Shown here piece by piece: positions 1 through 64,000 of a DNA stretch of 64,000 nucleotides (positions are counted from its first letter, which is position 1; every line of letters starts with the position of its first letter). Source of the stretch: a phage; sequence record OZ336096.1; one strand, written 5' to 3'. The position numbers were made by a program, and so were the translations under genes. The notes under the pieces are model-generated. The model was not told the origin of the DNA. It saw nothing but the letters and a program-made list of their open reading frames with translations, and ran no database searches.

Positions 1-812
1 TTTAAGTCACTTAAAGTGTTAAGTGGGATACCAATCTCAAAAGTTGGTGCATGGAACTCTTCATTGTTCATCAGTTCATAAACCTGCTTCATATGATTAT
101 GATAAATCTGAGTATCTCCAAAGACACCTATCAAGTACCGTGGAGTGTATCCAGTCATCTTACAAAGAACTTCCAGAATAAAACCATAAGATGCAATATT
201 AAACGGAAGTCCTAAAAAGGTGTCTACTGAACGCTGATACCATTGTAAGTCAACTTCACCCTCGTTAGTAATATAAATCTGAAACAGAACATGACAAGGT
301 GCTAGAGCCATTGAGTTTGCTGCAATATCTGCTGCATTCCAAGCATTAACAAGCATGTAACGGTCTGTGATATCACCCTTCATCTTCGTTACTAAGGTTT
401 CTAACTGGTCTACAACACAACCATTATGACCTTCAAAGTTTCTCCACTGAACTCCGTAGATTCTTCCACCTGCATCCTCTAACCAATCTTGTTCAGAAGA
501 ATAATTAGAGCTTAACCAGCGTTTAAAATCATCTGACCAGATAGTCCAGCGGTCTCCGTCATTTTCACCCCAAGTACGGTAACGAAGTTCACCCAGTTTA
601 TTCTCACCATTCAGGAACCATAAAGCTTCCCCGATAACTTGCCGTGTAAACACCTGTTTAGATGTTAAGAGTGGGAAACCAGTTCTCATATCAAAACGAA
701 ACTGTGGTGGAGCAAATGCAGAGATAACATCTCCAGTTCGTGTAGTACGCAGTTCACCAACGGATAAAACATGGTTCAGGATATTTTTGTAACTTGAATC
801 TGCTTGTGACAT
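1..812 (-). CDS. td: thymidylate synthase (partial; C-terminal part runs off the window start)
   Basis: Minus-strand ORF starting at ATG ~810-812; reverse-complement translation of ~230-290 gives ...QIYITNEGEVDLQWYQRS..., a thymidylate synthase signature. Confidence 0.8.
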   Translation of the reverse strand, partial: MSQADSSYKNILNHVLSVGELRTTRTGDVISAFAPPQFRFDMRTGFPLLTSKQVFTRQVIGEALWFLNGENKLGELRYRTWGENDGDRWTIWSDDFKRWLSSNYSSEQDWLEDAGGRIYGVQWRNFEGHNGCVVDQLETLVTKMKGDITDRYMLVNAWNAADIAANSMALAPCHVLFQIYITNEGEVDLQWYQRSVDTFLGLPFNIASYGFILEVLCKMTGYTPRYLIGVFGDTQIYHNHMKQVYELMNNEEFHAPTFEIGIPLNTLSDL

Positions 813-813
813 A

Positions 814-1359
814 TCAAAAGTGTCCTTTTACTTGTGGAACATAAATTTCAAAGGTTGCTTTACCATCATCTGAGGGTCTTGACTGCACCTTTGCAAATAC
901 ACGGCTATCATACAACTTATCGAAGAAGTTTTCAAAAGGTAAATGCACAGTGGCCTCTTCAGTTACTTTATGGAAGACTGTGTGGAACACTACATCAGCA
1001 TACGGTAAAGCATTTACAAGGACACCTACACCACCAATTACAAAGACATCTTCATCAATAGAGCTATCAAGATACTTCAAAAATGCTCCAAAGGATTCTT
1101 TACTGGCCTTAGCATACATTACATCATCTTTGTCAAAGTCTATACCTAAATATGGTACAGAGTTTGTTAAGACGAGGTTTGTACGTTCTGGTAAAGGTTT
1201 ACTACCCAGAGTCTTAAAAGTTTCATTACCCATGACTACTAAGTTGTCTTTAGTGAGTCTCTTAAACTCTTGCATATCCTGTTTATGTCGAGGCCACGGC
1301 ATACCAGTTGGAGTACCAAACTCCCCATTTTCACCACTTGCAAAGATTAATTTAATCAT
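814..1359 (-). CDS. frd: dihydrofolate reductase
   Basis: 181 aa; N-terminus MIKLIFASGENGEFGTPTGMPW...LVVMGNETFKTLG is typical DHFR; sits directly upstream of td. Confidence 0.85.
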   Translation of the reverse strand: MIKLIFASGENGEFGTPTGMPWPRHKQDMQEFKRLTKDNLVVMGNETFKTLGSKPLPERTNLVLTNSVPYLGIDFDKDDVMYAKASKESFGAFLKYLDSSIDEDVFVIGGVGVLVNALPYADVVFHTVFHKVTEEATVHLPFENFFDKLYDSRVFAKVQSRPSDDGKATFEIYVPQVKGHF

Positions 1360-1616
1360 TTTGTAAATCCTTTCTTAATGAACCAGTTGATAACATTCTT
1401 CACAGCTTTATTGCTATGGTAGATTAAGTGTGGTGTAGGTTGGTATGCACCATAAGCCCAGAAAGCAATGATTTCATTACACCCTGTACACCTTGTGCTC
1501 TCTTCAGCGATATGACCGTTGACTATTTCACTTACCTCACCTTGTAAGTCTGTACACCCACAATGTGGACATCGGATAGGTGTTCCATCAGACTCATAGC
1601 AGTGTTCAATTTTCAT
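1356..1616 (-). CDS. small zinc-ribbon protein (hypothetical)
   Basis: 86 aa with CPHCGC...CTGC cysteine pairs; start overlaps frd stop. Confidence 0.5.
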   Translation of the reverse strand: MKIEHCYESDGTPIRCPHCGCTDLQGEVSEIVNGHIAEESTRCTGCNEIIAFWAYGAYQPTPHLIYHSNKAVKNVINWFIKKGFTK

Positions 1617-2138
1617 TTATTTAACCTCAAAAACTGGCTCAAGAACCAATATAAAGTCTACACAGTCATCTTCTTCATCCAGAATACCATCAAAGTTCTT
1701 AGGAACGAAGTCGAAGAGGCTCATAACAAAACAGTCAGAAGTGACCCTGATAGTCCCTCCAATATTCTCTACAGTTAACACTGTACGACTTTCTTTTACC
1801 TCCCTCAGAAGATTATCCACAAAGTCATCTAAGAAGTACTTCATCAGTGACTTAAAACCTTTAGGGTAATCTGTACCAGAGTATGTTTCAATCTGAGGCA
1901 CAAGCTTAACATTTATACTAGTCTTTGTTAAGAACGTGTTAGAGAACATACTATCAGGTAACTTACAAACAGTCTTTCCAGTACCTTCATGTTCAATCTC
2001 AACAAAACCAGCTTCGTCACCACATGTAGCTATTTTAAAAGATGCCTCATTCTCATACTGTGAAGCCATAAACTTTTTAAGCATTTCTTTAAGGAAATCT
2101 GCATGAGCATCTTGTAAGTAGATATCAATCATAATCAA
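1617..2138 (-). CDS. hypothetical protein
   Basis: 173 aa ORF, same strand and tightly packed with neighbours. Confidence 0.5.
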   Translation of the reverse strand: MIMIDIYLQDAHADFLKEMLKKFMASQYENEASFKIATCGDEAGFVEIEHEGTGKTVCKLPDSMFSNTFLTKTSINVKLVPQIETYSGTDYPKGFKSLMKYFLDDFVDNLLREVKESRTVLTVENIGGTIRVTSDCFVMSLFDFVPKNFDGILDEEDDCVDFILVLEPVFEVK

Positions 2139-2145
2139 TCACCTA

Positions 2146-2505
2146 TTATGGGAACAAGCACTTAATGTCATCGTTTTTGAAAACGAAGCTTGTGTAGTTA
2201 TGACCGTCAACATCCAGCCAAACAGCCTGAACATCTACACCATCAAGGTTGTGGTAAAGCTCTTTGATGAAGTGGTCTTTCACAATCTGACTGCTAGTAG
2301 TTTCCAGCTTAATGTTCGAGATTGCTGAACCTACAGCCATGTAGCCCATGACACGTTTCTTCTCAGTATGCTTAATCTTTCCATCTTTGTAAGCCATAAT
2401 GAGATTGGAAAGAATTTTTACACCATAATACTTTTCAAGGTGAGTAGGTACACCATAAAAGCCTAATGCGAAGTTTTCAGAGTGGATAATGTTTTCACGT
2501 TTCAT
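2146..2505 (-). CDS. hypothetical protein
   Basis: 119 aa ORF in the operon-like minus-strand block. Confidence 0.45.
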   Translation of the reverse strand: MKRENIIHSENFALGFYGVPTHLEKYYGVKILSNLIMAYKDGKIKHTEKKRVMGYMAVGSAISNIKLETTSSQIVKDHFIKELYHNLDGVDVQAVWLDVDGHNYTSFVFKNDDIKCLFP

Positions 2506-2506
2506 G

Positions 2507-2836
2507 TTAATCTGCCAACCTTAAATTGAAATTAACACCAAATTTTTCACATACTTCCAACATATACTCAAGGGAGACGTTACCAGTGAGATGGATTATG
2601 TTGGATACACGAGCCTGAGAGATACCACAAATTTTAGCGACTTGCTCTTGAGAAAGACCTCTGGATTTAATCTCTCTCTTAAAACGATGTGCAACGAAAT
2701 CTCTCATTTCGTCTACATCCATTGGACAGATGTAATTTTCCATTTCAGCCTCTCTATCAGCCTCCCAATCATCTTGTGGAGCATAAGGGTCAAAAACCTC
2801 ATTCATCTTTCTTCTTCCGTTTGCGTGAAGCATCAA
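2507..2836 (-). CDS. XRE-family helix-turn-helix DNA-binding protein
   Basis: 109 aa; LSQEQVAKICGISQARVSNI resembles an XRE HTH. Confidence 0.6.
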   Translation of the reverse strand: MMLHANGRRKMNEVFDPYAPQDDWEADREAEMENYICPMDVDEMRDFVAHRFKREIKSRGLSQEQVAKICGISQARVSNIIHLTGNVSLEYMLEVCEKFGVNFNLRLAD

Positions 2837-3011
2837 TCAATGAATCTATGTTTGTAGCTCTAACCTTTTCACGTTCATCGTTAAGATAATCATCAAGAGC
2901 CTTTTCAATCTGTGAATCATCTTGACAGATAACTGTAAAGACTGTAAAGCCGTCTGTATCGTCAATTATCTTACCATAACCGCTTCTGGGATGTAACTTT
3001 TTAAGAGCCAT
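2799..3011 (-). CDS. hypothetical protein
   Basis: 70 aa ORF; overlaps the upstream end of the HTH gene by ~38 nt. Confidence 0.3.
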   Translation of the reverse strand: MALKKLHPRSGYGKIIDDTDGFTVFTVICQDDSQIEKALDDYLNDEREKVRATNIDSLIDASRKRKKKDE

Positions 3012-3012
3012 A

Positions 3013-3396
3013 TTAGATACCTGTACAGCTTCTGTTTTCTAAGAAATACTCAACACCATACATAGCTTTTTGCATCAAATCTTCTTTAAACTGGATACGA
3101 TGATTGAGCATAGCCTGTACATCAATATCATCATGGTGTTTCTCTTTAATATTTGCAGATTGCAGGAAATACTCTGCAAGAACACGATATTGATAGTCAG
3201 TAACCTTATCAGTCATCTCTGTTAAAGACTCTTCAGAGATTGGTTTAAGTAACTCACCATTAGCCAGAGCAACACCTTTTACAATCTGGCAAGTGTCTTC
3301 TGGAACACCTGATAAGTCCACATTTGGAAGTTCTGTTGCATTGACTGGTAAATTCATTGCCATAACCATTGCAGCAGCTAATAAAATCTTTTTCAT
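3013..3396 (-). CDS. secreted/periplasmic protein (hypothetical)
   Basis: 127 aa; N-terminal signal-peptide-like MKKILLAAAMVMAMNLPVNA. Confidence 0.5.
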   Translation of the reverse strand: MKKILLAAAMVMAMNLPVNATELPNVDLSGVPEDTCQIVKGVALANGELLKPISEESLTEMTDKVTDYQYRVLAEYFLQSANIKEKHHDDIDVQAMLNHRIQFKEDLMQKAMYGVEYFLENRSCTGI

Positions 3397-3829
3397 AATG
3401 ACCTCAAAGTTATATTAAATTTTGTATTACATTGAGTATAAAAATAAGCTATAACACCTGACTTGTCAACAGATTTTATAGCTTATTTGGCAGATTTTTT
3501 ATAAGGCTACTGCCATCCTTCCATACCAGACTACACCATGCCAGACCAGACTTCACATCACCCTACCGTGCAATACATTACTTAAAAAACCTCTTAGAAA
3601 GACTCTTAAGTGATGCTGGTGAGTACCCGTTGGTTTATGCTGCTCAGTATACTCACCAAATTTTCTATGTCAACAACTTTTATATAAAAGTCCTGATAGC
3701 TATATGTGTTACAAAACAGAAGATTGTGAACAAAACACCCATTGCAAAAGATGTGTCCAAAAGCTTACTTGCAATGTATGACAATACAAAGACAACCAGT
3801 ATAAACAGAATGACTGTACTGAACATAGT

Positions 3830-4930
3830 TTACTCATAATCCCTAATAACTAGCCCTACAGGAAACTGTAAAGAACCCTTACGAGTCATCTTCTGGAACT
3901 GAACAGTTAAAGGTTTCCCGATAAACTCTTCAGGATGCTCAGCAAGATACTGTTTCTTCTCATGAGTAGTCTTCCATGATACATCTACAAAGACGTTAGG
4001 AAGAGTCTCTACAACGAACTTGCCATGACCACGCTTATCAGTCTTTACACCAGTCACTTTAAACTCTTCAGTGTGCATCTTCTTGTGCTTAATCAAGAAG
4101 TATGAACGGTGACAGCACTCATAGAAGGAGTCTTCAGAGATTGAACGGTACATTGCACCTTCAAACTGAGCTTCAACCCACTTATCATGGGCTTCATCAA
4201 ACTCTTCCCAAGAATTTACACGGATAGTCTGTACAGGAACCACTCTACAGGTATCCCCAAGCTCAACAATAGGTGAACTATCAATAACTTCACGACGCTC
4301 AGGCCAAGATTTTGAATTGTCACAGATATCATACCAGTAGAATTTAAGAAGGTGACGGTCTGGATTGTCAGCATTCTTAATCATAGACACAATATCTTCT
4401 AAGTCCTGCCCATGAGCATAAATCTCACCATCAAAGTCTTCAACTTGTGGATGTAATTTAAGCAACAAAAGCAAATCTGGAATTAGTTCTGCTGGAACGT
4501 TGTAAACAGTATTCTCACGAGAATAAGCTGTGAAACTAACTGTATCAGCATCTCTTGAAATTCTACAACGTACACCATCAAGTTTTGGTTGAGCATCAGC
4601 AGGGAACTTCAAATACTTTGCATGGCTAACCTTTGCAGCATCATGAGCAAGCTGTACACCTACCTTCTCAGTATTCTGTGCAGACTCTTTTGTATAAGCA
4701 TAACCTTTACGGTCAACTTGCTTTTTATACTTAGCAGCAACTTCAAAGAGAGCTTGCTGTTCAGCGTTACGCTCATTCTTTTTACCGATGTTTTTAGGTT
4801 CTGCTGTATACTCTTCAAACATCATCTTGCCATTTTCTTTACCGTAGGTTGTAATAACTTTGTCACCTACAGCAACACATGACCAAACGTTAAAAGAGCC
4901 ATCTTTATTTTGTTTGTACAGTATTGTCAT
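3830..4930 (-). CDS. ATP-dependent DNA ligase
   Basis: 366 aa; nucleotidyltransferase motif I KLDGVR, motif III FDGEIY, motif IV EGAMYR, motif V LIKHKK; T7-ligase-like size. Confidence 0.75.
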   Translation of the reverse strand: MTILYKQNKDGSFNVWSCVAVGDKVITTYGKENGKMMFEEYTAEPKNIGKKNERNAEQQALFEVAAKYKKQVDRKGYAYTKESAQNTEKVGVQLAHDAAKVSHAKYLKFPADAQPKLDGVRCRISRDADTVSFTAYSRENTVYNVPAELIPDLLLLLKLHPQVEDFDGEIYAHGQDLEDIVSMIKNADNPDRHLLKFYWYDICDNSKSWPERREVIDSSPIVELGDTCRVVPVQTIRVNSWEEFDEAHDKWVEAQFEGAMYRSISEDSFYECCHRSYFLIKHKKMHTEEFKVTGVKTDKRGHGKFVVETLPNVFVDVSWKTTHEKKQYLAEHPEEFIGKPLTVQFQKMTRKGSLQFPVGLVIRDYE

Positions 4931-5133
4931 TTTCTCTTACCACCAATTTCTACGTCAATAACTTGAACATCACCAGCAACATCAAACTTATGAATGATGC
5001 TTTCCACAGTGTAAGTCCAACCATCAATGCGAACAAGCTCACCTTCTCGTGGGACTATTGGATTACGTTGAGCTACCGTTGTAGTAGAGTGAACAACATC
5101 ATAACGGTAGATATAGTTTACTAGGACTTCCAT
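4927..5133 (-). CDS. hypothetical protein
   Basis: ORF 4927-5232 trimmed to internal ATG at 5131-5133 (MEVLVNY...) so it does not overlap the lipoprotein gene; RBS-like GAGTGAGG upstream. Confidence 0.35.
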   Translation of the reverse strand: MEVLVNYIYRYDVVHSTTTVAQRNPIVPREGELVRIDGWTYTVESIIHKFDVAGDVQVIDVEIGGKRK

Positions 5134-5143
5134 CGTGAAAACC

Positions 5144-5401
5144 TCACTCAATAACCGTAGTATGTGATTGACCATTTTTGCCGTAGCTATAAGATGTTGT
5201 TGTTTGAGAGTTTGGACATCTGACAACAACAATATCCCTACTTATAGCGTCACCATTGAGTTTGTAGATTTTGCAGTCTTGCATCTCTGGAGGGAGGCTA
5301 TAAGAGGTATCTTTGTTTTCATAAGATGGGTTACAGCCAGCCAGAAAAATTACTCCAAGTGCAACCATTGCTTTCACACAACTCTTAACCTTATTGTTCA
5401 C
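5144..5401 (-). CDS. small lipoprotein
   Basis: 85 aa; signal peptide with lipobox LAGC (MNNKVKSCVKAMVALGVIFLAGCN...). Confidence 0.55.
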   Translation of the reverse strand: MNNKVKSCVKAMVALGVIFLAGCNPSYENKDTSYSLPPEMQDCKIYKLNGDAISRDIVVVRCPNSQTTTSYSYGKNGQSHTTVIE

Positions 5402-5533
5402 GATAGTCTACCTCTCTGTATGTTTTTAAATAGTGAGTGATGAGTTCTGGTAATTCACTACGTTTAACGTTTGAACGAAGAAGTGTCCAGTCAAAACCTT
5501 TACCAACCCTTCCCCAGAGACTGTACATTTTCT

Positions 5534-5752
5534 TCATAGCAACTCCAGAATATCAATACGTTCACCCTTAAGGACTCCGGTGCGGTCTCTTGCAATCTTA
5601 CCGTCAACGATAAGGATATGCGCGACCTTTAAAGCCTCACGATTAAAACCTTTTAAGAACTTACTAGGCATCACCACAATAAGCATCTCTTGAATCAACT
5701 CTGGAGTATAGCAGTTGTCGTGAAGTTGCTGAATAACGTCTGCAAGTGTCAT
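5534..5752 (-). CDS. hypothetical protein
   Basis: 72 aa ORF. Confidence 0.35.
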   Translation of the reverse strand: MTLADVIQQLHDNCYTPELIQEMLIVVMPSKFLKGFNREALKVAHILIVDGKIARDRTGVLKGERIDILELL

Positions 5753-5803
5753 ATAACCTCCTATATAAGATACAGTATAAGGTACTCTTCCCTGAGCACC
5801 TTG

Positions 5804-6337
5804 TCAACTTAGTTTTGCAAACTCTCCGTGGAGTTTAATAGCAGCTTCACAGTAAGCTTTATGGGCTTCTTCAGGGGTGTCATGGTGACCTAAAAACATC
5901 TTCTTACCTTTATAACTTATCTGTGCGACCCACTTACCAGACTTCTTCTTAAGACTTACACCCTTGTACCCAGATTTATTGGTGACTGGTTTACCTTTAT
6001 TCCAAGCACTTTGAAAATCATCTGCTTCCCTTAAGTTTACAATCCTGTTGTCAAGCGAGTCTCCGTTGATATGGTCAATGATACCTTTTGGCATCTTGCC
6101 ATACACGTAAAGCCATGCGAGTCTGTGTGCTTTATGTGCTTTCTTGTCAAAATAGATACTAATCTGTTTATGACCACTTGAATCAGTCTGGATATTACCT
6201 GCCACCTTTCCTGCATAATTACTGTTAAAAACACTAACAGCTCTTGATTTACCTTCTCTACGAAGCCAAGTAAAGACCCCTGTTTCGGGGTCATAGTGCA
6301 GCAGCTCCTTTAAACGTTTTTGTAAAATTAAGTCCAT
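5804..6337 (-). CDS. HNH homing endonuclease with AP2-like DNA-binding domain
   Basis: 177 aa; HNH motif IIDHINGDSLDNRIVNLR; C-terminal AP2-like SGYKGVSL..GKWVAQISYKGKK..LGHHDTPEEAHKAY; lies immediately downstream of the split polymerase gene. Confidence 0.75.
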   Translation of the reverse strand: MDLILQKRLKELLHYDPETGVFTWLRREGKSRAVSVFNSNYAGKVAGNIQTDSSGHKQISIYFDKKAHKAHRLAWLYVYGKMPKGIIDHINGDSLDNRIVNLREADDFQSAWNKGKPVTNKSGYKGVSLKKKSGKWVAQISYKGKKMFLGHHDTPEEAHKAYCEAAIKLHGEFAKLS

Positions 6338-6340
6338 TAA

Positions 6341-6895
6341 TCAATGTACCTCATACCAGCTCTTACCAACCTTTGCTGTACCAGTTACAAGTGTTTCTTT
6401 CCTCAAACCTAAGTTTTTTGAAGCTTGTCCATACATCCAGTCAGCAATTGCTTTCATATCCTGTGTCATACCCTCTGGACATTCCCAACTATTTTCATCG
6501 TGATATGCCAGAAGTAACCTTGCTCCGATAGCTGGTTTTCGAGCATTCAGTTTTGTCAGGCCATCTTCACAGGCTTTTCTTGCTGCTAGGTTGATGGCCT
6601 CATTCTGAATCTGTGCTTCCGAACTCATCAGGAGGTAGTTCAGTAGTTTATGTGGAGATTTGCACCATATCCATGCTCCAGCGACCCTGATATAACCACC
6701 TTTAGCAATTGAAGAATTCTTCCCAAAAACCTCTTCCAGAGCCTTTTTAGACGCCTTAAAATCGGCTTCTAAGCTATCAAGTAACTTCTTAATCTTTGGC
6801 AGACGCATATAGTAAGTTTGTTTAGTCAATGCACCTTCTTCCGTAGATGATGCTTTGATAGTTTTTGCAAACTTCTCGTCACCTGCACCGAACAA
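6341..6895 (-). CDS. DNA polymerase (family A), C-terminal exon/fragment
   Basis: Frame opens after a TGA as ..PDVLFGAGDEKFAKTIK (second half of motif B) and contains LLLAYHDENSWECPEG (motif C HDE). Confidence 0.7.
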   Translation of the reverse strand: MFGAGDEKFAKTIKASSTEEGALTKQTYYMRLPKIKKLLDSLEADFKASKKALEEVFGKNSSIAKGGYIRVAGAWIWCKSPHKLLNYLLMSSEAQIQNEAINLAARKACEDGLTKLNARKPAIGARLLLAYHDENSWECPEGMTQDMKAIADWMYGQASKNLGLRKETLVTGTAKVGKSWYEVH

Positions 6896-7160
6896 TACAT
6901 CTGGTCAATACACTCGCAAGGTGTACCAGTTCTCTTATGAACTTCTCCGCATTTCTACGGAGTGTCGGACTATATCACGTAGTAGTAATACTACCGTTGC
7001 ACTTGGGAATGGTCATTAGCTTACCACCCTACTCTACTCAGTTCATACATTAAGTATGCTTTTCGATAGTCTCTGAACGTTCCTCTTAAGAGGCTTCGCT
7101 GCTGATTACCATATCTTTTAAGACTTAGGCTTCCAGCAATTCACAACGTTTTACATGCGC
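6896..7160 (-). other. intervening sequence in DNA polymerase gene, putative small ORF-less group I intron (boundaries approximate)
   Basis: Upstream ORF stops at 7125 just after ..RKKSKNGIYAS (start of motif B); motif resumes at ~6898; RNA-sense sequence has GATATAGTCCGACACTCCGTAGAAATGCGGAG resembling the P9 region of the nrdD intron. Confidence 0.5.
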
Positions 7161-9308
7161 CACTGACGCATAGATGCCATTTTTGCTCTTCTTACGACCT
7201 TTTGTAATCTCGTGAAGAAGTTCCTCATCCTGTGTCTCCCTACAACGAACAATATCTTCTTCCTTGTTCAGACCAAAGTAAATACTGTTCAGTGTATGCG
7301 CATCAGTCCCTGTGTAGACTTCATAGAGGTCGTTCTCAGCATCATAACGAAGATACTTGTCAGTTTCTGGATTAAGATACTTATCGAGATGCTTGCAATA
7401 GTATCTTCCATCCTCTTGCTTAGTGAACTCTACTGACTCTTTACCCTCAGTTACTGCTTTAGTGAAGTCTTCATCACCCATAAAGTTACAAAGAAGAACT
7501 AGCTGGGCTGAGTTCTGGTCAACGGAAACGATGTTAGTCCCCTCCTCACAAATCCACACCTCCCTCATAGGTGCTCCATAGACAGCAGCACCAGACGGTA
7601 CGTTTACAATACCATATTGCGTCATACGTCCAGTTGAAGTACCAAACACCATTGCACCAGCACTAAGGCGACCATCTGGACGAATCTGGTTCAACCAACC
7701 TTTTTCATCATCCTTTGAGTTCTCAATAGTCCTGCGTCGGTGCATCAAAGTATAGTACTTAGCAATCTTCTGTCCAAGCTCACCTTCAATCGTATCATAA
7801 GATGATTCAGTAAGTTTTGGTGAAGTACGGATTAAGCAAGGCTCAAGCAAATCTGTGTACTTCTTCACAGACCAGTTATGTTCAATGTACTGGACACCTT
7901 CATGTTCAACATAACTCAAGCCGCACCGTTCAACCATCTCCTGCCACTTAGGATGCTTTGTAATCATCTTTTTGTTGTCTTTGAAACGACAAACTTTGAC
8001 AGGGCGACCATCTGAATCTTTCTTGTAGTTCCAGTCATCTGGAATCCAGCCAACTGATTTCAAGTAGTCTTTAACAACTGCTACTTGAGTCATACGAGAA
8101 ACTTCAAACTCAATTGGTGTATATGGTGCATCAATCAATCCTGTGTAGCGACTTGACTCCAGTCCAAAGTGGTTAACAACATGACTGTTATAGTACTTCA
8201 CAGTTTTAACTGTTTTTACTGGCTTCCAGTCTTTGCATTTCTTACCAATCTTTGCGTTCAACTCATTGCAAATTGCACGAGCATCCTTCATTGCTACAAA
8301 ACCCTCCTTGTACTCTTCACCAGTTACAGAGTTGGTTGGCGTATAGCAATTTCTCTTTTCAATGTTAAAAATCTTTGTAGTTGGCTTACCAAATGGTTTG
8401 ATTTCGTATGTCTGCATCTCACCGTTACGTACCTGCTGACGATACTTTGTCTTAGGGTACTTGGTAATCCTCTTCAGTCCATCTGCATGACCAAATGTTT
8501 CAACATACTCATTCCAAGCTTTTGCAAACTCTTCTCCAGTGACTTTACCTTTGGTCTTAATAGTTGGAGGAAGATGTGGTTCAACCTCTGAAGCAAGCTC
8601 ATTAGTCAACTTGTCAAGTTCCTTTACATGGAACTCCATAAGTTCTTTATCAGCTTTCCAACCATTGATAGCTTGTTGACTCATCCAGAAAGATGTTTCT
8701 TTAGCTCGCATGTAGGTTTCATAAGTGTCTATGCCACACTTCTTAAGCTTGAGATACTCATTATCAAGTGCCCGTTTAGTTTTGGCGTTAATACGGATAT
8801 CTTCTACAACACGAGTGAAGATTTCTGCATTCCACACACCCCAATGTTCAATCTCTGGTTTACGAACACCAACACGAGCACCCCATGCAGCCAAACCATG
8901 AGCACCTTTATAACCCTTTGGAGTTGGTCTATCCATCCACTGAACACGAGACTGGATAAGAGAATCCTGAAAGAAGTTACTCCACGGTTTACACTTTGGA
9001 TTATCAAAGTTCCATAAATCAGGTGCAATGTGGTTGAAAACCCACCAGTCATAACCGAGACCATTATGGATGCAAAGACGTTTTGCCTTTAACGCAAACT
9101 CAACACCTTCACGCAAACCACCCTTAATGTACTTGGTATACTTGTGACCGAGGATAGGCTCGTCTGTAAAGACCCATACAGGTGGCTCTTCATCGTCAGA
9201 TTTATAGTCTGCAAAGGCCATTACGTGAACTTTAGTGAACTCAAGGAGTAAACCATCAGTTTCTGTATCACCAACCAAATGTAAGTTTTTAAAATCTACG
9301 TTTTCCAT
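7125..9308 (-). CDS. DNA polymerase (family A) with 3'-5' exonuclease, N-terminal exon/fragment
   Basis: Exo I motif LVGDTETDGLL; motif A VSVDQNSAQLVLL; GTDAHTLNSIYFG; start chosen at MENVDF (9308) with GAGGGA RBS; ORF track gives 7125-9338. Confidence 0.8.
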   Translation of the reverse strand: MENVDFKNLHLVGDTETDGLLLEFTKVHVMAFADYKSDDEEPPVWVFTDEPILGHKYTKYIKGGLREGVEFALKAKRLCIHNGLGYDWWVFNHIAPDLWNFDNPKCKPWSNFFQDSLIQSRVQWMDRPTPKGYKGAHGLAAWGARVGVRKPEIEHWGVWNAEIFTRVVEDIRINAKTKRALDNEYLKLKKCGIDTYETYMRAKETSFWMSQQAINGWKADKELMEFHVKELDKLTNELASEVEPHLPPTIKTKGKVTGEEFAKAWNEYVETFGHADGLKRITKYPKTKYRQQVRNGEMQTYEIKPFGKPTTKIFNIEKRNCYTPTNSVTGEEYKEGFVAMKDARAICNELNAKIGKKCKDWKPVKTVKTVKYYNSHVVNHFGLESSRYTGLIDAPYTPIEFEVSRMTQVAVVKDYLKSVGWIPDDWNYKKDSDGRPVKVCRFKDNKKMITKHPKWQEMVERCGLSYVEHEGVQYIEHNWSVKKYTDLLEPCLIRTSPKLTESSYDTIEGELGQKIAKYYTLMHRRRTIENSKDDEKGWLNQIRPDGRLSAGAMVFGTSTGRMTQYGIVNVPSGAAVYGAPMREVWICEEGTNIVSVDQNSAQLVLLCNFMGDEDFTKAVTEGKESVEFTKQEDGRYYCKHLDKYLNPETDKYLRYDAENDLYEVYTGTDAHTLNSIYFGLNKEEDIVRCRETQDEELLHEITKGRKKSKNGIYASVAHVKRCELLEA

Positions 9309-9565
9309 TTTTACTCCCTCTAAAATCATTAACCACATACATTACTGCAAAAAATTATAAAAAGCAAGTTGACAATACACTTGACAAGGTGTTAATCTTT
9401 GCGAAGTGGGTTTTTACTTAAAAGGTTACTTAACAGTTTAACTATACAGATACTTTAAAACTCTTAAAAGATTATTTAATAGCTTTTAAAAAGCTTTAAA
9501 GTATAACGTATAGAATACGTTAAGATAAAAGATTAAAACTTAATAGTTACTTAAAAGAGGCTTAC

Positions 9566-9988
9566 ATGCAGAAAATGTTTGTTCACCCAGACATAGCTGA
9601 CTTTGTTAGAGCTTTGCAGAAGTTGGAAGAACTTGACATTGCTGCTCAACGGGAATATGCTCACCATCACAGGAGAATGGTTGATATACAACATGAAATA
9701 GAGTTGTCTGAAAACTATGAAGATGACTTAAAATGCTCTGTATTTGAGCATATGAAAGATGTTGCTACAGCAAGACGTAAAGCTAAAGACACAGTTGCTT
9801 TACTAGATTCTCTTAAAAAGAGGTTGCAAAGTGGTACAGACCTGTGTAACCTAGCGTCACTGATTAACGATGTTGAAACTTCTTGGGATAGGCACTATTA
9901 TCCACGTTCTGAAAAGACACTTGACTTTTCTTCATCCGAAAACTTAAAATGTTCTAGAAAGAAACTTAACCAACTGAGAGAGAAATAG
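9566..9988 (+). CDS. hypothetical protein
   Basis: 140 aa ORF, first gene of the plus-strand block after the divergent intergenic region. Confidence 0.45.
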   Translation: MQKMFVHPDIADFVRALQKLEELDIAAQREYAHHHRRMVDIQHEIELSENYEDDLKCSVFEHMKDVATARRKAKDTVALLDSLKKRLQSGTDLCNLASLINDVETSWDRHYYPRSEKTLDFSSSENLKCSRKKLNQLREK

Positions 9989-9989
9989 T

Positions 9990-10790
9990 ATGAATATCGA
10001 TGTAGAAAAGATGCTTGAAGAAAAAGGTGTTGACGAAGCGTTCTTAATCAATGCCGTAGAAAGCATGGCTATGATTCTTCGTGGCAACAACTACACAGAA
10101 CAGTTTATGCCTGCAAGCTATAACTTGCCTGAAGACAAGTCTGATAACGGTGCTTTTGCAGAACAGGTTAACATAATGCTTTGCGACAAAACGCTTGCTT
10201 TAGCATCTATCGTTGTAGGTGTTGATGCTCTTGCAGAGTTCATTTTTCATAAGATGCAGAAAAATGACTATATTGCCATGACCACTGAAGAAAAAGACTT
10301 GCTACTACTCGCAGGTAATGATGAACTAATTGACCTGTTAATTTCATCAACAAGTGCTGTTATGGCTGTTCTTGAGAAGCGAATGGAAGAGAAGTTGTCA
10401 CGATATGAAAAACTTGATTGGGGCGTAGAAGAATTAAACCCACGAATCAAAGAGATTATCCAGCAAACTAAAGAGTCTTTGGAAGAAGCTGTCGAAAATG
10501 ACTCTGTAGCTGATATAGAACCACTTCAGGTGAAAGTTGCACTGATGATTCCAGCTATCTCTACGATGATGAATATCGTTGCACTAATCCAACTGTCACA
10601 GATGATGGGTGTGAGTATGGAGTTCATTGAGGAGATGACTGGTGGTGTCAGTATGCAAGCAATCAATGATGTTTTGGTGAACATTGGTGCTTCAATCATT
10701 GAAGAGAAACTACGCATTAATTTCGGTGATGATTTTGTGAAGCAAATCTCAGCTATGGCTGAAAAAGAGTATGCTGACAAACTGCACTAA
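9990..10790 (+). CDS. hypothetical protein
   Basis: 266 aa ORF, adjacent to previous gene, terminator-like hairpin after stop. Confidence 0.5.
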   Translation: MNIDVEKMLEEKGVDEAFLINAVESMAMILRGNNYTEQFMPASYNLPEDKSDNGAFAEQVNIMLCDKTLALASIVVGVDALAEFIFHKMQKNDYIAMTTEEKDLLLLAGNDELIDLLISSTSAVMAVLEKRMEEKLSRYEKLDWGVEELNPRIKEIIQQTKESLEEAVENDSVADIEPLQVKVALMIPAISTMMNIVALIQLSQMMGVSMEFIEEMTGGVSMQAINDVLVNIGASIIEEKLRINFGDDFVKQISAMAEKEYADKLH

Positions 10791-10808
10791 GTCTTTATAA
10801 ATCTTACA

Positions 10809-10834
10809 AGCCTCCTTAGTTGGGGGCTTTTTAG
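10809..10834 (+). terminator. putative intrinsic terminator
   Basis: AGCCTCC..GGGGGCT hairpin followed by TTTTT. Confidence 0.4.
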
Positions 10835-10851
10835 TAATGAAGGGAGATAAA

Positions 10852-11595
10852 ATGAGTAATATTATTGCATTTACTGGAAAGGCACGTTCTGGAAAAGACA
10901 CCTCATGTTCTATTGTGAAGAACATCTTAGAGGATGAGTACGGCTACAATGTTGCAGTAATGGCCTATGCAGACAACCTTAAACTATCTGCATCAAAGAT
11001 ATTTGACCTGACTTGGAATGACCTGTATGGTGAAACTAAAGAGACTCCACAGGTTTTTGATTTATCATATCCTGAACTGTTGTTCAAAGTTACAGAAGCT
11101 ATGGAGTTTACCTTCAAAGATGAACGTTACCATATGGATTTTAAGCTTATGTCAGAACTAACCGGACGATTAATCATGGAGCTTAAGAAGATTGCTAAAC
11201 CGACCTTGTTAACACGTCTGGGATTTAGTAACAAGTATAAATTCTCATCAAGACAAATTCAACAGATTTGGGGCACTGAAGTTGTCCGTAAAGTTCTGGG
11301 TGACAAGTTCTGGGCTAAAGACCTCGAAAAACGAATGGTAAATTTCTTTGATGTTTGCTCGCTTAGAAATCAAGAAGGCGTTGTTTTAATCAGTGATTTA
11401 AGATTTGACTCTGAAGCTGAGTGGCTGAGTAGATTTGCACACCAAACTATTGAAGTAAAAAGAGACAATGTGGACAAAGTTTCATCACATGTTTCAGAAA
11501 ATGGCATTTCTACAAAATATGAGCGTGACATTATTCATAATAATGGTACTCTTGCAGACCTTGAGAGCAAGCTAAGAGCTATCCTGAAGATTTAA
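10852..11595 (+). CDS. deoxynucleoside monophosphate kinase
   Basis: P-loop AFTGKARSGKDT at N-terminus, ~250 aa, layout like T4 gp1 dNMP kinase; start set at ATG 10852 after GGGAGA RBS. Confidence 0.7.
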   Translation: MSNIIAFTGKARSGKDTSCSIVKNILEDEYGYNVAVMAYADNLKLSASKIFDLTWNDLYGETKETPQVFDLSYPELLFKVTEAMEFTFKDERYHMDFKLMSELTGRLIMELKKIAKPTLLTRLGFSNKYKFSSRQIQQIWGTEVVRKVLGDKFWAKDLEKRMVNFFDVCSLRNQEGVVLISDLRFDSEAEWLSRFAHQTIEVKRDNVDKVSSHVSENGISTKYERDIIHNNGTLADLESKLRAILKI

Positions 11596-11603
11596 AAGAG
11601 AGA

Positions 11604-11804
11604 ATGAAGATGAGAGTAAAAGACAATTTTAAAGTTATTGACCACCGTTTAGTGGAACTCTCATCTCTTTCCAATGATGTAATGATTGAACGTCTTAAGA
11701 GAGTTGAATCACGAAGGAAAGAGATTGCAGATGAAATTCATGAACTGGACAAGATTGAGAATGGATTGAAGGCAGAACTACAACGAAGAGGTGCTAATGT
11801 CTAA
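11604..11804 (+). CDS. hypothetical coiled-coil protein
   Basis: 66 aa ORF. Confidence 0.35.
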   Translation: MKMRVKDNFKVIDHRLVELSSLSNDVMIERLKRVESRRKEIADEIHELDKIENGLKAELQRRGANV

Positions 11805-13782
11805 AGGTCGTAAATTGAAAGAGGCTGGGCAGTTTATTGGTCATTGTGCATGTCCACGTTGTGGTTCATCAGATGCTGGTTCAATCTATCATCATGACGA
11901 TGATTCTTATTCGATGACTTGCTTTAGTTGTAACAAAGGTTTCCCAGAGTGGGATTTTGATAAAGGACAAATCGTGAGCACTTATTCTACTGGTTCAGAC
12001 AATAAAAACCGTACTTTCCGTGGAATGGATTTAGACGATGTAAAAGAAAACCTTGAAGCAATGGACTTAAAGGACAGGAAGATTCCTGCAAAAGTTCTTG
12101 AGCGTTTGGGTATCAAGGTTGACATTGACAGTGACGGTGAAATTGATGCGCATTTCTATCCAACTTACAAACGTAATGAAGATGGTAAGCTAGAGCACGT
12201 TGGCTACCGTGTACGTCATCGCTATCCAGAAGACCACCCAAAAGAGCACCTACGTGGTAAGTTAAAAGACTTCTCAGGTGGTGTTGGAGACATTAAAGGC
12301 GAACTGGCAATGTTCGGTTCATGGATTGCTCCAGAAGGTGGTAACCGTCTATTCATCTGGGAAGGTGAGATGGAATGTGCGACAGCAATCTATATGACTT
12401 CTCTTGCGATTAAGGATAAATCTCGTCGTAAGAATTACTGTCACGTATCTGTTCCATCGGGTGCAAACATTAAGTCTATCAAAGACAACTATCAGTACAT
12501 CACATCATTTGACGAGATTTACTTGTGCTTTGATAACGATGAAGCAGGTGCTAAAGCTACCAAAGAGGCTGCTGGTATCCTCCCTATTGAGAAGGTTCGT
12601 TTATTCCAGTATCCAGAGGGTGTAAAAGACCTTAATGAATGGTGGACAAAGTTCTATAAAGAGAAAGACACAGTTCTGGAAGGATTTAAACAGCGTATCT
12701 ACAACGCACCTCGTTACTGCCCTGCTGGTATCAAGAACTTCGCAGATGGTTTTGAGGCAATGAAGAATCGTGGTCAGATTCCATTGATTCCTTTCCCAGA
12801 ATCTTTCGGAGATTTGAACAGGCTTACTTATGGCGGCTATGGTTTAGGTGAGATTACAACTCTGGCAGCACCATCTTCAGTGGGTAAATCAGCATATACT
12901 CGTGAGATGATTTACTCAGCTTGGAAAGAAACTGATTATAATATCGGTGTAATTCCTGTAGAAGATACCTATGAAGAGTTGATGGAGATGCTCTGTGCAA
13001 TCCACCTGAGCAAGCAGATTTCTGAGATTCCTTATGATGAACGGGATTGGGATGAATTAAAAGGAGCACACGCAGAACTATCTAAAGGCCGTCGTATCCA
13101 TATCGTTGACCATCAAGGGGCAATTGACCAAGATAACCTGCTAGAGTTTGTTGACTATCTTGTTAACAGTTTAGACTGTAAGATTATCATTCTTGACCCT
13201 ATCACGTTAGCCCTGTCACGTTCTGATACGGATGAAGAAGAAGTTTTGTCTGAGCTATTGCGTCGTTGCAAACGCTACCAGTATGCACAGGTAAACGTAT
13301 GTCACGTTCGTAAGAGTGCAGGTGGTCAGAAAGCTAACTCTGAAGGTGGGGATATCTCTGAAGAGGATATCAAGGGTTCTGGTGCGTATTTCCAGATTTC
13401 CATGAATAATATTTTGTTAATGCGTAACAAGGTTGACCCAGACCCTGTTAAGAAAAACTTGACAAAAATCAAGCTAACTAAATGTCGTCGTCACGGTAAG
13501 TCAACAGGTATTGCTGGTCATACTTGGTACAATCCAGATACAGGACGTCTCATTAAAGCCTCTGGTTGTGGAGTTGACATTGATGGTGCAGCAGAAAATA
13601 TTCGCCAACAGTTTGGTATTGGTGAAGCTGAAGACCATTACGATGACTCTTTGCCACATTATGAGGATGAAGTGTTTGACCGTAATACTGGTGAAGTCTA
13701 TACTGAAGAGCAGCGTCAAAGCTCAACGATTCCACCTGTATTAAGTGAGGATGCAGATGACTGCCCATTCGAAACTGAGTGA
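11797..13782 (+). CDS. bifunctional DNA primase/helicase (T7 gp4-like)
   Basis: Zn finger CPRCGSSD..CFSC; TOPRIM-like LCFDNDEAGAKA; Walker A GYGLGEITTLAAPSSVGKSAYT; helicase motifs downstream. Confidence 0.85.
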   Translation: MSKGRKLKEAGQFIGHCACPRCGSSDAGSIYHHDDDSYSMTCFSCNKGFPEWDFDKGQIVSTYSTGSDNKNRTFRGMDLDDVKENLEAMDLKDRKIPAKVLERLGIKVDIDSDGEIDAHFYPTYKRNEDGKLEHVGYRVRHRYPEDHPKEHLRGKLKDFSGGVGDIKGELAMFGSWIAPEGGNRLFIWEGEMECATAIYMTSLAIKDKSRRKNYCHVSVPSGANIKSIKDNYQYITSFDEIYLCFDNDEAGAKATKEAAGILPIEKVRLFQYPEGVKDLNEWWTKFYKEKDTVLEGFKQRIYNAPRYCPAGIKNFADGFEAMKNRGQIPLIPFPESFGDLNRLTYGGYGLGEITTLAAPSSVGKSAYTREMIYSAWKETDYNIGVIPVEDTYEELMEMLCAIHLSKQISEIPYDERDWDELKGAHAELSKGRRIHIVDHQGAIDQDNLLEFVDYLVNSLDCKIIILDPITLALSRSDTDEEEVLSELLRRCKRYQYAQVNVCHVRKSAGGQKANSEGGDISEEDIKGSGAYFQISMNNILLMRNKVDPDPVKKNLTKIKLTKCRRHGKSTGIAGHTWYNPDTGRLIKASGCGVDIDGAAENIRQQFGIGEAEDHYDDSLPHYEDEVFDRNTGEVYTEEQRQSSTIPPVLSEDADDCPFETE

Positions 13783-14034
13783 TAGTTATAAAAGAGAGGG
13801 GTTCACACCCTTCTTTGAAGAAAAAAGTTTAAATAAATTTCAGGATGAGTGTTTGACAAAGATTGATAGGTTCTATAGAATGCTCTACATGAAATGTGAT
13901 GGGGGCGTTGAGGTAGAAGAAAAGTTCCATCACAGTATTATTACAGTCACTATTACTATACCTCAGCATAATATTGGTTGGCTGTTTATAATGAAAGAGA
14001 ATGTGTTTGAATATCAAGTATATCGGAGAATAGC

Positions 14035-14184
14035 ATGAAACACTCTAAAGCATTTGAAAAAGTTTTTGGGGATTCCTTAAAATCCACTGCTGGAAAACCA
14101 GCAAAATACTATGAAGAAAAACGTGTAAGAACTGGAAAAACTGCACGTAAAGCAGCTTCTAAAGATAAGCACAACTTCCAGTAA
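14035..14184 (+). CDS. small basic protein (hypothetical)
   Basis: 49 aa ORF (MKHSKAFEKVFG...KDKHNFQ), below ORF-track cutoff; sits in otherwise empty 470 nt spacer. Confidence 0.3.
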   Translation: MKHSKAFEKVFGDSLKSTAGKPAKYYEEKRVRTGKTARKAASKDKHNFQ

Positions 14185-14192
14185 TTAGTATT

Positions 14193-14221
14193 TGACAATA
14201 GAGTATCAACAAATTAGAATT
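14193..14221 (+). promoter_or_regulatory. sigma70-like promoter
   Basis: TTGACA - 17 nt - TAGAAT upstream of the SSB-like gene. Confidence 0.5.
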
Positions 14222-14256
14222 GGTACTCTTCATAAATTGAGATAGAGGTTTAAATA

Positions 14257-15114
14257 ATGTCTAAAGTTGTTAAAATGAAAGCTCCGGTAGAGAAGTACAA
14301 CGGTACTGAACGTCAAACTCTGCGTTACCTGCTGAAAGATGTCTGGTTTTATTACCTGAACACTTCACCACGCCCGGGAAAAGGTAAGTCTATTGATAAG
14401 AAATTCCCAGGAAAAGATTGTAACTACAGCGTATCAATTCTGGCAGAAGACGGTAACAAGCTCTTTAAAGAGTTTACTAAGTCTAAGAAAAATCCAGAAG
14501 GCTGGGATAAAGTCACTACTGAAGCAGTTGATGCAGACGACTTCGAAGAGAAGTTTGGTTGTAAACCACCTTTTGAAGCAGACACTTACTACATCTTGAA
14601 AGTAAGTCGTGCAGCAGCTTATAAAGATGGTGCTGTATGGACAGCTAAACAGTCATTCCCTGTTATGCTTATTGAAGAAGTAAATGGTAAGCGTGTAGCT
14701 GTTAAACAGCCAATGAAGAAAATCAAAGCTCAAGCATCTGATAAACATGAAGATGACAAGAACTATGATGTAATTCACCCAGATATTGCAGTTGGTAACG
14801 GTTCTTTTGGTAGTGTGATTCTTTCTACTCACTTCTACACTTTTGAGAACAATGTTCTGACAAAACCTATTCAGGAACAGTTTATCATTGATACTCTTGT
14901 ACCTTACACTGGTGGTAACGGTGCTAATGGTGAACCTGAACTGGATGAAGATGAACTGGCTATGCTTGGTCTTGATGGTGTTGAAGATAATGGTGAAATC
15001 ACTGAAGAAGACGCAAAAGACCACAAACCTTCGAATGATTCTGATGATGGTGACGATGAAGACTTGCCAGACCCAGATGACGAAGAAGATGAAGACTTCG
15101 ATACAGAAGACTAA
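14257..15114 (+). CDS. putative ssDNA-binding protein with acidic C-terminal tail
   Basis: 285 aa; very acidic C-terminus DDGDDEDLPDPDDEEDEDFDTED; sits between primase-helicase and flap endonuclease as in T7-like replication modules. Confidence 0.4.
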   Translation: MSKVVKMKAPVEKYNGTERQTLRYLLKDVWFYYLNTSPRPGKGKSIDKKFPGKDCNYSVSILAEDGNKLFKEFTKSKKNPEGWDKVTTEAVDADDFEEKFGCKPPFEADTYYILKVSRAAAYKDGAVWTAKQSFPVMLIEEVNGKRVAVKQPMKKIKAQASDKHEDDKNYDVIHPDIAVGNGSFGSVILSTHFYTFENNVLTKPIQEQFIIDTLVPYTGGNGANGEPELDEDELAMLGLDGVEDNGEITEEDAKDHKPSNDSDDGDDEDLPDPDDEEDEDFDTED

Positions 15115-15176
15115 TCTCTAAAAGTTACTTTAAAGCCCTGTACTTAGTATGGGGCTTTTTCATATGGAGAGCCATA

Positions 15177-16217
15177 ATGGAGAAGTACACATTAACAAAA
15201 CTTCCCGATTCAGTTACACATGTTTTTATTGACTCTGACAGTATTGCCTATAAAGGTGCTTGTGTAGTTGAGAAAGCAAAATATAAATATGTCAATAAAC
15301 TCACAGCAGAAGAATCTGAACCATTTGATAATGCGAAAGATGCTGCAAGATGGTTAGCAGACCAGAGAATCCTTGTGGAAGAACTTGGCCTGACATTTGA
15401 TGAAGATGAATGGGAAAGACAGACTTGGAAAGAAGCTAAGAGTGAAAAAGAAGCTATCATGGCTACTCAACAGGTGCTTCAGGAATGGCTTAAGGTTGTT
15501 GGTAAAGAGAGAACTTGGGTAGGTTACTTAACAGAGAAAGGTGTGCATAAGCATAAAGACATTAAAGGTCTTGAGCACCAATATCAAGGTAACCGCAAAG
15601 ATGCTGTCACACCAACACACTTAGTTGCTTGTCGTGAGTATCTTCTGTCAAGACCAGAGTTCAAACTAATTCTTGATGGATTTGAAGCCGATTCAATCGT
15701 AATTGCTAAAGCTGAAAAGATGGGTAAGAAAGCTGCCTTAATGAGTATTGATAAAGACCTTCGCCAAGCTGAAGGAACTTATTGTATTGATATGACTTAT
15801 GAGAAGTCACCTTTGATTTTCATTGCTGACAACAACGTAGGTGAAATTTGGGATTGCCCAATAAAATCAACACCAAAAGCTAAGAAGACAGTTGGTGTAG
15901 GTTTTAAATTCCTTTGTTATCAAGCTGTGGCTGGTGACAATGCTGATAATTATTTTGGTTTAAAGGGCGTTGGTAAGGCTACTGTAATGAAAGCCCTTGA
16001 AGGTAAAAATACTTATAAAGAGTGTCTTGATGCAATTTATGAGCTTTATGCTAAGAAAGAGTCATACACTTATGTCTCGTGGGATGGTCAAACAATTACC
16101 AGAACACCTTTAGAGTTAATGCAGCAACACTTTTTCTTAGCTTATCAGGAAAGAAACAAGAAAGACGATTTCACTTTTAAGAAATATAATTGGGAGCCAT
16201 GTATGAATGAAGATTAA
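15177..16217 (+). CDS. 5'-3' exonuclease / flap endonuclease
   Basis: 346 aa; H3TH motif AVAGDNADNYFGLKGVGKATVMKAL; acidic catalytic residues in N-terminal VFIDSDSIAY. Confidence 0.8.
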   Translation: MEKYTLTKLPDSVTHVFIDSDSIAYKGACVVEKAKYKYVNKLTAEESEPFDNAKDAARWLADQRILVEELGLTFDEDEWERQTWKEAKSEKEAIMATQQVLQEWLKVVGKERTWVGYLTEKGVHKHKDIKGLEHQYQGNRKDAVTPTHLVACREYLLSRPEFKLILDGFEADSIVIAKAEKMGKKAALMSIDKDLRQAEGTYCIDMTYEKSPLIFIADNNVGEIWDCPIKSTPKAKKTVGVGFKFLCYQAVAGDNADNYFGLKGVGKATVMKALEGKNTYKECLDAIYELYAKKESYTYVSWDGQTITRTPLELMQQHFFLAYQERNKKDDFTFKKYNWEPCMNED

Positions 16218-16704
16218 AGGATTTGGCAATTGCCCTACCTATGGTCATTGGGTATCTTTATGTGGGGAAGTTGACCCCACTAAACATTTTGGCTTTGTCT
16301 ATTTAGTACACTGTAAGAAAACCGGACAATATTATATAGGAAAAAAACAGTTTAACAGTGTTACCAAAAGAAAAGTTGCTGGGAAGACTCGTAAGAAGAT
16401 AGTCACTAAGGAAAGTGATTGGATGACTTACGAGACTTCTTCTGAGTATATTAAAAAAGATATTGAGAGCTTTGGAAAGGAGTCTTTTGACTTTTACATT
16501 ATTCAAACCTACTACACAAAAGGTGGCCTAGTTTATGGTGAAGCAAACCTTCAACATAAATTCGATGTAATGACAAAAAGGATTGACTCGAAGCTCAGAC
16601 TCTTCTACAATGCCAATATTGCAGCAATTAAGTTTATTACTAAAGAAACTTATGAAGACGCTGAAAAAAGAATCCATAAAGTAATGAAAGCAAATTGTGC
16701 TTGA
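16207..16704 (+). CDS. GIY-YIG superfamily domain protein (putative endonuclease)
   Basis: 165 aa; FGFVYLVHCKKTGQYYIGKK fits the GIY-x10-YIG spacing. Confidence 0.4.
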   Translation: MKIKGFGNCPTYGHWVSLCGEVDPTKHFGFVYLVHCKKTGQYYIGKKQFNSVTKRKVAGKTRKKIVTKESDWMTYETSSEYIKKDIESFGKESFDFYIIQTYYTKGGLVYGEANLQHKFDVMTKRIDSKLRLFYNANIAAIKFITKETYEDAEKRIHKVMKANCA

Positions 16705-16725
16705 CAACTATTGAGAGAGAATAAA

Positions 16726-16974
16726 ATGTTTAACAAAAGCAAAGCTGTGAGTCATGTAGCAAAAGTTGACAGCAAGATTGAAGAACTTGGGCGCATCCTT
16801 GCAAATGCTAGAGAATCAATAATTAAAGAAGTCGAAGCTGTTGAATCACAAATGCAGCACCTAATGCTTAAACGTCAAGAGCTACGTGAGCATTTAGAAT
16901 ATATTGAAACACGAGAGCTAAAAGTTAACAGATATTTTAAGGAGTCCAAATGTTTAACTCAAGAGAATCAGTAA
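16726..16974 (+). CDS. hypothetical coiled-coil protein
   Basis: ORF 16711-16974 trimmed to ATG 16726. Confidence 0.35.
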   Translation: MFNKSKAVSHVAKVDSKIEELGRILANARESIIKEVEAVESQMQHLMLKRQELREHLEYIETRELKVNRYFKESKCLTQENQ

Positions 16975-17705
16975 AAAACTGGAACCTTCGTTGTGGAAAC
17001 ACTCAAAAGCAACCTTACAGTGATGAGTATTGGGAATCTTTAAAATCTCAATCTCTGTGTATGCTTGAAGAAGCAAAAGAGCTTGTAAAAGCAATTGAAG
17101 AGAAAGACCCCATTGAGACACTGGATGCTCAGGCGGATTTGCAATATGTTCTTGACGGGTTGATTTACCTGTCACAACATGACCATAACGGTGCTATGAA
17201 AGCCGTTTGCCATAATAATGACCTGAAGTACACAGATGACTATGAAGAAGCTTTAAAACGTCTTGCAGACATTGAAAAGCGTACTGGTCAAGAGTGTATT
17301 ATCAGAATGTCAGTAGTTGATGGTAAAGAATGGTATGCCATTGTTCGTGTAGCAGATGGGAAGATTATGAAACAATCGAATCTCCCTAAAGTACAGCTTG
17401 GTGAATACATTGTAGAACTTGAAAGCCAAGAACTTTTTGTGGTAGTATCTGAGACATGCGTTATCTGCAAAGGTATTGTAGGTAGCTTAAAGGATTTGGG
17501 TGTAGATGGTTTTGTAGAAGTTAATCCAATTACCTCTAAAGCAGATAAAGACTTCTGTAAAGAGAATGGACTATGGATTGCAGATATTGTCTACTATGAT
17601 GGTGAGCAGTTCCATGTAACCTCATACCCGAAACTGAATTATGATGCTAATAACCTGAAGTGCTGGTTAAAAGGGGTTGGTTATAATGGATTCACAGAAC
17701 ATTAA
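16950..17705 (+). CDS. MazG-like nucleoside triphosphate pyrophosphohydrolase domain protein
   Basis: 251 aa; LEEAKELVKAIEEKD...LDAQADLQYVLDGLIYL resembles the MazG EExxE/D helix pair. Confidence 0.45.
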   Translation: MFNSRESVKNWNLRCGNTQKQPYSDEYWESLKSQSLCMLEEAKELVKAIEEKDPIETLDAQADLQYVLDGLIYLSQHDHNGAMKAVCHNNDLKYTDDYEEALKRLADIEKRTGQECIIRMSVVDGKEWYAIVRVADGKIMKQSNLPKVQLGEYIVELESQELFVVVSETCVICKGIVGSLKDLGVDGFVEVNPITSKADKDFCKENGLWIADIVYYDGEQFHVTSYPKLNYDANNLKCWLKGVGYNGFTEH

Positions 17706-18009
17706 TAAAGAAGGTGTGGCTCAGAAGAGCCACTTCTCAAACTATAATATTTCTATGACGGTGTTTATGAATGACCCGTTACTTGAAAAGTATGGTGAGA
17801 CTCCAGATACACTTCTGGATAATGAACAAGTTTTAAAAGCAGTCCTGTACAAATACGGGATTGACATTGAGAAAGAGTATTCTTTTGAAATCTGCCAACA
17901 CAGGAATACTTTCGGTAAAGTTGTGATGGCTCCACTCTTTATGGGTGTAGAAAGGACTGACTATGGTTGGTTGTATCTAAAAAGAAACTTGGAGAAATAC
18001 CGTGTCTAA
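17686..18009 (+). CDS. hypothetical protein
   Basis: ORF trimmed to ATG 17686 after AAAGGGG RBS. Confidence 0.4.
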   Translation: MDSQNINKEGVAQKSHFSNYNISMTVFMNDPLLEKYGETPDTLLDNEQVLKAVLYKYGIDIEKEYSFEICQHRNTFGKVVMAPLFMGVERTDYGWLYLKRNLEKYRV

Positions 18010-18337
18010 AGCAAAAAAGCTATCTTATGATGACATTATCTCAGGTGCTAAATTAGGTGTTGATAGTATCGGACAAGATGTTAAGCACGGGGACACAGTT
18101 ATGTACTGTGATGACCGAAGAGGCAGAAGTGCAATATTGTTTGGAAGAATTGTTTGCAAGATGCGAGGCAATTATGTTGTTGCAGACATGGATGAGAGCA
18201 CTGCACAAGAGCTTGAAGCAATTATGAATGGTAATACACCATCGTGGTTCCTGAACTGTATGCACACTTCTTCAGTCACAAAGGTAAGTGATAAGTTTTA
18301 CGATATGTGGCAGAATGAGCAAATTTTCAAGATTTAA
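18002..18337 (+). CDS. hypothetical protein
   Basis: 111 aa ORF with GTG start; terminator hairpin follows. Confidence 0.4.
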   Translation: MSKAKKLSYDDIISGAKLGVDSIGQDVKHGDTVMYCDDRRGRSAILFGRIVCKMRGNYVVADMDESTAQELEAIMNGNTPSWFLNCMHTSSVTKVSDKFYDMWQNEQIFKI

Positions 18338-18342
18338 ACTAC

Positions 18343-18372
18343 GGAGCCTCTTCGGAGGCTCTTTTCACCTGT
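18343..18372 (+). terminator. intrinsic terminator
   Basis: GGAGCCTCTTCGGAGGCTC hairpin followed by TTTT. Confidence 0.55.
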
Positions 18373-18383
18373 AGGATTCAAAA

Positions 18384-20618
18384 ATGATTAAGACAATTAA
18401 AAAATCAAACGGTACAGTAGTAAGCTTTGACCCAGAAAGACTGAATAAGTGGGCATCATGGGCAGATAAACGTGGAATTATCTGGTCAGAAGTCACTATG
18501 GAAGCTATGAAACGTGTCTATGAGGGTTGCACTACAAAAGAGATGCACCAAGCCATGATTGATGTTTGTGTTGATAAGCAAACTCAAGAGTACTCAGATA
18601 TGGCTGGACGACTACTTCTGGGTATTATCTACAAAGAAGCCTTTGGAGGCTTTACTAAGGTTCCTACACTTATTACCTTCGTTAAAAATATGGAGAGAGC
18701 AGGACTTTGGGAGAAGATGGATTATTCACAGGAAGAGCTTGAATACCTGCAAGGTTACATCGTGCACTCAAAAGATATCTCTTACGGTTATGCAGTATTG
18801 AAACAGTTCAGAGACAAGTATGGTATCCGTGATATTAAAACAGGAAGACTTTTTGAGTCACCACAATTTATGTTTATGGGTATGGCTATGAAAGCCTTTG
18901 AGAAGCAACCAAAGCACCGTAGACTGCAAGATGTTATCAAGCTGTACACTTACCTATCTGACCTGAAGATTAACGCTCCTACGCCTTATTTAAATGGTTT
19001 AAGAGCCACCAAGTCAGGCTATGCGTCATGCTGTTTGATTAAGGCAAATGACACTGCCGAATCTCTCGGTATTGCTGCAAAGGTTGCTTATGATATGACT
19101 ACAAAGCAAGCCGGTATTGGTATGCTGATGGAGACACGTACTATTGGTGATGGTATCCGTCAAAACACGATTGAGCACATGGGTAAGCTACCTTATTACA
19201 AGCTTGTACGTTCATCTGTAGAGGCAAACAAACAGAAGAGTCGTGGTGGTTCAGCTAATAACTTCTACACTGCTCTAGACCCTCAGATTGAAGATTTACT
19301 GCGTTTGAAGCACCCTACAACGGTTCCTTCTAAACGTATTAACGAGATGGACTACTCATTCGGCACAAACGATTATTTCTGGCAGTGTGTTCAGTATGAT
19401 ACAGATTGGTTGCTGTTCTCTTACAAAGATGCACCAAAACTCTATGACATGTTCTACACAGCATCTGCTGATGAGTTTGCTATGGCAGTTGGTCACGCAG
19501 TACATTCAGGAGTTAAGCACAGACGAGTCAAGGCTCGTGAAATTGCTAAGCTGTTTATTCAACAGCGTTATGCTACAGGTCGTGTGTATCCATTCTTCAC
19601 TAACAATGCAAACACACATACACCATTTAAAGAACCATTGAAGATGTCAAACCTTTGCATGGAAATTGTATTACCAGTGTATGGGTTTGAGAAAGAGACA
19701 GACCTTTACAGAGACGATGCTGTGAAAGAGGATGGTGAGGTGGCTCTTTGCTTCCTAGCTAGTTTGGTTGCAGGGAGAATTTCAGAAGATGAATACGCTG
19801 ACGTTGCTTATTATGCTCTTGCAATGGTTGACTCCGTTATTGACCTTATGGATTATCCGTATCCGTCGATGCGTAACCATGTTCAGAAGCGTCGTTCTGT
19901 TGGGATTGGCCTTACAAATGTGGCTCATTACCTTGCGAAGAACTACGTGAACTACTCTTCACGAGCAGGTAAAACGAAACTTCATGAACTTGCAGAGATG
20001 CACTCTTACTATCTGCATGAAGCTTCTCTGAGACTTGCTAAAGAGCGTGGCGTTCCAGAGTACATGAAGTTCACTAAGTATCCTGAAGGCTGGGTTCCCC
20101 CAAAGACAGCTAACAAGAAGATTGATGAAAAGCATGATGCAAAACTACGATATGATTGGGATGACTTAGCACAACGTATCAAAGAAAATGGTGGAATCCG
20201 AAACTCTGTATTAGAAGCTTACATGCCTAATGAGAGTTCCTCACTAGCAACTAATACGACAAATGGCTTGTACCCAATTCGTGACTTTATTTTAACTAAA
20301 AAGTCTGCAACTGGTAACGTACTGTTTATTGTTCCAGATTACGAAGAGTTGAAGTATGTCTATGAGATTGCTTGGGATATTGACACCTTTGATATGATTG
20401 ATTGTTATGCAATTGTTCAAAAGTTCACTGGTCAAGCTATCTCTTCAGACTTCTATGTTGACTATGCAAAAGCTAAGAAGGTATCATTGGCTCAAGCTTT
20501 GAAGTACATGATTTATGCCAACTCAGTAGGTATGAAAACCATGTACTACCTTAACAGTCGCATCGGTGTAGGTAAATCTGCACTGCAAGATGCTTATTGC
20601 GAGGGTTGTGGTGTTTAG
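18384..20618 (+). CDS. nrdA: ribonucleoside-diphosphate reductase alpha subunit (class Ia)
   Basis: 744 aa; N-terminal ATP-cone, NLCMEI active-site region, C-terminal CEGCGV cysteine pair. Confidence 0.9.
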   Translation: MIKTIKKSNGTVVSFDPERLNKWASWADKRGIIWSEVTMEAMKRVYEGCTTKEMHQAMIDVCVDKQTQEYSDMAGRLLLGIIYKEAFGGFTKVPTLITFVKNMERAGLWEKMDYSQEELEYLQGYIVHSKDISYGYAVLKQFRDKYGIRDIKTGRLFESPQFMFMGMAMKAFEKQPKHRRLQDVIKLYTYLSDLKINAPTPYLNGLRATKSGYASCCLIKANDTAESLGIAAKVAYDMTTKQAGIGMLMETRTIGDGIRQNTIEHMGKLPYYKLVRSSVEANKQKSRGGSANNFYTALDPQIEDLLRLKHPTTVPSKRINEMDYSFGTNDYFWQCVQYDTDWLLFSYKDAPKLYDMFYTASADEFAMAVGHAVHSGVKHRRVKAREIAKLFIQQRYATGRVYPFFTNNANTHTPFKEPLKMSNLCMEIVLPVYGFEKETDLYRDDAVKEDGEVALCFLASLVAGRISEDEYADVAYYALAMVDSVIDLMDYPYPSMRNHVQKRRSVGIGLTNVAHYLAKNYVNYSSRAGKTKLHELAEMHSYYLHEASLRLAKERGVPEYMKFTKYPEGWVPPKTANKKIDEKHDAKLRYDWDDLAQRIKENGGIRNSVLEAYMPNESSSLATNTTNGLYPIRDFILTKKSATGNVLFIVPDYEELKYVYEIAWDIDTFDMIDCYAIVQKFTGQAISSDFYVDYAKAKKVSLAQALKYMIYANSVGMKTMYYLNSRIGVGKSALQDAYCEGCGV

Positions 20619-20673
20619 TTTTAATAACTATGAGGGTCGTAAAAGACCCTCTAAAATTAACTTTGGAGAAACT

Positions 20674-20931
20674 ATGAAAGACCTAATAGAAAAACATGAG
20701 AGACCAATATACTTGTTCTACAAACCCCGCAAAACATTATACTACGTGAGCAGCACAGGCATCATGATAAAGCAGAATGATGACTTATGGGTAACTGGAG
20801 CCTCTTACATCTCTACAGCAGATGGTAAAATCTACGCAAGACCTTACGAGATGTTCAATGAAGAAAATTGGGAAGTTTTAGACAGAAAACAAGCCTTAGA
20901 GATGATAAAGAAAGGAGAAATCACACTATGA
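20674..20931 (+). CDS. hypothetical protein
   Basis: ORF 20590-20931 trimmed to ATG 20674 with GGAGAAA RBS; stop overlaps nrdB start (ATGA). Confidence 0.4.
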   Translation: MKDLIEKHERPIYLFYKPRKTLYYVSSTGIMIKQNDDLWVTGASYISTADGKIYARPYEMFNEENWEVLDRKQALEMIKKGEITL

Positions 20932-22001
20932 TTAACCAACACCCAATCTTTTTAGGTGGTGAAAGAAAAACATTTGACTCCCTTAATAAACACTACCCAA
21001 AAATCTTTGAGCTATACAAACAACAAAAAGCGCAAGACTGGTCAGAAGATGAGTTCCCTTTTGAACAATCACGTCTTGATTTTGAGAGTGTGCCAGCATC
21101 AATGTCAGGTGTAATGCTTGAGATTCTTAAGTGGCAGTGGGAAGCAGATACCCAAGTTGCTAAGAGTTTAGCGTTTGCCTTTGCACCATTTATCTCTGAT
21201 GACATTTATGCAACTGCAATTATGAAGCAGTCTGAGATTGAAAACCTACATGCTCTCACTTACTCGGAGATTGTAAGGCAATGTATTAAAAACCCTGAAA
21301 CAATCTTAGATGAGATTAACCAGAATATTGCTGTGCAAGACCGATTAAAAACTGTGAATCGTGTTCTTGAAGAATTGCTGGACGAAGGTATAAACTATCG
21401 GCTGAGTTATGTCCGTGACTCACTTCTGGACAAAGACCCTTTACACTTCCATAAAGTGATTTTAAAAGGTCTATTTGCAGTGACTGCACTTGAAGGTATA
21501 TCTTTTATGGCATCCTTTGCGTGTACTTTTGCACTTGATGCTCAAGATAAATTTCAAGGTATTGCTCAAGCTGTCCAGAAGATTATGCTTGATGAAATCC
21601 TTCACACTAAAATTGATATTGAAGTTTTAAAAGAAACTTTAAGAGATGATGAGTGGCAGAAAGCTTTTCAACAAATTCTTCCAGAGATTAAAGTAATCTT
21701 AGATGAAGTAGTTGAAAGTGAAGAGAAATGGTCGTATTATATCTTCTCCGAAGGACGTGCTGTAGTTGGCTTAAATACAAAGCTTCTTCATGAGTGGGTT
21801 TACTATAATGCTGCCCCATTGTATGATATGTTTGGCATTCCCAGAGATTTTGTAGCTCCTAAAGAACCACCTTTAAAGTACATGATTAAGAAGATGGAAA
21901 TTGATAAAGAGCAGAATGCTAATCAGGAGCAACAGAACGGTGCGTACCTATTGAATACTGTTGTAGATGATTTGAATAGTGGATTTTTAGAGGTTCCTTA
22001 A
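20928..22001 (+). CDS. nrdB: ribonucleoside-diphosphate reductase beta subunit
   Basis: Follows nrdA; EGISFMASF and DEILHTKID iron-ligand-like motifs; start at ATG 20928 after AAAGGAG. Confidence 0.8.
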   Translation: MINQHPIFLGGERKTFDSLNKHYPKIFELYKQQKAQDWSEDEFPFEQSRLDFESVPASMSGVMLEILKWQWEADTQVAKSLAFAFAPFISDDIYATAIMKQSEIENLHALTYSEIVRQCIKNPETILDEINQNIAVQDRLKTVNRVLEELLDEGINYRLSYVRDSLLDKDPLHFHKVILKGLFAVTALEGISFMASFACTFALDAQDKFQGIAQAVQKIMLDEILHTKIDIEVLKETLRDDEWQKAFQQILPEIKVILDEVVESEEKWSYYIFSEGRAVVGLNTKLLHEWVYYNAAPLYDMFGIPRDFVAPKEPPLKYMIKKMEIDKEQNANQEQQNGAYLLNTVVDDLNSGFLEVP

Positions 22002-22243
22002 TGACTTATGTAATTTACTCCAAAACTGGATGCCCTCAGTGTGAGACTGCAAAGAATTTTGCAAAAGCTCGTGGTATTGACCATGTTGTGAGAATGTTAG
22101 GGCAGGACTATGAACTATCAGACCTGATGGATATTGCACAGATGCCAGTTCGTCAGATGCCGTTCATCATGAAAACTGATGGACAAAACCTAAAACCTGT
22201 TGGGACGCTACAGAATTTTATGGCAGAGGTGAATAATGCTTAA
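22001..22243 (+). CDS. nrdH: glutaredoxin-like protein
   Basis: 80 aa; CPQC redox motif near N-terminus (MTYVIYSKTGCPQCETAK). Confidence 0.75.
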   Translation: MTYVIYSKTGCPQCETAKNFAKARGIDHVVRMLGQDYELSDLMDIAQMPVRQMPFIMKTDGQNLKPVGTLQNFMAEVNNA

Positions 22244-22442
22244 ACGCATTTGGGAAGGTTTGGTTGTTGATGCACCAGCTATTGTGATTGGTATGCTTAT
22301 TGTTAACCTATTTACTGACTTTGAACAAGGTTTGTTGTTTGGAGTCATGTTACTATGGGTTATATTTGAAATCCTAGAGATACATCTGGGCATCACCGAA
22401 AAGTTAAGAAAACTCTTTGTGAAGTTTTCTAAAAAGATTTAA
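22236..22442 (+). CDS. small membrane protein (hypothetical)
   Basis: 68 aa, hydrophobic. Confidence 0.4.
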   Translation: MLKRIWEGLVVDAPAIVIGMLIVNLFTDFEQGLLFGVMLLWVIFEILEIHLGITEKLRKLFVKFSKKI

Positions 22443-22449
22443 AATGAAA

Positions 22450-22476
22450 GGGTCTCTTCGGAGACCTTTTTAGCAT
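22450..22476 (+). terminator. intrinsic terminator
   Basis: GGGTCTCTTCGGAGACC hairpin followed by TTTTT. Confidence 0.55.
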
Positions 22477-22490
22477 GTAAAGGGGCAATA

Positions 22491-23687
22491 ATGAACAAAG
22501 TACAAATTATTAAAAAGAATGGCTCACTTGAAGAACCGGATATCAAAAAAGTTTTAGTAGCAGTCACAAAGTCAGCTAACAGGGTTGGTTATAAAGAGCT
22601 TCCACCAGATGTTACTCAAGCCCTTGAGTCAGCATTTATGAGGATTCTGGTAAAATCTACTAAGCAGAATAATTTACTCGTTTCAGTAAATGATATTCAC
22701 AGTATTGTTGAAGGTGCTTTGGCAGAGGTCAATCACGAGATTTATGAGTCTTACTCAACATACAGAAATTACCGTAAAGAGGTTGCTCAAAATTGGGACG
22801 AACTCTACCAGAAGACTAAAGATACACTCTTCTTAGGTGACCGTGAAAATGCTAACTTTGACAGCAGTTTAATTTCTACGAAAGGTTCAATTATCCGTGG
22901 TTACCTGACTAAAGAAATCTTTAAACAGTATCATCTAACACCAGAGGAACTTGAAGCCATTGAGAAAGGCTTTATCTATATCCACGATTTGAGAGACCTG
23001 ATTTTTGGTGGTATTAACTGTTGCCTGTTTGACATTGGTAAAGTACTAAAAGGTGGCTTTGAAATGTCCGGCATTGAGTACTGTGAACCTAAATCTGTAC
23101 TGTCAGCGTTGCAGGTTATCGGTGACGTAGTACTTTCAGCAACTGCACAGCAATTTGGTGGATTTACTTTAGCAGAGATTGATAAGGTACTTGTACCGTA
23201 TGCTAAGAAGTCTCTACGCTATCATGCTGAGAAAGCAGCATCTTACGGTATTCCTAAAGAACATTACCATAATTATGTCATGGAGCAGCTACAGATTGAA
23301 TTAACTCAAGGTTTCCAGTCACTAGAGATGAAGCTAAATACTGTACCTTGTAGCCGTGGTGATTTCGCATTCACAACTTTAACATTTGGTTTACTTGACT
23401 CAGACATGTCTAATGAAGACAACCGACTACAATACATGATTGCAAACACCATTCTTGATGTTCGCATGAATGGACAAGGTAAGAGCAAGAAGCCTGTTGT
23501 ATTCCCTAAACTGGTTTATATTCATGACCAGAAGAGACACGATGAGAATATCTGTCAAGGTCAACTGTACAGTAAAGCTATTGAGTGTTGCTCTAAAGCT
23601 ATGTATCCAGATTTCTTAAGTGTATCTGGTCATGGTGCTGTAGCAGAGGCTTTTGAGCGTTCTGGCAAGGTAATTTCACCGATGGGT
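22491..23687 (+). CDS. nrdD: anaerobic ribonucleoside-triphosphate reductase, exon 1
   Basis: N-terminal ATP-cone; ORF ends ..VISPMG followed by in-frame TAA that I interpret as the first codon of the intron. Confidence 0.8.
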
Positions 23688-24003
23688 TAACAGGCTCTAT
23701 AGCTCATCTAAAACGTGCCTAAACAGGGAAACTCTACAGATGTAGACAATCCTGTGCTAAATGATGTACGATGTAAGAAACTATACAACATAGGAGTCTT
23801 ACATGCCAAATAACTTCGAATATGAGTTTGAATACATCTAAATGCCGAACGACTAACCGTGATGAATGTAGCGGTGTAGGGTCAAGCGACTCGAAATGGT
23901 ACGCTACTTAGAAATAAGTAGAAGATATAGTCTGGACTTACTGGCGACAGTAAGCAGCTTGAATAAAGCGGGGTAAGCTTAGCGAACTTACCTGAACAAC
24001 AAG
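23688..24003 (+). other. group I intron (ORF-less) interrupting nrdD
   Basis: 316 nt between exons; exon 1 ends in T, intron ends in G; contains GACAATCCTGTGCTAAAT, GGGTCAAGCGACTCGAAATGG, AGATATAGTCTGG, GGGGTAAG..CCTGAACAACAAG, which closely resemble core elements of the T4 td/nrdD introns as I remember them. Confidence 0.75.
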
Positions 24004-24951
24004 TGTAGAGCGTTTTTATCACCATACCATAACGAATATGGTGAAGAGTTTTATGTAGGTCGTGCTAATATTGGTGCTGTATCTTTGAACTTACCAATGA
24101 TTTACCAGTATTCTAAAGAGAATGGTTTAGATTTCTGGAAAGAGCTTGATAAGTACCTAGAGATGATTCGCAGCTTCCACAAGAAACGCTACGAAATGAT
24201 TGCTAATATGCCAGCAAGTTCTAACCCTCTTGCATTTACACAAGGTGGTCTGTACAAAGGGACTAAGAAACCTACTGATAAGGTTGGCTGGGATATTGTG
24301 AAGTCCTTCACAGCTTCTTTTGGGGTTACTGCACTAGACGAGCTATCTGTTCTTGCTGAAGGTAAGCGACTTCATGAAGTTGGAAGCTGTAGTTTTGCAT
24401 ATGATGTTCTGGAATATATCAACATAAAGACTGAAGAGTTTAAAAATGAAGATGGTTTCTTATATGCAGTCTATGGCACTCCAGCAGAATCACTTTGTGG
24501 AACTCAGCTAAAACAGTTCAGAGATATGTTTGGCGTTATCAAAGGTGTTTCTGATAAAGAATACTTTACAAATAGTTTCCATATGAATGTTGCAGCAGAC
24601 ATTACACCATTTGAGAAGCAGGACTTAGAAGAACCTTTCTTCCATATCTGTAGAGGTGGCAGAATCCAGTATGTAAGGGTAGCTAACCCAGAAAACTTAC
24701 CAGCACTTAAAAGTTGTATTACAAGAGGGATGTTGAAAGGTTTCTATCAGGGACTTAACTTTGACTTAGCAATCTGTGAACATTGTGGTAACAGACCAAA
24801 GGCTGATGTTGAAGAATGTGAGGTTTGCCATTCACACGATATCTCTGTGATTAACAGGGTGTGTGGGTACTTGTCATTCACAAAAATTAAAGGTCAGTCT
24901 CGAATGAATGACGCTAAGATGGCAGAAATTAAGGATAGGGTTTCTATGTAA
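24004..24951 (+). CDS. nrdD: anaerobic ribonucleoside-triphosphate reductase, exon 2
   Basis: Frame open from 23998; CRAFLSPY..FYVGRANIGAVSLNLP; C-terminal Zn site CEHCGN..CEVCHSHD and glycyl-radical motif RVCGYL. Confidence 0.8.
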   Translation, partial: CRAFLSPYHNEYGEEFYVGRANIGAVSLNLPMIYQYSKENGLDFWKELDKYLEMIRSFHKKRYEMIANMPASSNPLAFTQGGLYKGTKKPTDKVGWDIVKSFTASFGVTALDELSVLAEGKRLHEVGSCSFAYDVLEYINIKTEEFKNEDGFLYAVYGTPAESLCGTQLKQFRDMFGVIKGVSDKEYFTNSFHMNVAADITPFEKQDLEEPFFHICRGGRIQYVRVANPENLPALKSCITRGMLKGFYQGLNFDLAICEHCGNRPKADVEECEVCHSHDISVINRVCGYLSFTKIKGQSRMNDAKMAEIKDRVSM

Positions 24952-25013
24952 AACTTGACAAGGTGATGTGGGTCTTGATAGGCTTGCATCACCTTTTTAT
25001 TTGGAGTTACACT

Positions 25014-25349
25014 ATGGACTTGTGGCTTTATGTAGCAGTTTGTGGGATTGCATGTCTGATAATCTTATTTATTCTTGGAGTAATGCGATTTAGAGACATC
25101 ATACAGTCAGATTTTTTGCCTGAGTTTGCCATGATAGTTGGGGTTATTATACTTTGTGTCTTGGCGGTGTTCTATTCGTACAAAACTGTGATATGGATGG
25201 ATGCAAACAATTGTGTAAAAACTCATCAACATCGTGAGGTTACTTATTTTGTAAGTGTACTTAGTGGGAACACCACTATACTTGTCCCACAAACTTCTGT
25301 AGAGTATCTTTACACATGTGATAATGGTAAAACTATATGGTGGAATTAA
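25014..25349 (+). CDS. small membrane protein (hypothetical)
   Basis: ORF trimmed to ATG 25014; hydrophobic segments. Confidence 0.4.
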   Translation: MDLWLYVAVCGIACLIILFILGVMRFRDIIQSDFLPEFAMIVGVIILCVLAVFYSYKTVIWMDANNCVKTHQHREVTYFVSVLSGNTTILVPQTSVEYLYTCDNGKTIWWN

Positions 25350-25552
25350 CAATGACAACACTCTTGAAAGCATTGACACCCATACTACATATAGCAGTCT
25401 TCTTCTTTGGGGTTAGTGTTATGGTATGGGGTTTTTCAGACCCACAATGGAGTTTCTCATATCATGGTCAGATGGATTTATGGTCATGTTTCAAACCATT
25501 TTTAGGGTTAGCTATAGCATTCAGTGCATTACCAACTAAGGTGAAATTATGA
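25337..25552 (+). CDS. small membrane protein (hypothetical)
   Basis: 71 aa hydrophobic ORF. Confidence 0.4.
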   Translation: MVELTMTTLLKALTPILHIAVFFFGVSVMVWGFSDPQWSFSYHGQMDLWSCFKPFLGLAIAFSALPTKVKL

Positions 25553-25944
25553 TTAAGTTGAACCAAAAACAGTTAGAGTGGATTAAAGATTATGCCTCAG
25601 AGTGTGGCTCTTGCGAAAAGAGTCACGTAAGATACTCAACATTCCACACGGTATTCACACTGTATGTCAGCGACAACGTTCTAAGTGATTCTGTAGAAGA
25701 TGGTGTAGCATTGCCTAATGAATTGCTTGACAAATTAGCTGTAGTTACTGGAACGTGGAGTGAAGAAGATGGTCACGAGCTATCTGACGATGTTGTCTTC
25801 TACAGTCTTGAAAACATTATGAATCCAGAGTACATTATGCTAATGACTTGTGCACAAGATTTTGTACCATTACAAAACTTCATTAAAGAGCACTGTGAAG
25901 AGTTTATTACTAAACAGGTTCCTTGTCAGGTGGTGTTTGAATGA
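25549..25944 (+). CDS. hypothetical protein
   Basis: 131 aa ORF, overlapping start/stop with neighbours. Confidence 0.45.
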   Translation: MIKLNQKQLEWIKDYASECGSCEKSHVRYSTFHTVFTLYVSDNVLSDSVEDGVALPNELLDKLAVVTGTWSEEDGHELSDDVVFYSLENIMNPEYIMLMTCAQDFVPLQNFIKEHCEEFITKQVPCQVVFE

Positions 25945-26240
25945 GTAAAACAATTCGAAGAAAAGGTTTAAAGAACGTTCATGGACTCTATGAGTGGAGA
26001 AATAAGGTACGTAACAGAGAAAATGCTTCAGAGGTCTACTACCACTCTGATATGATGTCCAGAAAAGGTGGCTCTTACGACTTCACAAGTCAGCCTTGTA
26101 GAGAGATTAAGAAGGCTACTAAACGTCTTACAAGAACACAAATCAGGCAGCTTCCTAAGACATCCTTCTTAGATGAAGACTTTGACATTGATAGCAAGTC
26201 TCCAAAGAAAGCTGCTAAGAACACTTATATGTATTGGTGA
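25941..26240 (+). CDS. hypothetical basic protein
   Basis: 99 aa ORF. Confidence 0.4.
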   Translation: MSKTIRRKGLKNVHGLYEWRNKVRNRENASEVYYHSDMMSRKGGSYDFTSQPCREIKKATKRLTRTQIRQLPKTSFLDEDFDIDSKSPKKAAKNTYMYW

Positions 26241-26249
26241 GGTAACTAG

Positions 26250-26735
26250 ATGAATTACATGGAGATTAGACCATTTGACACAGCTAATGGTGAAGGGGTT
26301 CGTGTAAGCCTCTTCGTAGCTGGTTGTAAGCATCACTGTGAAGGCTGCTTTAACAGGGAGTCTTGGAAGTTTAATGCTGGTAAAGAGTTTACTTATGCAA
26401 ACCTCTACGGAATCATCCAACTAATGGGTGATAATGCTGTCAGTGGTTTGTCAATACTTGGTGGAGAACCTCTGGATGATAGAAATATTCAAGAGGTTAC
26501 CAATATATGTAAACGTATTAAAACTGTTTACCCAGAGAAGTCTATCTGGCTCTGGACAGGTTTTCAGTTACACGAAAAGATTCACTTAGATGTGATGAAA
26601 TATGTTGACGTGGTGATTGATGGTAAGTATGATTCATCTAAACCAACAGTTAAACCATATCGTGGTTCTAATAACCAAAACCTCTGGAGAAAAGAGTATG
26701 GGTGGCAAGGTGATTGTCAGTGGAGAGCCGAGTAA
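26250..26735 (+). CDS. nrdG: anaerobic ribonucleotide reductase activating protein (radical SAM)
   Basis: 161 aa; CKHHCEGC radical-SAM cluster motif. Confidence 0.8.
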   Translation: MNYMEIRPFDTANGEGVRVSLFVAGCKHHCEGCFNRESWKFNAGKEFTYANLYGIIQLMGDNAVSGLSILGGEPLDDRNIQEVTNICKRIKTVYPEKSIWLWTGFQLHEKIHLDVMKYVDVVIDGKYDSSKPTVKPYRGSNNQNLWRKEYGWQGDCQWRAE

Positions 26736-26772
26736 GTCTCGTCGTAAAGTAGGTTACGGAAAAGGTGAAATA

Positions 26773-27075
26773 ATGGTTCTTTCTTTTAACAGTGCTTTAT
26801 TAGGTACTTACAAAGTTAAGACCGAACTACTTGATGAATGGAGAAAGTATACAAACTCACTTTTCGGTAATGTTGGAATGGAAGCCTTAGCAGAGATTGA
26901 GAAGGCTGGAACCTTTGAAGTTGTTGGTAAAGGTCACTACACAATGTTCTACAAAACAAATTTAAACGTTGGTGACAGTATTGTTGGTGTCACTGAAGAA
27001 GAACTTAAAACATTTTGTGCAAAGATTGAGAGAGATATCAAATGGGAATCTGGAACAGTTTTAAATCAAAAGTAA
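26773..27075 (+). CDS. hypothetical protein
   Basis: ORF 26617-27075 trimmed to ATG 26773 after nrdG stop. Confidence 0.4.
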   Translation: MVLSFNSALLGTYKVKTELLDEWRKYTNSLFGNVGMEALAEIEKAGTFEVVGKGHYTMFYKTNLNVGDSIVGVTEEELKTFCAKIERDIKWESGTVLNQK

Positions 27076-27299
27076 AAGCAGCATTGGCATCACTAGGTAT
27101 GCTCACTGGTGTTGACGTTACTCATCTCATGCAGAACTTCAAGATGGATGAGAAACTAGCTAATGAGATTATGAAAAGCATCTATGTAGGTCGTGGAAAA
27201 GGTGGTAAAAAACAAGCACATCGACCAACTGGTGCAGCAGCAATTAAACGTGCAGCTAAAAAAGCTCGTAACCGTAAACGTAATAAGAAGGCTAAATAA
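27042..27299 (+). CDS. hypothetical basic protein
   Basis: 85 aa, Lys/Arg-rich C-terminus. Confidence 0.4.
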   Translation: MGIWNSFKSKVKAALASLGMLTGVDVTHLMQNFKMDEKLANEIMKSIYVGRGKGGKKQAHRPTGAAAIKRAAKKARNRKRNKKAK

Positions 27300-27301
27300 T
27301 C

Positions 27302-27622
27302 ATGAGCAAAGTTTATAACACTCGTAAATTACAGATTTTCGTACTGTGCCAGTTTATGGCTAAAGAGTATAACTGCTACTATTGCGGTACAGGGTTCATC
27401 AGTGATAATGACGGCTCATATCTACCATTCAAAGAAGCTGTAAAACTCTTTAATGAAGAGAAAAGCTCTAAGAAAGATATTGAAAAGGTTAAACTAACCT
27501 ACAGCAAGAAAGATAAGAAGATTATCTGCCTAGATAACTTTGTGAAAGTTACTGGAGAAGCAAAAGAGTTTATGGATGAGAGTGAGATTTCATTCACAAG
27601 CATCTTGAAAGTAGCTCAGTAA
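27302..27622 (+). CDS. hypothetical protein
   Basis: 106 aa ORF followed by terminator-like hairpin at ~27636-27660. Confidence 0.4.
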   Translation: MSKVYNTRKLQIFVLCQFMAKEYNCYYCGTGFISDNDGSYLPFKEAVKLFNEEKSSKKDIEKVKLTYSKKDKKIICLDNFVKVTGEAKEFMDESEISFTSILKVAQ

Positions 27623-27673
27623 ACAGATACTATAAGGGGACTGTAAAGGTTCCCTTTTTATTTTGGAGATAAT

Positions 27674-28189
27674 ATGTATCTGTCAAACCTAAAACGTTCT
27701 GCTGCAATGTCAGTGCTAAGACTCAGCTTTGAGGAACGTCAAGAGTTCATTGACTCCCACCAATACGACCCCTCAAACTCCAATCACATGATTCTCTGGA
27801 ATCGTGAAAGTACTCGTGAAAGAGCACTATTCCGTTATTACCCACACTACACTATAGATAACCTGTATGAATGTTTTGTTGTGAAGAACACCATTACAGT
27901 ACTCAATAAACTTTGCAGATACACAGGTAGTCAATCCTTCACATTAGGCCACCACAAACCTGTTACAAAGGGTGGTGAGCATCACTGTGCAAACTGGTTT
28001 ATCCAGACTAAACTTGATAACCAGAAGCAGGGAGATAACCTTCTAAGCACACCTAAGATGACCTACGAAGAACAAGAGAAATATATCAAAAATAATATGC
28101 CAGATGTGCTTGACAACAACTATACAGATTTGGCAATATCTCTCCTGTTGAAGTTCGAGACAGTTTATAGGGCAACTTACAATGGCTAA
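27674..28189 (+). CDS. HNH endonuclease
   Basis: 171 aa; LGHHKPVTKGGEHHCANWFIQTKLDNQKQGDN resembles an HNH/His-Me finger. Confidence 0.6.
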   Translation: MYLSNLKRSAAMSVLRLSFEERQEFIDSHQYDPSNSNHMILWNRESTRERALFRYYPHYTIDNLYECFVVKNTITVLNKLCRYTGSQSFTLGHHKPVTKGGEHHCANWFIQTKLDNQKQGDNLLSTPKMTYEEQEKYIKNNMPDVLDNNYTDLAISLLLKFETVYRATYNG

Positions 28190-28460
28190 AGAAAAGTGGG
28201 AGATTTTACCATTAGTCAGTGAAGGTGGTAATGGTTGTGAGATGTACATGATACGTGGTCATGTTCCAGAACCAATTGCACTTGAGATGGTAAACAACTT
28301 TACAGATGGTTCTTACAAAGACTTAGGAGAGCCAACTATAAAGCATCAATGGGTAAAACCTGTACCAGACAGCACAGGTAACTGTAGTGTACTTTACCAC
28401 GTTGTAGACCCTGTAAAATGCAAATCTGCAATGGCAGTAACAAACGTAACTTTTGATTGA
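28182..28460 (+). CDS. hypothetical protein
   Basis: 92 aa ORF. Confidence 0.4.
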   Translation: MAKEKWEILPLVSEGGNGCEMYMIRGHVPEPIALEMVNNFTDGSYKDLGEPTIKHQWVKPVPDSTGNCSVLYHVVDPVKCKSAMAVTNVTFD

Positions 28461-28469
28461 GAGAAAATT

Positions 28470-28925
28470 ATGATTTTTTGCAGCTTCCAAAAAAGAATTA
28501 TTGAGATTCTATACAATAAGTTTGGGACAGATAACACATTTGACTCAAATGAAGCTATTGAAGCCCTACAAGAAGGAAGTGATTACATCAAAAAACAGCC
28601 AATAGCAAACATCAGGTACTACTTGACTCAGATGAGAAAGTGGGGTGTGCTCATCGTGGTAGGACAGATTAAGCAACAAGGGAGGATGCTCATCAACCAA
28701 TTAAATAGAGGTTTTATTGAGAAGCACATTCAGCTAGACTATTTACTTAAAGAGCCACGAAACCAACGTGAAGAGCAGCAAAAAGACTTAAGTGGTGGTG
28801 TAGGTGTGTCTCCAGACATAAAATTCTTTATTGGTGAGTTGATGTTTGATACACTCCAAGATGCTGTTGAACACTGCAAAAAGTATGTTATCAAAGTAAA
28901 ACGTGCAAAAATTATTTGGGAGTAA
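28470..28925 (+). CDS. paralog family protein, member 1 (type A)
   Basis: 151 aa; shares C-terminal motif FFIGELMF..AVEHCKKYVIKVKRAKIIWE with three downstream genes. Confidence 0.55.
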   Translation: MIFCSFQKRIIEILYNKFGTDNTFDSNEAIEALQEGSDYIKKQPIANIRYYLTQMRKWGVLIVVGQIKQQGRMLINQLNRGFIEKHIQLDYLLKEPRNQREEQQKDLSGGVGVSPDIKFFIGELMFDTLQDAVEHCKKYVIKVKRAKIIWE

Positions 28926-28929
28926 TAAC

Positions 28930-29325
28930 ATGTTTGAGCTTCTGAAGGTTCTGTATATAAATTTTGGCTATGATAAAACATTTTCTGGCTCACAACTAAC
29001 TAAGGTTTTTAATAAGTATCTACCACATGCTTCAATCAGGGATAAAGCTAATTGGTCTCACAGATTACGTAAAAGTGGGTATATTAGCGTTGTTGGAGCG
29101 ACAGGCTTTAATAATGAGTATCTTATGAGAATCAATGAAGGCAAAGCTAAAAATGTGCTTTTAAATTGTAATGACCATCAACAAAAGGATGAAGAGGTTA
29201 GTGTAGGTGAAGTAGGGTACTTTATAGGTGACATGCACTTTACCAGTATGGAGGCAGCAGTTGAGCATTGTAAGAGAACGGTTATCCAAACAAAAAGAAA
29301 GCGTATTGTTTGGGAAGAAGTTTAA
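28930..29325 (+). CDS. paralog family protein, member 2 (type B)
   Basis: Start set at ATG 28930 (MFELLKVLY); C-terminal AVEHCKRTVIQTKRKRIVWE. Confidence 0.5.
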   Translation: MFELLKVLYINFGYDKTFSGSQLTKVFNKYLPHASIRDKANWSHRLRKSGYISVVGATGFNNEYLMRINEGKAKNVLLNCNDHQQKDEEVSVGEVGYFIGDMHFTSMEAAVEHCKRTVIQTKRKRIVWEEV

Positions 29326-29346
29326 ACATTTGATTAGGAATACACT

Positions 29347-29811
29347 ATGATTTTTTGCAATTTACAGAAGCACGTAATAGAGATTTTATACAAAACCTTC
29401 GGGACAGAAAACACTTTTGACTCTAACGAAGCAATTGACGCATTAAGAGAGAATAGCCTTTTTATACGAGGCCAGTCAATCAGTAATACCCGTGGGTATC
29501 TAACAATGTTAAGACAGTCTGGTGTACTGCTGACTGTAGGGCAGGTAAAAAGCAAAGGTAGACTAAGTATTAATCAATTAAATCGAGCCTTTATGGAGAA
29601 GCACATACAACTGTCAAGGATGCTAGATAATACGCGTGAAGAGTTGGGGAGTTCACAAAAAGCAAGTTCATCTGATGTTAAAGAGGTGGATGTACAACCT
29701 GACGTAAGATACTTTATTGCTGATGTTATGTTTAAAACACTCGATGAAGCTATTGAGCACTGCAAAAAGCATCTTATTAAAGTTAAATATGCAAAAGTTA
29801 TTTGGGAGTGA
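29347..29811 (+). CDS. paralog family protein, member 3 (type A)
   Basis: 154 aa; near-collinear with member 1 (MIFCNLQKHVIEILYKTFG... vs MIFCSFQKRIIEILYNKFG...). Confidence 0.55.
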   Translation: MIFCNLQKHVIEILYKTFGTENTFDSNEAIDALRENSLFIRGQSISNTRGYLTMLRQSGVLLTVGQVKSKGRLSINQLNRAFMEKHIQLSRMLDNTREELGSSQKASSSDVKEVDVQPDVRYFIADVMFKTLDEAIEHCKKHLIKVKYAKVIWE

Positions 29812-29815
29812 TGCT

Positions 29816-30196
29816 ATGATTGAACTGTTAAAAGTCCTGTATAATGAGTTTGGTTATGATAAAACTTTTACTTGTTCACAGATACGTAGTATCCATGATA
29901 AGGAATTTCCAAATGTATCCAAGACAAACAAGTCAACTCGGTTCAATCGTCTTCGCCAGAGGGGTTACATTAAAATAGTTGGATACAAGAATAACTCTTT
30001 CGAGTATGTAATGCAGATTAACAGAGAAGTATCAAGTAAAATACTTGAAGAGCCAACAGCCGAAGAACAAAAGATACAAGACGGTGAAGTTCGCTTCTTT
30101 GTGGAGAAGGAAAGTTTTGGGTCAATAGATGAAGCTGTCGAATATTGTAAAAAGAACATTATTCAGATAAAGCGTAGAAAGGTTATTTGGGAATAA
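29816..30196 (+). CDS. paralog family protein, member 4 (type B)
   Basis: Start set at ATG 29816 (MIELLKVLY); collinear with member 2. Confidence 0.5.
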   Translation: MIELLKVLYNEFGYDKTFTCSQIRSIHDKEFPNVSKTNKSTRFNRLRQRGYIKIVGYKNNSFEYVMQINREVSSKILEEPTAEEQKIQDGEVRFFVEKESFGSIDEAVEYCKKNIIQIKRRKVIWE

Positions 30197-30211
30197 AGAG
30201 AGAGAGAAGCT

Positions 30212-31093
30212 ATGAAAACATCTATCCGTGTTACAGTTCATTCACCGACTAAAGGGACTCACGAAGAAGAGTTTAACATTATCCAATTCCCTTCTGGTGA
30301 GATTGGTGGACACTTTTCACAAGAGCTTGTTGATTTCACTGCTTATGCAGCATCATCCATCAACAATGTGATTATGATTGTAAAGGGTTACGATAAGGAT
30401 ACCTTGTTTGCCCTAGCACTTGCTAAAGAGGTGGTGGATGACTTAGTACCTCATAAGTTTGCTATGAAGACTGTTATCTTTTACTATTTGCCAAATGCAC
30501 GTTACGACCGTCACATGTTTAAAGGTGATGCAGCAGCTTTGAAAGTGTTTGCACAACAGGTTAATGCAATGGGTTTTGATGCAGTCTGTGCAGTTGACCC
30601 TCACAGCTATGTACCAGATAACCTGTTTAACTGCTTCCAGAGTATTCCTCAAAAGGAAATTGCAGTTCACTATGCAAATGACCCTCTGATTGATTACTTA
30701 GTAGCCCCAGATGCAGGTGCTGCTAAGAAGATTGCAGAGACTGCTAAAGAGGTGGATAAACCATATATCACAATGTCTAAAGTACGCAACCTTAAGACTG
30801 GTGAAATTACTGGTATGCGAATCCTTGATGATGTTGATTTGACAGATAAAACCGTCATGATTCTGGATGATATCTGTGATGGTGGTCGAACCTTCATAGA
30901 AGCAGCGAAACATCTTCGTGAAGCAGGTGCAAAACGTGTGGAACTATATGTAACACATGGTATCTTCTCTAAAGATGTTGAAAACCTTCTTGACAACGGT
31001 ATCGACCATATTTACACTACAAACTCTTTAGGCGAAGCTAAAGACCGTGGCTTAACACATTATAGCCAAGTTACTGTAGCAAACCTTGATTGA
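30212..31093 (+). CDS. ribose-phosphate pyrophosphokinase-like protein (Prs-like; candidate ADP-ribose pyrophosphokinase)
   Basis: 293 aa; phosphoribosyltransferase-type PRPP-binding loop VMILDDICDGGRTF; Prs-like layout. Confidence 0.7.
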   Translation: MKTSIRVTVHSPTKGTHEEEFNIIQFPSGEIGGHFSQELVDFTAYAASSINNVIMIVKGYDKDTLFALALAKEVVDDLVPHKFAMKTVIFYYLPNARYDRHMFKGDAAALKVFAQQVNAMGFDAVCAVDPHSYVPDNLFNCFQSIPQKEIAVHYANDPLIDYLVAPDAGAAKKIAETAKEVDKPYITMSKVRNLKTGEITGMRILDDVDLTDKTVMILDDICDGGRTFIEAAKHLREAGAKRVELYVTHGIFSKDVENLLDNGIDHIYTTNSLGEAKDRGLTHYSQVTVANLD

Positions 31094-31099
31094 AAGTTT

Positions 31100-31125
31100 A
31101 TAGGGGCTTAAAAGCCCCATTTTGA
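31100..31125 (+). terminator. putative terminator/attenuator
   Basis: GGGGCTTAAAAGCCCC hairpin followed by ATTTT. Confidence 0.4.
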
Positions 31126-31138
31126 GAGAGATTAAAAG

Positions 31139-32419
31139 ATGACTAAATCACTTTATGCAGTACCAGCAGGTTTAAACGCAGATGCTTACAAGTCATCGCA
31201 TATATATCAGTATCCAGATGCTACACAGTATCTTATGCTGAACCTGACGCCACGTAGTGACAAATGGTTTAACAGCCCCTTAGCAATTGATGGTGTAGTA
31301 GCTTTTGGTATTCAACGTTTCGTTAAAGATTACTTGATAGACCACTGGAACGCCACTTTCTTTGAACGTGATAAAAAAGAAGCAATTGACGAAATCTTAG
31401 AAGTCATGAACGGTGTTCTGGGCAAAGATGCTATTGGTCGAGAGCATTGGGAAGCACTTCACGACTTAGGTTATCTGCCAGTCGAAGTATACGCTGTAGA
31501 AGAAGGCACAGTTGTTCCAATGCGTGTCCCAATGATTGTCTTCCAGAACACTGTTTCAGGCTTCCATTGGGTAGCAGGTTATCTGGAAGACGCTTTCTCT
31601 GCTGAGATTTGGAAGGCTTGTACCATTGCAACTATTGCATTGCACTACAAACGTATCTGTAAGAAGTGGGCTGACCTTACTTGTGACAACGACTTGCATT
31701 TACCTTATCAGTGCCATGACTTTGCTATGCGTGGTATGTCCGGCTTTACTGATGACGCATTTAACGCTGTAGGCCACTTAACCAGCTTTAAAGGAACTGA
31801 TAGCTTCCCTGCTGTATATACAGCTAAACGCATCTACGGGCAGTCTTACCCAATCTCTGATATTGGTGGTTCTGTACCAGCCACTGAACACTCTGTAATG
31901 TGTGCAAACATTGCTTGGGAAGGTGGTAATGAATTGATTGAAGAAGAAAGACGCTTCAAAGGTGAGTTGCAAACCTTCCGTCGCTTCTTAACAGAGACTT
32001 ACCCAACTGGTATTGCAAGTGTTGTTTCAGACACTTATAACTTCTGGAGAACTGTGTCAGAAATCTTACCAGCACTCCGTAAAGAGATTATGGAACGTGA
32101 TGGCAAACTGGTAATTCGTCCTGACTCTGGAGACCCTGTACATATTGTCACAGGTTATAAAGCAATCCACTTAGAGTGTGCTAAAAAGGCTTATTACGAG
32201 CACCTAAGCAAGCTAGAGGCAGGTGATACAATGCTGAGCACCGTCCTGAACATGAAGCTTGAAGATATTAACTATGTTATGGCTGGGTGGTTACGTGCAG
32301 AAGGCTATGAAATGGTGGTTGACAGAGAAGACTTTGAAGTAGCCGATACAGTGTTGCTGAAAGCTTCATGTTCAGGACGGTGCTCAGCATTGTATCACCT
32401 GTCGAAGTATACGCTGTAG
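31139..32419 (+). CDS. nicotinamide phosphoribosyltransferase-like protein, 5' part (disrupted by internal duplication)
   Basis: 426 aa ORF; NAMPT-like; terminates inside the duplication junction after ..TVLLKASCSGRCSALYHLSKYTL. Confidence 0.65.
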   Translation: MTKSLYAVPAGLNADAYKSSHIYQYPDATQYLMLNLTPRSDKWFNSPLAIDGVVAFGIQRFVKDYLIDHWNATFFERDKKEAIDEILEVMNGVLGKDAIGREHWEALHDLGYLPVEVYAVEEGTVVPMRVPMIVFQNTVSGFHWVAGYLEDAFSAEIWKACTIATIALHYKRICKKWADLTCDNDLHLPYQCHDFAMRGMSGFTDDAFNAVGHLTSFKGTDSFPAVYTAKRIYGQSYPISDIGGSVPATEHSVMCANIAWEGGNELIEEERRFKGELQTFRRFLTETYPTGIASVVSDTYNFWRTVSEILPALRKEIMERDGKLVIRPDSGDPVHIVTGYKAIHLECAKKAYYEHLSKLEAGDTMLSTVLNMKLEDINYVMAGWLRAEGYEMVVDREDFEVADTVLLKASCSGRCSALYHLSKYTL

Positions 32420-33283
32420 AAGAAGGCACAGTTGTTCCAATGCGTGTCCCAATGATTGTCTTCCAGAACACTGTTTCAGGCTTCCATTGGGTAGCAGGTT
32501 ATCTGGAAGACGCTTTCTCTGCTGAGATTTGGAAGGCTTGTACCATTGCAACTATTGCATTGCACTACAAACGTATCTGTAAGAAGTGGGCTGACCTTAC
32601 TTGTGACAACGACTTGCATTTACCTTATCAGTGCCATGACTTTGCTATGCGTGGTATGTCCGGCTTTACTGATGACGCATTTAACGCTGTAGGCCACTTA
32701 ACCAGCTTTAAAGGAACTGATAGCTTCCCTGCTGTATATACAGCTAAACGCATCTACGGGCAGTCTTACCCAATCTCTGATATTGGTGGTTCTGTACCAG
32801 CCACTGAACACTCTGTAATGTGTGCAAACATTGCTTGGGAAGGTGGTAATGAATTGATTGAAGAAGAAAGACGCTTCAAAGGTGAGTTGCAAACCTTCCG
32901 TCGCTTCTTAACAGAGACTTACCCAACTGGTATTGCAAGTGTTGTTTCAGACACTTATAACTTCTGGAGAACTGTGTCAGAAATCTTACCAGCACTCCGT
33001 AAAGAGATTATGGAACGTGATGGCAAACTGGTAATTCGTCCTGACTCTGGAGACCCTGTACATATTGTCACAGGTTATAAAGCAATCCACTTAGAGTGTG
33101 CTAAAAAGGCTTATTACGAGCACCTAAGCAAGCTAGAGGCAGGTGATACAATGCTGAGCACCGTCCTGAACATGAAGCTTGAAGATATTAACTATGTTAT
33201 GGCTGGGTGGTTACGTGCAGAAGGCTATGAAATGGTGGTTGACAGAGAAGACTTTGAAGTAGCCGATACAGTGTTGCTGAAAG
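31481..33283. repeat. perfect tandem direct duplication (2 x 883 bp) inside the NAMPT-like gene, joined by a 37 nt inverted segment
   Basis: 31481-32363 equals 32401-33283; junction 32364-32400 is the exact reverse complement of 32221-32257. Confidence 0.9.
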
Positions 33284-33840
33284 ATGCTTACATCAACGGC
33301 TCTGCAAACGTTGTAACACGTCCTGTAGCGGAGATTGATGGAGCTATCAAGACACTGTATAACATCTTTGGGGGAACTATTAACTCTAAAGGGTTTAAGG
33401 TACTGGATGAGCACATCGGCCTTATCTATGGTGACTCTATCACACTGGAACGTGCAAACGAAATCCTGAAGCGTCTGTATGAAATGGGTTTTGCAAGCTC
33501 TAACGTGGTGTTTGGTGTAGGTTCTTACACTTACCAGTACATGACTCGTGACACCTTTGCATTTGCTGTCAAAGCAACTCTTGCAAGCATTGGTGGTAAA
33601 GAGATTATGCTTGCAAAAGACCCTAAAACAGATAGTGGTGTTAAAAAATCTGCCTTTGGTGGTGTAGCACCTATGTGGGATGGTGATAAGCTGAAAGCTG
33701 TAGATGGCTATGGATTCCAGAGTTTTGCGGATGTACTTGACCACCCAGCTTGTGCTTTACGTTTAGTCTTTAGTGACTCTGAGCAGTTCGGTTACACAAC
33801 TCTTGGTGATATTCGAAATAATATTGACAAGCAGCTTTAA
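32368..33840 (+). CDS. nicotinamide phosphoribosyltransferase-like protein, 3' part
   Basis: 490 aa ORF starting in the junction; contains second repeat copy plus unique C-terminus. Confidence 0.65.
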   Translation: MFRTVLSIVSPVEVYAVEEGTVVPMRVPMIVFQNTVSGFHWVAGYLEDAFSAEIWKACTIATIALHYKRICKKWADLTCDNDLHLPYQCHDFAMRGMSGFTDDAFNAVGHLTSFKGTDSFPAVYTAKRIYGQSYPISDIGGSVPATEHSVMCANIAWEGGNELIEEERRFKGELQTFRRFLTETYPTGIASVVSDTYNFWRTVSEILPALRKEIMERDGKLVIRPDSGDPVHIVTGYKAIHLECAKKAYYEHLSKLEAGDTMLSTVLNMKLEDINYVMAGWLRAEGYEMVVDREDFEVADTVLLKDAYINGSANVVTRPVAEIDGAIKTLYNIFGGTINSKGFKVLDEHIGLIYGDSITLERANEILKRLYEMGFASSNVVFGVGSYTYQYMTRDTFAFAVKATLASIGGKEIMLAKDPKTDSGVKKSAFGGVAPMWDGDKLKAVDGYGFQSFADVLDHPACALRLVFSDSEQFGYTTLGDIRNNIDKQL

Positions 33841-33854
33841 AAGTATATGATAAG

Positions 33855-33878
33855 AGGCTCCTACGGGAGCCTTTTTAA
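33855..33878 (+). terminator. intrinsic terminator
   Basis: GGCTCCTACGGGAGCC hairpin followed by TTTTT. Confidence 0.55.
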
Positions 33879-33893
33879 TTTCTGGAGAAAACT

Positions 33894-34229
33894 ATGAAAA
33901 TCAAAGAGATGAACATCAACATTGTCTTAGAAGAACGTTGGGAGAACATTAAGAAACCTGAAGATGGTAAAAAGTTCCTTAACAAAATTTTAGTAGCAGC
34001 TAAAGAAGAACTGACTGGCAAGATTGCAGCAGCAATCACAATAAAAGTCTGTGTAAAAGGTCTTCCAGACAACCACCAATTTGCGCTTGACGAGTTTAAA
34101 GAAAGCTTCTACAATCCAAACAAACAGATGCTTGAAAGTAACTTTGCAGTATCTACAAGTATCGTCCATGACAGAAGCTTTATCCTTTACAAAAATATGA
34201 GAGGTGAGTCATGCAAGCATATTGGATAG
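33894..34229 (+). CDS. hypothetical protein
   Basis: 111 aa ORF. Confidence 0.45.
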   Translation: MKIKEMNINIVLEERWENIKKPEDGKKFLNKILVAAKEELTGKIAAAITIKVCVKGLPDNHQFALDEFKESFYNPNKQMLESNFAVSTSIVHDRSFILYKNMRGESCKHIG

Positions 34230-34387
34230 AAATTTTACTGTCACTTGGTAGCGTAGCAGTACTTGTTTACCTTCTTTGTAAGTACTTTGCAGAACACAAG
34301 AAGTGTGATTACTGCAACGGGGAAGGGTATACAAGAGCAGGTTGTTGCCCTATGTGTGGCGGTTCTGGTAAAATGTTTAATAAGTAA
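34211..34387 (+). CDS. small membrane-anchored zinc-finger protein (hypothetical)
   Basis: 58 aa, below ORF-track cutoff; N-terminal hydrophobic helix then CDYCNGEGYTRAGCCPMCGGSGK (DnaJ-like CxxCxGxG pair). Confidence 0.35.
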   Translation: MQAYWIEILLSLGSVAVLVYLLCKYFAEHKKCDYCNGEGYTRAGCCPMCGGSGKMFNK

Positions 34388-34415
34388 TTTAACAGTAAAC
34401 TAAGAGGAAAGTATT

Positions 34416-36782
34416 ATGCGCATGGTAAACGACCACGCAGAAGTGATTAAGAGTTCAACTTCTTTAGAGACGTCTCAAGCACAGATTACAATGACACCTG
34501 AAATGTTCAGCCTTTTGAGTTCTGGTGTATATACCTTTAAAGAAAGGGCAGTGATTCGTGAACTGTCATGTAACGCAGTAGATGCTCAGAAAGAAGCTGG
34601 AAAAGAGAATATTCCGTTCCATGTGCATTTACCTACTCGTTTTGAACCTTACTTTGAAGTCCGTGATTTTGGAACTGGATTGACTCATGATAAAGTTATG
34701 AGTTTGTACCTAAACTACGGGGCTTCTACGAAGAATGACTCTAATGACTACATTGGTGCAATGGGTATCGGCTCAAAATCTCCATTTGCAATTGCTCAGT
34801 CATTCACAGTGTCTAGCTATGTTGACGGTGTTGTTAATAAGTATTCTGTTTATCTTGAGAATGGTATCCCTCAAGTAACTAAGCTGACCACTAACCCAAC
34901 AAAAGAACCTAACGGTTTAGCTGTACGTGTGGCAGTTGCTGACCACCGTATTTCAAAGTTCTTTGAAGAGGCTGGTAATGTATACTCATACTTTGCTGTA
35001 AAACCAGAGAGTAATGTGGAGTATAATGATATATTAGCAGATATGGATGTGATTGCTCGTGAAGAAGGTGTCTATGATGCCATGACTCATAAGCATAGCT
35101 GGCGTTCAAGCAGCAATAGAACAGAGTTTAACGTGGTTATGGGTAATATTGCCTACCCAGTTAATATGGAGGCATTACTTGGTGATGATTTCTTCAAAGT
35201 CTTGCCAGAATTTTTCCGTAGGAGCGTAGACCTTGTAAACATCTACATGCCTATTGGCTCAGTTGCTATTGCAGCTTCTCGTGAAGCATTGCAGATGAAT
35301 GATACGACAAAAAATGTTATCATTGAGGCTACTAAAAAGATAACTGAAGCGATTACAAAGGATGTTATCAAGAAAGTTAATAGTCAACCTACACTCATGG
35401 ATGCTGCACAGGCTTATGCTGAGTTACGCTTGAACTCACGAGAGATGTTTAATGCTGTGTGTCCAAAGCTAGAGTGGGGAGGTGTTAAGCTTGATTCTCT
35501 GGAAGAAGAATTACTAAACATTCGTCGTGGAATTATCTACGCAGAAGACGGCTCAGTCATTTACGAACGTGACGGTAAAGGCAATATTAAGGTTGATAGG
35601 AACGGGAACAATATACCTAAAGTAGACTACCTTTATGACCCAGTTGCTTATGTCAAGTTCAACTCTTTAGAGAGTAAGATTCGTGCAACATCGCTTTCCT
35701 ACACTCAAGAGGCAAGTATGTTCAATATCTTTGGCGCAATGCGTAAAAGCCAAATTGAACAGTTTTTGTTTGTTATAAACGACCGTCGCAATAAAAATGG
35801 TACTGAGAAGACTGTAGGACGCAATCAGATTCTGCGTGGTGCATGTCGAGACTATGCCAGTGAGTCTAGTCTGTTTCACAGATACAACGGTATCGTCTTT
35901 GTATTCTCGACTGAAAAAGAGTTAGACAACCTAATCAATCTGCACAAACTTGATAAAAGCTTGTTAAAGATTGTGAAGATGTCTGATAAGGAACATCATT
36001 ATCAGCGTAAAGAAGCTGTAAGAGGTGTTGTAAAACTTTGGAAAGCTGTTCCAGCAGAAGGTGTAGCTTCATACAAAGAGGTGTCAGAAGACTTAGATAC
36101 GATTGAAGAGCCTCAGCTTTATATTAAGGCAGTAGGCGACACAGTTGATGGCGAATGTTTTTGCTCATCTCCAGAAGATGTAGCTAAGTCAGTTGCCAAT
36201 GTCATTGGAAAGACAGTATATGTTTTCCGAAAAGCAAATTGGAAAAAGATACCAGAAGACTGGATTGAAGTAGATGAGAAGCTCTTGAACGACAGCTTAA
36301 CTGATGTTCATTGGATTAATCATAACAGATATATGACACGTATCTATATGAATGGTGTCCTCGACCTTACAAGCAGTTGGATTATTGCCAGAAACTTTAC
36401 GTTCAATAACAGAAAGATTTCTCGTGGCTATTGCTATTCACGAGACACAAACAAAACCATCTTCTTAGAAGGTAATGAAGATGCTGTTGAGGCAATGTTT
36501 GGTAAAATCCAATACGTTGCTGCACCGTTTGCATACACTTATACTATTAGTAGATTGCAAACTTTGAAAGAATGTCTTGACAACGATACAAAGCTGTACA
36601 AGAAAATCAAGAAAGCTGGTGACCGTATGGTCATTAAGGTGACAAACTACCTTTCAAAAAGAAAACAAGAAAACTTCTTGCTTTCTCATTTAGATTGGAA
36701 TAAAGTGTCACCCATCGAAGTGAGTAAGTTCTTGGGCTTTGATGTGAAGTGTGTTCCAGAAGGGACTACAATTTACGATTAA
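34416..36782 (+). CDS. rIIA: rIIA-like protein
   Basis: 788 aa; N-terminal GHKL-like motifs RAVIRELSCNAVDA, EVRDFGTGL, SNDYIGAMGIGSKSPF match T4 rIIA as remembered. Confidence 0.85.
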   Translation: MRMVNDHAEVIKSSTSLETSQAQITMTPEMFSLLSSGVYTFKERAVIRELSCNAVDAQKEAGKENIPFHVHLPTRFEPYFEVRDFGTGLTHDKVMSLYLNYGASTKNDSNDYIGAMGIGSKSPFAIAQSFTVSSYVDGVVNKYSVYLENGIPQVTKLTTNPTKEPNGLAVRVAVADHRISKFFEEAGNVYSYFAVKPESNVEYNDILADMDVIAREEGVYDAMTHKHSWRSSSNRTEFNVVMGNIAYPVNMEALLGDDFFKVLPEFFRRSVDLVNIYMPIGSVAIAASREALQMNDTTKNVIIEATKKITEAITKDVIKKVNSQPTLMDAAQAYAELRLNSREMFNAVCPKLEWGGVKLDSLEEELLNIRRGIIYAEDGSVIYERDGKGNIKVDRNGNNIPKVDYLYDPVAYVKFNSLESKIRATSLSYTQEASMFNIFGAMRKSQIEQFLFVINDRRNKNGTEKTVGRNQILRGACRDYASESSLFHRYNGIVFVFSTEKELDNLINLHKLDKSLLKIVKMSDKEHHYQRKEAVRGVVKLWKAVPAEGVASYKEVSEDLDTIEEPQLYIKAVGDTVDGECFCSSPEDVAKSVANVIGKTVYVFRKANWKKIPEDWIEVDEKLLNDSLTDVHWINHNRYMTRIYMNGVLDLTSSWIIARNFTFNNRKISRGYCYSRDTNKTIFLEGNEDAVEAMFGKIQYVAAPFAYTYTISRLQTLKECLDNDTKLYKKIKKAGDRMVIKVTNYLSKRKQENFLLSHLDWNKVSPIEVSKFLGFDVKCVPEGTTIYD

Positions 36783-36861
36783 AGTATTTGACAAGGGGCT
36801 TTGAAGCCCCTTAGAATAACCTCACAAAATGATTTATTAACTAACAAGAGAGAGTAACAAG

Positions 36862-37971
36862 ATGACTACTAAAACTAAAGCACAGATTGACGCAGAAATT
36901 TACAAACTGGTTAAAGAAGGCAAGCTGACTAAAACAGCTATTGCACAGAAGTTCAATACTTCAACCCGTTCAGTTGGTCGTGCTGTAGAGCGCCATGAAG
37001 CAACCTTAAAGGGTAAGAAAAAGATAGCTTCTAAACCAGCTACGAAGACTTTGAAGCAAGTTGCTAAATCAGTTAAAAAGAAAACTGGAAAACCAGTTGA
37101 AAAGGCCGTTAAAGACACTGTACAAAAGGCTCCGGTAAATAAACTGCATGAAGCTATGCAGAAAGATAACAAGATTGAGTACATGATTACTGGTGACTCT
37201 GTAATTATGACTTACGGTTCAGAATCTGAAATTGTTGAGTCTACTCATCCGAACTATCAAGAGATTGTAGTTCATGTTGTGAAAGGTGAGTTCAAGAAAG
37301 CTTTCGAACTGATGAACATTCGTAAATCTATCGAAAACTTCACTCAGGGTACTATCACAATCAAAGGTGACAAGTTATTCTACGGTGCTGTTGAGATGCG
37401 TTCTACTCTGGTTGACCGTATTCTTCACATGATGAAGACTGGTGATAAAGGTTTTGAACGACTTGTAATGTTCTTCGAAAAACTGATGGAAAACCCATCT
37501 AAAGACTCTGTAGAACAACTTTGGGGATTTGTATCTCACCTTGATGTTGAAATTGATGAAGAAGGCTACATCATTGGTTGGAAGAAAGTCTCTACTCGTG
37601 AAGGCAAGCTGGTTGACTCTCACACCTACAAAGTACCTAATGATTTGGGTAACATTGTAGAAATGCCACGTTGGATGGTTGATAACAACCGTAACGTGAC
37701 TTGCTCTCAGGGTCTTCATGTTGGTGCTTGGGACTATGTCCGTTGCTTCTCAGGTGATACAATCCTGAAGGTTCGTGTCAATCCACGAGATGTTGTATCT
37801 GTTCCGACTGATTACAACGATATGAAGATGCGTTCATCCCGTTATGAAGTTGCAGCAATCGTTGATAATCAACGTAAAGTGCTGAAAGCATGGGATGGTA
37901 AGACTGAGGCTTTGCATGTCATCGTTGGCACTGATGGCGAACTCATCTCTCAACGTAAGCGTGAAATCTAA
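36862..37971 (+). CDS. rIIB: rIIB-like protein
   Basis: 369 aa; LFYGAVEMRSTLVDRIL..CSQGLHVGAWDYV..VNPRDVVSVPTDYNDMKMRSSRYEV matches T4 rIIB as remembered. Confidence 0.85.
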   Translation: MTTKTKAQIDAEIYKLVKEGKLTKTAIAQKFNTSTRSVGRAVERHEATLKGKKKIASKPATKTLKQVAKSVKKKTGKPVEKAVKDTVQKAPVNKLHEAMQKDNKIEYMITGDSVIMTYGSESEIVESTHPNYQEIVVHVVKGEFKKAFELMNIRKSIENFTQGTITIKGDKLFYGAVEMRSTLVDRILHMMKTGDKGFERLVMFFEKLMENPSKDSVEQLWGFVSHLDVEIDEEGYIIGWKKVSTREGKLVDSHTYKVPNDLGNIVEMPRWMVDNNRNVTCSQGLHVGAWDYVRCFSGDTILKVRVNPRDVVSVPTDYNDMKMRSSRYEVAAIVDNQRKVLKAWDGKTEALHVIVGTDGELISQRKREI

Positions 37972-37980
37972 TAAGTAATT

Positions 37981-38010
37981 TCTTAAAAGGCTGCTTCGGC
38001 GGCCTTTTTT
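37981..38010 (+). terminator. intrinsic terminator
   Basis: GGCTGCTTCGGCGGCC hairpin followed by TTTTTT. Confidence 0.5.
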
Positions 38011-38071
38011 ATTTGTATTTTGTGCAGAGTGCTGTATAATTGTTGTCACGATAAACTAAACAGGAGAACCA

Positions 38072-46924: not shown

Positions 46925-47094
46925 TTGATAATGTTGTTCGAGGGGGTTTATCTAAAAGGGATTAACTTAAAAGATTCTTTATAGATAAGCTCAAAAAAAT
47001 TGCTTGCAATCCGCTATCAAAACAAGTAAATTACTAATCAACGGGAGGTAATGACCTCCCCACTAAGTAAAATCCTTAAACTAGGAGACTCAAA

Positions 47095-47625
47095 GTGAAC
47101 AAGTTCAAAGCTATCAATTACATTCGTTCAAATGCTGTAATGTCAAAGCCTGTCAAAGATACCTACGAATTTCGCTGTAATGGTGTACACTTTGCAACCA
47201 TCACCAAATCAGGAAACGGGGCTTATTACGTTCATCGTCGTAATGTCGCAACCGTTGTAGTCTCTCATTTTATGCAAGCTGTCGCAGAATTATTACCGTT
47301 ATTCTTAGAGATTTACTTAGATGAGTGTAAAAACGTTCGCAATCACGTTAAAAACCTTTTAAATAGTTATAAAATGGCTTATGAACGTTCTATTAAGTCA
47401 TTGAACAAGTTTTATAAAGCCCCTGTAAATACTGTTTCAATGGCCTATGCTGCAAATGGTGAGGTGGTGAGTCTCTTTGAAGTGGAAGAAATCAAGCTGC
47501 ATGATTTACGCACTAGCGGTTACTCTAAGACTCTCGGTGAAGGTTTAACGTTCAATATCAAGAACTTAGAAAAAACTTTAAAAGATATTGAAAAAGATAT
47601 TGACGAGACAATCAAAAATCTGTAA
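47095..47625 (+). CDS. hypothetical protein (cassette gene)
   Basis: 176 aa ORF with GTG start after conserved leader (..CTAGGAGACTCAAAGTG). Confidence 0.45.
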   Translation: MNKFKAINYIRSNAVMSKPVKDTYEFRCNGVHFATITKSGNGAYYVHRRNVATVVVSHFMQAVAELLPLFLEIYLDECKNVRNHVKNLLNSYKMAYERSIKSLNKFYKAPVNTVSMAYAANGEVVSLFEVEEIKLHDLRTSGYSKTLGEGLTFNIKNLEKTLKDIEKDIDETIKNL

Positions 47626-47705
47626 ATTGTCAATCAACGGGGAGGGAATGACCTTCCCCACTAAATAAAGTCCTTAAACTACTTCCTAAACTGGAGAATC
47701 TAAAA
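47626..47705 (+). promoter_or_regulatory. cassette unit type 2
   Basis: Copy of CTGTAAATTGTCAATCAACGGGGAGGGAATGACCTTCCCC leader. Confidence 0.55.
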
Positions 47706-47954
47706 ATGGCAACTATCCGCGCTACTGTTAACGAGTTCGGTTTTTCCTCTCTGGATGTTAAATTTGACATTGCAGGCACTGATAACGCCTTTGAAATGGT
47801 GAAAGGTCTTATCAGTCAGACCATCAAAGATTATAATCCTTCGGATGAGTTCTGGGAGGAAACAAAACAAGAAGTTCTCAAGGATGGTTATACTTATCAC
47901 TATTGGGGAGAAAAAATCGTCTCCCTGTACTACAACAAACAAGGTTATAACTAA
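47706..47954 (+). CDS. hypothetical protein (last cassette gene)
   Basis: 82 aa ORF; terminator follows. Confidence 0.5.
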   Translation: MATIRATVNEFGFSSLDVKFDIAGTDNAFEMVKGLISQTIKDYNPSDEFWEETKQEVLKDGYTYHYWGEKIVSLYYNKQGYN

Positions 47955-47988
47955 TCGACGCAGCGGGGCTAAATAGCCCCAGATACCT

Positions 47989-48015
47989 GAACAGCCCCTC
48001 ATAGGGGCTTTTTTA
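47989..48015 (+). terminator. intrinsic terminator
   Basis: AGCCCCTCATAGGGGCT hairpin followed by TTTTTT. Confidence 0.55.
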
Positions 48016-49618
48016 CGTCTATCCAATCCTTATACAATCCCTTTCCCTCACCTTTCCAGAATCTTCCCACTGATTCAATAGAATCTATCTCATACCTTAA
48101 AAAGTAATAACTCTATAGCTTACTCTATAGCCCCTTATCAAATCAACTTAAATATAAGCCCATAACCCGAAAGGGAAGGGCAACCATTTAAACGCTCTAT
48201 AAAGCCCTATAACAACCTTATCAATCTAACTTAAGGGATTGCATTAACCCACCCTTAAAAGCCCTTTATAAAGCTTTCTAGAGCCTTAAAAGAACCTTAT
48301 AAGGTTATAAGCTTTATTATCTCGTTAGCTATCTTGTGAACTACTAAAAAGGGCTTGTTAGTGTTTTAAAAGTATGTTATAGGGGCTATAAAGTTACTTC
48401 AAAGTTGCTTAAAAGGGGCTTAAAAGTTACGTAAATGCTAGCCACCTTAACATTTTCTTAACAATTTCTTAACAAACCCTACATAGTTATGCTTTTAAGG
48501 CACTTGTTAGCAACTTGTTAGCCCCTTGTTAAATCTCTGTTAAGACCATGTAAAAGCCTTGTAAGAGTCTTTGACATAGCCTTTAAAGCTCCTGCAAAGC
48601 CCTATAAAGAGCTATCCATACAATTGATGGGTAAATACTAGGGGGAGACTGAAAAGAGCCTATAAAGAGCTTTTAAGAGCTTTTAAAAGTATGTTTAAGG
48701 AATCACTAAGAAAGGAAAGGGAACGATAAGAAAGAGATAGTGACCATGTTAATAGCTTGTTAAAAAGATTAAACACTTGTTAGGAACTTGTTAATTATCT
48801 TAACAAAATAACTCTTAAAAATTAACTTGTTAGCTCTTGTTAGTCATCTGTTAAGACTCTGTAAAGACCATGTAGCAACTGTTAAGAAACTGTTAAGCCC
48901 TTGTTAGTTTTGTTAAGAATCTGTTAAGACCTCTGAAGAGATGTTAAGAGAATGTAATAGCTGTTAAGAGATTGTTAATGATATTTTAAAATTCTGCAAA
49001 GGGGATGTTACAGGGATGTTAAGGGCTACCAAGCAGATATACACCTTTTACAGATATTTTTCAGTTCCTTCAAAGACCCTAAAAAATGACTTGACAACTC
49101 TATTTTATAAAAATTTTAAAATTCTGAATAATTACCTATACAGTCTTTTAAAAATACAGGCATAAACAGGCTTATAAGATACCTTGTTAGTACCGTGTTA
49201 GACCTTGTGAGATAAGGTCTGTAAAGATATTCCTGTTAAGTTTATTAAAACAGTCTATATAGAGGCTTAGTAATACCTAGTGAACATCTATAGAGAGTCA
49301 CATAGCTGACATAGAGATTAAGAGGTGTATAGGAGCTTCTAAGAGGGTATAGAGAGATGGTTAAGGTGATTGTATAGGTTGTTAAGAAGGCTTGTTAGAA
49401 GACTAGTTAGAAGGGTTATACAGAGGGGCTATTAAGACCACTAGATAGTTACTAAGATACTATATAGTACTATATAACTATATAGAGAGTAAGATTAAGA
49501 AGGTTGTTAAGAAGGGTAGATATTTTGTTCACATATGATGGTGACCCAGAGGTTGGGACAACCAATAAAATTTTATAAAAATTAAAAAGCCCCCAATTAA
49601 GGAGGCTCTTAAGATATT
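48016..49618. repeat. 1.6 kb ORF-free region dense in short degenerate repeats (TATAAAG, [C/T]TGTTA[A/G]G, TATAGAG families)
   Basis: No ORF >= 60 aa in any frame; dozens of copies of TTGTTAG / CTGTTAAG / ATGTTAAG, TATAAAG-type motifs upstream and TATAGAG / CTATATAG motifs downstream. Confidence 0.8.
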
Positions 49619-50212
49619 TTAAATCAGTGTTTCCAGAACTGTCTTCAGTGATGACTTGGTTGTCTGATAAAAATGAGTGAATCCATTGTTGTTATCGAAT
49701 ACCTGCATCATGATATCATCTCCCTTGATTGGGTACACTCGGATATCATAGTGAAACCCATTAAAGACAGCAGAACCATTGCAGAATACACTAAAATCAT
49801 CCACTGAGATATACTCTTCATGTCCTGTGATTTTTATACAGATACCTTTGCTCGGTCTCTTAGGGTTGATATCTTCCATCACAGACATATTCTGCCCTCC
49901 AAGAGATACCATAGTGACCACTTTACGGTTCTTCTGTTTAAAGTACATTTTAACTTTCTGCAAAGTGTCTTCATAGAACGGATAAGACTTCTCTACAAAG
50001 ATTCCTTCTAATGGCTCTTTACCATTTTCAACTTCTCTGTTATGCCGTACTGCAAAGATAATTTGTTGGAACCAGTCAAAATTTTCTTCGGAGAGTCCTT
50101 CCCGAATATCATTCCAGTCAAGGACTAGATAGTTACCTTCAACTTCTTTTAAGTTATCTTTTTTCATATCTATCACACCGTTATCGTAAAACTTGGTAAG
50201 CTGGTACTGCAA
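49619..50212 (-). CDS. hypothetical protein
   Basis: 197 aa ORF, last gene of the minus-strand block. Confidence 0.45.
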   Translation of the reverse strand: MQYQLTKFYDNGVIDMKKDNLKEVEGNYLVLDWNDIREGLSEENFDWFQQIIFAVRHNREVENGKEPLEGIFVEKSYPFYEDTLQKVKMYFKQKNRKVVTMVSLGGQNMSVMEDINPKRPSKGICIKITGHEEYISVDDFSVFCNGSAVFNGFHYDIRVYPIKGDDIMMQVFDNNNGFTHFYQTTKSSLKTVLETLI

Positions 50213-50645
50213 ACTTGTTGCTGTTGTTCTTAATAAGGTCTTCTTCTGTTACTAAGAATGTAATCTCACATAAGTGCGTATAGTGGCTGTCATACTCAAA
50301 TATTTTAAGTAGGTATTTACCATCATGATAGACAGATTCTACTACACCTTTTGCAACAATCTTTCCAGTCTTGAAGTCTTTAAGATGGTATACATTACCA
50401 ACTTTAGGGACTGTTTTCACTTCAGGTTCTTTTAGCTTCTCACCAACTTCTACATCACCTAGTAAGTGAGAACTTTCAAACGCTACATATTGCATATAAG
50501 CTTCTGAACATTCCCAGATAAAACAATGTACAAGAACCTTAGCAGCATGTCTTGAGCAATTCAACTTATCACAAATCTCTTTGTACATCTCATCTTTAGT
50601 TGAGTTGTTAAGCATTGCTTTTTGGACTACTTCTTTAATTTTCAT
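50181..50645 (-). CDS. hypothetical protein
   Basis: 154 aa ORF. Confidence 0.45.
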   Translation of the reverse strand: MKIKEVVQKAMLNNSTKDEMYKEICDKLNCSRHAAKVLVHCFIWECSEAYMQYVAFESSHLLGDVEVGEKLKEPEVKTVPKVGNVYHLKDFKTGKIVAKGVVESVYHDGKYLLKIFEYDSHYTHLCEITFLVTEEDLIKNNSNKFAVPAYQVLR

Positions 50646-50697
50646 TTCGCTACCTTCTAAGTTTCTACAAAGGGGCTATCAAGTAACCCCTAAGCTA

Positions 50698-50922
50698 TTA
50701 CTCAGACTTTTCAGTCTTCTTGTCGGATTTCTTACTAGTCTTCTTCTCAGCTTTCTGCTCAGGTTCCTTCTCAGAAGTTGCCTTGATAACCATATCAAGA
50801 AGTTCTGATAAGTCACTCTTCAGAAGAGTTACAGGCTGCTCGTTGTAGAAGTTTTTGTCAAGATAAACTTTAAACTCTTCTATAGAAGGAAATCCAAAAA
50901 TTGGTACAGGTGTCTTAATCAT
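50698..50922 (-). CDS. hypothetical protein
   Basis: 74 aa, Lys-rich C-terminus. Confidence 0.35.
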   Translation of the reverse strand: MIKTPVPIFGFPSIEEFKVYLDKNFYNEQPVTLLKSDLSELLDMVIKATSEKEPEQKAEKKTSKKSDKKTEKSE

Positions 50923-50998
50923 TACTTAGTCTCTCCATAGGCATCTTTTAAGATTGCCTTGTTAATCATTTCAGCGATTGCAAAACGAACACATACAG

Positions 50999-51532
50999 CT
51001 ATAATTGTAGGTTGCATTCTTTACTTACCTCTTCAAGTTTAACCTCAGAATCCTTAAGTCGTTTCTTATGAACTCTGAACATCATTAGTGAGATGATGAT
51101 ACCAGCTAAAGGAACAGCATACAAGTACCAGATATCGTGTATCTTTGTAGTAATCTGTGTAATGGTTAAATCTTGAGCTATGCAGCTAATTGCTGATACT
51201 GCCAGTAACATTGCTAAGAAGAACGCCAGTACCATAATAATACTCAGGCATCCTCTGGCATGGTGTTCGTTCTTAATACACTTATTCTTTTCGTCAACAA
51301 CTCTGTTGTAGTCATTTGCAAAGTCTCTGTAGAAAGCTTTCAGGTATTCTTGAGTGTAGCCTTCAAAGCAACCTGTGCCATACCAATAATCACCACCAAA
51401 ATGTGCTATGATACCAGTATCTCCATTTGGTTTGGTCACTCTTAAAGAAGTGTGATGGCAAGTATCCTGAAAATCTATCTTGTATCTTTCTTCGTAAATC
51501 ATTTTCCAACCCCTCTCAATCGTTTGTTCCAC
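50999..51532 (-). CDS. membrane protein (hypothetical)
   Basis: 177 aa; two predicted TM segments near the C-terminus. Confidence 0.45.
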   Translation of the reverse strand: MEQTIERGWKMIYEERYKIDFQDTCHHTSLRVTKPNGDTGIIAHFGGDYWYGTGCFEGYTQEYLKAFYRDFANDYNRVVDEKNKCIKNEHHARGCLSIIMVLAFFLAMLLAVSAISCIAQDLTITQITTKIHDIWYLYAVPLAGIIISLMMFRVHKKRLKDSEVKLEEVSKECNLQL

Positions 51533-51717
51533 TCAAGGTCAACAAGTCTTTGCAGGACTTTCCCTCTAGGTGTTACACCTTTTAAATCTGCATCATAGCA
51601 ACGGTAAAAGTCACCTTCAGCGTGTTTACCATAGCATTTTCTGATATTCTGGCTTCTGCGATACTGTTCTAACAGGGATAGCTTGTAGTAATCTTCAACT
51701 GTAGTTAGTTTTTTCAT
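51499..51717 (-). CDS. hypothetical protein
   Basis: 72 aa ORF. Confidence 0.35.
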   Translation of the reverse strand: MKKLTTVEDYYKLSLLEQYRRSQNIRKCYGKHAEGDFYRCYDADLKGVTPRGKVLQRLVDLEWNKRLRGVGK

Positions 51718-51800
51718 TCTTTTACCATATCTCTTATCTATAAACTAAAAAGGGAACTACCTCTCGATAGCTCCCATCGTAATCAATATTGTATACTCGG

Positions 51801-52382
51801 TCAAGAGTATTTTTTAGGCAGTAATGCACTGCGCTTGTTGCTCTCTTCACTCAATAGTGCAATGAAATCATCACTTTTACCTTTCCACGGGCTGAATGAA
51901 GGGATATGTTCACGGATAGCCTCAATCACTGTTTTAAGTGCTGTGTTCTTCATCCACCAATCAGAGTCTGCTGATGCTACCACGTAGTATCCACCATCAT
52001 CAGTTAAAATTGGCTCTGAAATACATGGTGAAATCAAAGTGGTGATAATTGAACCGTTGTTCATGTAGTATGTGCGCTTCATAACTTTTTCAAGAAGCTT
52101 GTGAAGGTCACCAAACAGTGTTACAAGTTCTTTGTGGTCGATGTCTTTTTCGAGACTTGCTCGATACTTCAATAGTGCAGCATCAACCTCTCTGTCATTA
52201 AACTTGAAATATTGAACTTCATCAACAAGGCAAACACTGATATTGTTAACATTCATAGTCAACTTGCAAACTTTTGCAGGAGAGTTGATACTTGGTTGAA
52301 AAAGTGCAATACACCCTTCAATATTTCCAAAATGTTGTACTAGTGTTACTTGTGGAGTGATATTCTGTTGCTCTTCGGACAT
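51801..52382 (-). CDS. hypothetical protein
   Basis: 193 aa ORF. Confidence 0.45.
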   Translation of the reverse strand: MSEEQQNITPQVTLVQHFGNIEGCIALFQPSINSPAKVCKLTMNVNNISVCLVDEVQYFKFNDREVDAALLKYRASLEKDIDHKELVTLFGDLHKLLEKVMKRTYYMNNGSIITTLISPCISEPILTDDGGYYVVASADSDWWMKNTALKTVIEAIREHIPSFSPWKGKSDDFIALLSEESNKRSALLPKKYS

Positions 52383-52726
52383 TACAGTTTCCTCATTAAA
52401 TACTTTTTAAGTTGTGTGTTAGGTTTCTCAAAAACTTCTATAGAAGATATCTTAACAGATTCACCACGCATACCAGTATGTTTGAATATGTAATACTCCA
52501 ACATCCCTATGTACTTTGCTGGTAAGTCATACTTGACATATACCGTCACAGAATCTTCAAACTCAACAACCTTCGTACCATCTTTGTAGTTAAACTCTTT
52601 AGGATGGTTGTAGTTATCTATGTCATACATTAAAAAGAGCCTTTTACGTTGTAAGTCAAGCTTATTTGTTAAAGACTCTTTGATATCTGAGAAGTTCTTG
52701 TACACTGTGACATGAAGCTTACTCAT
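52382..52726 (-). CDS. hypothetical protein
   Basis: 114 aa ORF, stop/start overlap with neighbours. Confidence 0.45.
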   Translation of the reverse strand: MSKLHVTVYKNFSDIKESLTNKLDLQRKRLFLMYDIDNYNHPKEFNYKDGTKVVEFEDSVTVYVKYDLPAKYIGMLEYYIFKHTGMRGESVKISSIEVFEKPNTQLKKYLMRKL

Positions 52727-53012
52727 CGTTAAACTCTCTGACGAAGAAATAGTTGACTTTGTTATTACCTACCATAAGGTCAAAGCAGGTATTTTCAAAA
52801 GGTTTGTTGTAGGCATCATATGAAACATATGGGTCAGCTACTTGCTTAGTGCTTAACTTCTTACTTGATGGTTTTAAGAGGCCACCATACAGCTTCTTGA
52901 TAGCCTCTTCTACAACAGACCAGATAATTTCGTCAGTAATTTCTTCGTACAGGTCAAGTTCACGCTCTAGTGAGAAGTCACAAATAGGGAAAACAACCTG
53001 TACTTTACTCAT
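52719..53012 (-). CDS. hypothetical protein
   Basis: 97 aa ORF. Confidence 0.4.
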   Translation of the reverse strand: MSKVQVVFPICDFSLERELDLYEEITDEIIWSVVEEAIKKLYGGLLKPSSKKLSTKQVADPYVSYDAYNKPFENTCFDLMVGNNKVNYFFVREFNDE

Positions 53013-53407
53013 TAACGAATAACCTGTGTGACTTGAATTGCTTCAGTTACAGACAAATCACCAACCGTTTCTTCTTTGACGAAGGTGAAGGTAAGTTCAA
53101 CAGGCTCTTGCTCTTCTTGCTCAACTGGAACACCATTAAGCTCATCAAAGATTGATTGAGTTGTCCAGTCTTCTCCACCATCTGGATAGTGGATTGCATA
53201 AAGAGGAAACTCTAAATTATACCAAGCAAAAACAGGGCAACCATCTGCATCATCTCGACATCTGTGGAGATATGTGTTTGTACCTTCAAAATGTAAATGA
53301 AGATTACCATTCTTCTCAAATAGAAGAGCATCTTGCAGGTCTAGCTCCTCATTTTCGCTGTAACGACTAACATCAACTTTAACGTGGATATGACTGTTAT
53401 TATTCAT
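53012..53407 (-). CDS. hypothetical protein
   Basis: 131 aa ORF. Confidence 0.45.
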   Translation of the reverse strand: MNNNSHIHVKVDVSRYSENEELDLQDALLFEKNGNLHLHFEGTNTYLHRCRDDADGCPVFAWYNLEFPLYAIHYPDGGEDWTTQSIFDELNGVPVEQEEQEPVELTFTFVKEETVGDLSVTEAIQVTQVIR

Positions 53408-53798
53408 AAAAACCTCTCTCTGCTTGTTCGATTTTTGCTCTTAAAGCTTCACAGCGTTCTATGTGGTATCTGGCCTCATGCTCATGTGTTGCCAAAGTCC
53501 TTTCAAGAACTGTTTTATAGTAACTTGCAAGCTGCTCTCTTGTCAAGGGGTGTTCTGAAATAATATCAAGGCCACTTTCCCCTAAAGTATTAAACTGCCC
53601 GTGTTCATTTACATGGTAAGTCTCAAACTTGAACAGGCCGTTGTTAGCAGATTCAATAGGCGATAGCTCAGCTAACTCAACAGTGAACATTGTGTGCACC
53701 CTATCACCAACTGTAACAATGTTACTCCCAATAATTCGCACCATAGAGCCATTACGAGTGTACTTAAAAGTCCCAACATCATCAGCCCAAAGTTTCAT
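53400..53798 (-). CDS. hypothetical protein
   Basis: 132 aa ORF. Confidence 0.45.
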   Translation of the reverse strand: MKLWADDVGTFKYTRNGSMVRIIGSNIVTVGDRVHTMFTVELAELSPIESANNGLFKFETYHVNEHGQFNTLGESGLDIISEHPLTREQLASYYKTVLERTLATHEHEARYHIERCEALRAKIEQAERGFYE

Positions 53799-53812
53799 AG
53801 TTTTCTCCTTAG

Positions 53813-53840
53813 AAAATAAAAAAGGCTCCCGAAGGAGCCT
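53813..53840 (-). terminator. intrinsic terminator (minus strand)
   Basis: On the minus strand GGCTCCTTCGGGAGCC is followed by TTTTTTATTTT, downstream of the lysozyme gene. Confidence 0.5.
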
Positions 53841-53849
53841 ATGAAGATA

Positions 53850-54314
53850 TTACTTTGGATATACACTGTCAAGATAAATGTCAGCTTCCATTCTACGTCT
53901 GTTTTTCAGGCCGTTTGAAGTGACCTTCTTACCTTTGACTGTAACCTTGTTCCACCATTGCATAGCATCTGCACAACCGACCTTATTACCATCGTTGTGG
54001 CGCTTGATAAATGTGGAATCCTGCATAGCTGTGATGCCAATGTTGTATGTTTCACTTACCAGTGCATCAAACTCATTCTGAGAAGTTGGAACCTTGACGG
54101 CTTTGTTCACTGCTGCAACGAACTTTTCAACATCTGCGAGAAGGTACTGTTCAGCTTGTTCAGCGGTAATCTTCATACCCATCTTAACAGGTTTACCAGC
54201 AATACGGATAGTCCCATACCCAATTGTGGGGATTCCAGCAGAATCTTCGTAAGCCTCCAGCTTAAGACCTTCAAAGAACTTAATAGCTTCTAAACCTTTT
54301 CTTGAGAGTTGCAT
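53850..54314 (-). CDS. lysozyme (GH24, T4-lysozyme-like)
   Basis: 154 aa; LEAIKFFEGLKLEAYEDSAGIPTIGYGT matches the T4-lysozyme catalytic region pattern. Confidence 0.8.
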   Translation of the reverse strand: MQLSRKGLEAIKFFEGLKLEAYEDSAGIPTIGYGTIRIAGKPVKMGMKITAEQAEQYLLADVEKFVAAVNKAVKVPTSQNEFDALVSETYNIGITAMQDSTFIKRHNDGNKVGCADAMQWWNKVTVKGKKVTSNGLKNRRRMEADIYLDSVYPK

Positions 54315-54946
54315 TATGCCTCCCCTGATGGGTTAACTGTAACTGTTGCTGCATTAGATGTTACAGAACCACCTGCACCAGTAACTACACAAGTGTAGCT
54401 TCCTGCATCTGCTTGTAGAGCACCAGACTTGCTATAGGTAGCATTTGTAGCTGAAGGGATGTCAGAGCCATCTTTCTTCCACTGATATCCAGTGGCATTG
54501 GTTGCAATAACGCTTAGGGTAAGTGTGCCACCTTCATTTACTGTTTGATTGGTTGGTTGCTGAGTGATTGATAGTGGCTTGATAGCATCCTTCAACTTAG
54601 CATTCAACATTGAGAATGGTTTAACTCTTGCCAGCCATTCACAATAAACTGTATCAACGTCTTTACCATTGATAATTGCATATTGTAAGTCCATGAAGAA
54701 GTCAGACGTTCTCATTTGAGCACCAACGCTGTAAAGCAACTCATCACTAAATGGAACTTTGTAGTCTGGTTTGTAGTCAAACTTCTTAACTTCTGCAATA
54801 TCAGCTTCAGGCCAATACGAACTATAGGTAAGTGGTAAAATAGCCTCTTGATATGTTCTAAAATCATATCTCTTACCAGCCTTTACGTTCGCAACGAAGC
54901 CCTTCACAAACTCTTTGAAGTCTGGGTAAGTCTTTGCTTTAATCAT
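54314..54946 (-). CDS. protein with C-terminal Ig-like domain
   Basis: 210 aa; C-terminus TLTLSVIATNATGYQWKKDG..AGSYTCVVTGAGGSVTSNAATVTV is Ig-like; N-terminal domain paralogous to next gene. Confidence 0.5.
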   Translation of the reverse strand: MIKAKTYPDFKEFVKGFVANVKAGKRYDFRTYQEAILPLTYSSYWPEADIAEVKKFDYKPDYKVPFSDELLYSVGAQMRTSDFFMDLQYAIINGKDVDTVYCEWLARVKPFSMLNAKLKDAIKPLSITQQPTNQTVNEGGTLTLSVIATNATGYQWKKDGSDIPSATNATYSKSGALQADAGSYTCVVTGAGGSVTSNAATVTVNPSGEA

Positions 54947-55314
54947 TTCTTTTTAGCCTCTAAATGTGCGTTTAGTCTAAAATAACCTTTGTGATGCGGA
55001 GATACATCACCAACAACAATACCTTTGACCTTATAGCCTTTACCAATTACATACTGGATATCCATAAGGAATCTTCCAAGTCCAACAATATGGAACATTG
55101 GATATAATAGACTCTCAGAATCTGGAATATTGATTTCAGGTTTGTAGGTACGCTGTTCGCTTGTTGGTGTAATATCTTCTTCAGGCCATTTGCTGAGTCT
55201 CCATGTCAAAGGTGTTGGGATAACATCATTAAGGTTGTACCTTTCACCATTTTGCACGGAATTGATATAGGATTGTAGGAAGCAATAAAAGTCTTTTGCA
55301 CTCTTAGCTTTCAT
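54943..55314 (-). CDS. hypothetical protein, paralog of N-terminal domain of 54314-54946
   Basis: 123 aa; MKAKSAKDFYCFLQSYINSVQNGERYNLNDVIPTPLTWRLSKWPEEDI parallels MIKAKTYPDFKEFVKGFVANVKAGKRYDF.. Confidence 0.45.
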   Translation of the reverse strand: MKAKSAKDFYCFLQSYINSVQNGERYNLNDVIPTPLTWRLSKWPEEDITPTSEQRTYKPEINIPDSESLLYPMFHIVGLGRFLMDIQYVIGKGYKVKGIVVGDVSPHHKGYFRLNAHLEAKKK

Positions 55315-55361
55315 TAAATATCCTTATAAATAGTTAAAGGGGCATCAGCCCCTATTCACAC

Positions 55362-55952
55362 TTAAGCTTTGGTCTTAAGTAGGTTCTTAAGTTTTTTAAG
55401 ATTCATACTCTCATCAAACTTAAAACCAAATCCATTGACATAATCAATGAACTCGGATTTCTTACTGAGTGACAATGCGTAACTCATATCAAAGTTCTTA
55501 CTTGTTTCTGCGTCTGGACTAGAGTTCACATCAAATGAAATTTCCGTAGGCTCTTGCTTACTTTTTCTCATATTATCAACCAACAAACATGTATAGTTTG
55601 CTGGATAGAAATTTACACTACCATCAACGTAGCTGTACTTATTATTATGGATAAGGTTGGAAAATACCTTAAGGAATGTTTCTGAGTCGTGGCAAACAAG
55701 TTTGAATTGGCTGCTCTCTCCAAGCGCAACTAATGAGTACGGACTTTCACTATCAAAGTCATAATTTGGATTTGATGTTGTAACCGTCACACGCATCAGG
55801 TTATTGGCAATAGTCTTCTGCTTGAAAGAATTTGGAACATAGTGAAGACCTCTATCGCACTGATTAACTAATTCTTTTAATAGGTCATTTGCATACGGTG
55901 AATTAATTGATACAGAGCCATCACTATTGTAATTAAAACTTACTGTTAACAT
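55362..55952 (-). CDS. hypothetical protein
   Basis: 196 aa ORF. Confidence 0.45.
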   Translation of the reverse strand: MLTVSFNYNSDGSVSINSPYANDLLKELVNQCDRGLHYVPNSFKQKTIANNLMRVTVTTSNPNYDFDSESPYSLVALGESSQFKLVCHDSETFLKVFSNLIHNNKYSYVDGSVNFYPANYTCLLVDNMRKSKQEPTEISFDVNSSPDAETSKNFDMSYALSLSKKSEFIDYVNGFGFKFDESMNLKKLKNLLKTKA

Positions 55953-56179
55953 TTTTCAGTTCTCCTGCGGTTTATAATTTTGCTGCAATAGAGAAACGAA
56001 GTAAACTCACTGGAAGAAACCATTAAGTGTTGTTCACTAGATTGAGCCATTGCCCTGAAATACATTCCAGTCAAAGCATCATAGTGACTATTCTTTCCAA
56101 TTGAGGTTATATAGCCATGACTCTTTGCAGTTTGATATAAATCTATAATATCTGCGATTTCTAATTGGGAACTACACAT
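55946..56179 (-). CDS. hypothetical protein
   Basis: 77 aa ORF. Confidence 0.35.
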   Translation of the reverse strand: MCSSQLEIADIIDLYQTAKSHGYITSIGKNSHYDALTGMYFRAMAQSSEQHLMVSSSEFTSFLYCSKIINRRRTEKC

Positions 56180-56343
56180 AGATAATCCTCTTGTCTTCTG
56201 TAATTTTGAAAGAACAGGTACAGACCAATTTCAGAGGATGAATAGTAGATTAATTCTACCCTTTTTGATTCCTTACAGTGATTGGTATTCTTACCTTTCT
56301 TCGGTTTATTTGATTTTCTCATTAAGTCTCCTTTGTAGAACAA
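56161..56343 (-). CDS. hypothetical basic protein
   Basis: 60 aa ORF, first gene of the minus-strand block. Confidence 0.3.
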   Translation of the reverse strand: MFYKGDLMRKSNKPKKGKNTNHCKESKRVELIYYSSSEIGLYLFFQNYRRQEDYLCVVPN

Positions 56344-56571
56344 GGCAGACCTACAGCTTTAAGTAAGATGGTACAGTAATCCATACAACAAGTCAAGAAC
56401 TATTGCAAGTTAAAAAAGTTGTTGACAAAGTACTTGACAAGGTATAGACTTATAAATACTTAGAAGATAACTTAAAAGGTTCCTCTAAAAAGGCTATTTA
56501 AACAGATATCTTTCTGGATATCTATCTTTTATCTTAAAAGCCTTTTAAGAGGTCTTATAAGAGGCATACCA

Positions 56572-56943
56572 ATGAAAAACAGAACAAACAAAGGCCAGTT
56601 TAAAAAAGGCCAGTCTGGGAACCCATCTGGAAGACCAAAAGGCTCTCGTAACAAAAGCTCACTCGTAAAAGCTCAACTGACCATTGATAATTCTGCTGAG
56701 TTTGCTGCAAAGTTGTTTGAGGCGATTGTTACAAGGGACGCTGCTAAGCTTGCAGAGTTCGGTTTGACGACTGACGATGTAAACCTGAAGTCGATGATGG
56801 AAGCTGGTAAAACTATCATGACCCACTCAGCAGGTGAGATGAAAGCGATTGCAGCAGACACTAAGAAGACCCCTGATAATGGTGGTCAGTCTCAGACAGA
56901 TAACAAACCAACGTTCTCTGCTGTAGCGACTCTCAAAAAATAA
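56572..56943 (+). CDS. hypothetical protein
   Basis: 123 aa; N-terminal basic motif FKKGQSGNPSGRPKGSRN. Confidence 0.45.
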   Translation: MKNRTNKGQFKKGQSGNPSGRPKGSRNKSSLVKAQLTIDNSAEFAAKLFEAIVTRDAAKLAEFGLTTDDVNLKSMMEAGKTIMTHSAGEMKAIAADTKKTPDNGGQSQTDNKPTFSAVATLKK

Positions 56944-57024
56944 TTTTAAAAGGTGTTGACAGACTCTACAAAGTTGCTCTAAAGTCTGTCACATCAAACA
57001 ACAAATGAGAGAAGAGAGTAAAAT

Positions 57025-58440
57025 ATGAGCGAATTATTTAAACATGCGCACCTTCATGCAGGTCGAACTGAAAATGGTGCTGTAAACCATACTTCATCAA
57101 TGTCTGCTCTTGTAGACTTTTACAAAGCTGCTGGTTCAAGCCGTAGCAACGTAGAAATCTTACCAGACCTGTTCTACAAAGCTTTGCGTGAAGATGTTGA
57201 TGTTGCAGTTCGTATTTTGCTTCACATGCGAGATGTACGAGAAGGTATGGGTGAGCGTAAAGCCTTCAGAACTGTTTTACTTCAAGCAATCGAAGATAAA
57301 GTTTTAGAGCCTACACAGGTTCTTCGTATTATGGATAAGATTGCAGAACTCGGTCGTTTTGATGACTTCAAAATCTTCGTGGGTACTCGTTTCGAGACAG
57401 ATGCCTTCAAGCATTTAGAAGCAGCATTACTAGACCCTGCAACAGCAGGTTTGGCAGCTAAGTGGTTACCACGAGTCAAACCACGTCATAAGCAGTTTGT
57501 AAAACGTTTCTGTAAGTTTGCCAACTTGAGTGAGAAAGAGTACCGCACACTGTTGTCTGCACTATCTGATACAGTTGAGCAAAAAATCTCTGCTAATGAT
57601 TTTGGTAAGATTGACTACAGCAAGATTCCTTCACTTGCTGCTGCACGTTACCAGAAGCTGTTTAACCGCAAGGATGGAGAACGCTACAAAGCTTACATTG
57701 AGTCCTTATCAAAGGGTGAGACTAAGATTAATGCTGGTGCTGTTTACCCATACGATGTGATTAAATCTGTTAAGCATGGTAATGCAGATGTTGCTAATGA
57801 GCAGTGGAAAGCACTACCAAACTGGATGGCAGAGGGTGAAAACATCTTGTGTATGACTGATGTTTCAGGCTCAATGTCTTGGGTGAATCTTGGTTCAATC
57901 ACCGCCCTTGATATTGGTGTATCACTTGCCTTGTATGTAGCAGAACGTAATACAGGTTGCTTTAAGGATGAGTTAATGGTTTATTCAACAAACCCTTACT
58001 TCATCGAACTGAGTGGTGATTTACGAAACCGTCATCGTCAGGTGATGCGACATGTTGAATATGGCTCAACTAACTTACAAGCAGCTTTTGACCGCATTCT
58101 TGAGACAGGTAAAAGAAATAACTTGACTCAGAAAGATATGCCAAGTAAGCTTATCATCTTCTCCGATATGGAGTTCAATCAGGTTGATGGAGCTAACGGT
58201 CGTACAAACTTTGAAGCAATTCAGAGTAAGTACAAAAAAGCTGGATATGAGATGCCACAACTGGTATTCTGGTACTTAGCAAACCGTAATGGTACTTGCG
58301 AAGTGTCTGTTAAGGATAACGGTGTAGCAATGGTATCTGGTTTCTCTCCAGCCACTTTAAAAGCTCTGCTTGGTGGTGAGAAGTTTGACCCAATCAGCGT
58401 AATGCTCAAAGCAGTAATGATTGACCGTTATATCTGGTAA
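57025..58440 (+). CDS. von Willebrand factor A domain protein with N-terminal helical domain (possibly Ro60/TROVE-like)
   Basis: 471 aa; MIDAS-like DVSGSM in ILCMTDVSGSMSW and downstream vWA-like pattern; helical N-terminal ~270 aa. Confidence 0.5.
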   Translation: MSELFKHAHLHAGRTENGAVNHTSSMSALVDFYKAAGSSRSNVEILPDLFYKALREDVDVAVRILLHMRDVREGMGERKAFRTVLLQAIEDKVLEPTQVLRIMDKIAELGRFDDFKIFVGTRFETDAFKHLEAALLDPATAGLAAKWLPRVKPRHKQFVKRFCKFANLSEKEYRTLLSALSDTVEQKISANDFGKIDYSKIPSLAAARYQKLFNRKDGERYKAYIESLSKGETKINAGAVYPYDVIKSVKHGNADVANEQWKALPNWMAEGENILCMTDVSGSMSWVNLGSITALDIGVSLALYVAERNTGCFKDELMVYSTNPYFIELSGDLRNRHRQVMRHVEYGSTNLQAAFDRILETGKRNNLTQKDMPSKLIIFSDMEFNQVDGANGRTNFEAIQSKYKKAGYEMPQLVFWYLANRNGTCEVSVKDNGVAMVSGFSPATLKALLGGEKFDPISVMLKAVMIDRYIW

Positions 58441-58458
58441 AAAGTTTTAAAAAGGGTA

Positions 58459-58487
58459 TTGACAATGTGTTTGATACCCTTTAATAT
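58459..58487 (+). promoter_or_regulatory. sigma70-like promoter upstream of tRNA cluster
   Basis: TTGACA - 17 nt - TAATAT; weaker second candidate at 58550-58578. Confidence 0.45.
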
Positions 58488-58605
58488 GTTCTACATAGAA
58501 ACGAAACGAGAGCTTTTCTAAGATACTGAAAAATATTTTAAAAAAGTTCTTGACAATCACTAAAAAATAATGTTAAAGTGGTTACATAGAGTTTGAAAAG
58601 TTTAT

Positions 58606-58682
58606 CTCTGTTTAGCTCAGCTTGGTAGAGCGTTCCGTTTGGGGCGGTAAGGCCGGAGGTTCAAGTCCTCCAACAGAGACCA
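58606..58682 (+). tRNA. tRNA-Pro (anticodon UGG)
   Basis: 7 bp acceptor CTCTGTT/AACAGAG, D-arm TAGCTCAGCTTGGTAGAGC, T-loop GGTTCAAGTCC, CCA encoded; hand-folded. Confidence 0.6.
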
Positions 58683-58689
58683 AATTAAT

Positions 58690-58767
58690 GTTCCAGTAGA
58701 CAAAACGGTAAAGTCACCACTCTTTCAAAGTGGATATTTGAGGGTTCAAATCCCTTCTGGAACGCCA
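58690..58767 (+). tRNA. tRNA-Glu (UUC)
   Basis: Acceptor GTTCCAG/CTGGAAC, anticodon loop CTTTCAA, T-loop GGTTCAAATCC. Confidence 0.7.
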
Positions 58768-58858
58768 GTTTTGACAGAAGACCAATTGCAGCAAACTTAA
58801 TCTTATTCATCTGACACGAAATCGGACAAAGAAGAGATTTGGTCTGGTCATTAAGAAT

Positions 58859-58935
58859 TGCGGGTATAGAGAAAGGGCGTCTCACATGTCTCATTAGCAT
58901 GGTATCGGCAGGTTCGACTCCTGCACCCGCCTCCA
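58859..58935 (+). tRNA. tRNA-Met (CAU)
   Basis: Anticodon stem CATGT/GCATG, loop CTCATTA, T-loop GGTTCGACTCC; 1-72 mismatch. Confidence 0.55.
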
Positions 58936-59012
58936 ATTTTGCAGAAGACCGTATTCAGCAACAAAATACTTTTTGCGGATAAAAGAAAAAACACGGTCTG
59001 GCAATGTATTAA

Positions 59013-59089
59013 GGTTAGGAAGCACATAAGGTATGTGCGGTCGCCTGTTAAGCGAATGGCACAGGGTTCGAATCCCTGACTAACCGCCA
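59013..59089 (+). tRNA. tRNA-Asn (GUU)
   Basis: Acceptor GGTTAGG, loop CTGTTAA, T-loop GGTTCGAATCC. Confidence 0.65.
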
Positions 59090-59098
59090 AATTTAAAT

Positions 59099-59186
59099 GT
59101 GTCGTTATCCCGTAGATGGTAGCGGTGGGGACTGTAAATCCCTTGTCATTGAGACTCGGTAGGTTCGACTCCTACACGGCACACCA
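59099..59186 (+). tRNA. tRNA-Tyr (GUA), long variable arm
   Basis: Acceptor GTGTCGT/ACGGCAC, loop CTGTAAA, long variable arm, T-loop GGTTCGACTCC. Confidence 0.65.
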
Positions 59187-59192
59187 AATAAA

Positions 59193-59270
59193 GGTTATGT
59201 AGTTTAATCTGGTTAAAATACTCCCCTGTCACGGGAGATGATGAGGGTTCAAATCCCTTCGTAACCGCCA
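59193..59270 (+). tRNA. tRNA-Asp (GUC)
   Basis: Acceptor GGTTATG/CGTAACC, AC stem CTCCC/GGGAG, loop CTGTCAC. Confidence 0.7.
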
Positions 59271-59493
59271 AATTATAATAAGTATTTCAAGATGATGTTT
59301 TGAGAGGGCTATTTAGCCCCTCCCTTAAAGAGTTCTTACGAGTATTCTTTAAAGGAGCAGAAGACCAAATTCAGCAAGTACGTATGATATTTTCAAGCCA
59401 ATTTAATTTTGAAAAATTTAAAACTTGGTCTGGCTCAACAGATTTACAGAAGACCGTTTACAGCAAAACTTAAACAATCTATTTCTCCGGTAA

Positions 59494-59556
59494 AGAAAAG
59501 GCGAAGGTTCGATTCCTTCACTCGGCAGATGTCGAGTTGGTGTAATGGTAGCACTT
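59494..59556 (+). pseudogene. tRNA-like halves in permuted order (3' half then 5' half)
   Basis: GGCGAAGGTTCGATTCCTTCACTCGGCAG (T-arm + 3' acceptor) immediately followed by GTCGAGTTGGTGTAATGGTAGCAC (5' acceptor + D-arm); the two acceptor strands are complementary to each other. Confidence 0.35.
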
Positions 59557-59727
59557 AAGATGATAAACAACGGTCTGGTAATTATCTTTGTAGATAAGTT
59601 ATTAAGCTTACCTGTGAGTATGCGACCACAAAGGGTGAAAGGGTAAATTCTAGATTTAAACCCAACAAGGCACATCGCTACAGACCTTAAGCAAGTCTGG
59701 GTAGCTTATCTACAAAGATAATTTAAT

Positions 59728-59803
59728 GGAAGTGTAGCAGAATGGTGATGCGGCAGACTTTTAATCTGACAGGCGATGGGTTCGAATCCCTCCACTTCTA
59801 CCA
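59728..59803 (+). tRNA. tRNA-Lys (UUU)
   Basis: Acceptor GGAAGTG/CACTTCT, loop CTTTTAA, T-loop GGTTCGAATCC. Confidence 0.6.
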
Positions 59804-59807
59804 ATAT

Positions 59808-59884
59808 GGTTCAGTCGCAGATAAGGTAATGCAGGGGTCTCATAAGCCCTATGAATGTGGGTTCGATTCCCATCTGAACCTCCA
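59808..59884 (+). tRNA. tRNA with CAU anticodon (Met or lysidine-Ile)
   Basis: Acceptor GGTTCAG/CTGAACC, loop CTCATAA, T-loop GGTTCGATTCC. Confidence 0.6.
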
Positions 59885-59885
59885 A

Positions 59886-59961
59886 GCTGGTATAGTTAAG
59901 AAGGTTATAACACTCCCCTGATAAGGGAACATCGGTGGTTCGATTCCACCTACCAGTACCA
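59886..59961 (+). tRNA. tRNA-Ile (GAU)
   Basis: Acceptor GCTGGTA/TACCAGT, loop CTGATAA, T-loop GGTTCGATTCC. Confidence 0.65.
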
Positions 59962-60298
59962 ATTTCAATAAAGTTGTTGACATTGAGATGTGACCACTTT
60001 TTAGTAACTAAAATACTTCATAATATGTATAATTCAAACACCAATACATGAGCGTTAGACGTAACACAATGTGGGGAAATTTGTTGTACATATTCTGAAT
60101 AGTTTTCGTTGCGTAGCGTCTATTTTGCAAATTTAAAATAAATGCAAACGACAATGTTTTTCTGGCAGTAGCTTGATAGGCTAAACACCAGTGAGGTCTT
60201 CCAATCCCTCATCAAAGAATTTGGCGTACTAGCCCACGGTATGATTAATAAAGTGGGCATCTTTAAGGGCTTTCTAAGAGAGTCTTTAAAGATAATTA

Positions 60299-60380
60299 CG
60301 GGGCGTATCTCAGCTGTCTTCTAAACAGCCGTTAACCGAGTAAGTGGAGTATGCGGGTTCGAGTCCTGCCGCCTCGACCA
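60299..60380 (+). tRNA. atypical tRNA-like gene, possibly tRNA-Arg (UCU)
   Basis: Acceptor CGGGGCG/CGCCTCG + ACCA, T-loop GGTTCGAGTCC, perfect anticodon hairpin GCTGT-CTTCTAA-ACAGC, but no recognisable D-arm and a long segment after the anticodon arm. Confidence 0.35.
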
Positions 60381-60523
60381 ATTTAGTTAGCAGATTACTT
60401 AGACGACCTAAGCGGGTCTTCCTGTAGGGAGGTGGTCTGTATCTCATGTTTTCCAGAACATGTAAATAATCTGAGAAGAAGCTTGACAGTGTTGAGATAA
60501 TACGGTAAGCTTCGAATTATAGT

Positions 60524-60606
60524 ATGGGACGATGTTAAGACTCTAAGGCATGAGCAACGGCTTCCAACACCGTTTCAAAGGGGTTCAACTCCTCCGTCCC
60601 ATGCCA
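60524..60606 (+). tRNA. atypical tRNA-like gene, possibly tRNA-Trp (CCA)
   Basis: Acceptor ATGGGAC/GTCCCAT + GCCA, T-loop GGTTCAACTCC; anticodon region AACGG-CTTCCAACA-CCGTT allows a 7 nt loop (CCA) or a 9 nt loop; extra nucleotides in the D region. Confidence 0.4.
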
Positions 60607-60619
60607 AAGTCTTATTAGG

Positions 60620-60709
60620 GGTAGGTAGCGGCTAATGGTAGCCAAACTGTCTTGAAAACAGTTGCCACTGTAGAGATACGGTGAGGGTTCGACTCCTTTA
60701 CTTACCGCC
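60620..60709 (+). tRNA. tRNA-Ser (UGA), long variable arm
   Basis: AC stem ACTGT/ACAGT, loop CTTGAAA, long variable arm, T-loop GGTTCGACTCC; 3' end GCC (CCA not fully encoded). Confidence 0.65.
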
Positions 60710-60862
60710 TAATAAGATTTAAAGCCAAGCTTCATTCGGATGTTGCTTTGGTATCCCTCGTGTTGTCGAACACACTAATAAAGCACCTAGTAGGTGTCAC
60801 GGAGAAGAGATAATATCAAGCTCTCCAAAGGTCCTAGTCACCGGATTAAACAAGACTATGCA

Positions 60863-60884
60863 AAGACCTTTTTAGGTCTTTTTA
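60863..60884 (+). terminator. intrinsic terminator
   Basis: AAGACCTTTTTAGGTCTT hairpin followed by TTT. Confidence 0.5.
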
Positions 60885-60962
60885 GAGGGCTTCTAAGGTT
60901 ATTGCAGCTTGTTGTGGAACCTTGTTGCTTAGGTTCTTAGAAGTTCTCTAAAAAGATTTAAT

Positions 60963-61040
60963 GGGAGATTGACGGTAATTGGTAAACCTACCATCCTTAG
61001 AAGTTGGTGTTTGAGGGTTCGAATCCCTTGTCTCCTACCA
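60963..61040 (+). tRNA. tRNA with UAG anticodon (Leu-type), short variable arm
   Basis: Acceptor GGGAGAT/GTCTCCT, loop CTTAGAA, T-loop GGTTCGAATCC, discriminator A. Confidence 0.5.
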
Positions 61041-61047
61041 AATTAAT

Positions 61048-61123
61048 GCAGGTGTAGCAAAATGGTTATGCGGCTGACTCTTAATCAGTAAGACGATGGG
61101 TTCAATTCCCTCCACCTGTACCA
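61048..61123 (+). tRNA. tRNA-Lys (CUU)
   Basis: Acceptor GCAGGTG/CACCTGT, loop CTCTTAA, T-loop GGTTCAATTCC. Confidence 0.6.
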
Positions 61124-61129
61124 AACATT

Positions 61130-61205
61130 GGGGATGTAGTTTACATGGTTAAAACATAAGTTTTGCAAACTTAAGTACAGGGTTCAATTCCCTGCTTCTC
61201 CACCA
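61130..61205 (+). tRNA. tRNA-Ala (UGC)
   Basis: AC stem TAAGT/ACTTA, loop TTTGCAA, T-loop GGTTCAATTCC. Confidence 0.65.
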
Positions 61206-61211
61206 ATTAGT

Positions 61212-61286
61212 GCATCCATAGTTTAAACGGGAAAATTACAGTCTTCCAAACTGAGGTTGAGGGTTCGATTCCCTCTGGATGCTCCA
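61212..61286 (+). tRNA. tRNA-Gly (UCC)
   Basis: Perfect acceptor GCATCCA/TGGATGC, loop CTTCCAA, T-loop GGTTCGATTCC. Confidence 0.7.
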
Positions 61287-61293
61287 AATTAAT

Positions 61294-61370
61294 GCTGCTT
61301 TCGTATAATTGGCTATTACACATCCCTTGTAAGGATGGAAATGCAGGTTCGAGTCCTGTGAGCAGCACCA
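61294..61370 (+). tRNA. tRNA-Thr (UGU)
   Basis: Acceptor GCTGCTT/GAGCAGC, AC stem CATCC/GGATG, loop CTTGTAA, T-loop GGTTCGAGTCC. Confidence 0.75.
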
Positions 61371-61465
61371 ATTCAGAGGTCAAGTGAAAGACCGCTGGTG
61401 TCAACTGAAGACCGTAACAAATTCCACGGAGTTGAGTTAGCGGCACAACTTCAGACCTCTTCCAT

Positions 61466-61540
61466 ACTCGCTTAGTTTATATGGTAAAACATCACCCTTA
61501 CAAGATGAAGAAAAAGGTTCAAGTCCTTTAGTGAGTACCA
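61466..61540 (+). tRNA. tRNA-Val (UAC)
   Basis: Acceptor ACTCGCT/AGTGAGT, loop CTTACAA, T-loop GGTTCAAGTCC. Confidence 0.65.
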
Positions 61541-61541
61541 T

Positions 61542-61619
61542 GTTCCAGTATCCCAATTGGCAGAGGATGCAAGCTCAAACCTTGTACTAGTGACGGTTCG
61601 AATCCGTCTTGGAACACCA
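61542..61619 (+). tRNA. tRNA with CAA anticodon (Leu-type), short variable arm
   Basis: Acceptor GTTCCAG/TTGGAAC, AC stem GCAAG/CTTGT, loop CTCAAAC, T-loop GGTTCGAATCC, discriminator A. Confidence 0.5.
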
Positions 61620-61638
61620 ATTTTAAGAGGCTATTTAG

Positions 61639-62196
61639 ATGAGATATTTGAAGTATGCTTCATGGATTTTCCTAGCTTTACTAGAACCATTTGCAGCAAC
61701 CCTAGCAGTCATCTTAGCACCTTTCGTAGTTCCATTCTACAGTGAGAAGAAAGGACATCTACCTTTTGGATTCAGATGGATGGAGACCTATGACAACCCG
61801 ATTGATGGTGATGAAGGCCACGTTAAAAGATGGGCTAAGGTTAGAAAGATTGGTAAGCTGGGTGTCTACATGCAGAGAGTTGGATGGCTCTGGAGAAACA
61901 AAGCTTATAACTTCTCTTACCATGTATTAGGAAGAGATGTAAAAGATGTTACTAAGTGGAAAGGTAATATCAACGTAAGTTCTGACCCTGAAGATAATCA
62001 GACTGGTTATCTCCTAATGTGGAACAGTAATGCTTGGGGATTATTCGCTTTTATCCCATCAATTAAAGTCTTTGGTAAACAGTTTTACTGGAGAATTTAT
62101 ATTGGATGGAAACTAAAAAGTGTTGTCCCAGAAGAAAGAGCATTCTCAAGGGGAAGAGTTATGTTGGCATTCTTTATTCATCCACTGAGAAAGTAA
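61639..62196 (+). CDS. hypothetical membrane-anchored protein embedded in the tRNA cluster
   Basis: 185 aa ORF with AAGAGG RBS; N-terminal hydrophobic helix. Confidence 0.5.
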   Translation: MRYLKYASWIFLALLEPFAATLAVILAPFVVPFYSEKKGHLPFGFRWMETYDNPIDGDEGHVKRWAKVRKIGKLGVYMQRVGWLWRNKAYNFSYHVLGRDVKDVTKWKGNINVSSDPEDNQTGYLLMWNSNAWGLFAFIPSIKVFGKQFYWRIYIGWKLKSVVPEERAFSRGRVMLAFFIHPLRK

Positions 62197-62204
62197 AGAT
62201 TTAA

Positions 62205-62280
62205 AGGGGATTAGTTTACAAGGTTAAAACCTCGGTCTTTGAAATCGAAGAAGTTGGTTCAATTCCAACATCCCCCGCCA
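62205..62280 (+). tRNA. tRNA-Gln (UUG)
   Basis: D-stem GTTT/AAAC, AC stem TCGGT/ATCGA, loop CTTTGAA, T-loop GGTTCAATTCC. Confidence 0.6.
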
Positions 62281-62282
62281 AT

Positions 62283-62361
62283 GCTCCATTACTCCAATTG
62301 GCAGAGAGGCCAGACTTAAAATCTGTGTTATGTATCGGTTCGAATCCGATATGGAGTACCA
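62283..62361 (+). tRNA. tRNA with UAA anticodon (Leu-type), short variable arm
   Basis: Acceptor GCTCCAT/ATGGAGT, loop CTTAAAA, T-loop GGTTCGAATCC, discriminator A. Confidence 0.5.
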
Positions 62362-62366
62362 AATTT

Positions 62367-62442
62367 AGCGGTATAGCATAACTGGCAATGCAGCAGTCTC
62401 TGAAGCTGTCCTATTAAGGTTCAAATCCTTATGCCGCTGCCA
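62367..62442 (+). tRNA. tRNA-Gln (CUG)
   Basis: Acceptor AGCGGTA/TGCCGCT, loop CTCTGAA, T-loop GGTTCAAATCC. Confidence 0.6.
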
Positions 62443-62473
62443 CTTCTAAGGTTTCTTACGAGAGTCCTTAAAT

Positions 62474-62549
62474 GTGGCCTTATCATAAATGGTAATGACC
62501 CATGCTGTGAACATGGTCTATACGGGTTCAAATCCCGTAGGTCACCCCA
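62474..62549 (+). tRNA. tRNA-His (GUG)
   Basis: D-stem TCAT/ATGA, AC stem CCATG/CATGG, loop CTGTGAA, T-loop GGTTCAAATCC. Confidence 0.75.
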
Positions 62550-62555
62550 ATTTAT

Positions 62556-62631
62556 AGTCCAAGTGGCTTATATGGTTAAAGCGCGTGTCTGAAAAACATG
62601 AGAAGAGGGTTCAAATCCCACTGGACTACCA
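62556..62631 (+). tRNA. tRNA-Phe (GAA)
   Basis: Acceptor TAGTCCA/TGGACTA, loop CTGAAAA, T-loop GGTTCAAATCC. Confidence 0.6.
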
Positions 62632-62647
62632 ATTTCAAAGGTGCTTA

Positions 62648-63382
62648 ATGAAAGAGATGACAGAACAAGGTAAGGAGATTTTTAATCTCTTAAAAACCGG
62701 TAAAGGGTTTTCTAATCCCCTTATTACTGGTGCAGCAGTTCTAGGTGGAACCGTGGCTGCCTCTACATCACTTGTAAGCTCTATTAGCTCTGTAACAGAC
62801 CCTACAATGAAGGATAAACTTGTTGCTGCTGGACTTACAACAGTCCTTCTAAACAGCTTTACAACAAGCCTGACAAGCACTACAGCAACTACTAAGACCC
62901 TAACAGACTATGGTCAAAAATCTATTGATGAGTTTTCATCACGTATGCAGGTAGCAAAGGGATACTCCAATGTTATGGGTGCAGCAGGAGAACAAGTTGG
63001 TTGTACACCATTCAGTGGTATTATGGGTGTTGCTACAGAGTATGGTCAAAAAGCTATTGACATGATGAACAGTACACTAGATAGTGTTAATGGTGTGTTA
63101 AGTGACTTACAGGACGCTATTGACAAGGGTCTTGATACTGTTTCTGATTTAGCTAACCAAGCTGTCAGTAAGATTAATGAAGGTATCTCAAAGATTACAG
63201 CTTATGCAGATGAAGTTGTGCAGATGATTGAAGAAGAGGCTGCCCTTATTGCAGAGTACCTTAAAACGAATATCAATGGGTTCTTAGCAGGTATCTTACC
63301 AGACTGGTTTGATGATGCTTGTAAAACTGGTGTAATTGACACTATTGCAACACCAGAAATGAAGAACGCATTACAGAAATAA
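62648..63382 (+). CDS. hypothetical Ser/Thr-rich protein embedded in the tRNA cluster
   Basis: ORF 62585-63382 trimmed to ATG 62648 so it no longer overlaps tRNA-Phe; hydrophobic segment ITGAAVLGGTVAAS; stop abuts tRNA-Ser. Confidence 0.45.
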   Translation: MKEMTEQGKEIFNLLKTGKGFSNPLITGAAVLGGTVAASTSLVSSISSVTDPTMKDKLVAAGLTTVLLNSFTTSLTSTTATTKTLTDYGQKSIDEFSSRMQVAKGYSNVMGAAGEQVGCTPFSGIMGVATEYGQKAIDMMNSTLDSVNGVLSDLQDAIDKGLDTVSDLANQAVSKINEGISKITAYADEVVQMIEEEAALIAEYLKTNINGFLAGILPDWFDDACKTGVIDTIATPEMKNALQK

Positions 63383-63383
63383 T

Positions 63384-63476
63384 GGAAGATTAACCCTAAA
63401 AGGTAAGGGAGCAGTTTGCTAAACTGCCAGTAGCTGAGAAATCGGTGTACCAGTTCAAGTCTGGTATCTTCCTCCA
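63384..63476 (+). tRNA. tRNA-Ser (GCU), long variable arm
   Basis: Perfect acceptor GGAAGAT/ATCTTCC, AC stem GCAGT/ACTGC, loop TTGCTAA, long variable arm, T-loop AGTTCAAGTCT. Confidence 0.8.
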
Positions 63477-63480
63477 ATTT

Positions 63481-63555
63481 GAATCCGTGACAGAAATGGA
63501 TATGTGCCTGTCTGCAAAACAGGTTTATAAGGGTTCGAGTCCCTTCGGATTCTCC
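63481..63555 (+). tRNA. tRNA-Cys (GCA)
   Basis: Perfect acceptor GAATCCG/CGGATTC, AC stem CCTGT/ACAGG, loop CTGCAAA, T-loop GGTTCGAGTCC. Confidence 0.8.
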
Positions 63556-63593
63556 AAGTTATTTTACTCTCTCTCAATTAAAATAATAATAAT

Positions 63594-63654
63594 GCCCTGC
63601 TATAAGTATTCTTCCTTTCGCTACCGAAGAGTATTTTTAGACAGGGCTTTTTTA
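63594..63654 (+). terminator. intrinsic terminator at end of tRNA cluster
   Basis: Long hairpin GCCCTG...CAGGGC followed by TTTTTT; second terminator GACGGTCTCTGTGCCGTC + TTTTTT at 63720-63743. Confidence 0.55.
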
Positions 63655-63778
63655 CAGAGTTATACTTTATAGGAAGACTTATACAGTATGTCTCTGACGT
63701 ACATTGTGGTTTCTCCTTGACGGTCTCTGTGCCGTCTTTTTTAAGGGGAAACAATATTAATTATTTGGAGAAAACATA

Positions 63779-64000: not shown

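What the first reader, a model, noticed from the sequence alone, without database searches (positions are those of the whole stretch)
59494..59556. tRNA halves in permuted order inside a box-flanked spacer
A T-arm plus 3' acceptor strand (GGCGAAGGTTCGATTCCTTC ACTCGGC) is immediately followed by a 5' acceptor plus D-arm (GTCGAGT TG GTGTAATGGTAGCAC). The two acceptor strands are complementary (with one G-U pair), as if one tRNA were circularly permuted or two copies were reciprocally truncated. No matching anticodon arm is evident. It could be a rearrangement scar, a pseudogene, or a nonstandard tRNA.
Basis: seen in the sequence. Interest (0 to 1): 0.5.

Follow-up and report, generated by a model that had tools for sequence, protein, structure and literature searches.

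The report
tRNA-mimic RNA beside phage Ro60-like gene
The "permuted tRNA halves" are the tRNA-shaped core of a conserved small RNA in Felix O1-like phages that lies just downstream of an unrecognised Ro60-like protein gene, as bacterial Y RNAs do, and its flanking "boxes" define a widespread RNA family that Rfam does not hold and that I did not find described in the papers searched.

Summary
On the + strand, 59503-59526 is a T arm plus a 3' acceptor strand, and 59531-59554 is a 5' acceptor strand plus a D arm. The two acceptor strands pair over 7 bp.

It is not a scar or a pseudogene. It is the core of a ~138-nt structured unit, U4 (59444-59581). From the outside in, U4 has a terminal "box" helix, a conserved UUACAGCAA, a variable-arm hairpin, a T arm, a closed acceptor stem and a D arm. 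This is the topology of YrlA, the tRNA-mimicking bacterial Y RNA. Three shorter box units (U1-U3) lie between neighbouring tRNA genes.

The most likely reading is a phage Ro60-like/Y-RNA-like particle; binding and function are inferred, not shown. The box signature also resembles the Dictyostelium Class I RNAs, whose function is not established. That link is untested.

The parts
57025..58440 (+). Ro60-like protein gene (471 aa). N-terminal helical repeat region (Pfam DUF2828) plus C-terminal vWA/MIDAS domain (DUF7788; DVSGSMS motif).
58459..58579 (+). Two sigma-70-like promoters (58459-58487 and 58550-58579) between the Ro60-like gene and the first tRNA. They are the probable start of the tRNA/box-RNA transcript.
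   Evidence: Consensus scan, 10 of 12 matches each. The total number of such sites in the region is not above shuffles, so this is suggestive only.
58772..58850 (+). Box unit U1, between tRNA-Glu and tRNA-Met. Outer helix UGAC/GUCA, loop AGA/G, inner helix AGACCAA/UUGGUCU, motif UUGCAGCAA.
   Evidence: Model R1 (trained on distant phages only): 28.3 bits, E 4.8e-4 in the 64-kb window.
58939..59004 (+). Box unit U2, between tRNA-Met and tRNA-Asn. Outer helix UUGC/GCAA, inner helix AGACCGU/ACGGUCU, motif AUUCAGCAA.
   Evidence: R1: 34.6 bits, E 1.8e-5. Weak Rfam Dicty_Class_I_RNA match of 24 bits at 58947-59000.
59355..59436 (+). Box unit U3. Outer helix GAGC/GCUC, inner helix AGACCAA/UUGGUCU, motif AUUCAGCAA.
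   Evidence: R1: 28.4 bits, E 4.6e-4.
59444..59581 (+). Box unit U4, the unit that contains the finding. It is a Y-RNA-like RNA with a tRNA-mimic domain.
   Evidence: MFE fold. Consensus fold and pair counts on 7 genomes. 253 phage records.
59444..59466 (+). U4 5' box. Outer helix strand UUAC (59444-47), internal loop AGA (59448-50), inner helix strand AGACCGU (59451-57), conserved single-stranded UUACAGCAA (59458-66).
   Evidence: Invariant in all 7 aligned genomes except one C-to-U giving a G-U pair. Same register as the family model R1.
59482..59498 (+). Variable-arm-like hairpin UUUCU-CCGGUAA-AGAAA ('V' in YrlA terms).
   Evidence: The loop varies in sequence and length between genomes. 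It falls in the variable-arm position when the sequence is rotated to tRNA order.
59503..59519 (+). T arm GAAGG-UUCGAUU-CCUUC.
   Evidence: Part of a sub-threshold Rfam tRNA match at 59470-59520, 22 bits.
59520..59537 (+). Closed acceptor-like stem ACUCGGC / GUCGAGU (7 bp, one G-U) with linker A-GAU.
   Evidence: 100% paired in 7 genomes, with 3 pairs changed on both sides. The Moogle clade has G-CCA-AACA in the linker; the SUSP2 clade has a UACG tetraloop.
59538..59554 (+). U8-G9 and D arm GUGU-AAUGGUA-GCAC.
   Evidence: Distant phage L171 has a nearly identical D arm, GUGUAACGGUAGCAC.
59570..59581 (+). U4 3' box. Inner helix strand ACGGUCU (59570-76), unpaired G (59577), outer helix strand GUAA (59578-81).

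Best explanation
Unit U4 (59444-59581, + strand) is a YrlA-type, Y-RNA-like noncoding RNA.

Its ends form a conserved module. The module consists of a 7-bp helix beginning A-U, G-C, flanking unpaired purines, and a single-stranded NUNCAGCAA immediately 3' of the 5' strand. U1-U3 consist of little more than this module.

In U4 the variable interior is replaced by a tRNA mimic made of a variable-arm hairpin, a T arm, a closed 7-bp acceptor stem and a D arm. The box helix stands where the anticodon stem would be.

The steps below are inferred, not shown.

- The four units are co-transcribed with the tRNAs from the promoters at about 58459 and 58550, and are released by the tRNA-processing enzymes that cut the flanking tRNAs.
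- The box module is the binding site of the Ro60-like ring protein encoded directly upstream.
- The tRNA-like domain of U4 gives the particle a stable tRNA elbow that tRNA-recognising factors can engage. RNase P cleavage at 59530/59531 followed by CCA addition is plausible, because the stem has 7 bp like that of M. smegmatis YrlA.
- By analogy with the Ro60/Y RNA/PNPase complexes, the particle would redirect or shield RNA decay or RNA quality control during infection, possibly of tRNAs.

Shown here:

- the RNA structure and its conservation;
- the Ro60-like fold of the neighbouring protein;
- the strand-specific co-occurrence of module and gene across distant phages and bacteria.
For: Structure

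- U4 folds as box helix, V hairpin, T arm, acceptor stem and D arm.
- 98.6% of pair cells are standard pairs, against 39-48% when partners are slid. 0 of 500 shuffles reach the covariation score. The acceptor stem carries 3 double-sided changes.
- The outer helices of the four paralogous units covary: UGAC/GUCA, UUGC/GCAA, GAGC/GCUC, UUAC/GUAA.

Topology

- The order of parts equals YrlA as described in PMC4201824: 5' motif, V, T, closed acceptor stem, D.
- Long modules in distant phages have the same core.
- Two of them hit Rfam YrlA RF02553: L184 at 39.2 bits, E 4e-5, and L233 full length at E 0.047.

Protein

Linkage of gene and RNA

- A strict descriptor gives 69 hits on the gene strand, 2 on the opposite strand and a mean of 2.8 in shuffles. 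57 of the 69 lie within 700 nt of the gene.
- Model R1, trained without any Felix-like sequence, finds U2, U3 and U1 and nothing else significant in the window.
- R1 gives 65 of 65 hits on the gene strand in 79 loci (75 IMG/VR loci plus four others), and 48 of 48 in 80 bacterial loci.
- Pectobacterium phage Wc4-1 has the syntenic tRNA cluster and DUF5681 gene, but no Ro60-like gene and no modules.
- The Yersinia phage P778 units keep the motif with both strands of the helix changed.
Against: - There are no expression, processing or binding data.
- The protein has no Pfam TROVE, NCBIfam or PDB sequence match, so the Ro60 relationship rests on a predicted fold.
- The Ro-binding motif of known bacterial and phage Y RNAs (GNCGAAN0-1G, or CGAA) is absent. 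The window's U4 itself gets no Rfam YrlA hit even at E up to 10.
- U4 is dispensable in some relatives. L156 keeps U1-U3 only, and two Felix-like records cover only 44% and 21% of U4.
- Some loci with the gene have no detected module within 3-4 kb, for example Vibrio phage phi-pp2.
- Modules that end 11-17 nt before the start codon in some phages could instead be cis-regulatory leaders.
- The downstream function (exoribonuclease tethering, tRNA-related role) is pure analogy.
Confidence: 0.72

Rival explanations
1. The box hairpins are cis-acting processing or insulator elements of the polycistronic tRNA transcript, for example entry or stop sites for RNase E, RNase III or exonucleases. On this view the tRNA-like domain of U4 is an extra RNase P handle, and none of them works as a free RNA bound by the Ro60-like protein.
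For: - U1 and U2 fill almost exactly the spacers between tRNA genes.
- All units lie on the tRNA strand.
- tRNAs lie next to the gene in 17 of 60 distant loci.
Against: - In 43 of 60 distant loci no tRNA was called within the locus (up to 3 kb on either side of the gene). In 80 bacterial loci the modules lie mostly 0-600 nt upstream of the gene; tRNAs were not scanned there.
- Wc4-1 processes a syntenic tRNA cluster without any module.
- The conserved single-stranded NUNCAGCAA and flanking purines look like a protein recognition site rather than a generic hairpin.
Confidence: 0.1
2. U4 is a tRNA decoy or sponge that acts on its own. It would titrate a host tRNA-binding factor, such as a modification enzyme, a nuclease, a toxin or a defence sensor that reads the tRNA elbow or acceptor. 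The box helix would only close the structure, and the neighbouring gene would be unrelated.
For: - All elbow nucleotides are conserved.
- The Moogle clade encodes CCA after the 3' acceptor strand.
- The unit sits in a phage tRNA cluster.
Against: - The same box module occurs without any tRNA-like domain in U1-U3 and in most distant loci.
- It tracks the Ro60-like gene with complete strand specificity.
- The SUSP2 clade closes the acceptor stem with a tetraloop.
Confidence: 0.1
3. It is a genuine circularly permuted tRNA gene whose transcript is cut and rejoined, or works in two pieces, to give a decoding tRNA. The upstream hairpin would supply a GGU (Thr) anticodon, as two database records imply.
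For: - The 3' half precedes the 5' half.
- The hairpin has a 5-bp stem and a 7-nt loop.
- REP6 and REP10 annotate a 131-nt 'tRNA-Thr GGT' here.
- ARAGORN reads the rotated sequence as a cloverleaf.
Against: - The hairpin lies in the variable-arm position, not the anticodon position.
- Its loop has C33 instead of U33.
- Felix O1 itself has a 6-nt loop, and other clades have unrelated loop sequences.
- No bulge-helix-bulge junction is present.
- The REP6 prediction needs a poor acceptor stem that starts inside U3.
- 2 of 5 shuffled controls also passed the ARAGORN test.
Confidence: 0.03
4. It is a rearrangement scar or pseudogene: remnants of one or two tRNA genes with no function.
For: Tools do not call a tRNA here. 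Some relatives lack U4.
Against: - The unit is conserved in 246 records and three genera, with compensatory substitutions that keep a 6-7 bp stem.
- There is no close paralog among the phage's own tRNAs.
- The same architecture has arisen or been kept in distant phages.
Confidence: 0.03
5. The region is protein-coding on the minus strand (85-aa ORF 59418-59675, annotated as a hypothetical protein in some records).
For: An ATG ORF exists. AYO145A orf047 and Felix O1 ORF94 are annotated here.
Against: - Close relatives differ by indels of 1, 2, 4, 5 and 9 nt inside it, including a 1-nt deletion in Felix O1 itself.
- Most records annotate nothing here.
- The substitutions preserve RNA pairs on the + strand.
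Confidence: 0.02

Closest known systems
YrlA (Y RNA-like A; Rfam RF02553), the tRNA-mimicking Y RNA of Salmonella, Mycobacterium and some phages (Chen et al. 2014, PMC4201824)
   Same: - The order of parts is the same: terminal stem with the protein-binding module, V hairpin, T arm, closed acceptor-like stem, D arm.
- The tRNA tertiary nucleotides are conserved.
- It is encoded next to, and on the strand of, a Ro60-type protein gene.
- It is accompanied by shorter partner RNAs (YrlB-like).
- It has a 7-bp acceptor stem as in M. smegmatis YrlA, which is cut by RNase P and receives CCA.
- Relatives of U4 in other phages give low-E-value sub-threshold RF02553 hits.
   Different: - The terminal module is different: an A/G-flanked helix plus NUNCAGCAA instead of GNCGAAN0-1G.
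- The partner protein is DUF2828+DUF7788, not a Pfam TROVE protein.
- U4 itself does not score against RF02553.
- The units are embedded in a tRNA gene cluster.
- No binding or modification data exist.
Yrl1/Yrl2 of Thermus phage phiLo with phage Ro60 (PMC12135203), and D. radiodurans Yrn1
   Same: - Phage-encoded Ro60-type ring protein with small RNAs encoded alongside.
- One distant module (L209) has the arms in D, anticodon-like, T order, an orientation different from U4, just as Yrn1's arm orientation differs from YrlA's.
   Different: The phiLo RNAs are defined by a CGAA motif in an internal bulge and have no tRNA-like domain. Sequence identity of the proteins is about 16%.
Dictyostelium Class I RNAs (Rfam RF01414; Kjellin et al. 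2021, PMC7919456)
   Same: - The terminal signature is nearly identical: a 6-bp stem that joins the ends and whose first nucleotide is an invariant G, then (C/A)UU(A/G)CAGCAA directly after the 5' strand, a variable interior of about 30-45 nt, and a 3' end ...C-UG.
- Compare real sequences such as GUUGAC-CUUACAGCAA...GUCAAC-UG with phage (A)AG-N5-NUNCAGCAA...N5-C-UG.
- U2 is the only Rfam near-hit of the boxes (24 bits).
   Different: - There is one extra nucleotide between stem and CAGCAA in Dictyostelium.
- RF01414 does not detect the phage modules in L222.
- Class I RNAs are eukaryotic, independently transcribed from DUSE promoters, and reported as unique to dictyostelids.
- Their known direct binder is the RRM protein Rnp1A/CIBP.
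- No tRNA-like versions are described.
Circularly permuted tRNA genes (Cyanidioschyzon merolae) and two-piece (permuted) tmRNA genes
   Same: The 3' half (T arm plus 3' acceptor strand) is encoded upstream of the 5' half (5' acceptor strand plus D arm), joined by a short linker.
   Different: Those genes yield a complete tRNA or tmRNA tRNA-like domain with a free acceptor end. Here there is no anticodon arm or tag reading frame, no bulge-helix-bulge junction, and in one clade the acceptor stem is capped by a stable tetraloop. This comparison rests on my own knowledge of those systems; ARAGORN's tmRNA search found nothing.
Phage T4 species 1 and 2 stable RNAs (rnaC, rnaD) in the T4 tRNA cluster
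   Same: Small stable RNAs of unknown function encoded among phage tRNA genes and released by tRNA-processing enzymes. This comes from my own knowledge and was not tested here.
   Different: No sequence or structural comparison was made. T4 has no known Ro60-like partner.

Membership tests
YrlA / bacterial Y RNA-like (Rfam RF02553) | tRNA-like domain in the order V, T arm, closed acceptor-like stem, D arm, with conserved tRNA tertiary nucleotides | tested here: met
   Fold and covariation. All elbow and core nucleotides are present. Definition taken from PMC4201824.
YrlA / bacterial Y RNA-like (Rfam RF02553) | Encoded adjacent to a Ro60 (Rsr/TROVE) gene | tested here: inconclusive
   A gene with a predicted Ro60 fold ends about 330 nt before U1 and about 1.0 kb before U4, on the same strand. 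It is not a Pfam TROVE protein, and the fold is predicted, not solved.
YrlA / bacterial Y RNA-like (Rfam RF02553) | GNCGAAN0-1G (CGAA) motif near the 5' end | tested here: not met
   No CGAA occurs in the 5' part of U1-U4. The conserved 5' sequence is C-AGA-AGACCNN-NUNCAGCAA.
YrlA / bacterial Y RNA-like (Rfam RF02553) | Score at or above the Rfam gathering threshold (69 bits) | tested here: not met
   No RF02553 hit on the window at E up to 10. Related long modules score 39.2 bits (L184) and 28.7 bits (L233).
YrlA / bacterial Y RNA-like (Rfam RF02553) | Bound by Ro60/Rsr; carries pseudouridine 55 and dihydrouridine; RNase P and CCA-adding enzyme substrate | not testable with these tools
   Needs immunoprecipitation, modification mapping and an M1 RNA assay.
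Ro60 / TROVE ring proteins (for the upstream ORF) | Helical-repeat ring plus C-terminal vWA domain with a MIDAS motif | tested here: met
Ro60 / TROVE ring proteins (for the upstream ORF) | Sequence-level membership (Pfam TROVE, or a match to solved Ro60 sequences) | tested here: not met
   Pfam gives only DUF2828 and DUF7788. phmmer and a 50-sequence profile find no Ro60 in the PDB. NCBIfam gives none.
Dictyostelium Class I RNA (Rfam RF01414) | Short stem joining the 5' and 3' ends with an invariant first G, and the motif CCUUACAGCAA next to the 5' strand | tested here: inconclusive
   The stem, first G and UUACAGCAA are present in U4 and the family. The spacing is one nucleotide shorter than in real Class I sequences.
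Dictyostelium Class I RNA (Rfam RF01414) | Score at or above the Rfam gathering threshold (41.5 bits) | tested here: not met
   Only U2 matches, at 24 bits. There is no hit on four modules of L222 at E up to 10.
Dictyostelium Class I RNA (Rfam RF01414) | Mature ends AAG... and ...CUGU; DUSE promoter; dictyostelid host | tested here: not met
   This is a phage context with no DUSE. The sequence context is GA-AG...CU-GG in the window and AA-AG...CU-G(U/A) in distant phages. The ends of the RNAs have not been mapped.
Circularly permuted tRNA genes | All tRNA arms present so that joining the ends restores a complete tRNA with an anticodon arm | tested here: not met
   The anticodon position is occupied by the open box helix. 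The only extra hairpin falls in the variable-arm position and its loop is not conserved.
Circularly permuted tRNA genes | 3' half encoded upstream of 5' half | tested here: met

The most novel reading that the evidence does not exclude
The box module, (A)A-G-N5 helix / NUNCAGCAA / ...N5-C-UG, is the cognate RNA of a second large branch of Ro60-like proteins (DUF2828+DUF7788). Pfam records that branch in bacteria, phages and eukaryotes.

On this reading, the Dictyostelium Class I RNAs are the eukaryotic members of this RNA family. Class I RNAs are abundant, their function is not established, and they are reported as unique to dictyostelids. If the reading is right, they would be Y-RNA-like partners of a Ro60-like protein.

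One of the four proteins pulled down with Class I RNA DdR-21 is DDB_G0281243, described as 'function unknown' (preprint 10.1101/2020.04.05.026054). The hypothesis predicts that it, or another dictyostelid protein, is a DUF2828-type protein.

I could not test this. The AlphaFold-database libraries were unavailable, the 2011 pull-down paper is not held, and the supplements do not mention the gene.
Probability: 0.3. Interest if true: 0.9.

Novelty: new variant of a known kind. Interest (0 to 1): 0.78.

Why it matters
If correct, Felix O1-like phages carry an unannotated ribonucleoprotein system inside their tRNA cluster. These are classic Salmonella and E. coli typing and therapy phages, with hundreds of sequenced genomes. 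The system would consist of a Ro60-like ring protein and four Y-RNA-like RNAs, one of them a tRNA mimic.

More broadly, the work assigns a predicted Ro60-like fold and a candidate RNA partner to a large domain-of-unknown-function family. More than 3,000 protein clusters were found in one search, across phages and many bacterial phyla. It also defines an RNA family that Rfam 15 does not contain.

That widens the known reach of Ro60/Y-RNA biology well beyond proteins recognisable as TROVE. It also gives an experimentally tractable phage system for asking what such particles do, for example RNA decay control, tRNA surveillance or counter-defence.

The resemblance of the module to Dictyostelium Class I RNAs offers a concrete, quickly testable lead on RNAs whose function is not established.

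Tried and rejected
1. My first two collection scans used six Ns between AGACC and CAGCAA where the true spacing is five. They returned only chance matches, and their negative result is void.

2. A relaxed descriptor (one mismatch in CAGCAA, any 6-bp stem) was no better than shuffles: 528 hits on the gene strand, 314 on the opposite strand and 464 in shuffles. I replaced it with a strict signature and a covariance model.

3. I rotated U4 to tRNA order and added a generic anticodon arm. ARAGORN then calls a class II cloverleaf, but it also of 5 controls with a shuffled 5' half. I count this as weak support only.

4. The Rfam Class I model run on four short modules of L222 gave no hit. The Dictyostelium link therefore rests on the signature, not on a model.

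5. Sequence-level links of the protein to Ro60 all failed: phmmer and a 50-sequence profile against the PDB, and NCBIfam. Only fold comparison shows the relationship.

6. The 'putative tRNA pseudogene' and 'tRNA-OTHER' annotations in relatives refer to tRNA-Tyr, not to this element. The 131-nt 'tRNA-Thr GGT' of REP6 is a forced prediction, and I rejected it.

7. Attempts to identify DDB_G0281243 failed.

8. I considered a K-turn and the vertebrate Ro-binding helix (GGUCCGA/UUGACC) for the box by inspection. The tandem G-A pairs of a K-turn are absent, and the bulge lies on the opposite strand from that in Y RNAs, so I claim neither.

9. A search for a close tRNA paralog of the two halves found none.
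Full report
**What is in the sequence**

The window is from a Felix O1-like phage. The tRNA region is 99.7% identical to Felixounavirus genomes, and 301 records match it. The finding lies in a cluster of 24 tRNA genes, all on the + strand.

The described sequence is there.

- The T arm GAAGG-UUCGAUU-CCUUC is at 59503-59519.
- The 3' acceptor strand ACUCGGC is at 59520-59526.
- A four-base linker, A-GAU, follows.
- The 5' acceptor strand GUCGAGU is at 59531-59537.
- U8-G9 and the D arm GUGU-AAUGGUA-GCAC run to 59554.

The two acceptor strands pair over 7 bp with one G-U. Every nucleotide that builds the tRNA elbow and core is present. ARAGORN and Rfam call no tRNA here. Rfam gives only a sub-threshold tRNA match (22 bits) across 59470-59520, which covers an upstream hairpin and the T arm.

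**The element is larger than the finding**

Four units on the + strand share a 5' box (C-AGA-AGACC-NN-NUNCAGCAA) and a 3' box (NN-GGUCU-G-G).

- U1: 58772-58850
- U2: 58939-59004
- U3: 59355-59436
- U4: 59444-59581

Each unit folds the same way. A 4-bp outer helix differs between units but always pairs (UGAC/GUCA, UUGC/GCAA, GAGC/GCUC, UUAC/GUAA). Next comes an asymmetric loop (AGA opposite G), then a 7-bp inner helix with two covarying positions (GU/AC or AA/UU), then the single-stranded NUNCAGCAA.

U1-U3 have short variable interiors. U4 encloses a 5-bp/7-nt-loop hairpin (59482-59498), the T arm, the closed acceptor stem and the D arm.

Read as a tRNA, the box helix stands where the anticodon stem would be, and the hairpin stands in the variable-arm position. 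I rotated the sequence and supplied a generic anticodon arm. ARAGORN then draws a class II cloverleaf, but shuffled controls passed 2 times out of 5, so this is weak support only.

**Conservation and covariation**

U4 is found in 253 phage records, and 246 cover most of it. All four units are syntenic in Felixounavirus, Suspvirus and Mooglevirus.

In a seven-genome alignment, the boxes, the T arm and the D arm are nearly invariant. The closed acceptor stem has three different sequences that all pair:

- ACUCGGC/GUCGAGU;
- ACACGU/GCGUGU with a UACG tetraloop;
- ACCCUUC/GAAGGGU, with the linker G-CCA-AACA, which is an encoded CCA.

Overall, 98.6% of pair cells are standard pairs, against 39-48% when partners are slid by one to three columns. 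No shuffle out of 500 reaches the observed covariation score. Three of the seven acceptor-stem pairs change on both sides.

The hairpin loop is not conserved. It is 6 nt in Felix O1 itself, and other clades carry different sequences, which rules it out as an anticodon loop. Indels that are not multiples of three rule out the annotated minus-strand ORF. No phage tRNA is a close paralog of the two halves. Scar, pseudogene and reciprocally truncated copies are therefore rejected.

**The neighbouring gene**

The order of parts (terminal stem, V hairpin, T arm, closed acceptor stem, D arm) is the one described for YrlA, the tRNA-mimicking bacterial Y RNA. YrlA is always encoded next to a Ro60 gene (PMC4201824).

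A 471-aa ORF ends at 58440, about 165 nt before the first tRNA of the cluster.

- Pfam sees only DUF2828 and DUF7788.
- PHROGs calls the family 'RNA-binding protein'.
- Sequence searches reach no solved structure.
- The C-terminal half carries a DxSxS MIDAS motif (DVSGSMS) that is invariant in 50 homologs.
- An AlphaFold2 model built on those homologs is confident: pLDDT 89, pTM 0.89.
- Foldseek against the PDB returns Ro60 structures as the top 11 hits over the full length: Xenopus Ro60, Deinococcus Rsr and Thermus phage phiLo Ro60, with E from 1e-7 to 6e-6. After those come only isolated vWA domains.

The gene is therefore a divergent Ro60-like protein. This rests on a predicted fold.

**Do the RNA and the protein belong together?**

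I sampled 80 IMG/VR loci that encode homologs of the protein. 75 of them are only 39-48% identical.

A strict structural signature was A, then G-N5, then three bases, then C[ACU]GCA[ACU], then the reverse complement of the helix, then UG. It gave 69 hits on the gene's strand, 2 on the other strand, and a mean of 2.8 in block shuffles. 57 of the 69 lie within 700 nt of the gene, and they use dozens of different helices.

I then built a covariance model (R1) from 30 short modules of these distant phages only.

- In the 64-kb window, on both strands, it finds U2 (34.6 bits, E 1.8e-5), U3 (28.4 bits) and U1 (28.3 bits), and nothing else significant. This also fixes a common register: N-A-[A-G-N5]-NUNCAGCAA...[N5-C-U]-G.
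- Over 79 loci, it gives 65 hits at E of 0.05 or less, all on the gene's strand, in 47 loci.
- Over 80 loci from bacterial genome assemblies, where the protein is 33-43% identical, it gives 48 hits. All are on the gene's strand, and most lie in the few hundred bases upstream.

Two further relatives add to this.

- The Yersinia phage P778 relative keeps the motif with both helix strands changed: GGACUGU/ACAGUCC, GGAUUC/GAAUCC, GGACUC/GAGUCC.
- Pectobacterium phage Wc4-1 is a natural control. It keeps the syntenic DUF5681 gene and the tRNA cluster. It has no Ro60-like gene anywhere (best tblastn E 0.06, against 1e-168 for a positive control) and no module in 92 kb.

**The tRNA-like interior recurs**

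Long modules in distant phages contain a T arm, a closed stem of 3-8 bp and a D arm inside the same box helix. Examples are in L184, L233, L165, L171 and L163. L209 has the arms in D, anticodon-like, T order, and ARAGORN even calls it a tRNA.

Rfam's YrlA model gives sub-threshold hits with low E-values on two of them. L184 scores 39.2 bits with E 4e-5. L233 matches over the full model length with E 0.047. The gathering score is 69.

**How it most likely works**

Shown here:

- the structure of the RNA;
- its conservation;
- the Ro60-like fold of the neighbouring protein;
- the strand-specific co-occurrence of module and gene, and their absence together in Wc4-1.

Inferred:

- The units are transcribed with the tRNAs from the two promoter-like sites at 58459-58487 and 58550-58579.
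- They are freed when RNase P and the 3' processing enzymes cut the flanking tRNAs. U1 and U2 fill their spacers almost exactly.
- The Ro60-like protein binds the box module.
- U4 adds a tRNA-shaped handle to the particle.

M. smegmatis YrlA, the one YrlA with a 7-bp acceptor stem, is cut by RNase P and receives CCA in vivo. The 7-bp stems of the window and the Moogle clade may behave the same way, and the latter has an encoded CCA. The tetraloop-capped SUSP2 version probably stays closed.

The downstream function is by analogy only. It could be tethering or gating of an exoribonuclease as in Ro60/Y RNA/PNPase complexes, or a role tied to tRNAs, which neighbour the gene in 17 of 60 distant loci.

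**Comparison with what is known**

[quoted passage not shown] Its protein partner is not a recognisable TROVE protein.

The papers I read describe phage Y-RNA-like genes only next to canonical Ro60 genes, in mycobacteriophages, CcrColossus, Bacillus phage G and Thermus phiLo. A Listeria phage paper raised the idea on HHpred evidence. I found no description for Felix O1-like phages or for DUF2828.

I therefore rate it a new variant of a known kind.

**An unexpected resemblance**

The only Rfam near-hit of the boxes is the Dictyostelium Class I RNA model (U2, 24 bits).

Kjellin et al. describe Class I RNAs as follows: 42-65 nt long, a 6-bp stem joining the ends with an invariant first G, the motif CCUUACAGCAA beside the 5' strand, a variable interior, conserved ends AAG and CUGU, and 'unique to dictyostelids'. 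Real sequences such as GUUGAC-CUUACAGCAA...GUCAAC-UG differ from the phage modules by one spacer nucleotide.

The Rfam model does not detect the phage modules in L222, so this remains a resemblance and not a demonstrated membership.

One of the four proteins pulled down with a Class I RNA is DDB_G0281243, of unknown function. Pfam lists DUF2828 in eukaryotes. I could not check whether the two coincide.

**Errors and limits**

- Two early pattern scans were mis-specified by one base and are void.
- The E-values of R1 are rough, because calibration was shortened.
- The training modules were chosen with a descriptor that demands pairing. The evidence for the family therefore lies in the strand bias, the position next to the gene, the hits outside the training set and the Wc4-1 control, not in pair counts on the training set.
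- No transcript, processing or binding data exist.

Noticed in passing
window 59582-59727 (+): Immediately after U4 there is a second strongly structured stretch. A 22-bp closing stem (UUAUCUUUGUAGAUAAG... / ...CUUAUCUACAAAGAUAA) encloses a multibranch fold, with MFE -46.4 kcal/mol, z = -5.5, and 0 of 200 shuffles as stable. It contains a hairpin CAGAC-CUUAAGCAA-GUCUG (59684-59705). The loop is kept with compensatory stems in Wc4-1 (CCAUC-CUUAAGCAA-GAUGG) and in Yersinia phage P778 (AAGUC-CCUUAGCAA-GACUU). So it is also present in a phage that lacks the Ro60-like gene. There is no Rfam hit.
   Followed up: partly
window 56572-56943 (+): A 123-aa DUF5681 ORF lies just upstream of the Ro60-like gene. 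It is syntenic in L155 and L156. Wc4-1 retains it next to the tRNA cluster (49% identity) although the Ro60-like gene is absent there. Its function is unknown.
   Followed up: partly
L155 (Yersinia phage P778) about 7010-7140 and 7234-7385; L154 (Wc4-1) 2923-3043: These are tRNA-like elements with a good acceptor stem and T arm but 60-130 nt of extra sequence inside. ARAGORN does not call them. They lie between tRNA-Ala and tRNA-Lys, where the Felix-like phages have U3/U4.
   Followed up: no
L128/L127 (Citrobacter phages Moogle, HP1), U4 orthologs; L124-L126 (SUSP2, Sf13, ESh22): The linker that closes the acceptor stem differs by clade. Moogle/HP1 have G-CCA-AACA, a discriminator plus an encoded CCA. 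SUSP2-type phages have a UACG tetraloop on a 6-bp stem. This suggests that some lineages open the stem by tRNA-type processing while others keep it closed.
   Followed up: partly
L156 (Logan contig, protein 64% identical); phage records OM386661.1 and PP068123.1: These are natural variants without U4. L156 keeps U1-U3 only. The two Felix-like records cover 44% and 21% of U4. The tRNA-mimic unit therefore appears to be dispensable.
   Followed up: no
L164 2955-2987, L167 1765-1796, L172 2860-2891, L205/L213/L221/L225/L237 about 2905-2945: These are minimal modules of 32-40 nt in which the CAGCAA motif is essentially the hairpin loop. They end 11-60 nt before the start codon of the Ro60-like gene. 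They could be autoregulatory leader elements rather than free RNAs.
   Followed up: no
window 60108-60377 (+): There are weak, sub-threshold Rfam matches to tmRNA (16.3 bits, partial) and to tRNA-Sec (23.3 bits at 60298-60377). Relatives annotate a tRNA-Arg(TCT) in this part of the cluster, which ARAGORN did not call in the window.
   Followed up: no
L209 2759-2854: This module has its tRNA-like interior in normal tRNA order (D arm, 5-bp/7-nt-loop arm, T arm), with the acceptor stem replaced by the box helix. It is the reverse of U4's permutation. ARAGORN calls it tRNA-Asn(att), and Rfam tRNA scores it at 41 bits.
   Followed up: partly

What the first reader, a model, noticed from the sequence alone, without database searches (positions are those of the whole stretch)
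60299..60606. Two atypical tRNA-like genes: one with no D-arm (Arg-type), one with an ambiguous anticodon loop (Trp-type)
60299-60380 has good acceptor and T-arms and a perfect anticodon hairpin (loop CTTCTAA, UCU) but no D-arm, and extra sequence after the anticodon arm. 60524-60606 has acceptor and T-arms, but its anticodon region AACGG-CTTCCAACA-CCGTT folds either as a 7 nt loop (CCA) with an imperfect stem or as a 9 nt loop with a perfect stem, and there are extra nucleotides in the D region. These are the only candidates for Arg and Trp in the set. Enlarged anticodon loops are a known feature of frameshift-suppressor tRNAs.
Basis: seen in the sequence. Interest (0 to 1): 0.45.

Follow-up and report, generated by a model that had tools for sequence, protein, structure and literature searches.

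The report
Rewired phage arginine and tryptophan tRNAs
Two unannotated genes in a Felix O1-type phage's tRNA cluster are real but non-standard tRNAs, and the arginine one belongs to a widespread phage family in which half of the D-arm sits on the far side of the anticodon arm, a layout I found described nowhere.

Summary
Both elements are present exactly as described. ARAGORN misses them, and they would supply the only two amino acids (Arg, Trp) that its 24 tRNAs leave uncovered.

Element A (60299-60380) is not simply D-armless. Across 45 distinct homologues from unrelated phages, the three bases after U8-A9-U pair with three bases 3' of the anticodon arm. Eight Watson-Crick combinations occur and no sequence is unpaired. 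The bases that follow, AAnTGGA, match a tRNA-Arg D-loop. So the 5' D-stem strand plus the D-loop appears to have moved into the variable region.

Anticodons in this family are almost all UCU, with rare CCU; distant relatives carry ACG, GCG and UCG. The discriminator is A or G, and CCA is usually encoded. Sister phages carry a canonical tRNA-Arg(UCU) at the identical locus.

Element B (60524-60606) is a tRNA-Trp(CCA)-like gene confined to Ounavirinae. It has an invariant 8-nt insertion before a short D-arm and a covarying 5-bp stem around nine bases. A cloverleaf tRNA-Trp in a relative has the same C31·A39 arm, so I do not favour the frameshift-suppressor reading.

Function in translation is inferred, not shown. 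I found no published description.

The parts
60299..60305 (+). Element A: acceptor stem, 5' strand (CGGGGCG)
   Evidence: Pairs with 60370-60376. All 7 pairs covary in 45 sequences, with 99.4% of cells paired.
60306..60308 (+). Element A: invariant UAU. I read it as U8, A9 and position 22.
   Evidence: Invariant in 45/45 sequences. The numbering is my inference.
60309..60311 (+). Element A: 5' strand (CTC) of the long-range D-like stem. I read it as positions 23-25.
   Evidence: Pairs with 60338-60340. Column pairs: 11-42 CG:45; 12-41 UA31/AU8/GC6; 13-40 CG38/GC4/UA3; none unpaired. Pair 12-41 ranks 8th of all column pairs by mutual information.
60313..60329 (+). Element A: anticodon arm GCTGT-CTTCTAA-ACAGC, with anticodon TCT at 60320-60322
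   Evidence: All 5 stem pairs covary. The loop is CTTCTAA in 47 of 51 family variants, CTTCTAC in 3 and TTCCTAA in 1.
60330..60337 (+). Element A: linker CGTTAAC plus C. It is bulged between the anticodon stem and the D-like stem.
   Evidence: CGTTAA is invariant, including in the 17 loci harvested with a pattern that did not specify it. Base 60337 sits opposite A60312, like 44 opposite 26 (inference).
60338..60340 (+). Element A: 3' strand (GAG) of the long-range D-like stem. I read it as positions 10-12.
   Evidence: Covaries with 60309-60311. The second GAG at 60347-60349 does not covary.
60341..60352 (+). Element A: displaced D-loop-like segment TAAGTGGAGTAT (U13, A14, A15, ..G18, G19, A20.., A21, U48 by inference)
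   Evidence: TAA-n-TGGAGTAT is near-invariant although not specified in two of the three harvest patterns. It matches the D-loop AACTGGACA of the canonical tRNA-Arg allele.
60353..60369 (+). Element A: T arm GCGGG-TTCGAGT-CCTGC
   Evidence: 5 pairs, 99.1% of cells paired, 3 pairs with double changes.
60370..60380 (+). Element A: acceptor 3' strand CGCCTCG, discriminator A, encoded CCA
   Evidence: The discriminator is A or G in 46 of 51 variants and CCA is encoded in 38 of 51.
60524..60530 (+). Element B: acceptor 5' strand ATGGGAC (A1-U72)
   Evidence: Pairs with 60596-60602. Pairs 1-72 and 2-71 change on both sides in Pectobacterium and Yersinia phages.
60531..60540 (+). Element B: invariant GATGTTAAGA between acceptor and D stem (a canonical tRNA has 2 nt here)
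   Evidence: Invariant in all 9 variants across Felixounavirus, Mooglevirus and the Pectobacterium and Yersinia phages.
60541..60554 (+). Element B: short D arm CTC-TAAGGCAT-GAG
   Evidence: Seen as CTC/GAG, CAC/GTG and TAC/GTG. The middle pair is UA in 4 sequences and AU in 5.
60556..60574 (+). Element B: anticodon arm AACGG-CTTCCAACA-CCGTT, with anticodon CCA at 60564-60566
   Evidence: Four of the five stem pairs change on both sides. The inner C·A or C·C is never a standard pair.
60580..60594 (+). Element B: T arm GGGG-TTCAACT-CCTC, flanked by an invariant A·C (60579/60595)
   Evidence: 4 pairs all paired, with one G-C to U-A double change.
60596..60606 (+). Element B: acceptor 3' strand GTCCCAT, discriminator G, encoded CCA
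   Evidence: G73 and CCA are invariant in 9/9 variants.

Best explanation
Both elements are phage-encoded tRNAs with non-cloverleaf wiring. Together they most likely complete a 20-amino-acid tRNA set.

Element A is a tRNA-Arg(UCU).
- The segment that normally lies between positions 9 and 22 (the 5' D-stem strand 10-13 plus the D-loop 14-21) lies instead between the anticodon arm and the T arm.
- The D-stem therefore forms as a long-range 3-bp helix (CTC 60309-11 with GAG 60338-40). It is continuous with, and presumably stacks on, the anticodon stem, as the D-stem does in a normal L-shape.
- The displaced D-loop (AAGTGGAGTA) can still supply A14, A15, G18, G19, A20 and A21. U8 and A9 stay after the acceptor stem, and a U before the T stem can serve as U48.
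- The conserved CGTTAAY linker occupies the place of the variable loop.
- Inference: the molecule keeps the L-shape and the ArgRS identity elements (A20, C35, U36, A/G73). It would be made as a normal tRNA, by RNase P cleavage with an encoded CCA end. It would then read AGA, a codon that is rare in E. coli but makes up 26% of this phage's Arg codons.

Element B is a tRNA-Trp(CCA) with the normal order of arms.
- It carries the same 'YGTTAAnn - 3-nt D strand - TAAG..GG' module as A.
- This leaves an 8-nt insertion after position 9, a 3-bp D-stem and a non-Watson-Crick 31·39.

Shown: the sequences, their conservation, the helices (by covariation), the restriction of anticodons to Arg, and allelic replacement by a canonical tRNA-Arg.
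Inferred: the 3D equivalence, aminoacylation, use in translation, and any selective advantage of the rewiring.
For: Element A:
- Named-structure count on 45 distinct sequences: 94.9% of cells paired, covariation 0.776 versus 0.185 in shuffles (0/500 reach it) and at most 0.15 in slid controls.
- Long-range helix pairs 12-41 and 13-40 change on both sides in 14 and 7 sequences, with none unpaired.
- A structure-blind mutual-information scan recovers 12-41 among the canonical helix pairs.
- The alternative partner, the second GAG, shows no covariation.
- Eight Watson-Crick versions of the helix occur: CTC/GAG, CAC/GTG, CAG/CTG, CAT/ATG, CGC/GCG, CGG/CCG, CTT/AAG and CCC/GGG.
- Family model R1 gives members 86-101 bits and canonical tRNAs at most 34 bits.
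- Anticodon loop is CTTCTAA in 47/51 variants and CCU in 1. The discriminator is A or G in 46/51 and CCA is encoded in 38/51.
- More distant copies of the same layout carry ACG, GCG and UCG, all Arg anticodons.
- Felixounavirus REP7 has a canonical 77-nt tRNA-Arg(TCT) at the same position between near-identical flanks. That allele is found in 255 records, against 282 for A.
- The family occurs inside tRNA clusters of Felixounavirus, T5-like, rV5-like and jumbo phages and of Streptomyces phages.
- AGA is 26% of Arg codons, at 10.0 per thousand.

Element B:
- 100% of cells paired, and 8 pairs with double changes in 9 sequences.
- A1-U72, G73 and anticodon CCA are present. By textbook knowledge these are the E. 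coli TrpRS identity set.
- Erwinia phage phiEa21-4 lacks B but has a cloverleaf tRNA-Trp and a canonical tRNA-Arg(AGA) in the homologous cluster.
- Its anticodon arm shows the same GGC-CUCCAAA-ACC core as B.
Against: - I have no expression, end-mapping, aminoacylation or decoding data.
- The long-range helix is only 3 bp. RNAalifold and single-sequence folding do not predict it.
- The harvest patterns fixed some columns (CGTTAA, the loop, or GTATCTCA), so part of the apparent invariance is there by construction.
- The sequences are related, so shuffle statistics overstate independence.
- Mapping onto canonical positions (U8, A14, A15-U48, G18/G19, A20) is my reading. Those columns are invariant, so the mapping cannot be tested by covariation.
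- An in-silico 'un-permutation' made ARAGORN, 45 as tRNA-Arg. Reversed or shuffled D segments gave 43/45, so that test does not discriminate.
- A subset of family members lacks an encoded CCA and has leader-trailer pairing that extends the acceptor stem to 9-15 bp. That is unusual for a tRNA precursor.
- For B there are only nine variants, from one phage subfamily.
Confidence: 0.62

Rival explanations
1. Element A, and perhaps B, is a tRNA mimic that is not used in translation. It could be a decoy that soaks up a host tRNA-Arg-directed anticodon nuclease or another tRNA-binding defence protein. It could also be a tmRNA-TLD-like RNA that titrates SmpB or alanyl-tRNA synthetase, working with the tmRNA-like tag region immediately upstream.
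For: - The fold is non-canonical and standard finders miss it.
- The window copy has G3·U70 plus A73, the alanine/tmRNA acceptor signature.
- A tmRNA-like tag region, ANDNVFLAVA**, lies 120 nt upstream.
- A TLD-only phage RNA has been reported in mycobacteriophage DS6A and proposed to inhibit tmRNA (PMC4131195).
- A decoy for an anticodon nuclease would also conserve the anticodon loop.
Against: - G3·U70 is not conserved in the family: pair 3-70 is GC20/CG8/AU6/GU6/UA5.
- The upstream tag region is kept unchanged in phages whose allele is a canonical tRNA-Arg. It also occurs alone in HK620 and Kuttervirus. The family occurs without it in T5-like and rV5-like phages.
- The element has a full anticodon arm, which tmRNA TLDs lack.
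- The discriminator is A or G, CCA is usually encoded, and there are five different Arg anticodons. These fit a chargeable Arg acceptor.
- Without A and B the cluster would lack exactly two amino acids.
Confidence: 0.2
2. Element A is a truly D-armless tRNA. The 7-nt connector would replace the D-arm, as in metazoan mitochondrial tRNA-Ser. The 23 nt after the anticodon arm would be a class-II-like long variable arm.
For: - The Rfam tRNA model aligns it this way.
- RNAalifold predicts only the acceptor, anticodon and T helices.
Against: - The connector and the 'variable' region covary as a helix with no unpaired cells.
- No internal hairpin of the 23-nt region is supported; its bases are nearly invariant and look like a D-loop.
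Confidence: 0.05
3. Element B is a recoding tRNA. One version is a +1/quadruplet frameshift suppressor acting through a 9-nt anticodon loop. The other is a UGA-reading tRNA-Trp whose altered D region and anticodon stem loosen wobble discrimination, as in the Hirsh G24A and A9C mutants and the 4-bp-stem tRNA-Trp.
For: - The covarying 5-bp stem encloses 9 nt, and the inner pair is never Watson-Crick.
- The region around positions 9-24 is heavily altered.
- Changes at A9, G24 and 27:43 of tRNA-Trp(CCA) enable UGA reading (PMC13092985).
Against: - The same C31·A39 arm occurs in a normal-cloverleaf tRNA-Trp of phiEa21-4.
- The 7-nt core of several variants, CUCCAAA, equals the E. coli tRNA-Trp loop (E. 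coli sequence from textbook knowledge).
- The top pair 27:43 is Watson-Crick in all nine variants, so B is not the 4-bp-stem type.
- B is the only Trp candidate, so it must read UGG.
- TGA terminates 10 of 44 long ORFs in the window.
Confidence: 0.1
4. One or both elements are decaying pseudogenes left in the tRNA cluster.
For: - Standard finders miss them.
- B has several A·C and C·A mismatches.
Against: - A keeps 86-101-bit model scores across unrelated phage families, with compensatory changes in every helix.
- B is 100% paired with 8 compensated pairs across genera.
- A truncated copy that really is decayed (L139) looks quite different, with its T arm lost.
Confidence: 0.03

Closest known systems
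Canonical bacterial and phage tRNA-Arg(UCU), e.g. the allele in Felixounavirus REP7 or E. coli argU
   Same: - 7-bp acceptor stem, A/G73, CCA and a T arm with GTTCRA.
- 5-bp anticodon stem with loop CUUCUAA.
- D-loop motif AAnTGGA, including A20.
- Same genomic slot.
   Different: - The 5' D-stem strand and the D-loop lie 3' of the anticodon arm.
- The D-stem is a long-range helix enclosing the anticodon arm.
- A conserved CGTTAAY linker replaces the variable loop.
Metazoan mitochondrial D-armless tRNAs, e.g. tRNA-Ser(UCU/GCU) (PMC7609411)
   Same: - No D hairpin between the acceptor and anticodon stems.
- A short connector sits there instead.
   Different: - Those tRNAs lose the D-stem and D-loop altogether and rely on adapted partner proteins.
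- This family keeps both, relocated.
- It is expressed in bacteria that have standard translation factors.
Class II tRNAs and allo-tRNAs with long variable arms or 8/4 and 9/3 acceptor branches (PMC5389517)
   Same: - Extra nucleotides between the anticodon and T arms.
- Found in phage tRNA clusters.
- Missed or misnamed by standard tools.
   Different: - Those keep a normal D hairpin, and their variable region forms its own hairpin.
- Here the acceptor/T branch is the standard 7/5, and the extra region pairs with the 5' connector.
Circularly permuted tRNA genes (Cyanidioschyzon merolae) and YrlA Y RNAs (PMC4201824)
   Same: tRNA parts occur in a non-standard linear order while keeping the nucleotides used in tertiary interactions.
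   Different: - Those are whole-molecule circular permutations. One type is repaired by processing; the other has a closed acceptor stem.
- Here one internal segment is transposed, and the ends remain a normal open acceptor stem with CCA.
tmRNA tRNA-like domain and the TLD-only RNA of mycobacteriophage DS6A (PMC4131195)
   Same: - No D-stem hairpin.
- T arm plus acceptor stem.
- G3·U70 and A73 in the window copy.
- A tmRNA-like tag region next door.
   Different: - G3·U70 is not conserved.
- A complete anticodon arm with Arg anticodons is present.
- Linkage to the tag region is not conserved.
tRNA-Trp(CCA) variants that read UGA (Hirsh G24A, A9C, 4-bp anticodon stem; PMC13092985), compared with element B
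   Same: A CCA anticodon combined with changes in the position 9/D-stem region and in anticodon-stem pairing.
   Different: - B's unpaired position is the bottom pair 31·39, not the top pair 27:43.
- B carries an 8-nt insertion rather than point changes.
- I have no evidence of UGA reading.

Membership tests
tRNA (canonical cloverleaf; Rfam RF00005) | 7-bp acceptor stem with a discriminator base and a 3' CCA end | tested here: met
   A: 7 covarying pairs, and CCA encoded in 38/51 family variants. B: 7 pairs, with G73 and CCA invariant.
tRNA (canonical cloverleaf; Rfam RF00005) | T arm: 5-bp stem with G53-C61 and loop TTCRANY | tested here: met
   A: G-C invariant at the last pair, loop TTCGAGT. 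B: 4 bp plus an invariant A·C, loop TTCAACT or TTCGAAT.
tRNA (canonical cloverleaf; Rfam RF00005) | Anticodon arm: 5-bp stem and 7-nt loop with U33 and a purine at position 37 | tested here: met
   A: met in full. B: the 5-bp covarying stem encloses 9 nt. The 7-nt core has U33 and A37 but is closed by C·A or C·C, so B is borderline.
tRNA (canonical cloverleaf; Rfam RF00005) | D hairpin (stem 10-13/22-25 with loop) located between position 9 and position 26 | tested here: not met
   A: only 7 nt at that place, and the D-stem partner lies 3' of the anticodon arm. B: a hairpin is present but is preceded by an 8-nt insertion.
tRNA (canonical cloverleaf; Rfam RF00005) | Score at or above the Rfam gathering threshold (29 bits) | tested here: inconclusive
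   A: 31.2 bits in a 671-nt search, but 23.3 bits (tRNA-Sec) in a 6-kb search. B: 16.9 bits, below threshold.
tRNA (functional definition) | Aminoacylation by the cognate synthetase and decoding on the ribosome | not testable with these tools
   Indirect support only: identity nucleotides, restriction to Arg anticodons, and allelic replacement by a canonical tRNA-Arg.
tmRNA tRNA-like domain | Conserved G3·U70 alanine identity pair, and no anticodon arm | tested here: not met
   Pair 3-70 is G·U in only 6 of 45 sequences, and a full anticodon arm is present.
Mitochondrial-type D-armless tRNA | The D-arm is replaced by an unpaired connector, with no D-stem or D-loop equivalents elsewhere | tested here: not met
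   The connector pairs with the region 3' of the anticodon arm, and a D-loop-like AAnTGGA follows.
Frameshift-suppressor tRNAs with enlarged anticodon loops (element B) | An 8- or 9-nt anticodon loop that changes the decoding frame | tested here: inconclusive
   Nine bases are enclosed by the covarying stem. The same arm is found in a cloverleaf tRNA-Trp of a related phage. Decoding was not tested.
4-bp anticodon-stem tRNA-Trp(CCA) (Blastocrithidia type) | Unpaired top pair 27:43 of the anticodon stem | tested here: not met
   The top pairs are Watson-Crick or G·U in 9/9 variants. The non-pair is at the loop end. Definition taken from PMC13092985.

The most novel reading that the evidence does not exclude
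The rewired tRNA-Arg family is a fully functional elongator tRNA whose secondary structure is not a cloverleaf. It would be a natural segment-transposed tRNA that still forms the L-shape and is accepted by bacterial RNase P, ArgRS, EF-Tu and the ribosome.

On this reading, phages maintain and exchange it, often next to HNH endonuclease genes, because the changed connectivity lets it escape host tRNA-directed defences or turnover that act on canonical tRNA-Arg. Element B would then be a second tRNA built with the same D module.
Probability: 0.3. Interest if true: 0.92.

Novelty: new variant of a known kind. Interest (0 to 1): 0.8.

Why it matters
[quoted passage not shown] A 2020 review of non-canonical tRNAs lists nothing like this and does not mention phages (PMC7609411).
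- A natural family that keeps the core nucleotides but changes strand connectivity would show that the L-shape, not the cloverleaf, is what bacterial translation requires.
- It would also give a ready-made test of how ArgRS (A20 recognition), RNase P, EF-Tu and modification enzymes read tRNA architecture.
- It could provide a scaffold for orthogonal tRNAs.
- On the practical side, it exposes a systematic annotation gap. These genes are unannotated, labelled 'tRNA-OTHER', or mislabelled in hundreds of phage genomes; Streptomyces phage Yaboi, for example, lists its copy as tRNA-Val(aac).
- It may also bear on the arms race between phage tRNAs and host tRNA-cleaving defences.

Tried and rejected
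- **tmRNA hypothesis for A.** It was prompted by G3·U70/A73 and the adjacent Rfam tmRNA hit. I rejected it because G3·U70 is not conserved and the tag region and A occur independently of each other.
- **Pairing of CTC with the second GAG.** This is the single-sequence MFE structure. I rejected it because there is no covariation and 13 of 45 sequences are unpaired at the middle pair.
- **RNAalifold on the family.** It finds only the three standard helices, so the long-range helix rests on pair counts and mutual information, not on energy.
- **In-silico un-permutation.** ARAGORN as tRNA-Arg after the segment is moved, but 43/45 with a reversed or shuffled segment and 0/45 when it is deleted. The test reflects only spacing and is not evidence.
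- **Promoter and terminator scan of 59250-61000.** Counts are no higher than in shuffles. The TTGACA boxes I saw by eye at about 59977 and 60484 remain unsupported.
- **Bacterial genome scan.** It was capped at 120 rows, and only 2 were real family members, both on MAG contigs. This says the family is rare there but does not measure it.
- **IMG/VR scan for B.** The 14-base pattern returned mostly chance hits, and all real ones were Ounavirinae.
- **Literature.** Sequence-string and keyword searches found no description. Subscription-only papers were not searched.
- **PDB sequence search of the neighbouring 471-aa protein.** No hits.
- **Rfam search of the permuted tRNA-like RNA.** It matched no Y-RNA family.
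Full report
**Setting.** The window comes from a Felix O1-type phage (Felixounavirus, Ounavirinae). The region around the finding is 97-99% identical to many such genomes. ARAGORN finds 24 tRNA genes between 58606 and 63556, all on the + strand. They cover every amino acid except Arg and Trp. The two elements lie in gaps of this cluster.

**Checking the observation.**
- Element A (60299-60380) has a 7-bp acceptor stem, A73 and an encoded CCA. It has a standard T arm and a perfect anticodon arm with loop CTTCTAA. Only 7 nt separate the acceptor from the anticodon stem, and 23 nt separate the anticodon stem from the T stem.
- The Rfam tRNA model can align A only by deleting the D-arm and inserting 20 nt. 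It scores 31.2 bits in a small search but 23.3 bits, as tRNA-Sec, in a 6-kb search.
- Element B (60524-60606) scores 16.9 bits, again as tRNA-Sec.

**Element A belongs to a large family.**
- BLAST finds it in 282 phage records. These include Felixounavirus, T5-like Klebsiella phages, rV5-like phages, jumbo phages of the 121Q/PBECO4 type, and Streptomyces phages.
- Where annotated at all, it is called tRNA-Arg or tRNA-OTHER. In Streptomyces phage Yaboi it is listed as tRNA-Val(aac).
- Three pattern scans of IMG/VR, after removing chance hits, gave about 50 distinct variants.
- One caveat applies throughout. Each pattern fixed some bases, so part of the invariance is by construction. No single column was fixed in all three scans.

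**The key result for A is a long-range helix.**
- I aligned 45 distinct sequences.
- The three bases after the invariant UAU pair with three bases that follow the conserved CGTTAAn linker 3' of the anticodon arm.
  - Pair 11-42 is always C-G.
  - Pair 12-41 is U-A in 31 sequences, A-U in 8 and G-C in 6.
  - Pair 13-40 is C-G in 38 sequences, G-C in 4 and U-A in 3.
  - No sequence is unpaired at any of these.
- Eight Watson-Crick versions of the helix occur in all.
- For the whole structure, 94.9% of cells are paired. The covariation score is 0.776, against 0.185 in shuffles and at most 0.15 when partners are slid.
- A mutual-information scan that assumes no structure ranks 12-41 eighth of all column pairs, among the canonical stem pairs.
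- The rival partner favoured by single-sequence folding, a second GAG nine bases downstream, does not covary.
- RNAalifold misses this short helix. The evidence is therefore comparative, not energetic.

**Reading the architecture (inference).**
- The 5' strand of the helix runs straight into the anticodon stem. One base (A60312) faces one base (C60337), much like the 26·44 juxtaposition in a normal tRNA.
- In a normal tRNA, the D-stem strand continuous with the anticodon stem is 22-25, and the opposite strand is 10-13, which leads into the D-loop.
- Here the opposite strand (GAG) is followed by U-AAGUGGAGUA-U. That reads as U13, A14, A15, n, U, G18, G19, A20, .., A21, U48.
- The canonical tRNA-Arg allele of a sister phage has the D-loop AACUGGACA.
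- U8 and A9 remain directly after the acceptor stem.
- Every nucleotide class used for the textbook tertiary contacts is therefore present and invariant: U8·A14, A15·U48, G18/G19 with the T loop, and A20 as the ArgRS determinant. Only the order along the chain has changed. Segment 10-21 has moved from between positions 9 and 22 to between the variable-loop position and the T stem.
- This is geometrically plausible but untested. Because these columns never vary, comparison cannot test the assignment.

**Evidence that A works as a tRNA-Arg.**
1. The loop is CTTCTAA in 47 of 51 variants, CTTCTAC in 3 and TTCCTAA (CCU) in 1.
2. More distant copies of the same layout score 38-55 bits with the family model, against at most 34 bits for ordinary tRNAs. 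They carry ACG, GCG, UCG and UCU, all Arg anticodons.
3. The discriminator is A or G in 46 of 51 variants, and CCA is encoded in 38 of 51.
4. In Felixounavirus REP7 a canonical 77-nt tRNA-Arg(TCT) occupies exactly the same slot between nearly identical flanks. That allele is about as common as the rewired one: 255 records against 282.
5. AGA makes up 26% of Arg codons in the window's long ORFs, at 10 per thousand. From general knowledge, it is one of the rarest codons in E. coli.
6. With A and B the cluster covers all 20 amino acids.

None of this shows charging or decoding.

**The tmRNA idea for A.** The window copy has G3·U70 and A73, and Rfam's tmRNA model hits the DNA just upstream. I therefore considered a tmRNA-like role and rejected it.
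- The 3-70 pair is G·U in only 6 of 45 sequences.
- The upstream element is retained when the tRNA allele is canonical.
- The upstream element occurs alone in HK620 and in Kuttervirus.
- The rewired tRNA occurs without it in other phage families.

**Element B.**
- Homologues are confined to Ounavirinae: Felixounavirus, Mooglevirus, and Pectobacterium and Yersinia phages.
- Nine variants give 100% paired cells and eight pairs with double changes.
  - The D-stem is seen as CTC/GAG, CAC/GTG and TAC/GTG.
  - Four of five anticodon-stem pairs covary.
  - The covarying stem encloses nine bases, and the inner C·A or C·C is never a standard pair.
- A1-U72, G73 and anticodon CCA match the E. coli tRNA-Trp identity set (textbook knowledge).
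- Erwinia phage phiEa21-4 lacks B. It has instead an ordinary-cloverleaf tRNA-Trp whose anticodon arm has the same GGC-CUCCAAA-ACC core, including C31·A39.
- The odd loop closure is thus a lineage trait of these phage tRNA-Trp genes, not a mark of a frameshift suppressor.
- B is not the 4-bp-stem type that reads UGA either, since its top pair is intact (PMC13092985).
- What is unusual is the invariant GATGTTAAGA between the acceptor and the D-stem, where a normal tRNA has two bases.
- The string YGTTAAnn, then a 3-nt D strand, then TAAG..GG is the same module that A carries 3' of its anticodon arm. This suggests the two share a building block through recombination (inference).

**Why rewire?** This is unknown. 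The rewired gene is about 86% identical across unrelated phage families and often lies beside HNH endonuclease genes. That fits spread as a mobile cassette. Escape from host tRNA-directed defences is an attractive idea, but it is speculation.

**Novelty.**
- Keyword and sequence-string searches of the open literature found no description.
- The 2020 review of non-canonical tRNAs does not cover it.
- The paper on novel cloverleaf forms describes different variants, the 8/4 and 9/3 acceptor branches.
- I class A as a new variant of a known kind, namely a tRNA with a new topology. B is an unusual member of the tRNA-Trp family.
- Paywalled work could not be checked.

Noticed in passing
window 60108-60297 (tag frame 60144-60173, stops to 60179); also L001 1505-1620, L002 1505-1600, L428 4501-4629: A tmRNA-like messenger domain without a tRNA-like domain. 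Rfam's tmRNA model matches positions 56-295 (16 bits, E 1.7e-4). It encodes ANDNVFLAVA** with the stop codons in a hairpin loop. Related tags are ANEEMYLAVA in HK620 (between pR' and tQ) and ANDNTFLAVA in Kuttervirus. The downstream hairpins covary (TGAGG/CCTCA versus CAGGG/CCCTG), and the loop GTGATTAATAA is conserved. The element is about 78-81% identical across unrelated enterobacterial phage families. Its function is unknown, and ARAGORN calls no tmRNA there.
   Followed up: partly
window 59396-59727 (T arm 59503-59519, closed acceptor-like hairpin 59520-59537, D arm 59540-59554): A permuted tRNA-like RNA in the order anticodon-like arm, T arm, acceptor stem closed by a loop, then D arm, with pairing flanks (AGACCGTT/AACGGTCT). 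The closed stem covaries: ACTCGGC/GTCGAGT, ACCCTTC/GAAGGGT and ACACGTT/GGCGTGT. This is the layout of YrlA-type bacterial Y RNAs (PMC4201824). Rfam gives no Y-RNA hit. One record annotates it as a 131-nt tRNA-Thr(GGT).
   Followed up: partly
window 57025-58440 (+): A 471-aa protein with DUF2828 and DUF7788 domains, PHROG 850 'RNA-binding protein', about 1 kb upstream of the Y-RNA-like element. It is possibly a Ro60-like partner. It has no sequence hit in PDB, and I did not run a fold prediction.
   Followed up: partly
L026, L035, L056, L068, L095, L133 (family members of element A): In some rewired tRNA-Arg genes the leader and trailer are complementary, which extends the acceptor stem to 9-15 bp, and no CCA is encoded. 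This is odd for a tRNA precursor and remains unexplained.
   Followed up: no
L003 1598-2107; hits H34, H106, H110, H111, H146: HNH endonuclease genes lie directly beside, or are annotated over, the rewired tRNA-Arg in several unrelated phages. This is a possible homing-mediated spread of the cassette.
   Followed up: no
L003 120-204 (Klebsiella phage Roth39, T5-like): Another 'tRNA-OTHER'. It has a normal D arm and T arm, but a 20-nt insert containing the hairpin GGGGAGCTATCCCC sits where the anticodon loop should be.
   Followed up: no
L002 1700-1930 (Kuttervirus sal1): Several T-arm-containing tRNA-like elements that ARAGORN does not call. One has a 14-bp terminal stem (CATCTTAGAGGACA/TGTCCTCTAAGATG). 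They sit downstream of the tmRNA-like tag region.
   Followed up: no
window 60009-60098: A 90-nt stretch upstream of the tag region is absent from REP7. It matches unrelated 52-kb phages (flopper, Bp10, PYps3T) at 80-85% identity.
   Followed up: no
window 60381-60523 and 60710-60962: These non-coding spacers inside the tRNA cluster are conserved. The second contains a long hairpin (60868-60967) that draws weak miRNA-precursor hits from Rfam.
   Followed up: no

Follow-up and report, generated by a model that had tools for sequence, protein, structure and literature searches.

The 253-nt spacer that separates the genes for tRNA-Ser(UGA) and tRNA-Leu(UAG) (positions 60710-60962) in a Felix O1-like phage (Ounavirinae), of which a stretch of 64,000 nucleotides (the window) was analyzed here, has about an even chance of being a gene-like module that encodes a structured non-coding RNA on the + strand, released by processing. 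This Ser-Leu RNA would most likely be a processed, stable small RNA derived from a tRNA precursor, as are the species I and II RNAs of phage T4. It belongs to a family that lies outside Rfam and is confined to phages. The presence of a functional non-coding RNA between tRNA-Ser and the next tRNA had been proposed in an initial annotation of this DNA, and the idea holds because the region is conserved at the level of tRNAs, because its structure is kept on the + strand through compensatory and wobble changes, and because every coding test fails. Taken as a whole, that earlier observation was confirmed in part, and its interpretation was likewise supported in part.

The Ser-Leu element is bounded upstream by tRNA-Ser(UGA) (60620-60709, + strand; called by ARAGORN and, at 33 bits, by the Rfam tRNA model) and downstream by tRNA-Leu(UAG) (60963-61040, + strand; called by ARAGORN and Rfam). 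Between these, neither ARAGORN nor Rfam called a tRNA in 60710-60962, as judged by a cloverleaf, an acceptor stem, an anticodon arm or a GTTCRANYC T arm, in agreement with the earlier reading that no tRNA fold is found here. The non-tRNA stretch, previously given as about 150 nt, is in fact 253 nt long, and its end had been placed too early, with a long hairpin (60882-60951) sitting past that point. The Rfam scan that had been suggested was performed with Rfam 15 (4227 models) and returned no tRNA and no family at gathering score in the spacer, nor anything relevant at E < 10. The sub-threshold matches comprised plant and animal microRNA-precursor models on the long hairpin, far below threshold, and one chance antisense match. 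Downstream of the element, five tRNAs are encountered before the next non-tRNA spacer, with more tRNAs lying further along the cluster.

When 50,697 phage records were searched by blastn in distant mode, the Ser-Leu element was detected in about 250 phage genomes (254 records), with all matches of the spacer belonging to Felix O1-type phages. The element is present, as a single copy, in every Felixounavirus, Mooglevirus and Suspvirus relative retrieved, and all tRNA-Ser-linked metagenome matches contain it. No match was obtained among 185,579 bacterial and archaeal species genomes or, at E <= 10, in 5,426 E. coli genomes, while scans of IMG/VR with three core motifs returned Ounavirinae-sized contigs and chance 15-mers and nothing else. 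Similarly, when paralogues were sought with profile HMMs in the window, in phiEa21-4, at other Kolesnikvirus loci, in PAK_P3 and in L124, the element itself alone was found. Erwinia phage phiEa21-4, although related, lacks the module, which is therefore not essential to the subfamily.

Where the element is present, conservation is concentrated at its center. Between phage genera, identity at the center of the Ser-Leu region is 95-99%, as compared to 31-79% in the flanks. Across three genera, the identity of the core equals that of the best-conserved tRNAs, and several bona fide tRNAs included in the alignment are less well conserved. Mosaic breakpoints coincide with the edges of the core.

The element is organized in a fixed order, namely, a leader, hairpins H1 and H2, a three-hairpin core (H3-H5), the T-hairpin and the long hairpin. 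On the + strand, the region folds more stably than chance predicts, with z-scores of -2.0 (60710-60884) and -4.0 (60710-60962, the entire spacer with the long hairpin included); for the core alone, the z-scores were -2.2 (+ strand) and -1.1 (- strand). In a sample of 41 unique homologues, 99.1% of cells were paired, as opposed to 35-51% when the partners were slid; upon addition of L085, a single divergent metagenomic homologue, the value was 98.4%. With L085 included, both-side changes were seen at eight pairs, as compared to 2.6 ± 1.1 in shuffles, with none of 500 shuffles reaching eight. The G·U pairs, as well as the switches between G·U, A-U and G-C, are valid on the + strand only and, because these G·U pairs fix it, the strand of the Ser-Leu RNA is the + strand. 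Within the core, one pair only shows a both-side change, for which one metagenomic sequence is the source; elsewhere the core does not vary, which is uninformative as to its fold.

Directly after tRNA-Ser lies the A/U-rich leader UAAUAAGAUUUAA (60710-60722, + strand), nearly invariant in the 41 unique homologues and presumed to be an endonucleolytic processing site, with an RNase E-type activity as the candidate enzyme. A similar motif, AAAGAUUUAAU, is found ahead of tRNA-Leu and other tRNAs of the cluster. H1 (60724-60752, + strand) is a two-tier 5' hairpin that is lineage-specific in sequence and kept in shape, such that at least six unrelated sequence types (dG -7.3 to -13.1 kcal/mol) all present an outer stem, an internal loop and an inner stem. 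The internal hairpin GTGTTGTCGAACAC that the initial annotation had singled out was located at 60760-60773 (+ strand) and corresponds to H2 (GUGUU-GUCG-AACAC), the stem of which is paired in 93-99% of cells and in which one-sided changes yield G·U. It is conserved in relatives in a longer form (CGUGUA-UUGKCG-UACACG), the variant in the window being 2 nt shorter as the result of a 2-nt deletion.

The almost invariant core (60783-60860) comprises three hairpins, all on the + strand. H3 (60783-60797; GCACCU-AGU-AGGUGU) is 100% paired, with 60783:60797 changing from G·U to A-U and 60785:60795 changing from A-U to G·U in L085. H4 (60801-60826), formed by GGAGA...UCUCC with an inner GAU/AUC stem, is also 100% paired; its variation is found in the loop (A/G substitutions and, in L060, a 1-nt deletion), and its closing G-C pair becomes G·U in phage Moogle. 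H5 (60834-60860) is formed by CUAGUC and GACUA(U)G around a conserved 14-nt loop, ACCGGAUUAAACAA, and most sequences have U-A at its pair 60838:60855, where L085 has C-G, a both-side change. A pseudoknot linking GGAU of the H5 loop to AUCC between H1 and H2 was considered and rejected, given that AUCC is not conserved, and inspection of the core by eye for a K-turn, a T-loop or anticodon-loop mimicry revealed nothing convincing.

The core is followed by the T-hairpin (60862-60881, + strand; AAAGACC-loop-GGUCUUU, with a U-run at 60879-60883), previously described as a clean intrinsic terminator (AAGACCTTTTTAGGTCTTTTT, 60863-60883). The hairpin is real and its stem is conserved, but the U-tract is weak and the term 'clean' overstated the case. 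The stem comprises 7-8 bp, including three G-C pairs, and shows A-U to G·U changes, with the loop varying in both sequence and length. Its dG (-5.9 to -9.3 kcal/mol) compares with the weakest of the 17 terminators published for Felix O1 (dG -9.2 to -21.8), among which the T-hairpin does not figure; nor was it called in a consensus terminator scan. The U-run consists of five U, of which three can pair with the preceding AAA, and reads UUUGU in L085, and thus falls short of the 5-6 U or more expected immediately downstream of a terminator stem. In the nascent RNA, the T-hairpin is the minimum-energy fold, while in the full-length RNA the U-run is predicted to lie inside a 27-bp helix. The T-hairpin is at best a weak, leaky terminator, and may also serve as a 3'-protecting hairpin.

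The long hairpin (60882-60951, + strand) consists of a 17-bp stem, 96-100% paired, topped by a replaceable apex in which the motif UUGUUGCU (60922-60929) is invariant. Both-side changes are seen at seven of its pairs, and its five G·U pairs would become A·C mismatches if the opposite strand were read. Three lineages differ at 60882:60951, with U-A, U·C and G-C, respectively. The apex sequence TTGCTT together with TAAAAA or TACAAA was considered as a promoter and rejected, being conserved but a poor match that lacks the -10 T. In the minimum-energy fold of the full spacer, the hairpin is extended to 27 bp (60872-60961, + strand; 96.9% of cells paired) through pairing of 60872-60881 with 60952-60961, which absorbs the U-run and the tRNA-Leu leader and ends one base before tRNA-Leu. 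This extended helix and the T-hairpin are mutually exclusive, and in four lineages the former is favored, by 2.4-7.5 kcal/mol. The nearly continuous duplex of some 20 bp or more by which RNase III substrates are recognized was found here (17 bp, or 27 bp when extended), and the long hairpin is a candidate site for a double-strand RNase of the RNase III type or a candidate insulating helix.

Scanning 60710-60962 revealed no promoter-like site. With no promoter of its own, the Ser-Leu RNA would be co-transcribed with the tRNAs, and transcription would proceed from the conserved promoter at 59977 described below or from promoters further upstream. Release would be brought about by the enzymes that mature the flanking tRNAs, with an endonuclease presumably cutting in the A/U-rich leader after tRNA-Ser while RNase P generates the 5' terminus of tRNA-Leu; the long helix would probably be cut by a double-strand-specific RNase. 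The RNA so released would be about 150-240 nt long, its 5' end protected by H1 and its 3' end protected by the T-hairpin or by the stub of the long hairpin. On the nascent chain, the T-hairpin would form first and may stop a fraction of the polymerases, while read-through RNA would refold into the 27-bp helix, such that the downstream tRNAs could be delivered. The invariant core would be the working part of the molecule, most likely binding a conserved host or phage factor involved in translation or RNA processing, rather than pairing with mRNA. When antisense targets were sought within the 64-kb window, no reverse-complement match above chance was obtained; the 14-15-nt matches at 22428 correspond to a direct repeat of the A/U-rich leader beside an ordinary terminator.

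The hairpins of the spacer are explained equally well by a purely cis-acting role, whereby the region would serve as punctuation of the tRNA operon, i.e., a processing and attenuation cassette that gives rise to no trans-acting RNA and whose hairpins direct RNase cleavage, insulate the folding of neighboring tRNAs and control the level of transcription into the tRNAs further along. Such a role, which we consider possible if rather unlikely, is in keeping with the mutually exclusive nature of the T-hairpin and the extended long helix, with the lack of a dedicated promoter, with the dispensability of the module in phiEa21-4, and with the fact that each of the non-tRNA modules of the cluster closes with a helix of at least 16 bp, the 3' strand of which abuts the next tRNA. 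A processing signal, however, does not need 80 invariant nt next to hairpin sequences (H1 and the apex of the long hairpin) that drift freely, and most tRNA junctions in the cluster, which according to ARAGORN measure just 1-8 nt, need no such cassette.

A riboswitch-like conditional terminator, in which the core would sense a ligand or factor and so pick either the T-hairpin (stop) or an alternative pairing (read-through into tRNA-Leu and the tRNAs beyond it), is improbable. A highly conserved domain is indeed followed by a hairpin and a U-run, and GACC at 60865-60868 can pair with GGUY at 60830-60833 or with GGUC at 60875-60878. Yet, the alternative helix is only 3-4 bp long and, whichever lineage is considered, costs 4-7 kcal/mol relative to the T-hairpin form, the U-run is short and interrupted in L085, as noted above, and no Rfam riboswitch class matches.

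The strand-specific nature of the G·U-preserving changes points to RNA and not to a DNA-level element. The proposal that the spacer acts as a homing-endonuclease target, a recombination junction or a promoter is thus very improbable, even if HNH endonuclease genes are found at several cluster junctions in different phages and mosaic breakpoints fall at the core edges. The HNH gene of phage mistaenkt has its insertion point in the 5' portion of tRNA-Leu, outside the Ser-Leu element, and a promoter consensus is absent.

The probability of a small protein gene is slighter still. The initial annotation had stated that the stretch contains no ORF; mechanically, ORFs of 21, 22 and 48 aa are present, but none is credible. 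The two candidates are Felix O1 ORF46, which is annotated in that phage and matches PHROG 36337, and a 48-aa ORF with a GTG start at 60794-60940. ORF46, however, starts inside tRNA-Ser, and its frame is broken in the window by a 2-nt deletion. The ORFs of the window match no PHROG or Pfam entry and no ribosome-binding site was seen by eye, while in the GTG frame non-synonymous changes (about 11) outnumber synonymous ones (3), the frame of ESh22 is cut short by a stop codon, and loop indels of 1 and 2 nt shift the C-terminus. In the Ser-Leu spacer, then, neither an intact ORF that is kept nor a synonymous bias was found. Finally, a decayed tRNA or a neutral spacer carried by linkage has next to no probability since, despite the several atypical or pseudo tRNAs of the cluster, no remnant of an acceptor, T-arm or cloverleaf is present, and the conservation profile, which lies above that of several bona fide tRNAs, contradicts both.

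That a second gap (59962-60298) might hold another element had likewise been suggested, and this proved to be the case. The content of the gap can be named more exactly, as a promoter followed by a putative tmRNA-like tag-coding RNA. The sigma-70 promoter (59977-60005, + strand; TTGACA-N17-TTTAGT) is conserved across genera, with the -10 element reading TATAGT in most relatives and with TTGACA-N17-TAATCT found at the same place in phiEa21-4. It corresponds to the published predicted Felix O1 promoter P45 (PMC3185647). Between this promoter and the tmRNA-like RNA, alignment delineated a hairpin-forming insertion of about 89 nt (60009-60098, + strand; fold of -21.3 kcal/mol) that is found in some Felixounaviruses only and as a single copy in the window.

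The structured RNA with a tmRNA-like mRNA-like domain (60100-60293, + strand; z = -4.6) contains a resume codon (GCA, 60144) that opens a frame encoding the tag ANDNVFLAVA (60144-60173), followed by the stops UGA and UAG (60174-60179). Thereafter come covarying hairpins (60191-60212 and 60233-60258, + strand) and a terminal 16-bp hairpin (60259-60293, + strand), with the hairpin after the tag ORF showing three double compensatory changes. The tag is kept as ANDxxFLAVA in four lineages, with codon changes being mostly synonymous. In phiEa21-4, it reads ANDAQFLAVA, followed by two stops, with four synonymous and two non-synonymous codon changes, while other lineages encode ANDNAFLAVA and ANDEQFLAVA. 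The resume region and tag were aligned by the Rfam tmRNA (16.3 bits), tmRNA_permuted (20.3 bits) and beta_tmRNA (14-17 bits) models, for which thresholds are 47-84, such that 60100-60293 did not reach a tmRNA gathering score. With default settings, ARAGORN reported no tmRNA in the window; in Moogle, it calls the tag as belonging to a permuted tmRNA that stretches across three tRNA genes, with a portion of tRNA-Lys serving as the 5' domain.

The tag of E. coli tmRNA is ANDENYALAA. Like tmRNA (ssrA, including its two-piece permuted version), the phage RNA presents an upstream A/U-rich sequence (AAAAUAAAU), a GCA resume codon, a 10-codon tag that opens with AND and ends with the hydrophobic LAVA, two stops located in a hairpin loop and, downstream of the ORF, a hairpin that covaries, and hence contains what defines the mRNA-like domain. 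Unlike tmRNA, it has its own sigma-70 promoter, and no adjoining tRNA-like domain (G3·U70 acceptor stem, T arm and CCA) was found.

The neighboring gene, earlier termed an atypical Arg-type gene, encodes a tRNA-like RNA with a UCU anticodon (60298-60380, + strand; Rfam tRNA, 31 bits) and was missed by ARAGORN. This RNA has no D arm, a 22-nt variable region, an acceptor stem with G3·U70, A73 and an encoded CCA, and so carries alanine-type identity marks (G3·U70) together with an Arg anticodon. Comparison of the window with Felix O1 shows covariation in its anticodon stem. In most relatives, a normal tRNA-Arg(UCU) is found at this position, with the G3·U70/A73/CCA form being seen in some phages only.

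Conserved structured RNAs are probably encoded by at least one spacer of the cluster, with the number likely being four or five. There is a small chance that the Ser-Leu RNA is one part of a phage RNA toolkit directed at the host ribosome or at ribosome rescue, with its core representing a new class of RNA that binds a translation or RNA-quality-control factor and with the tag RNA being a split or trans-assembled tmRNA. The other parts of such a toolkit, all from the same tRNA cluster, may be the promoter-driven tag RNA (ANDxxFLAVA), the D-armless tRNA-like RNA and a circularly permuted tRNA-like gene. The tag-coding RNA also poses a testable question, namely, whether trans-translation can be performed by a phage that supplies its own tag.

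Among the classic phages for Salmonella typing are Felix O1 and its relatives, which are now widely used in therapy and biocontrol. The tRNA clusters of such phages have so far been annotated as tRNAs and shifting 'hypothetical proteins', and the annotations of the same Ser-Leu DNA vary among records. A search of the literature revealed no transcriptome or small-RNA study of Felix O1-like phages. With the present analysis, an RNA family absent from Rfam is defined, and spurious ORFs such as ORF46 (PHROG 36337) can be removed from annotation.

Elements of the Ser-Leu module resemble several known systems. In phage T7, long, nearly perfect duplexes that are cleaved by RNase III and contain a characteristic internal loop lie between the functional units of a polycistronic transcript. 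Like these hairpins, the Ser-Leu element contains a long duplex (17-27 bp), which shows covariation and can be considered a candidate site; unlike the T7 sites, its helix is continuous save for one U·C or U·A position. In E. coli, 3'ETS-leuZ is about 50 nt long and ends in a terminator hairpin and a U-run. This RNA is an sRNA sponge that originates in a transcribed spacer of the glyW-cysT-leuZ tRNA precursor (PMC7154689). The Ser-Leu RNA would similarly come from a tRNA-operon spacer, yet while 3'ETS-leuZ is a 3' external spacer with which its operon terminates, the Ser-Leu element is internal, 3-5 times longer and multi-hairpin.

A further comparison is offered by ncRNA2 of Pseudomonas phage PAK_P3, an abundant, processed RNA that is encoded between tRNA-Tyr and tRNA-Gln, has no start site of its own and was confirmed by Northern blot (PMC10914365). 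The Ser-Leu element also lies between two tRNA genes. PAK_P3 ncRNA2, however, can be read as an enlarged tRNA-like molecule that has an acceptor stem, a T arm (GGTTCGATTCC) and CCCA, none of which is present in the Ser-Leu element, and comparison of the core with PAK_P3 ncRNA2, including by profile HMM, revealed no homology.

The species I and II RNAs of phage T4 are non-tRNA molecules that are made within a tRNA precursor and released by processing (PMC2330249). In the same manner, the Ser-Leu element is found inside a phage tRNA cluster, lies on the strand of the tRNAs and is not itself a tRNA. The two share no sequence homology, as judged by the blastn search (distant mode) of 50,697 phage records, and whereas T4 transcription ends after species I, five tRNAs immediately follow the Ser-Leu element. 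We know of no function for the T4 species I and II RNAs, and the Ser-Leu element now offers a tractable second case of the puzzle that they pose, namely, why non-tRNA RNAs are kept inside phage tRNA operons.

The spacer at 60710-60962 lies between the ARAGORN-predicted genes for tRNA-Ser(UGA) (60620-60709, +) and tRNA-Leu(UAG) (60963-61040, +), within a cluster of 24 such tRNA genes (58606-63556), all on the + strand. The surrounding region, 60380-61000, shares 96-98% identity with Felixounavirus phages (Felix O1-like, Ounavirinae) of Salmonella, Escherichia and Shigella. The initial annotation had proposed a small RNA of about 150 nt here, with neither a tRNA fold nor an ORF, ending in a clean intrinsic terminator. 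The hairpin GTGTTGTCGAACAC and the terminator sequence AAGACCTTTTTAGGTCTTTTT that it quoted were located at 60760-60773 and 60863-60883, respectively, and neither ARAGORN nor the Rfam scan that it had suggested (+ strand, to E < 10) revealed a tRNA or an RNA family in 60710-60962. As to length, the 174 nt originally delimited fold modestly better than shuffled sequence (z = -2.0) but fall short of the full extent of the non-tRNA stretch, which spans 253 nt and, with its long hairpin included, folds with z = -4.0.

The anatomy of the spacer was read from alignments of 38-41 unique sequences. From 5' to 3', a leader (UAAUAAGAUUUAA) is followed by hairpin H1 (60724-60752), a pyrimidine-rich single strand, H2 (60760-60773), an A-rich linker, the invariant hairpins H3, H4 and H5 that form the core (60783-60860), a T-hairpin (60862-60881) corresponding to the proposed terminator and, finally, a long hairpin (60882-60951, or 60872-60961 when extended) that stops one base short of tRNA-Leu. 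H1 comes in no fewer than six sequence versions, unrelated to one another, which all adopt one two-tier hairpin shape. In a first alignment, standard pairs occupied 99.1% of 2,024 pair cells, as compared to only 35-51% when the 3' partners were slid by 1-3 columns as a control. Addition of L085, the one clearly divergent homologue from a metagenome scan (an 80.9-kb contig with at most 79% identity to any phage record), left 98.4% paired. In this second alignment, both sides had changed at eight pairs, as compared to 2.6 ± 1.1 in shuffles, none of 500 reaching eight; seven lie in the long hairpin and one in H5 (60838:60855, U-A to C-G). Wherever only one side had changed, the change involved a wobble pair: H3 went from G·U to A-U, H4 from G-C to G·U and the T-hairpin from A-U to G·U, with several further cases in the long hairpin. 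Because the five G·U pairs of the long hairpin would read as A·C mismatches on the opposite strand, it is the + strand RNA that folds. Most core pairs are invariant and hence neutral with regard to the fold, the sole double change coming from a single metagenomic sequence.

A blastn search using the spacer alone returned 254 phage records at 76-98% identity, these being Felix O1-type phages of Escherichia, Salmonella, Shigella and Citrobacter, together with two mislabelled records. The comparison set comprised 17 annotated loci (Felixounavirus, Mooglevirus and Suspvirus), as well as IMG/VR and metagenome loci. When the window was profiled in 20-nt bins against eight Mooglevirus and Suspvirus genomes, positions 60780-60860 showed 95-99% identity, equal to the best-conserved tRNAs, with H1 at 66-69%, the apex of the long hairpin at 31% and several true tRNAs (Met, Ile and Leu) at 41-81%. 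In metagenomes, where only the tRNA-Ser end and the leader served as bait, the core was present in every tRNA-Ser-linked match returned. The element occurs once in the window and was found neither in 185,579 bacterial and archaeal species (one genome each) nor in 5,426 E. coli genomes; it is also missing from phiEa21-4, a related Erwinia phage (Kolesnikvirus). The Ser-Leu element is a conserved, strand-specific, structured and non-coding component of the tRNA transcription unit.

The transcripts, processing, termination and function of the Ser-Leu RNA are predicted here from sequence. With moderate confidence, we take the element to be a stable small RNA processed from the tRNA transcript, the core of which would act via a conserved factor. 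It would be transcribed together with the tRNAs, starting at the sigma-70 promoter conserved at 59977 or at others upstream of it, and freed by the nucleases responsible for maturing the tRNAs on either side, along with a double-strand RNase cutting the long helix. The small RNA would then persist, its ends guarded by H1 and by either the T-hairpin or a hairpin stub, with the invariant core contacting the factor.

The T-hairpin (AAAGACC-loop-GGUCUUU) is real and its stem is conserved, the loop varying in both sequence and length, yet it is not the clean terminator first described, given that its U-run is weak and that a consensus terminator scan did not call it. Its predicted stability is -5.9 to -9.3 kcal/mol. 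For transcripts that stop at the U-run, all six lineages tested gave this hairpin as the minimum-energy fold, with a margin of 4-7 kcal/mol. Three of the five U residues pair with the upstream AAA, L085 carries UUUGU where others have the U-run, and the hairpin is not included among the 17 published Felix O1 terminators. It is, at best, a weak candidate terminator. With five tRNA genes downstream and no promoter-like site within 60710-60962, most polymerases must read through. In the predicted fold of the full spacer, GGUCUUUUUAGAG instead pairs with CUCUAAAAAGAUU, lengthening the long hairpin to 27 bp, a form more stable than the T-hairpin form by 2.4-7.5 kcal/mol. Support for this extension comes from 60882:60951, where Felix-type sequences have U-A, Moogle-type sequences U·C and L085 G-C; sequence variation overall fits both conformers equally well.

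A long helix abutting the next tRNA closes every non-tRNA module of the cluster, namely, at 59580-59724 before tRNA-Lys, at 60259-60293 before the Arg-like gene and at 60872-60961 before tRNA-Leu, as would suit a spacer serving solely as cis-acting punctuation or attenuation. That role does not, however, call for 80 nt invariant at every position, and we consider it the main alternative, though less likely than a released small RNA. Less likely still are a riboswitch-like switch, a DNA-level site, a decayed tRNA or a small protein. Regarding the last, the claim that the spacer holds no ORF is literally untrue, since ORFs of 21, 22 and 48 aa are present and Felix O1 ORF46 is annotated there, with a start codon inside tRNA-Ser. 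A 2-nt deletion in H2 disrupts the reading frame of ORF46 in the window, and the spacer ORFs of the window gave no PHROG or Pfam match. Among relatives, a GTG frame over the core, also rejected, has about 11 non-synonymous differences versus 3 synonymous ones, together with one premature stop, and 1- and 2-nt loop indels are seen, generating a different C-terminus in every lineage. Annotations of this same DNA differ from record to record, placing ORFs on both strands.

The suspicion that the gap between tRNA-Ile and the atypical Arg-type gene (59962-60298) holds another element proved correct, in that a conserved promoter and a structured, tag-coding RNA are found there. The promoter (TTGACA-N17-TATAGT, with a weaker -10 of TTTAGT in the window) lies directly 3' of tRNA-Ile, is shared across genera and matches exactly P45, a promoter prediction from Felix O1 (PMC3185647). 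Next comes an approximately 89-nt hairpin insertion (60009-60098; single-copy in the window and containing TGTATAAT), present in the window, Felix O1, SP3 and KEP3 and missing from other relatives, and then the 200-nt tag RNA (z = -4.6). The latter includes AAAAUAAAU GCA AAC GAC AAU GUU UUU CUG GCA GUA GCU UGA UAG, the frame at 60144-60179 encoding ANDNVFLAVA before two stops. The Rfam models tmRNA, tmRNA_permuted and beta_tmRNA align exactly the resume region, the tag and the flanking hairpins, scoring only 14-20 bits. The phiEa21-4 tag, ANDAQFLAVA, also with two stops, differs by four codon changes that are synonymous and two that are not; other lineages encode ANDNAFLAVA or ANDEQFLAVA, and the hairpin 3' of the tag ORF shows three double compensatory changes. 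On sequence grounds, the tag behaves as a translated sequence. Run with default settings on phage Moogle, ARAGORN reports a "permuted tmRNA" carrying this tag, which accounts for the single-line mentions of ssrA in Moogle and Felix O1 (PMC4319497, PMC4392139). That call extends over three tRNA genes and borrows its 5' domain from part of tRNA-Lys; in the window, ARAGORN finds the tag only at a relaxed threshold, amid false positives. Of a tmRNA, then, the gap holds the mRNA-like half, which is under selection, but no adjoining tRNA-like half. The ANDEQFLAVA tag, followed by one stop, belongs to a diverged tag RNA on a G+C-richer phage contig (IMGVR_UViG_3300011904_000028; L124, 8460-8700), directly 3' of a strong terminator and with no tRNA gene within 11.6 kb. 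Tag RNAs of this family can, therefore, exist apart from the tRNA clusters of Ounavirinae.

Candidate partners for the tag RNA are the tRNA-like gene at 60298-60380 and a permuted tRNA-like gene at 59470-59560. The former, the atypical Arg-type gene, has a UCU anticodon, a 22-nt variable region and no D arm. Its acceptor stem presents G3·U70, A73 and an encoded CCA, marks that direct alanine charging and that tmRNA carries too. Its anticodon stem covaries (CUGU/ACAG in the window versus CGGU/ACCG in Felix O1), and most relatives have an ordinary tRNA-Arg(UCU) in its place. In the circularly permuted arrangement (59470-59727), the T arm and the 3' strand of the acceptor stem (59495-59527) come first, ahead of the matching 5' strand and a D arm (59531-59555); an approximately 170-nt domain follows, closed by a helix of about 20 bp that ends immediately 5' of tRNA-Lys. 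The Moogle version has a CCA encoded at the end of the upstream half, and its two acceptor strands are fully matched across 7 bp; phiEa21-4 presents an unpermuted 160-nt tRNA-like RNA with a similar 3' end just upstream of the tag RNA (locus L072, 3878-4037).

Other unusual stretches were noted nearby. The structured spacer at 60381-60516 (73-100% identity across genera; z = -3.4) also contains TTGACA-N17-TAAGCT, and its motif GGAGGUGGUCUGUAUCUC and hairpin, the latter with a different sequence, recur in phiEa21-4 (L072, about 4415-4450). A conserved tRNA-like gene missed by ARAGORN (60517-60610), labelled tRNA-OTHER or pseudo-tRNA in some records, has a long acceptor stem, a UUCAACU T loop and, within its 9-nt anticodon loop, a Trp-like CCA. 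The Thr-Val spacer (61371-61465; 89-100% conserved), which folds (z = -3.0) into a domain that AGAGGUC...GACCUCU closes, with UCCA next in line, may encode a further non-tRNA or tRNA-like RNA. Missing from the window (region 61620-62204) is a tRNA-Arg(ACG), which in relatives sits between tRNA-Leu(CAA) and a conserved 185-aa ORF; this ORF, at 61639-62196, is the equivalent of Felix O1 ORF48. HNH homing-endonuclease genes occupy different tRNA-cluster junctions in Felix O1, mistaenkt, Sl26 and Sf19; in mistaenkt, the insertion has duplicated the first 11 nt of tRNA-Leu, just 3' of the long hairpin. Elsewhere in the window, two group I introns exceed the Rfam gathering score (6945-7177, -, 64.5 bits; 23604-23954, +, 52.7 bits); introns were stated to be absent in the 2010 Felix O1 genome paper.

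Among known systems, the E. coli 3'ETS-leuZ is a tRNA-operon spacer serving as a functional sRNA (PMC7154689), albeit, unlike the Ser-Leu element, a terminal one. The closest kind is that of the stable non-tRNA RNAs of phage tRNA clusters. These include the T4 species I and II RNAs, processed out of a 1.75-kb tRNA precursor (PMC2330249), and PAK_P3 ncRNA2, an abundant, Northern blot-confirmed RNA without its own start site, found between tRNA-Tyr and tRNA-Gln (PMC10914365). The Ser-Leu element has no detectable sequence relationship to either and, in contrast to ncRNA2, lacks tRNA-like features. It is, on these grounds, best regarded as a putative new member of the stable non-tRNA RNAs of phage tRNA clusters, representing in effect a family of its own.

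Follow-up and report, generated by a model that had tools for sequence, protein, structure and literature searches.

Three leucine tRNA genes with short variable regions in the tRNA cluster of a Felix O1-like phage

The analysed DNA, a stretch of 64,000 nucleotides (record OZ336096.1; hereafter the window), comes from a Felixounavirus, a Felix O1-like phage of E. coli/Salmonella. ARAGORN finds a cluster of 24 same-strand tRNA genes at 58606..63556 (+ strand), with promoter-like sites nearby (58459-58487, 58550-58579) and a hairpin resembling a terminator (63719-63736), all of which are consensus matches only. An open reading frame within the cluster (61639-62196) belongs to DUF7338, of unknown function, and shows no tie to tRNA charging. 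Three genes of the cluster carry leucine anticodons and have a type I shape, i.e., tRNA-Leu(UAG) at 60963..61040 (+; 78 nt), tRNA-Leu(CAA) at 61542..61619 (+; 78 nt) and tRNA-Leu(UAA) at 62283..62361 (+; 79 nt). They are found by ARAGORN and score 40.0, 43.6 and 47.5 bits, respectively, with the Rfam tRNA covariance model. These scores all exceed the Rfam gathering threshold, with E values of 1e-6 to 1e-8, and are the lowest general-model scores in their neighbourhood. The class II comparators of the cluster, for which the sequence-only reading had claimed long arms, indeed have them: tRNA-Tyr(GUA) (59099..59186, +) contains a stem-bearing variable arm of 15 nt, and tRNA-Ser(UGA) (60620..60709, +) and tRNA-Ser(GCU) (63384..63476, +) contain variable arms of 20 and 22 nt, respectively.

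In ARAGORN and the Rfam model alike, the anticodon loops of the three Leu genes (CUUAGAA for UAG, CUCAAAC for CAA and CUUAAAA for UAA) consist of 7 nt with U33 and are flanked by five stem pairs. Each gene contains A73 and an encoded CCA end. In Leu(UAG) the anticodon lies at 60998-61000 and the variable region, UGUUU, at 61008-61012 (5 nt). This gene has a G1.U72 pair, A37 and one U.U mismatch in the anticodon stem; three nucleotides (UGA) separate its acceptor stem from the D stem, with one extra nucleotide after position 9, ahead of the D stem. Leu(CAA) has its anticodon at 61576-61578, the 6-nt variable region ACUAGU at 61586-61591, and a D arm with a 3-bp stem and the 11-nt loop CAAUUGGCAGA. 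Leu(UAA) shows the same type of D arm and a G1.U72 pair, with the anticodon at 62317-62319 and the 7-nt variable region GUUAUGU at 62327-62333. The variable regions of the CAA and UAA genes thus have 6 and 7 nt, compared to the canonical 5. None of the three variable regions (positions 44-48) forms a stem, so that they are not class II arms, which have more than 10 nt and a stem. The three phage genes are thereby confirmed to be truly devoid of the long variable arm usual in bacterial tRNALeu, and the coordinates, anticodons, A73 and short arms given by the sequence-only reading are all correct.

According to the literature, E. coli LeuRS has U8/A14, A15-U48, G18G19, A20a and A73 as its essential determinants, and requires neither the long arm nor the anticodon (PMC9976931; PMC2377443). 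Leucylation shows no correlation with the sequence of the long arm or with the way it folds, and variants without the arm stay active (PMC9976931; PMC2377443). In all three Leu genes of the window U8/A14, A15 with U48, A20a and A73 are present, and G18G19 occupies the same position as in E. coli tRNALeu. A15 is located in the D loop and a U forms the final nucleotide of the variable region, which suggests that the two would pair. In the D regions (UAUCCCAAUUGGCAGAGGA, UACUCCAAUUGGCAGAGAG and UGACGGUAAUUGGUAAACCU, compared to UGGUGGAAUCGGUAGACAC in E. coli) four nucleotides (14-17) come before G18G19 and three come after it, A20a among them. Each gene has the T loop UUCGAAU, which is able to form G18-U55, G19-C56 and U54-A58. 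Among the 24 tRNAs of the window, the combination of A73, A15/U48, the G18G19 spacing, A20a and a 3-bp D stem occurs only in the three Leu genes; Thr(UGU) comes nearest, but has U20a. The complete set of non-arm elements used by E. coli LeuRS is thus present, which supports the earlier suggestion that Leu identity relies here on elements other than the arm.

The five tRNALeu isoacceptors of E. coli K-12 (leuZ UAA, leuX CAA, leuW UAG, leuU GAG and leuT CAG) are class II tRNAs of 85-87 nt, with variable regions of 13-15 nt that include a stem. They share with the phage tRNAs A73, U8/A14, A15...U48, the G18G19 position and A20a, as well as a D arm of a 3-bp stem and 11 loop nucleotides (GAAUYGGUAGA in E. 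coli, CAAUUGGCAGA in the phage). G1.U72 is also present in some E. coli tRNALeu genes, and the three phage anticodons all exist in the host. In contrast, the host readers of CUN codons have G37, where phage Leu(UAG) has A37, and identity outside the variable region between E. coli tRNALeu and the phage CAA and UAA genes is only 38-53%. Recent capture from the host is rejected on the basis of this low core identity and of a blastn search of 5,426 complete E. coli genomes, which gave no match to the three genes. Larkin et al. 2002 and Asahara et al. 1998, as cited in a review (PMC9976931), report that armless E. coli tRNALeu is still leucylated, given A73 and the D/T-loop contacts. Those armless molecules are laboratory constructs, whereas the phage genes are natural, conserved counterparts.

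The region shows 95-99% identity across 178 phage records, and conservation of the Leu genes extends to over 250 phage genomes. Leu(UAA) shows at least 99% identity in 216 of 264 matching phage records, Leu(UAG) is identical in Citrobacter phage Mordin, and homologues of Leu(CAA) are found in Mordin and in Erwinia phage Tian. A second allele of Leu(UAG), present in EC6 and FO1a, differs in four anticodon-stem pairs, all of them compensated, and has an unchanged loop. In homologues from four Ounavirinae lineages and from T5-like phages the acceptor stems differ, yet still pair. Alignment with homologues from related phages, a check proposed in the sequence-only reading, reveals that the Leu anticodons recur across several phage genera. 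Selection on the Leu tRNA genes is evident from these comparisons. A pseudogene interpretation is rejected in view of the intact cloverleaf, the conservation in more than 250 genomes, the compensatory changes and the invariant identity nucleotides.

The Leu(UAG) and Leu(UAA) genes of T5-like phages (Tequintavirus) are 77 nt long and short-armed, with A73, an encoded CCA and a GUUUU variable loop. T5-like Leu(UAG) is ∼84% identical to Leu(UAG) of the window, but lacks the extra nucleotide ahead of the D stem. No Leu(CAA) gene was found in the T5-like region examined. The T5-like phages (Demerecviridae) form an unrelated family, which implies that the tRNA gene either spread horizontally or goes back to a common ancestor.

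Beyond the T5-like phages, the short-arm Leu architecture is observed in Seunavirus, Aeromonas, Xanthomonas and Lactobacillus phages, in many contigs from viral metagenomes and in many Actinomycetota, where it is a native, single-copy chromosomal gene. It accounts for approximately a quarter of the sampled viral-metagenome Leu-type hits and for 38% of those in tRNA clusters. From viral contigs, 163 distinct tRNAs of the short-arm Leu type were collected, and all of them contain A73 and U48, two nucleotides that were absent from the search pattern; in the cellular set A73 is present in 122/122, and A73 and U48 are each present in 121-122 of 122. Each stem pair in the viral set is represented by 2-6 pair types, pairing percentages in ARAGORN-selected sets being biased upward because the program demands pairing. 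At viral loci with a short-arm Leu tRNA the long arm is retained in the Ser (96/97) and Tyr (43/43) tRNAs. Short- and long-arm Leu tRNAs share up to 86% identity outside the variable region, and for 21 of 44 long-arm Leu tRNAs the nearest neighbour is a short-arm one. A single ancient short-arm lineage is not supported by these nearest neighbours and cross-class pairs.

A review names mitochondria as the sole exception to long-armed tRNALeu (PMC9976931). Animal mitochondrial tRNALeu also has a short variable loop, with identity through A73 and A14 (PMC9976931), but it is organellar and is served by its own LeuRS in a setting of structurally relaxed tRNAs. The phage and Actinomycetota genes contradict a mitochondria-only exception. 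No description of phage short-arm tRNALeu, including that of Felixounavirus and T5, was found in the literature, the 1980s T5 tRNA papers lying outside the scope of the search, so that an older description is possible. Apart from the Streptomyces paper (PMC6614811), related mentions were limited to a brief comment in a study of a mycobacterial tRNA array (PMC6582537) and to what is implied for M. tuberculosis. Short-arm tRNALeu is common in phages, a known but little-noticed kind of which the genes of the window are a further instance.

A related system with biochemical data is the type I tRNALeu(CAA) from Streptomyces coelicolor, which E. coli LeuRS is unable to leucylate (Fan et al. 2019, PMC6614811); the E. 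coli enzyme is described there as charging type II tRNALeu only. Like the phage tRNAs, it is a tRNALeu of a bacterial system with a short variable loop (5 nt in Streptomyces). It is found alongside long-arm tRNALeu and a single LeuRS, needs no fewer than 5 loop nucleotides, position 48 among them, and depends to an important extent on A14-U8 (PMC6614811). The phage variable loops likewise have the type I characteristics of at least 5 nt and no helix in a tRNA with a Leu anticodon. However, the Streptomyces tRNA has C48 where the phage tRNAs have U48, and this difference may be the reason for the failure of E. coli LeuRS on the Streptomyces tRNA. Moreover, the S. coelicolor tRNA is the product of a chromosomal housekeeping gene and is charged by its own LeuRS, which has a specialised leucine-specific domain and does not use A73, whereas the phage tRNAs contain A73 and would have to work with an enterobacterial LeuRS.

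We infer that the three genes encode, quite probably, working leucine tRNAs on a type I scaffold that are charged by the host LeuRS. They are probably transcribed together with the remainder of the 24-gene cluster and would be processed by host enzymes, with the CCA end already encoded. Host LeuRS, which in enterobacteria ignores the anticodon and the long arm, would then attach leucine, most likely guided by A73 and by the elbow/hinge shape that arises from U8-A14, the A15-U48 Levitt pair, the G18G19 site in the D loop and A20a. The charged tRNAs would decode UUA, UUG and CUA (plus CUG), codons that account for at least half of the leucine codons of the phage. In the window UUA, UUG and CUA represent 24.3%, 14.8% and 10.8% of the leucine codons, respectively, and the phage G+C content is 39%. 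The three anticodons match codons that are abundant in the phage and rare in the host. A tblastn search of 50,697 phage records with E. coli LeuRS as the query gave matches in 61 records, with neither Felixounavirus nor Tequintavirus among their organism names, and a phage-encoded LeuRS as the partner is rejected on this ground. Judged by name and record length, the 61 records resemble host-derived fragments, very large phages and Gram-positive phages.

Three alternative explanations have been weighed against host-charged leucine tRNAs. According to the first, the genes are expressed, but their products are poorly charged or not charged at all by enterobacterial LeuRS, and are relics or serve another role, e.g. 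as decoys for host nucleases or toxins directed at tRNAs. The Streptomyces precedent (PMC6614811), the low scores on the general tRNA model and the annotation of one T5-like homologue as 'tRNA-Pseudo-TAG' in one record are in line with this, as is the existence of defence nucleases that cut the class II variable loop, exemplified by Septu and Retron-Eco7 acting on tRNATyr (PMC13096335). Nevertheless, we regard it as improbable. The invariance of A73 and U48 in the viral and cellular sets is hard to explain without LeuRS recognition, the anticodons are conserved while the anticodon stems vary by compensation only, the anticodons suit the codon usage of the phage rather than that of the host, and activity has been reported for E. 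coli tRNALeu variants without the arm (PMC9976931).

A second alternative, that class I tRNAs of another identity acquired Leu anticodons and are charged by another synthetase, with recoding or mistranslation of Leu codons as the outcome, is highly improbable. A class I shape is unexpected for leucine, and the 5′ acceptor strand of Leu(CAA), GUUCCAG, is the same as that of the phage tRNA-Glu. However, the D arm (3-bp stem, 11-nt loop NAAUUGGYAKA) is of the tRNALeu type and is unlike that of the other 21 tRNAs, there is neither a G3.U70 pair for AlaRS nor a long arm for SerRS, and the published identity rules imply that nucleotides needed by the Phe, Val, Thr, Ile, Met and Tyr synthetases are missing from the anticodons. 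In addition, the identity of up to 86% outside the variable region between short and long Leu tRNAs shows that the short forms derive from ordinary tRNALeu. The remaining alternative is a misreading of the anticodon loop, in which case the genes would be UUA/UCA stop-codon suppressors or hide a long arm. It has nothing in its favour except the caution of the sequence-only reading itself, and its probability is close to nil, as two independent programs agree on 7-nt loops that contain U33 and are enclosed by five pairs, the Rfam covariance model gives neither another anticodon nor a long arm, and homologues in other phage genera have the same anticodons; a nonsense suppressor identity is accordingly rejected with the register fixed on Leu codons, and a hidden long arm with a gene length, 78-79 nt including CCA, that leaves no space for one.

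It is conceivable, albeit rather unlikely, that loss of the arm is adaptive and not neutral, with phages repeatedly stripping the arm from their own tRNALeu to yield a product that is chargeable by the LeuRS of their hosts and invisible to nucleases directed at class II arms. Such repeated stripping would follow from leucine standing alone among the class II identities in having a bacterial synthetase that can dispense with the arm. Recurrence in unrelated phage families, short/long pairs of 80-86% identity outside the variable region and enrichment in tRNA clusters fit this adaptive reading and neutral streamlining equally. If the adaptive reading holds, short-arm tRNALeu would be chargeable by the LeuRS of many hosts, including E. 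coli, contrary to the type II-only view, and would escape any nuclease or toxin for which a class II arm is the site of recognition or cleavage, as that of tRNATyr is for Septu and Retron-Eco7.

The short-arm Leu tRNAs do not reveal a new mechanism. Their genes call for caution in annotation, as some pipelines tag them 'pseudo' or 'OTHER', and they offer compact natural scaffolds for tRNA engineering. Hitherto a single Streptomyces tRNA, which E. coli LeuRS is reportedly unable to charge, has been the sole bacterial exception with biochemistry. Classical enterobacterial phages, Felix O1-like and, by homology, T5-like, carry conserved short-arm tRNALeu genes; no DNA similar to those of the window occurs in the host species (5,426 E. 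coli genomes), and these phage tRNAs constitute a natural test of the real requirements of E. coli LeuRS.

The three leucine tRNA genes of the window lie on the plus strand at 60963-61040 (tRNA-Leu(UAG), 78 nt), 61542-61619 (tRNA-Leu(CAA), 78 nt) and 62283-62361 (tRNA-Leu(UAA), 79 nt), each including an encoded CCA. All three were called by ARAGORN and score above the threshold of the Rfam tRNA covariance model, with 40.0, 43.6 and 47.5 bits, respectively. Every tRNA of the cluster was divided into standard segments, from which variable-region lengths and identity nucleotides were taken. The variable regions are UGUUU in Leu(UAG), ACUAGU in Leu(CAA) and GUUAUGU in Leu(UAA); in the same cluster that of Tyr comprises 15 nt, and those of the two Ser genes 20 and 22 nt, with a stem. 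In the E. coli K-12 reference genome, the five tRNALeu isoacceptors are 85-87 nt long, with arms of 13-15 nt. By ARAGORN, Rfam and the segment table, the sequence-only reading was right in every detail on the coordinates, anticodons, short arms and A73 of the Leu genes and on the long Ser and Tyr arms. Its suspicion of a wrong anticodon-loop register is unfounded, since covariance-model folding leaves the anticodons unchanged and the variable regions short, and places the loops as ARAGORN does (CUUAGAA for UAG, CUCAAAC for CAA, CUUAAAA for UAA), each with U33 and five flanking stem pairs.

Leu(UAG) shows slight irregularities: its acceptor and D stems are separated by three nucleotides, and its anticodon stem contains one U.U mismatch; it also has A37, whereas the CUN-reading E. 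coli tRNALeu genes have G37. The Rfam model accommodates the additional nucleotide of this linker by shifting the acceptor stem one position. The ARAGORN register, taken as correct, gives seven acceptor pairs followed by A73-CCA and agrees with a T5-like homologue that is without the insertion. A three-nucleotide linker is also found in tRNA-Ser(GCU) (63384-63476), which has U73 where bacteria usually have G73.

For the identity of E. coli tRNALeu, A73 at the discriminator position is crucial, and the anticodon and long arm are not; the A15-U48 Levitt pair, G18G19 and A20a are essential, and armless variants stay active given an intact A73 and intact D/T-loop contacts (PMC9976931; also PMC2377443). 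The three phage genes have A73, U8, A14, A15 and a U as last variable nucleotide. In each of them G18G19 is preceded by four loop nucleotides and followed by three, including A20a, and the T loop is UUCGAAU. Leu(CAA) and Leu(UAA) contain the 3-bp D stem and 11-nt D loop of the tRNALeu type, the loop being CAAUUGGCAGA, compared with GAAUYGGUAGA in E. coli tRNALeu. The same combination occurs in no other tRNA of the cluster; the nearest, Thr(UGU), has U20a. Judged by sequence, the three genes look like leucine tRNAs in all but the arm, and the proposal that Leu identity rests on elements other than the arm holds, with A73, U8/A14, A15 and U48, G18G19 and A20a kept.

The region 60500-62800 matches 258 phage records; its identity to many Felix O1-like phages (genus Felixounavirus, about 86 kb) of Escherichia, Salmonella, Shigella and Citrobacter amounts to 97-98.5%. 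Of the 264 phage records that match Leu(UAA), 216 do so with at least 99% identity. Leu(UAG) occurs in Felixounavirus with two anticodon-stem alleles, ACCAUC/GUUGGU in the window versus AUCUCG/CGAGAU in EC6 and FO1a; four pairs differ, either by changes in both strands or by restored pairing, and the loop and the remaining gene are unchanged. Among related phages, short Leu genes (77-79 nt) recur in Mooglevirus (Citrobacter phage Mordin), Kolesnikvirus (Erwinia phage Tian) and Pectobacterium phage Arno18, with quite different, fully paired acceptor stems; in these phages Ser genes of 90-93 nt and Tyr genes of 83-89 nt are longer and keep the extended variable region. One short-arm tRNA-Leu of Tian (L003, 5693-5770) has the anticodon AAG and thus A34, an uncommon nucleotide in bacterial systems except in tRNA-Arg(ACG); this anticodon is also present in 8 viral short-arm Leu genes among the matches listed.

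The cluster comprises 24 tRNA genes (58606-63556), all on the plus strand according to ARAGORN and confirmed by a general Rfam scan; neither tRNA-Arg nor tRNA-Trp is present in the window. The tRNA-Arg of Mordin sits in the Ile-Ser interval, equivalent to 59962-60619, and the Arg genes of Arno18 and Tian lie elsewhere in their clusters. Weak signals in this interval, at 60298-60377 (Rfam tRNA-Sec model, 23 bits) and around 60542-60593 (local similarity to Mordin tRNA-Arg), suggest a decayed gene. A partial tRNA-like remnant at 59470-59520 (Rfam tRNA, 22 bits, model positions 7-64 only) has no ARAGORN call, and its T-arm sequence is also a minus-strand terminator-like match. Directly 5' of Leu(UAG), in a 253-nt spacer with a folding z of -4.0, lies a near-perfect plus-strand hairpin of 27 bp (~60870-60961), which may be an RNase III-type processing or terminator element inside the cluster; a smaller hairpin (~60863-60885) is found here, and a terminator-like AAAGACC-UUUUU-AGGUCUUUUU precedes the larger one. 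Between tRNA-Leu(CAA) and tRNA-Gln, a plus-strand ORF of 185 aa (61639-62196) belongs to DUF7338/phrog_2143, a family of unknown function, and at the DNA level shares ~70% identity with hypothetical genes found in T4-like phages of Klebsiella, Enterobacter and Cronobacter.

Other phages have short-arm Leu genes, too. One T5-like phage contains a 77-nt Leu(UAG), ~84% identical to that of the window, and a 77-nt Leu(UAA), and short Leu genes are present in one Seunavirus and one Aeromonas Demerecviridae phage. In Xanthomonas jumbo phage X1 (L011), a long-arm Leu(UAG) (2208-2293, 86 nt) and a short-arm Leu(CAG) (2994-3070, 77 nt) lie ~700 nt apart, so that both types coexist in one tRNA cluster. 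ARAGORN finds 15 tRNA genes, three of them short-arm Leu, in Lactobacillus Herelleviridae phage LpeD (NC_048677.1, 134103-140158), where the record itself annotates zero tRNAs; two of these Leu genes have a predicted 8-bp acceptor stem and no encoded CCA. The T5-like Leu(UAG) homologue of Yersinia phage phiR2-01 (NC_019919.2, 31489-31561) is annotated 'tRNA-Pseudo-TAG', and the Felixounavirus stretch of Salmonella phage DaR-2019a and Phage NBSal004 is annotated with only two tRNA-Leu and two 'tRNA-OTHER'. Annotation pipelines mislabel short-arm Leu genes.

A search pattern that joined a D loop of the Leu type, an anticodon loop for Leu, a variable region of 4-7 nt and a T loop was found in at least 120 stretches of IMG/VR viral contigs. 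With the variable region widened to 4-22 nt over the same scanned portion, 30 stretches contain the short form and 90 only the long form among the matches listed; stretches with at least five tRNAs have the short form in 24 of 63. Variable-region lengths in these listed matches are bimodal, 5 nt being by far the commonest, then 6-7, versus 11-18. The 120 listed short-containing loci hold 176 short and 53 long Leu genes by ARAGORN, with Ser long in 96 of 97 cases and Tyr in 43 of 43. A73 and U48, neither of which is in the search pattern, are invariant in the 163 distinct viral short Leu genes among the matches listed; G1.U72 is frequent, and several compensating pair types occur at every stem pair. 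Paired percentages are biased upward, as ARAGORN demands pairing, and the A73/U48 invariance is free of this bias.

In bacterial and archaeal contigs, taking one genome per species, the pattern occurs at no fewer than 120 loci. Among the matches listed, these are mostly chromosomal genes for tRNA-Leu(UAA) or (CAA) that stand alone and come from Actinomycetota such as Nocardia, Rhodococcus, Mycobacterium, Corynebacterium, Gordonia, Arthrobacter, Bifidobacterium and Rothia; the short-arm Leu is the sole tRNA within 8 kb at 91 of the 120 listed loci, dense tRNA arrays occur in some metagenome-assembled genomes, and A73 and U48 are present in 122 and 121 of 122 genes. The D arm of the solitary actinomycetal genes is nearly constant, UAGCCCAAUUGGCAGAGGC. 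Type I tRNALeu(UAA)/(CAA) is suggested to be the norm in much of Actinomycetota, beyond Streptomyces coelicolor. Short and long Leu genes are interleaved, with cross-class pairs of up to 80-86% identity outside the variable region and a short gene as nearest neighbour of 21 of 44 long ones, which speaks for an arm repeatedly lost or gained and not for one ancient lineage. Recent copying from the host is rejected, because the three genes have zero blastn matches in 5,426 complete E. coli genomes and, outside the variable region, those for CAA and UAA are only 38-53% identical to E. coli tRNALeu genes.

Since Felixounavirus and Tequintavirus are both absent from the matches of E. coli LeuRS among phage records, the host LeuRS would have to charge the three phage tRNAs. 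The complete E. coli identity set, together with A73/U48 conservation across hundreds of independent short-arm genes, argues for LeuRS as the probable selecting agent. Charging by other synthetases is unlikely by published identity rules, as G3.U70 and a long arm are lacking, and so are the anticodon nucleotides read by the enzymes for Phe, Val, Thr, Ile, Met and Tyr. Leucine codons in 53 long ORFs of the window include UUA (24.3%), UUG (14.8%), CUA (10.8%) and only 16.5% CUG, the codon strongly preferred by E. coli.

Fan et al. 2019 is the one dedicated study of type I tRNALeu in the literature searched, in which the phrase 'type I tRNALeu' is absent elsewhere. According to that study, the tRNALeu(CAA) of S. 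coelicolor belongs to type I and has the variable loop ACAGC, and a minimum of five variable nucleotides is needed; S. coelicolor LeuRS charges both types via a specialised leucine-specific domain, and EcLeuRS, described as charging type II tRNALeu only, is unable to charge it (PMC6614811). The Streptomyces tRNA has C48, which breaks the A15-U48 pair required by EcLeuRS, whereas the phage tRNAs have U48; this difference may reconcile the rejection with the reported activity of armless E. coli tRNALeu variants.

The simplest reading of arm loss is neutral streamlining. That the loss protects against nucleases recognising class II arms has a low probability, since no defence directed at the tRNALeu arm is known. 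In tyrosine tRNAs the long arm is contacted by bacterial TyrRS. Serine tRNAs keep theirs because serine identity depends primarily on it (PMC9976931).

Leu and Ser tRNAs have been described as long-armed everywhere but in animal mitochondria (PMC9976931), and bacterial tRNALeu as 'almost all' type II (PMC6614811). A passing remark concerns a tRNALeu(UAG) with a short loop, located in a mycobacterial tRNA array (Behra et al. 2019, PMC6582537), and a 2024 paper implies long loops in only three of the five M. tuberculosis tRNALeu (PMC11541572). Short-arm tRNALeu is a known kind that has been little noticed. In phages, including Felixounavirus and T5, no description was found in the literature searched, which did not cover the 1980s papers on T5 tRNA sequences, so that an older one may exist; in phages of enterobacteria the form appears undescribed in that literature. 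The three Leu genes are most likely ordinary working tRNA genes with an unusual but recurrent architecture. They reveal no new mechanism; they provide a clean way to test the specificity of E. coli LeuRS biochemically and correct the textbook generalisation on long-armed tRNALeu.
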